In this document: one piece after another, positions 1-11,882 of the stretch
Position numbering within the stretch: the first letter of the stretch is position 1
Layout: each line of letters starts with the position of its first letter
Assembly (NCBI GenBank): GCA_039802265.1
Contig: JBDRWI010000067.1
Coordinates: 1-11,882, forward strand
DNA from: a candidate division WOR-3 bacterium
GTDB lineage: Bacteria; Hydrothermota; Tepidihabitantia; SM23-42; JAOAFX01
Direction of reading: 5' to 3'
DNA: 11,882 nucleotides
The notes under the pieces: model-generated
Database searches by the model: none
What the model was told of the DNA's origin: nothing
What the model saw: the letters and a program-made list of their open reading frames with translations, nothing else
Program-made: the position numbers and the translations under genes

Positions 1-3000
1 TAAAGACTAAATGTAAAACGCCATTATCATAGACAATTTTTTCTCCATTCCCTGCGGTTGCACTTGAATCGCTTGAAGTCAAATAGGAGATTGAGAATAT
101 ATCATTGCTCATATCCGTACCTGTATTATTCGCAATGTCTTTGGAGACTACTTTTATTAAACAATTATCCGATGGATGTTCAGGCACAGTCCAGTTATAC
201 TGATAAGAGGCAATCGGCTCAAAGATTGTATCTATTCCCGTTACATTATGCCAGTCTGCACCACTGTTGGTTGAATAGTAGATGGTCTGTAGTCCAATCC
301 TCGTTGTGTCTGTCACATTCCAGATTATTGGATAGACACTACCAATCTCAAGTTTTTCTCCACCATTGGGTTGAATAACTTGAACAAGGGGTGGTTCGGT
401 ATCCTCACCAATGAATAACCTCTTTATCGTTCCCCCATGGTCGCCGGTCCACGAAGAATAGGCAAAATGCTCAAGACGGAGTTCCTTTATAACCTCCGGT
501 ATCGCATTGTATTCAGCAATATAATCACTGCGTATGTTTCTATAGAACCACTCCCAGGTATTGTAATGCGGTGTCTGGTCGCCCATATCAACCCAGCCAG
601 TATTCTGCCACCAGTTTGAGGCATTCTTTGCATAATACAACCACCTATCCTGCCCTTGATTATCATGAATCAACAAGCCCAATATCAAACTGTGGTCCCT
701 ATCATACTGCTCCCAGTAGACTATCGTGTGCTCTTCTACTGGAAGATCTGTGATATCATTTCGGAGTGTTGGGTGATAATCTGTCCAAAATGCACCTTCG
801 CCCTGATTTCCGTTGTTATCAATATAAAGCCTGACCGAATCACCATCAGCAATGCACTTCAAAATGGCATTTGGGTCATTGCCTAAAATTTCCGCATACC
901 AATGATTATTATAAGGAAACTTGCGCCAAACTTTAATATCGTCAATATAGGCACGAAACTCACCGGTCTCTGCATTTTGTCCATCATCGTAGACAACTAA
1001 AATATTATCCAAAATCTCACCCGCTGCAGGTGTAAGATTGAATATATACTCCACCCATTGGTCCTGGTCCGAAACAGTATGGACTGCTGGGTGAATCCAA
1101 GTCCCGTTCTGGTCAATTATCCAGCCGTATTGATTATGCCAGAAATTCTTAAGATTCAAACCGCCCCAGGTTATCCCATCCAGAGAAATATGACCATAAT
1201 TGCCAGGTGATTTGGCAACATTTATTTTAAAAGAGATAAAAGTCGGATCATCAGTAATCAATAGATTTTCATCAAAGACCTTAAAGATCGCATAACTGTT
1301 AGCATCTGTACTTATGTCCTCCCCTTTTATAAGATATGCCCATTCACTACCATTGGGCGGAACTGGTAATTTATAAAGTCCAGCCGAGTCTGATGTGATG
1401 CATTGCTTATTTTTTTCTAAAATGCAATTTTCTAAAGGTTGCGTATGGGTAGGCTCAAAACCTGAATATGAGAAAGCGCTTCTATCTTCAGTAAATCTTA
1501 AATCCTTTATTGAGCAACCATGGTCGCCGCTCCAATCTTTTCTTGAATAATGGCCGAGTCTCACTGCCTTTAAAATCTTTGGCGAAGTGCCATATTCATT
1601 ATAAAAATCATTATAGACATTTCTTGAAAAACCTTCCCATTTGTTATAATTGTATCTCTGGGTTGGGTCACCCATATCAACAACCCCAATTTCCGACCAG
1701 TGATTTGGGGCATTCGGCGCATAAGTTAGCCAGCGGTCATCCCCCTGCTCATCCTGAATCAATAGCGAATATAAAGATGCAGTGGCTAAATCATATTGCT
1801 GCCAGTAGATAAGCAATTTTTCTCCAACCGTGATATCAGGAATATCTTTTCGCAGCCAAGGCACACTGCTCCAAAATGTATCAGGATATGCACCCTGATT
1901 ATCCAGCATTAATCTCACACCATCATCGGATTGTGGTTCAAACCGAACACTGGCATTGGTATCATTGGGTGCAACCTCAAAATACCAGGTATTTTCCAGT
2001 GGGAATTGGGAGAATATCTGTATGTCATCAATATAAGCAACGAAGTTGCCGGTCTCTTGTGGGTCACGGTCATCATAAATGAGTTCAAGATAGTCAATTG
2101 TCTCACCCGCCGCAGGATTGAGGGTAAAGATATATTGAACCCACTGTCCTTTTGGTGCGCTATGCCAGGCTGGATGGATAATCTGCGAGGTCTGGTCTAT
2201 TATCCGATTGTATTTTGTCCAGGCCCTCAAAATCTTGCCTGATTTCGTATGGCAATCAACACAGATATGACCGGAGTCCGTAGGCGCTTCTTTTACATAT
2301 ATCCAAAAGGAAAGATAGTTATTACTGGTGATTGGAAAGTCATAGTCCAGTATCTTAAAAATGACATAATTATTGCCTGATGTCCCATAGTCATTGCCAT
2401 AAATTTTATACATCTTATCACCAGAGTGTGGATTTACACCGCCCTCTGGACCACTCCGTAGAGCACCATAATTATTTACACCATCAACACCAATAAGAGT
2501 GTTTTCCAGACATGGTGCATCGCCATCTTCAAAACCGCAATAATTGAAAGTAGTAATTGAAAAAGTAAAATCACTCTCATCCCTTGTTTTATTTCCCGCA
2601 TAATCCGAAACCACGACCAGTATTTTACAATCACTTGAATTAACATAAGGCACAAGCCAGTCATAACTTCTTGTATCACCAGAAAGATTAACCACAATTG
2701 GCTCCCAAGTATTACCACCGTCCGTTGTAAGCAAAATAGAATCAATTTTTGCAATCACAACATTGTCCTCAGCAGTCCAGGTAATAGTATGAACTTCACC
2801 AGCATAGAAACTCTCGCCTCCGTTTGGAAAGACCATAGTAGTCTTTGGTAGTATTTCTACTTTCCTGAATGTAAGATAAAATTGGGTATTGGTTGAATTG
2901 CCTTCAGTCCAGATAACATAAAGAGCATCTTTTTGTGGAGAAATATCAGCATGAGGGTAAATTGACCAGCGGCCGGCAGTTTGAGATAAATTTACGGGTG

Positions 3001-5605
3001 GCGATGCCTGTCCATCATACACTTCAGCGTAATAAATGTTTTTGTTTTTCTCCCAGACGACATAATTATTATTAGCAACAATCCCCCAGTCACCATTATC
3101 TATAATCACAGGGGCCGATAAAATGTAGTTTGCACCATCCCACACGAGATTATGATAATCAATTTTATACCCACCTGATGAATTTGTCAAAACTAAACTG
3201 AGAGTATCAGTGCTACCAGAAAGATATGGGTGAAGACCATACGCAAGCCATTGCTCATCTGACCACGAACCCCCTGAAAAATTTCTATATCTAAAGTAAA
3301 TGTCCGCATAATCTTCATATGTGCTGTAAACGAGGGCAAGTCTACCTGATAAATCATAGGCAACACAAGGATTGTAGCGCCAGTTTGCGATGGGACGTTG
3401 GCTATAAGCACTGGTTTGAAGCGAGAAACTTGAAACCCAGATATTGTGATTCGGCCCTTCCTCAATCGCAACAAACCCACTATCCTGGGCAATAATAAAT
3501 GAAATTGGCCGCATCGGTGCTGGTTGGGGATGTTGGTCAGGACCTTCATCTTTAGGATAAGGACCATATTCTACTAAAAAGATTTTCTTGTGTTGCCATG
3601 AGGTTGTATAATAGGAATGATAAAACTCCAAGACCCAATACCACGGTTTGGGCATACCATAATACCAGGTATTATACCATTTACCCCAGACAATGTGTGA
3701 TTTGCCCTGTTGGTCTACAGCAATCGCTGGATAATTTTTATCGCAACCAGCAACACTCTGGATAACCGAAAATGTATTGCCCTCGTCGGTAGATAATGCA
3801 TCCTTTACATCGTGCTGATAATTATCGTAGTAAACAACATAAATATTCTGGGGATTTTGAGGGTCTACTGCAATCTTATTGCCTGTGTTATATGCAGTCA
3901 TCAATGAATCATCCGTTGCTAAGGCACCAGCAACCTTCCCTTTTTCATTTGAAAAAGATGAGATGTGGTTTTGGTCGTCAACAGCAACAACGCGATAGGT
4001 ATATAGAGTGTAAAGTGTTACAGTATTATCAGAGAAAGTATCAGTAGGCGCATTTACCCAACCATAGCCCTCTTGCCAACCCCCATTGTTTACTTTTCTA
4101 TCAATTCTAAATTGATTAGAGTGTGCCGATTTATCCTGCCATTTAATAACCATCCGATGTGGAGTTTCAAATCTATCCGCTACTGAGAGTAAACTTGGTT
4201 CATTAAGCCAGGGAACAGAGACTGATATAGTCGCAGAAGGAGACAATAAATTCCCTTGTTTTGCGCACACCTCATATTCATAGATTGTGCCTCTATTGAC
4301 TGTATTATCCACCCAGTAGGTTTGTTCTGGTGAGGAAGTGCCAATTTGGGACCAGGAACCTCCTGCAATCCTTCTTCTAATTACATAACAATCAATCACC
4401 TTGGGCACCGAATAATCCCAGCGGATTTTTACTTCGTCTTCTTTGGCATAATCACAGCGGAGATTGGTAACCGGGTCAGGGGTATAACCAACTTCGTTGA
4501 AGAATTTGGCGATAAGTTCAGCGGTAGATTTGCAGGCAAGCGGCATCATTGCTTTTGCGACCATTGTTTTTTGGTCATTATGGCCACCCCACATCCAGGA
4601 GGCCCAGGTGGGCAAGCCATCACAAAAATAGAGATAACCCCTGGCAGTATTCCCAAGGTCAACGACTTTATCACTCACATCAAAATTGGGATTTAATGCA
4701 GCTGAATTGGGATAAAATTGAGTTTCCGAAAGCGCTACAACATCGCACGTATCCTCATACCAGCCATGACCAATTTGCGCCATTAATCCATAAAGCCCGG
4801 CAGGCGCGCGATGATTGGGTTGAACACCATCCTGAATAAAATGACATGCTCGTCCTAACCAGCGCAAAGCCTGGGTTCTATTACCAGAATTCCATTCTTG
4901 TTTTGCCCAATTGTAATACTCTTCGCATATATTATGCGCATGACCAATTGTCCAAAAAGTCTGCGGCGATGTGCTACGCCCGTGGGCTAATGGGCAGAAT
5001 CCGAGGTAAATGGTATTTTTGTTACCAAAAGTTGCAAAATTATCTGGCCACATCGCGCTCACGGCAAGATTCTGCGCATAAGTGTAGTCAGGATAATTTG
5101 CTTTATCAGTCACAGTAAAAACTGAGGAACCGATTAAACCCCACAGTCCTGAAGTTAGTAATTCTCCAGCAGTCAAGCCTGGCCCCCAAACCCAGATTAA
5201 CGCTGCCAAAAGAAAAACTCCACCTACAACACCCCCAGTGATATCCTTAAGACCATTTTCATTTGCCCAACATCTAATTGTATCACCAAGAACAAAACTA
5301 CCTGGCAACCGGTCTATCAAATATCCAACCGTAGTCTGCTGCACTTTCATTGTCGGATGGACCTCTGTGCCCCAGAGACACATATTGGATGGAGCACTGT
5401 CTGGATACTGAAAAGTAGTGGAATAAGGGAAATTAACGCGTTCGTTGAAAATGTTATAGTGAACATATTTAGCATAGCCAGAATAATTTGCATTATTTAA
5501 GAGGTATGTTGTTTTAATTGTAATTCGGCCATGAGTATTGCCCCAATACCCATTTACACAACACCAAGGCAATAACATAATGAATACAATCAATAATTTT
5601 TTCAT
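1..5605 (-). CDS. Giant secreted multidomain protein, 3' partial (>1868 aa): signal peptide, Zn-dependent phospholipase C/S1-P1 nuclease-like domain, 2x FN3, propeller-like region, Ig-like (PNGGE) domains, duplicated beta-sandwich modules
   Basis: Manual translation from ATG at 5605 (SD-like AAGGGGA just upstream) has no stop down to base 1, which explains its absence from the ORF track. It starts MKKLLIVFIMLLPWCCVNG|YWGNTHGRI. Zn-ligand motifs: H25, WPD188, LAH208, LGRACH255FIQD259, QPNH265, H280GWYE284. FN3-like units lie at about 4480-4210 (PDPVTNL..IRW..YEYEV) and 4205-3930 (IKWQD..YTYRVVAVD). A propeller-like region lies at about 3920-2860. PNGGE Ig-like units lie at about 2850-2560 and 400-90. 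Confidence 0.93.
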   Translation of the reverse strand, partial: MKKLLIVFIMLLPWCCVNGYWGNTHGRITIKTTYLLNNANYSGYAKYVHYNIFNERVNFPYSTTFQYPDSAPSNMCLWGTEVHPTMKVQQTTVGYLIDRLPGSFVLGDTIRCWANENGLKDITGGVVGGVFLLAALIWVWGPGLTAGELLTSGLWGLIGSSVFTVTDKANYPDYTYAQNLAVSAMWPDNFATFGNKNTIYLGFCPLAHGRSTSPQTFWTIGHAHNICEEYYNWAKQEWNSGNRTQALRWLGRACHFIQDGVQPNHRAPAGLYGLMAQIGHGWYEDTCDVVALSETQFYPNSAALNPNFDVSDKVVDLGNTARGYLYFCDGLPTWASWMWGGHNDQKTMVAKAMMPLACKSTAELIAKFFNEVGYTPDPVTNLRCDYAKEDEVKIRWDYSVPKVIDCYVIRRRIAGGSWSQIGTSSPEQTYWVDNTVNRGTIYEYEVCAKQGNLLSPSATISVSVPWLNEPSLLSVADRFETPHRMVIKWQDKSAHSNQFRIDRKVNNGGWQEGYGWVNAPTDTFSDNTVTLYTLYTYRVVAVDDQNHISSFSNEKGKVAGALATDDSLMTAYNTGNKIAVDPQNPQNIYVVYYDNYQHDVKDALSTDEGNTFSVIQSVAGCDKNYPAIAVDQQGKSHIVWGKWYNTWYYGMPKPWYWVLEFYHSYYTTSWQHKKIFLVEYGPYPKDEGPDQHPQPAPMRPISFIIAQDSGFVAIEEGPNHNIWVSSFSLQTSAYSQRPIANWRYNPCVAYDLSGRLALVYSTYEDYADIYFRYRNFSGGSWSDEQWLAYGLHPYLSGSTDTLSLVLTNSSGGYKIDYHNLVWDGANYILSAPVIIDNGDWGIVANNNYVVWEKNKNIYYAEVYDGQASPPVNLSQTAGRWSIYPHADISPQKDALYVIWTEGNSTNTQFYLTFRKVEILPKTTMVFPNGGESFYAGEVHTITWTAEDNVVIAKIDSILLTTDGGNTWEPIVVNLSGDTRSYDWLVPYVNSSDCKILVVVSDYAGNKTRDESDFTFSITTFNYCGFEDGDAPCLENTLIGVDGVNNYGALRSGPEGGVNPHSGDKMYKIYGNDYGTSGNNYVIFKILDYDFPITSNNYLSFWIYVKEAPTDSGHICVDCHTKSGKILRAWTKYNRIIDQTSQIIHPAWHSAPKGQWVQYIFTLNPAAGETIDYLELIYDDRDPQETGNFVAYIDDIQIFSQFPLENTWYFEVAPNDTNASVRFEPQSDDGVRLMLDNQGAYPDTFWSSVPWLRKDIPDITVGEKLLIYWQQYDLATASLYSLLIQDEQGDDRWLTYAPNAPNHWSEIGVVDMGDPTQRYNYNKWEGFSRNVYNDFYNEYGTSPKILKAVRLGHYSRKDWSGDHGCSIKDLRFTEDRSAFSYSGFEPTHTQPLENCILEKNKQCITSDSAGLYKLPVPPNGSEWAYLIKGEDISTDANSYAIFKVFDENLLITDDPTFISFKINVAKSPGNYGHISLDGITWGGLNLKNFWHNQYGWIIDQNGTWIHPAVHTVSDQDQWVEYIFNLTPAAGEILDNILVVYDDGQNAETGEFRAYIDDIKVWRKFPYNNHWYAEILGNDPNAILKCIADGDSVRLYIDNNGNQGEGAFWTDYHPTLRNDITDLPVEEHTIVYWEQYDRDHSLILGLLIHDNQGQDRWLYYAKNASNWWQNTGWVDMGDQTPHYNTWEWFYRNIRSDYIAEYNAIPEVIKELRLEHFAYSSWTGDHGGTIKRLFIGEDTEPPLVQVIQPNGGEKLEIGSVYPIIWNVTDTTRIGLQTIYYSTNSGADWHNVTGIDTIFEPIASYQYNWTVPEHPSDNCLIKVVSKDIANNTGTDMSNDIFSISYLTSSDSSATAGNGEKIVYDNGVLHLVF
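400..2548 (-). repeat. Protein-level tandem duplication of a two-domain module of about 358 aa (about 2548-1475 and 1474-400)
   Basis: Paired motifs: FNYCGFE/FSYSGFE (1074 nt apart), GHICVD/GHISLD, IIDQ..IHPAWH/IIDQ..IHPAVH, ETGNFVAYIDDI/ETGEFRAYIDDI, VDMGD/VDMGD, WSGDHG/WTGDHG. Confidence 0.9.
4490..5548 (-). other. Zn-dependent PLC / P1-nuclease superfamily catalytic domain within the giant ORF
   Basis: The order and local spacing of Y-x4-H, PD, H, HxxxD, PxH and HxxxE match the tri-zinc ligand set of B. cereus PC-PLC and P1 nuclease. The domain ends in a long helix (KSTAELIAKFFNEV). Confidence 0.85.
4836..5374. repeat. 539-bp direct repeat, copy inside the full-length PLC-like gene
   Basis: Base-by-base comparison with 6684..7222 (offset 1848) found no mismatch. 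It encodes WGTEVHP...LGRACHFI. Confidence 0.97.
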
Positions 5606-5621
5606 AATTCCCCTTTTCAAT

Positions 5622-6668
5622 TTAATCCAACTCAAATTTACTAAGTCCTGAAAGTGTAAGAAACCATTTGTTATTGTGCCGGTCAATGAAAATTCCTTTT
5701 ACATATTCATCTAATAACCCTGAATTTCCCGCATTACTATATCCTCCTTGATTATAACTATGATATTCTGTAATATTCCCTTGTGAATATTTTACAATGC
5801 CTAAATTTAGATCAAGCCAAAGATCATTATTTGTATCAAAAGCGAACTTACCCGGACTACAAGCTAAGTAGTCAATTTGCTCTTTTTTCCAAATTCCGTT
5901 AATAAACTTATAAAAAATTAAGTAATAAGGTTCTGGTTTAAATAGACCAGTCCATATTACGCCAGTTCTATCACAAGTCACACCCGAAAAATAGGTAACT
6001 GAATCACCGGTCGAAGGTGAATTGGGTATCCAAAATTTCACCGTCCTATCGAATTGAGCGAAACCTTTTGGTGTGAGACATATAACATTGTTATCTCCAT
6101 CTATTTCCACTGTAATCATGTAATTATCGGGCAAACCATTATTTACGGTGAATGTATCCCACTTTACACCGTCGTATTGCATTATACCCCTTATAGTTCC
6201 AATCCAGATTTTACTACTTTTATCAATTCTAATTACCGTTACCGAATCACTAACTAATCCAGATTGCTTATTATAAGTCCGCCAAATAGTTCCATCATAG
6301 ATTGCAAACCCTTGGTCTTTGAAACCTACATAAAGTTTTCCATTATCGGCACCATAAACATCAGATACAAACACTGGTTCACTTATACCAATTACGCTCG
6401 CCGGTATTCTTTGCCAGTTTTTCCCATCAAAGCGAAATAACCCTTCGGTTCCGTTGACTTCACCACCCATCCAGATATTCCCCTGCAAATCATCAGTCAT
6501 ACAAGTTGGGAATACTTCAGGATAATTCACCCAGCCAATCATCTCTTCGGGGGTTGGTGACTGGATATCATACTGGCCAATATGACCCAGTTCCCAGCAA
6601 CCAGTTACAAAAACTATCATTAAACTGAACCACAACACGATTATTAAATTAAAAAATAATCTTTTCAT
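5622..6668 (-). CDS. Beta-propeller lipoprotein B (two-component-regulator-propeller-like repeats), 348 aa; candidate immunity or partner protein
   Basis: The probable start is ATG 6668 rather than 6695. It has an AAAGGA SD, an ATGA overlap with the upstream stop and a lipoprotein signal MKRLFF...VTG|C24. Repeats such as GLVSDSVTVIRIDKSSKIWIGT and GLPDNYMITVEIDGDNNV resemble Reg_prop blades. Confidence 0.9.
   Translation of the reverse strand: MKRLFFNLIIVLWFSLMIVFVTGCWELGHIGQYDIQSPTPEEMIGWVNYPEVFPTCMTDDLQGNIWMGGEVNGTEGLFRFDGKNWQRIPASVIGISEPVFVSDVYGADNGKLYVGFKDQGFAIYDGTIWRTYNKQSGLVSDSVTVIRIDKSSKIWIGTIRGIMQYDGVKWDTFTVNNGLPDNYMITVEIDGDNNVICLTPKGFAQFDRTVKFWIPNSPSTGDSVTYFSGVTCDRTGVIWTGLFKPEPYYLIFYKFINGIWKKEQIDYLACSPGKFAFDTNNDLWLDLNLGIVKYSQGNITEYHSYNQGGYSNAGNSGLLDEYVKGIFIDRHNNKWFLTLSGLSKFELD
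6196..6599. repeat. 404-bp near-identical direct repeat (lipoprotein B 5' half)
   Basis: Aligns without gaps to 8068..8471 (offset 1872) with about 21 mismatches by manual count and only 4 amino-acid changes. Confidence 0.95.
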
Positions 6669-7471
6669 GATAATTCCTTTTTTATAAAATGACATGCTCG
6701 TCCTAACCAGCGCAAAGCCTGGGTTCTATTACCAGAATTCCATTCTTGTTTTGCCCAATTGTAATACTCTTCGCATATATTATGCGCATGACCAATTGTC
6801 CAAAAAGTCTGCGGCGATGTGCTACGCCCGTGGGCTAATGGGCAGAATCCGAGGTAAATGGTATTTTTGTTACCAAAAGTTGCAAAATTATCTGGCCACA
6901 TCGCGCTCACGGCAAGATTCTGCGCATAAGTGTAGTCAGGATAATTTGCTTTATCAGTCACAGTAAAAACTGAGGAACCGATTAAACCCCACAGTCCTGA
7001 AGTTAGTAATTCTCCAGCAGTCAAGCCTGGCCCCCAAACCCAGATTAACGCTGCCAAAAGAAAAACTCCACCTACAACACCCCCAGTGATATCCTTAAGA
7101 CCATTTTCATTTGCCCAACATCTAATTGTATCACCAAGAACAAAACTACCTGGCAACCGGTCTATCAAATATCCAACCGTAGTCTGCTGCACTTTCATTG
7201 TCGGATGGACCTCTGTGCCCCATCTAACAAACGTATCCGGGTCTATTGGTGAGATATTATTAGGAGGATGCCATATATTACATTCTTGCAAATATTGGCG
7301 ATTGCTATTATAGATTTGGTAGTAGATGTATTTTGCGACACCTGTATAACCCCCATTCTCTAAAAGCATAGGTGCTTTCAGCATAATACGTCCGTGCGTT
7401 CCACCTTGATACCCCTCATTGACAAATGGAATTAAAACAATAAATACAAATGGAACAATAAATTTTTTCAC
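6665..7471 (-). pseudogene. Truncated (orphan) N-terminal PLC/P1-like cassette, about 268 aa
   Basis: The probable start is GTG 7471 after GAGGTG, giving MKKFIVPFVFIVLIPFVNEG|YQGGTHGRI. The N-terminus diverges from the giant ORF, the next segment is identical, and the ORF ends ...ACHFIKKELS*. It lacks the D, H, H and E ligands that follow in the full-length copy. It may still be translated. Confidence 0.85.
6684..7222. repeat. 539-bp direct repeat, copy inside the truncated cassette
   Basis: Identical to 4836..5374. Confidence 0.97.
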
Positions 7472-7490
7472 AATCACCTCACATTTTTTA

Positions 7491-8528
7491 TTACTCTAAT
7501 TCATACCTACTCGTGCCACACCAGCTGGTAAACTCTTTAAGGTATTTATTTGTGGCAAACCATTTATTATTTTTTCGATCAATGTAAACAAAAGAAATCG
7601 CATTATTTAATAACCCACAATTCCCTCTTGGGTCATTATAATTAATCCTTGCATGACTATAAAAATCTTTCCACTCGTTATTTTCAAACTTCGATACCCC
7701 ATACCAGGCTATCCAAATATTATTTTTTGAATCAAAATCAAATACCGATGAACTCCTTCCGATATCTTTCTTACTGATATTCCCGTTTTCAAAAATGAAA
7801 AATTTACCTCCCACTCCCATCTGCTCGGGGAACCAAATTCTGCCATTCCTATCTAAAACTAGAGAGTGAAGAGCATAAATCGCCCCAGTGTCTACTAAGA
7901 AAGATTGCCATTCATTACCATTGTAAAAGGCGAATCCGCTATCTGTGAGACAGAGAATAAATCCATATCCATCAATTTCTAAATCAAGAATTTTATTACT
8001 CGGTAATCCATCATTTACCGTGAATGTCTCCCAAGTCGTTAAGTTTGTTCTCGTTAGTCCCGATTTTGTTCCAATCCAGATTTTACTACTTTTATCAATT
8101 CTAATTACCGTTACCGAATCACTAACTAATCCAGATTGTTTATTATAAGTCCGCCAAATAGTTCCATCATAGATTGCAAACCCTTGGTCTTTGAAACCTA
8201 CATAAAGTTTTCCATTATCGGCGCCATAAACATCAGATACAAACACTGGTTCACTTATACTGATTACACTCGCCGGTATTCTCTGCCAGTTTTCTCCATC
8301 AAAGCGGAATAATCCTTCGGTTCCACTAACTTCCCCACCCATCCAGATATTCCCCTGCAAATCATCAGTCATACAAGTTGGGAATACTTCAGGATAATTC
8401 ACCCAACCAATCATCTCTTCCGGGGTTGGTGACTGGATATCATGCTGCCCAATATGACCTAATTCCCAACAGTTTATTGTAAAAATAATAAACAAAACAA
8501 GGAGCATAATTTCTAATTTGTTTCTCAT
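7491..8528 (-). CDS. Beta-propeller lipoprotein A, 345 aa; paralog of 5622..6668
   Basis: Hydrophobic signal ending at C20 (FTINC, a weak lipobox), AGGA SD and ATGA overlap with the upstream gene. The N-terminal half is nearly identical to lipoprotein B. The C-terminal half is divergent but still propeller-like and ends SRYELE versus SKFELD. Confidence 0.9.
   Translation of the reverse strand: MRNKLEIMLLVLFIIFTINCWELGHIGQHDIQSPTPEEMIGWVNYPEVFPTCMTDDLQGNIWMGGEVSGTEGLFRFDGENWQRIPASVISISEPVFVSDVYGADNGKLYVGFKDQGFAIYDGTIWRTYNKQSGLVSDSVTVIRIDKSSKIWIGTKSGLTRTNLTTWETFTVNDGLPSNKILDLEIDGYGFILCLTDSGFAFYNGNEWQSFLVDTGAIYALHSLVLDRNGRIWFPEQMGVGGKFFIFENGNISKKDIGRSSSVFDFDSKNNIWIAWYGVSKFENNEWKDFYSHARINYNDPRGNCGLLNNAISFVYIDRKNNKWFATNKYLKEFTSWCGTSRYELE
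8068..8471. repeat. 404-bp near-identical direct repeat (lipoprotein A 5' half)
   Basis: Partner of 6196..6599. Similarity begins exactly at the codon for the predicted lipidated Cys. Confidence 0.95.
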
Positions 8529-9361
8529 AGTTCCTTTCCTTTTTTTATCAAAATGCTCAATCCTAAATATACTTTATAATAACGCCACAACCACCAAGCG
8601 TTACGGAAACTGCGCACTTCACCTTGCTCAACCATCTCGGTTTGTAAAGAATATTCATCAAACGCTTGTTTAGGTAAAAAACAGAGACCACAGCGGAAAT
8701 AACTGGGTAAATTCTGCTTAACATTAAATTTGAAACTTACCCCTATAATATATGCTAAAAGATTCTCTTTTGACCATCGTTTCTCACCCAGACGATAGAA
8801 TTCGCCCTGTGAATAGAAACCCTCACCCATCAACCATAACCTTTCACTCAAAGCAAATTGTAAACCAAATCCTAACATCGGCACAATCTTTAACTTCATC
8901 TTATCAAGATAGAAATCTAAAGGCCCCAAACTCTTACCAAAATTATTCCAGCCATAATTGGCAAAGGCGTGCAAGGTAATTATCTGCCCTGAATGTTTAC
9001 TTAAAACTAAACATCCCCGCAGACCAGTAAGATAACGTCCAGATATTGAACCCCAACCTTTCGCCTCAATTTCTGTACTAATGGCAACTGGTTTACTCTC
9101 AAAGTCATCCCATAAGCCAAACTTGAAACCCAATGCACCATAATAATTCCAATAATCGCCTTTTGCAGTATACCATAACGCCCCGGATAAAAGTTCAACA
9201 TTTTTATTAAGTCCGTAGCGCAAATGAAAAGGGAAATTCCAAGTCAACGCCTTTTGCTCAAGCACATAAGCACTTGGCACAACAAAAATCGGTTCACTCC
9301 GCCAAACTTGATTATTAGGGGTAAAAGTTAAAAAAATAAAATTAAAGATTATTATATTCAT
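8525..9361 (-). CDS. Hypothetical protein, probable outer-membrane beta-barrel, 278 aa
   Basis: Hydrophobic N-terminus and alternating amphipathic strands rich in Gly and aromatics (LRYGL, LGFKFGL, LHAFANYG, GFGLQFAL, IIGVSFKF, VYLGLSI). ATGA overlaps occur at both ends. Confidence 0.7.
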   Translation of the reverse strand: MNIIIFNFIFLTFTPNNQVWRSEPIFVVPSAYVLEQKALTWNFPFHLRYGLNKNVELLSGALWYTAKGDYWNYYGALGFKFGLWDDFESKPVAISTEIEAKGWGSISGRYLTGLRGCLVLSKHSGQIITLHAFANYGWNNFGKSLGPLDFYLDKMKLKIVPMLGFGLQFALSERLWLMGEGFYSQGEFYRLGEKRWSKENLLAYIIGVSFKFNVKQNLPSYFRCGLCFLPKQAFDEYSLQTEMVEQGEVRSFRNAWWLWRYYKVYLGLSILIKKGKEL

Positions 9362-9972
9362 TGCAACTGATAACTGACTAATCTTGTCGTTCTAATCTCA
9401 ATACGTTCAGGTATTGCTAAAGAATCCTTAACCATCCCTACACCATCGGCAAACCAGATATATTGAATTATCGTGTAATTGCCCAGCAATGTATCTTCTT
9501 TTTCAAATTGGGTTTTCACCTTCCAGCAATTTGCAAATGTGCCTGCGGGCACAGTTACATTTTCTTTACCTATACATTTAAATTCTACTTCAATCGGCTC
9601 GGAATGGGTTATTGTTTCAATCGGTGTTTTCCAGGACTGACCCACTGCAATAGGAGTTGCTAACATAGTAGTCGCTAAGCCACCGAGGGTATCTTTCATA
9701 ATAAAACCACTCGGCACTTGCGCCATAAAATTATTCGTGAAATCTTCCCAGGTAGATGCCGAATCCCAAATATCCTGGGGCAAAGAATCAGGCCAGGGAT
9801 AACTGGTGAAACCATAAAAAATTGTATCACCTTTTTGAAATTGCTTCATGATGGTGATTGAAAATCCATTATCATACTCCCAGCGATTACCGACGGCTAA
9901 TGGAAAATAAAAATCATCCGCCATTAGTAGTCTTAAACTATTGACCATCAAAACAATCAAAAATTTCTGCAT
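9358..9972 (-). CDS. Exported hypothetical protein, DUF3108-like, 204 aa
   Basis: Strong SD GGGAGGT at 9978-9984. The motifs YFPLAVGNRWEY, ENVTVPAGTFANCWKV and WFADGVGMVK are typical of DUF3108-like beta-sheet proteins (recognised by pattern, not searched). Confidence 0.75.
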   Translation of the reverse strand: MQKFLIVLMVNSLRLLMADDFYFPLAVGNRWEYDNGFSITIMKQFQKGDTIFYGFTSYPWPDSLPQDIWDSASTWEDFTNNFMAQVPSGFIMKDTLGGLATTMLATPIAVGQSWKTPIETITHSEPIEVEFKCIGKENVTVPAGTFANCWKVKTQFEKEDTLLGNYTIIQYIWFADGVGMVKDSLAIPERIEIRTTRLVSYQLQ

Positions 9973-9977
9973 TTCCT

Positions 9978-9984
9978 ACCTCCC
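9978..9984 (-). promoter_or_regulatory. Shine-Dalgarno sequence of the first operon gene
   Basis: GGGAGGT lies 5 nt upstream of ATG 9972. Confidence 0.85.
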
Positions 9985-10012
9985 TTTAATTCATTGTCCC
10001 ATCTTTCCTTCA

Positions 10013-10049
10013 TTAGAGAATACCCGCCACTTCAGGAAGGTGTCTCTAA
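10013..10049. repeat. Imperfect inverted repeat (hairpin) in the predicted 5' leader
   Basis: TTAGAGA (10013-10019) pairs with TCTCTAA (10043-10049), and the stem extends inward through TACC/GGTG with a bulge. Confidence 0.45.
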
Positions 10050-10185
10050 CAGGTTTTACTTTTCAATCTGGTATTTGCCCTTTTAGAAAAACCAAATTTC
10101 CCGCTTCTCTTTTTTAAAAACCGCATTTCTATTACTTAAGACTCAAGCATCGGTTTCTCAAATTCCAATAACCAAATCTAACTGT

Positions 10186-10213
10186 ATTATACATCAGATT
10201 TGCCAATTGTCAA
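10186..10213 (-). promoter_or_regulatory. Consensus sigma70-type promoter
   Basis: Minus strand: TTGACA (10213-10208), a 16-nt spacer, then TATAAT (10191-10186). It points into the 9972 gene from the only large intergenic gap. Confidence 0.85.
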
Positions 10214-11882
10214 GCCCCGAATTTTTCACCCCCATCACCCTGTGGGTCAATTATTAACTTTACTGAATCACCCTGGGCAACGAAATTCATATTAAAATTC
10301 GGGTCACCATAAGTTGGGTCAGTTGGAAACTTCTCACAATGCCAGGTATTGGGAATTGGAAAACTATCAAGAACTTCAATATCATCAATATAGCCTTCAA
10401 AATAACCAATCTCTGAATTATCGTGGTCATCATAAATCAAAACCAGATAGTCAATTGTTTCTTTTACTGCCGGATTAAAAGAAAAGACATACTGACACCA
10501 CTCGCCTTTCGGTGCAGAATGCAGTGCCGGATGAATCCTCTGTCCAGTTTGGTCTAACACATAACCGAATCTATTCCAATTTCGCAAAATCTCACCATCC
10601 TTTGTATAGGCATCCATACAGATATGACCAGAATCGGTTGGCGCATCTTCAATATAGAGCCAGAAAGAAAAATAAGTGGAGTCGTGCACCACAAAATCAT
10701 AAGGAAAGACCTTGAAGATCACAAAACTATTCTGACTTGTAGATGTATCCACACCAGAAATCTTGAACATAAAATTCCCGGAATGGGGACCAACACCGTT
10801 CATATAGCCACTTACTACCCTTCCCTCACAGTCCTTAACACCTTGGGCATCAACGAGAATATTATCTAAACCAGCCGGGTCTGTATATTCAAACCCTGAA
10901 TAGGTAAAATACTTTGTCCCAAAGACCCCATCCGATTCATCCCTTGACCGATTGCCGCTGGCATCTGATGCAACAACTTTGATTTTATATTGCTCGCACC
11001 ATTCAGGCACAGTCCACTCGTAAGAAACTGTGGTTGCGGGCAAATTCACCGCAATCACATTCCAGGTCTGCCCGGCATTCGTTGAATATAAGACGCTATC
11101 AACCTTCCCTGTCTTTACATTATCCATTGCATACCAGCAAATATTTATCTTCTGTTCAACATGCAGACTCTCGCCACCATTTGGATAAGAGACAATCACC
11201 TGCGGCGGAATTGTATCAATCAATAGATTCAAATTGTCAAACCAGGCATCGCCAACAAATGCCGGATTGCCATAGAGCATTACTTGAATTGTGTCCTCGT
11301 AAGAACGAGTGGTTAGAGAATCGCAGACATAGGTCCAATCAGTATTTCCTGAGACATAACCAAAGTCCCGATGGTGATTTGTATCTGGATGCTGATGCCA
11401 GACACCAAATGCTAAATTCGCATAGCCGGCGGTTGCTTCTGTTTTTATATAACCCTGAAGCCAGTATAATTTATTCGGTTCAACTGGAATCTTCTCTTGA
11501 TAAAAACCAAAATAACTTGCTGAAGCACTTCTTTTAATATGCGCGGAAAATTGTCCATCCTGAATCTCTTGCCAGTCCGCCTCAAATAAATCACCAGTGC
11601 CATAACTATTCCATAGATAAGGCTTATTTTCAGAAACCTCCTCAAAATTGGGATTAAAGACAAGTTCTTTGGTCGTGGTAAATGGACCAACTTCTTTGGC
11701 ACACATCATTCCCGCACCATCATAAGCCACTATTTTTATCTTTAGCCCTGAAACGAGTGTATCTGGCACAGTCCAGTTTAACTGTTGTATAGAACCGGAT
11801 AAATCTCCACCAATCTGGGTATAGGTTGTCCCATTATCAAGGCTGTAATAAACCCTGTGTTTTACTACACCAACATTATCCG
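10210..11882 (-). CDS. 3' part of a large multidomain surface or secreted protein (Ig-like, CBM4/9-like, Ig-like, beta-sandwich module); 5' partial and apparently C-terminally truncated; paralog of the giant ORF
   Basis: The frame stays open upstream of the listed GTG 11769 to the window edge (DNVGVVKHRVYYSLDNGTTY...NWTVPD). ELVFNPNFEE...WFDNLNL is CBM-like. PNGGE...RDESD..SGFE..APTDSGHIC..IHPALHSAPKG..YIDDI aligns with the giant ORF at about 2850-1980. Confidence 0.88.
   Translation of the reverse strand, partial: DNVGVVKHRVYYSLDNGTTYTQIGGDLSGSIQQLNWTVPDTLVSGLKIKIVAYDGAGMMCAKEVGPFTTTKELVFNPNFEEVSENKPYLWNSYGTGDLFEADWQEIQDGQFSAHIKRSASASYFGFYQEKIPVEPNKLYWLQGYIKTEATAGYANLAFGVWHQHPDTNHHRDFGYVSGNTDWTYVCDSLTTRSYEDTIQVMLYGNPAFVGDAWFDNLNLLIDTIPPQVIVSYPNGGESLHVEQKINICWYAMDNVKTGKVDSVLYSTNAGQTWNVIAVNLPATTVSYEWTVPEWCEQYKIKVVASDASGNRSRDESDGVFGTKYFTYSGFEYTDPAGLDNILVDAQGVKDCEGRVVSGYMNGVGPHSGNFMFKISGVDTSTSQNSFVIFKVFPYDFVVHDSTYFSFWLYIEDAPTDSGHICMDAYTKDGEILRNWNRFGYVLDQTGQRIHPALHSAPKGEWCQYVFSFNPAVKETIDYLVLIYDDHDNSEIGYFEGYIDDIEVLDSFPIPNTWHCEKFPTDPTYGDPNFNMNFVAQGDSVKLIIDPQGDGGEKFGA

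Follow-up and report, generated by a model that had tools for sequence, protein, structure and literature searches.

A probable tandem stack of two allelic front-end cassettes in the operon of a giant, putatively type IX-secreted protein

Results

Organization of the locus

The window analysed here is a stretch of 11,882 nucleotides from an uncultured hot-spring bacterium, whose source genome is a metagenome bin of 110 contigs. All genes in the window lie on the minus strand and follow the order p204, p278, lipoprotein A, a 270-aa enzyme fragment, lipoprotein B, and the giant gene (Table 1). Downstream of p204, the genes overlap or are spaced by 13-16 nt. A promoter-like site ahead of p204, identified by consensus match only (12/12), is likely the start of a single operon, p204-p278-lipoA-fragment-lipoB-giant. 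The DUF3108-like gene p204 is the one upstream neighbour kept in distant loci, where it was found in two of three (G267 and G265); the contig of the third is cut before the corresponding position. The resemblance of p278 to small outer-membrane beta-barrels is a lead only. The divergence of the contig from genome G007, which carries an ortholog of the giant, differs from that of the rest of its bin, and the contig was probably either mis-binned or acquired horizontally.

Table 1. Coordinates of the features identified in the window
Feature	Position	Strand	Remarks
Giant gene	2..5605	-	first 1868 aa; runs off contig
Arm 2, downstream copy	4836..5374	-	giant residues 78-257
Hypervariable patch in arm 2	5046..5290	-	twin at about 6894-7138
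Lipoprotein B (348 aa)	5622..6668	-	ATG at 6668; Pfam Reg_prop; C-half is cassette type B
Arm 1, downstream copy	6072..6599	-	mosaic of G007-like and lipoprotein-A-like tracts
Enzyme fragment ("orphan A", 270 aa)	6665..7477	-	type A tip, arm 2 and 5-residue tail
Novel junction	6669..6685	-	arm 2 end joined to last 16 nt before lipoB start codon
Arm 2, upstream copy	6684..7222	-	539/539 bases identical to 4836-5374
Lipoprotein A (345 aa)	7491..8528	-	intact Reg_prop beta-propeller (Pfam); C-half is cassette type A
Arm 1, upstream copy	7944..8471	-	lipoprotein N-half, blades 1-3
p278	8525..9361	-	no family match
p204	9358..9972	-	DUF3108-like exported protein; Pfam DUF3108_like, 35.5 bits
Promoter-like site	10186..10213	-	ahead of p204; consensus match only

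Two units share conserved arms and differ in between

The copies of arm 2 match exactly over 539 bp at a spacing of 1848 and are the only two in the whole genome. The copies of arm 1 are 87% identical over 531 columns, rising to 94% (380/404 bases, offset 1872) in a core at 6182-6585 and to 95.7% at 6196-6571. Both spacings are multiples of three, and exact stretches within arm 1 do not exceed 83 nt. Repeats so long and nearly identical within 11.9 kb cannot be put down to chance. The blocks between the arms show 32-63% identity in 60-column windows, and each comprises the C-half of the lipoprotein and the first 77 enzyme codons. The cassette is thus a contiguous variable block that runs from lipoprotein blades 4-7 through the intergenic spacer to the first 77 codons of the Zn-PLC-like tip, bounded by better-conserved sequence on both sides. 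A first-pass annotation had described this two-unit layout, with its conserved arms and a truncated upstream "orphan"; this layout is confirmed. The same annotation gave the variable tip about 60 mature residues, in good agreement with residues 1-77 being a signal peptide followed by some 57 residues of the mature protein.

Arm 2 also contains a hypervariable patch that had been overlooked. Its product adds two hydrophobic stretches to the PLC domain, at about residues 122-165. Compared with G007, the patch is diverged (85, 50, 70 and 80% in 60-column windows; 73% in the 200-nt window 5046-5245), and its flanks are identical to G007. Moreover, 5144-5237 is replaced by other sequence in a contig of run X5, and the insertion is missing from the distant homolog P0016. 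Variability across the family is maximal in the tip and the hairpin.

At the novel junction only about 2 nt are shared. The enzyme fragment reads there into the tail of the lipoB leader and terminates in an ATGA shared with lipoB, having passed only the first His of zinc motif H-x3-D-x5-H. Its C-terminus is ...CHFI + KKELS, where the giant continues ...CHFIQDGVQPNH. Because H255 is the only zinc ligand kept, the fragment is most probably a catalytically dead by-product.

The enzyme, the giant protein and the lipoproteins

The giant comprises a signal peptide, a Zn-PLC-family domain (about residues 20-375), FN3-like modules, a BNR-rich region, Ig-like domains and repeated modules. Its near-identical G007 ortholog (3732 aa; 99-100% nucleotide identity over most of 650-6245) carries at its C-terminal end beta-helix domains and a T9SS type A sorting domain, the latter matched by both Por_Secre_tail and TIGR04183, and SprA scores above cut-off in all three genomes. 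The export of the giant, proposed earlier, can hence be specified, judging from this ortholog, as type IX secretion. The previous assignment of the enzyme to the Zn-PLC family also stands. The match to Pfam Zn_dep_PLPC (PF00882) exceeds the cut-off (28.2 against 26.8 bits), all five enzyme copies match this family, and a profile alignment to the Clostridium perfringens alpha-toxin (E 9e-5) spans the H..D.....H...H...E motif. H255, D259, H265 and H280 are invariant in 5/5 full or partial enzyme sequences, and the H-x3-D-x5-H...H-x3-E ligands align with those of the alpha-toxin N-domain. Unlike in alpha-toxin, the PLC domain is N-terminal in a 3700-aa T9SS cargo and carries a hydrophobic insertion of roughly 45 residues as well as the hypervariable residues 1-77. 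Classical PLCs have Trp as their first residue, which is not conserved here (W, Q or L).

The model of lipoprotein B is a Reg_prop beta-propeller with seven blades (AlphaFold2 mean pLDDT 87.5, pTM 0.81). Its best Foldseek matches are BT4673 and BT4663, the sensor propellers of Bacteroides hybrid two-component systems (E 6e-16), and the query-normalised TM-scores for this fold are 0.63-0.66. Unlike the kinase-fused double propellers BT4673 and BT4663, the lipoprotein is a single free-standing propeller of about 325 residues; it scores 37.7 with NCBIfam PorZ, for which the cut-off is 260. Lipoprotein A shares 86-97% nucleotide identity with the type A gene of locus L010 over most of the variable half, with a dN/dS of 0.14-0.19. 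Full-length lipoprotein homologs are confined to the 3 of 131 class genomes with the enzyme, which indicates that lipoprotein and enzyme belong together. Both genes co-occur in the three genomes and in all five units within them.

Homologous loci and mosaicism

The public data searched yielded only three genomes, with about seven units and three cassette types. In the second genome, G013, the layout recurs independently, and both its junction and its cassette types differ from those of the window. The order there is p275, a type B lipoprotein, a type B fragment of 300 aa, a type C lipoprotein and a type C enzyme. The fragment ends 8 residues later than that of the window (...NHR + ISL). The arms of G013 are only 73% alike over 258 bp, and its assembly is therefore unambiguous. 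The G013 giant is itself broken, lacking about 2170 internal residues and being split by stop codons; hence, decay rather than function may lie behind part of the pattern. Single units were found elsewhere, of type B in G007 and in an X5 contig, which comes from another study, and of type A in L010, where the enzyme runs past CHFI. At the loci of three distant giants with the Zn-PLC domain, the lipoprotein is replaced by another protein, itself T9SS-secreted.

Identity between the window and G007 is 88-91% below 650 and 84-98% upstream. Within type A, dS is 0.43-0.46 in the cassette versus 0.80 and 2.15 in the arms. Together with the identity profiles across alleles, these values sustain the claim that the variable block moves as a unit between differing arm backgrounds. 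The ratio dN/dS lies below 1 in every segment (0.04-0.38). The mosaic identity profiles point to a combination of illegitimate joining, homologous exchange and gene conversion.

Two further aspects had escaped the first reading of the sequence. One is the mixing of copies by gene conversion; in arm 1, run X5 shows dense differences from the window at 6267-6371 of the downstream copy. The other is the variation in the C-terminal third of p278, which is of a different type from those of G007 and G013. Identity of p278 to G007 is 100, 98, 78, 98, 78, 50 and 61% in 40-column windows, and nucleotide identity at 8446-8845, in the 3' third of the gene, is 65-67%.

Read-level data on the tandem arrangement

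A Logan contig from run X1 spans the junction (6542-6713) at a depth of 21.5. As X1 is probably the contig's own sample, this support is not fully independent. In run X4, different sequence follows this lipoB leader beyond 6685, and no other entry into this leader is reported in the X1 contigs. X1 contigs end exactly at the arm 2 borders, and the depth of arm 2 (40.6) is near the sum of giant body (24.2) and type A block (15.2). Depths are nevertheless uneven (B block 31.7 versus giant body 24.2; junction 21.5 versus A block 15.2), indicating that the sample is a mixture of forms. Given the short exact stretches in arm 1, reads of at least about 100 nt would link p278A with the A block and the junction with the B block. 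The assignment of tips to arm 2 copies and the A-then-B order come from the assembler and from graph logic rather than from a spanning read, as arm 2 (539 bp) exceeds typical short-read length. Altogether, the tandem stack is probably real.

Discussion

In this study, we describe what we read, with a probability of about 0.6, as a tandem stack of two allelic "front-end" cassettes in a horizontally exchanged, hypervariable operon for a giant type IX-secreted surface protein. The anatomy of the stack, its junction, its recurrence in a second genome and its mosaicism are direct observations. From these we infer an order of events, a joining mechanism and a capacity for switching. The stack would have been born by recombination with a divergent allele. 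At the illegitimate end, about 2 nt of microhomology would have joined the zinc motif of the enzyme to the last bases before the lipoprotein start codon, and the other end of the incoming block would have been exchanged by homology. Later gene conversion between the copies may have made the 539 bp identical and left arm 1 mosaic. For arm 2, duplication in tandem with later cassette replacement is as good an account as insertion with later conversion, and the order is not recoverable. With arms that are in frame and identical, a RecA-type deletion could replace tip B by tip A in the expressed protein in a single step, or remove unit A. Each of the two independent junctions is found no more than about 30 nt from a lipoprotein start, and in the enzyme they are within 24 nt of each other. 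This clustering is tighter than random illegitimate joining predicts, which hints at selection or a preferred site.

Displacement arrays have been ascribed to homology-facilitated illegitimate recombination. In the T6SS arrays of V. cholerae, a new module enters homologously at one end and illegitimately at the other; the previous module is displaced, its partner gene stays, and arrays can move as blocks via flanking homology (PMC5361080). As in those arrays and in the C-terminal displacement at Rhs/CDI loci, with its orphan toxin tips and orphan immunity genes, the lipoproteins of the loci studied here are retained and the enzyme pieces truncated, at two junctions that arose independently. 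In contrast, the polarity is mirrored, with the variable part at the N-terminus and the displaced copies upstream, a T9SS cargo serves as carrier instead of a T5, T6 or Rhs protein, all alleles share one enzyme fold and the "immunity" role of the neighbour is putative.

The first-pass annotation had seen in this arrangement a mirror-image polymorphic effector/immunity system. A putative antibacterial PLC tip would sit at the distal N-terminus of a T9SS-anchored fibre, the lipoprotein would be its putative cognate immunity protein, and the displaced unit would be kept because its lipoprotein still protects against type A-bearing neighbours. This explanation is only weakly favoured, and we regard it as doubtful. 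Since the T9SS sorting signal is C-terminal, a variable payload and displaced copies would be expected at the 5' side, mirroring CDI and Rhs. The enzyme looks active from its sequence, as the zinc ligands are kept in 5/5 copies and arm 2 has a dN/dS of 0.04-0.08, and it is plausible that a folded phospholipase on its way through the periplasm of the producer would require an inhibitor. The strict co-occurrence of lipoprotein and enzyme fits this explanation, and so do the intact displaced lipoprotein A, the cut inside the catalytic motif of the displaced enzyme in both genomes, and the complete lipoprotein gene brought by both insertions. Immunity genes are likewise kept after effector displacement in V. 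cholerae (PMC5361080). However, the five enzyme copies belong to one family, so that there is no swapping between toxin folds. Moreover, the three distant giants are accompanied, instead of the lipoprotein, by a repeat protein of roughly 460 aa that is exported from the periplasm, as it has its own T9SS sorting domain. An immunity model does not predict that the C-terminal third of p278 varies with the cassette, dN/dS does not exceed 0.38 in the variable parts, and the lipoprotein fold is that of glycan-sensor propellers and PorZ rather than of a known immunity family. Lipoprotein half and enzyme tip do co-vary, but physical contiguity alone predicts this, and with three types only, co-variation is indistinguishable from linkage.

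The TANFOR-domain polymorphic toxins of Bacteroidetes are proposed T9SS substrates with a proposed role in interbacterial competition; their N-terminus is conserved, the toxin at the C-terminus varies, the immunity gene follows downstream, and they lack a canonical sorting domain (PMC7073777). Like them, the giant is a large Sec-exported protein of the FCB group linked to T9SS. Unlike them, it has a variable N-terminus and, judging from the ortholog, a C-terminal sorting domain. The word "orphan" is absent from that paper.

Silent-cassette antigenic variation is exemplified by Neisseria pilS/pilE and by the msp2 pseudogenes of Anaplasma. By analogy, the upstream unit could be a silent cassette that supplies new sequence to the exposed fibre tip, through gene conversion or through deletion switching, serving escape from phages or predators. 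We consider such programmed variation quite improbable. The locus shares with those systems a variable core between conserved arms, a truncated extra copy and a gene-conversion tract, the arm 2 copies being identical including the patch that differs from G007, and arm 1 being mosaic. In addition, tip and hairpin are the most variable parts of the whole family, and loose ends at 8480 and 6895 in run X1 hint at further variants in the community. Unlike pilS/pilE and msp2, there is a single spare copy, translatable, predicted to be co-transcribed and including a whole second gene. Having its own start codon and lying inside the operon, this copy is not silent, and its upstream position in the same orientation would make deletion irreversible. 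The deletion product would contain no novel sequence, so that within-sample switching is not demonstrable from contigs, and the divergence of the G013 arms to 73% speaks against ongoing exchange there.

Finally, an artefact in which alternative alleles of two co-occurring strains were threaded through the shared 539-bp stretch is suggested by the binned metagenomic source, the several variants in the sample, the length of arm 2, the two-fold difference in depth between A and B blocks and the unusual divergence of the contig within its bin, but is very unlikely, because two alleles would give a bubble rather than a tandem, the required adjacency of arm 2 end and lipoB leader is present in the independent X1 assembly, the about 2 nt shared at the joint are too short for a graph join, and G013 has the same layout with diverged arms.

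The tandem stack of allelic cassettes is thus our preferred reading, and the stacked front-ends resemble the spare-part arrays of bacterial toxin genes. On function we commit only to this much: lipoprotein and tip are exported and co-adapted as a pair at the distal end of the fibre, and forces outside the cell drive their diversity.

Organization of the locus

Contig C67, which the window covers in full (11,882 bp), belongs to a bin of 2.3 Mb and 110 contigs with an estimated completeness of 89%. All its genes are encoded on the minus strand (see the table below). From p204 to the giant gene, neighbouring genes either overlap or lie 13-16 nt apart and thus look like one operon.

Features of contig C67 (arms are the repeated segments of the two units)
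Feature	Coordinates	Strand	Remarks
Large protein, 3' end only	11880-10210	-	CBM- and BNR-like modules
Promoter-like site before p204	10213-10186	-	sigma-70 type, TTGACA/16 nt/TATAAT, 12/12 consensus match
p204	9972-9358	-	DUF3108-like
p278	9361-8525	-	without family match
Lipoprotein A	8528-7491	-	
Enzyme fragment	7477-6665	-	270 aa
Lipoprotein B	6668-5622	-	
Giant gene	start 5605	-	1868 codons before the contig end
Arm 1 (lipoprotein N-half), two copies	6072-6599; 7944-8471		
Arm 2, two copies	4836-5374; 6684-7222		identical at 539/539 bases

The first-pass annotation had described two tandem units with conserved arms, divergent blocks between them and a single continuation into the giant gene, a description that our analysis bears out. 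The identical 539-bp arm 2 occurs in these two copies only, as judged from a scan of the whole bin. The lipoprotein N-halves that form arm 1 are 87% identical over 531 columns, with a core of about 400 bp at 94-96%, and the blocks between the arms, made up of lipoprotein C-halves, spacers and the enzyme's first 77 codons, are only 32-63% identical. The repeat spacings, 1848 and 1872, are each divisible by three. Only the downstream unit enters the giant gene: the upstream fragment ends in CHFI followed by KKELS, and the giant reads on as ...CHFIQDGVQPNH.

Modules of about 330 aa are common to the upstream large protein (10237-11211) and the giant (1892-2854 and 797-1474), with 49% and 38% identity, and the G007 version of the upstream large protein is complete (1180 aa), G007 and G013 being two other genomes with the locus. 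Proteins that look like p278 are outer-membrane beta-barrels of small size, a resemblance that we take as a lead only. The C-terminal third of p278 (window 8446-8845) is of a different type from that of G007 and G013, with 50-61% amino acid identity against 98-100% in the first third; hence, the variable region starts upstream of the lipoprotein.

Assembly evidence for the stack

The read evidence consists of contigs assembled from public runs, and the assignment of each enzyme tip to its arm 2 copy rests on the assembly and on graph logic. In run X1, probably the source sample, contigs terminate precisely where arm 2 begins and ends, and arm 2 itself forms a separate 539-bp contig with a depth of 40.6, the depths of the giant body, the A block and the B block being 24.2, 15.2 and 31.7, respectively. 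More importantly, a 172-bp contig (depth 21.5) crosses the novel junction at window 6542-6713. Two alleles residing in two strains would produce a bubble in the graph, whereas a tandem needs this novel junction. The two sides of the junction share about 2 nt only, too little for the graph to join them artificially. Moreover, exact stretches common to the arm 1 copies measure at most 83 nt, so reads of about 100 nt or more would connect p278A with the A block and the junction with the B block.

The uneven depths indicate that the X1 sample is a mixture of forms, and depth arithmetic in this run does not distinguish an A-B tandem accompanied by a B-only strain from mixtures of another kind. A contig of run X5, which comes from another study and is about 96-97% identical, runs from lipoprotein B directly to p278 and therefore represents a single type B unit. 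In run X4, a different sequence lies upstream of the lipoprotein B leader, and no contig covers the A block; window stretches of X4 and X5 without contig cover are not counted as absence. Contigs from X1 depart from the window at 8480, in the lipoprotein A leader, and at 6895, at the edge of a hypervariable patch, where those of run X2 also depart. These departures may point to additional variants of the locus within this community.

When two 12-kb regions taken from other contigs of the bin are compared with G007 and G013, they show 65-78% identity, against 74-87% for the congeneric genome G014. Contig C67, in turn, shares 84-100% identity with G007, a genome of a different genus, and the locus is absent from G014. 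These sequence comparisons suggest that the contig was either mis-binned or acquired by recent inter-genus transfer; binning put it in a genome unlike it.

The enzyme domain and the giant protein

The N-terminal 400 aa of the giant match the Pfam family Zn_dep_PLPC (PF00882) with 28.2 bits (cut-off 26.8). On whole proteins the score drops to just under this threshold, at 26.2 bits for the giant of the window and 25.2 bits for that of G007. The family is matched by all five enzyme copies, full and truncated, of the three cassette types A, B and C. A profile of these five copies hits the alpha-toxin N-domain of Clostridium perfringens at E 9e-5, and the zinc ligands H-x3-D-x5-H...H-x3-E align. 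As expected for PF00882, the H-x3-D-x5-H and H-x3-E ligands lie in the C-terminal half and a His is found near the mature N-terminus. Residues H25, H255, D259, H265 and H280 are invariant in 5/5 sequences, even at the 30% identity of a distant homolog. The window fragment stops two residues past H255 and has none of D259, H265, H280 and E284; with four zinc ligands missing, it is most probably catalytically dead. The AlphaFold2 model of the enzyme domain, built from five sequences, has a mean pLDDT of 32.8, too low for a check of the all-helical phospholipase C (PLC) fold.

The PLC domain is interrupted by an insertion of about 45 residues with two hydrophobic stretches (approximately residues 122-165; window 5046-5290, twin 6894-7138). 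This insertion is hypervariable between alleles, although the sequence on either side of it is the same as in G007, and it is missing from P0016, a distant homolog. It may be a membrane-inserting hairpin.

The ortholog of the giant in G007 has 3732 aa, shows 96.7% identity over window 1-6551, and carries at its end beta-helix domains and then a type IX secretion system (T9SS) sorting domain of type A, matched by Por_Secre_tail with 30.6 bits (cut-off 27) and by TIGR04183 with 30.4 bits (cut-off 23). The T9SS assignment is read from this ortholog, the C-terminus of the window giant lying past the contig end. The SprA translocon scores above cut-off in genomes G000, G007 and G013. Together, the sorting domain and SprA point to the giant as a type IX secretion cargo. 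T9SS cargos are usually C-terminally anchored and, if this holds here, the enzyme sits at the far end of the giant.

The lipoprotein

Both putative lipoproteins match Pfam Reg_prop (24.1 and 41.7 bits, cut-off 20.4), and a Cys, the candidate lipobox residue, follows the hydrophobic leader in 7/7 homologs inspected by eye. Lipoprotein B is predicted as an all-beta propeller (pLDDT 87.5, pTM 0.81), with the Reg_prop sensor propellers BT4673 and BT4663 as its nearest structures in Foldseek (E 6e-16). According to the strand pattern of the model, the conserved arm would correspond roughly to blades 1-3 and the variable half to blades 4-7. When the PLC domain (residues 19-385) and mature lipoprotein B were modelled as a complex from custom alignments, the score was 0.00 in each of two control-free runs, a result with no bearing either way.

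Distribution and related loci

The family is very small, the enzyme domain being present in 3/131 genomes of the class and 6/271 of the phylum. Among 1.84 billion representative proteins, it had 53 matches at E <= 1e-3, only three of them at E <= 1e-30, and near-length matches among 5.8 billion proteins numbered four. The same 5.8 billion proteins contained 11 lipoprotein matches at E <= 1e-10, of which six are true family members at E <= 1e-50. Pattern searches recovered one locus, on a 1.9-kb contig, among 143 matches in metagenome contigs, and no further locus among 49 matches in genome contigs. Full-length lipoprotein homologs are confined to the same three class genomes as the enzyme; another 44 class genomes have weak partial matches only, mostly to Reg_prop proteins of about 700 aa, and two more homologs, 35-37% identical, lie on short contigs.

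G007 carries a single unit of type B. In G013 there is a second stack, consisting of p275, lipoprotein 1 (type B), a 300-aa fragment (B), lipoprotein 2 (C, the third type) and the enzyme (C). The G013 fragment ends in QDGVQPNHR followed by ISL, eight residues past the cut of the window, and the junction lies about 20-30 nt ahead of the lipoprotein 2 start, the arms being 73% alike over 258 bp. The G013 stack is an event independent of that in the window, and the unit displaced there is B. In both stacks, the fragment runs in frame into a tail whose stop falls on an ATGA overlap with the start of the next lipoprotein. Both stacks have orphan modules beside the main gene: upstream of it, in G013 as in the window, a truncated enzyme accompanies an intact lipoprotein, at different junctions and with mirrored polarity. 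In the type A locus L010, the type A lipoprotein half is followed by a type A enzyme that continues past CHFI, so that type A is a working allele elsewhere.

The giant of G013 is broken (L009, G013:C24, 7208-12122). A 447-aa frame with the PLC domain and FN3 ends in two stop codons, and the following frame of 1193 aa aligns to the G007 giant at positions 2607-3731, which amounts to a loss of about 2170 residues.

In three genomes with distant giants (G251, G265 and G267), the lipoprotein slot holds a repeat protein of about 460 aa with its own T9SS sorting domain, preceded in G265 and G267 by a DUF3108-like gene. This protein (L055 2508-3896; L053 2942-4348) contains about seven YLVVW...DIYGQ repeats and has a propeller-like look. 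The upstream 462-aa protein of the distant loci resembles neither the lipoprotein nor p278 in sequence (best E values of 0.047 and 0.52, respectively). In G267, the frame of the distant homolog (L053, G267:C21, 2606-2942) opens only at the equivalent of PLC residue 104, the hypervariable tip being missing or out of frame.

Mosaicism and origin of the stack

Identity between the window and G007 is 99-100% over most of 650-6245, 73% in a patch at 5046-5245 that corresponds to the hydrophobic insertion, 88-91% below 650, 84-98% in the upstream genes and 65-67% in the 3' third of p278. The hydrophobic-insertion patch is the same in both arm 2 copies but unlike that of G007, of G013 and of L010. 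In arm 1 of lipoprotein B, tracts that resemble G007 take turns with tracts that resemble lipoprotein A, and differences from X5 are densely clustered at 6267-6371. To account for these mosaic patterns, several exchanges are needed, as well as at least one conversion between copies. When type A of the window is compared with that of L010, dS is 0.43-0.46 in the cassette and 0.80 and 2.15 in the arms, and the lower cassette values indicate that the cassette sits in different arm backgrounds. Two routes to the stack fit equally the data: insertion followed by arm 2 conversion, and tandem duplication followed by replacement of the upstream cassette.

The junction with about 2 nt in common, the mosaic flanks and the second, different junction in G013 are the traits of a displacement array, which homology-facilitated illegitimate recombination would have formed. 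In the displacement model proposed for V. cholerae T6SS effector/immunity arrays and for Rhs loci (PMC5361080), one end recombines through homology, the other is joined illegitimately, and the former partner gene is kept. The stacking process would be the same here, at the 5' end.

Discussion

Altogether, we favour, with a probability of about 0.6, that the locus is a stack built by recombination at a diversifying pair of exported partners; its extra copy could be in use or not. An unlikely reading, although one with several features in its support, is that the PLC tip is a toxin and the lipoprotein its cognate immunity protein, in mirrored polarity. The logic of a C-terminal export signal places a variable payload N-terminally, the zinc ligands are conserved, and lipoprotein and enzyme co-occur strictly. 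In addition, both genomes pair an intact displaced lipoprotein with a truncated enzyme, and both insertions brought a complete lipoprotein gene. Lipoprotein C-half and tip also switch type together in 7/7 units (window A and B, G007, both G013 units, L010 and X5), yet they are contiguous DNA of three types only, which makes this co-variation inseparable from linkage. On the other hand, alleles of polymorphic toxins have unrelated folds, whereas one fold is common to all alleles here and the variation is segmental within Zn_dep_PLPC. The dN/dS values of 0.04-0.38 also speak against this reading and give no indication of positive selection, at an inter-type divergence near saturation (dS up to 2.15). 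Furthermore, the C-terminal third of p278 is variable as well, the distant giants have a T9SS-sorted repeat protein in place of the lipoprotein, and the structural kin of the propeller are sensor domains and PorZ.

In its most developed form, which we consider doubtful, this toxin reading describes a contact-dependent T9SS weapon: a C-anchored fibre of 3700 residues would carry an N-terminal zinc phospholipase with a membrane-inserting hairpin, its specificity tip and the half-propeller of its lipoprotein immunity would be swapped as one cassette, and orphans would pile up upstream. Because the sorting signal is C-terminal, displacement would run in reverse and leave orphan tip/immunity units upstream, as the N-terminal mirror of the C-terminal displacement of Rhs and CDI loci. 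A programmed switching device with silent cassettes is very unlikely, since there is one extra copy only, with a GTG start after GAGG and a position inside the operon, unlike the several promoterless, start-less donor cassettes of antigenic-variation systems.

Returning to the recombination-built stack, the arrays of spare parts beside polymorphic genes are, to our knowledge, of a single polarity, with variable 3' ends and downstream orphans. The present locus is new in that displacement/orphan arrays appear in mirrored polarity and on a new carrier, a T9SS cargo. The TANFOR toxins, proposed as T9SS polymorphic toxins, have the usual polarity, and orphans are unmentioned in PMC7073777; this locus is mirrored and has upstream orphans. 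Within the openly accessible literature on T9SS with polymorphic toxins or phospholipase immunity, neither N-terminal cassettes nor upstream orphans were found. As a practical consequence, gene callers will list the fragment as a separate 270-aa protein.

Here the same genetic logic is seen in two genomes, independently, at the 5' end of a gene for a type IX secretion cargo. If the lipoprotein is a cognate inhibitor, the T9SS would gain a role in strain-specific antagonism, and the position of the export signal would dictate the end at which orphan arrays and toxin diversity accumulate. Otherwise, the locus would still be a clean natural case, from a hot-spring phylum that is uncultured, of a giant surface protein whose exposed tip is reshaped by illegitimate joining, homologous exchange and gene conversion.
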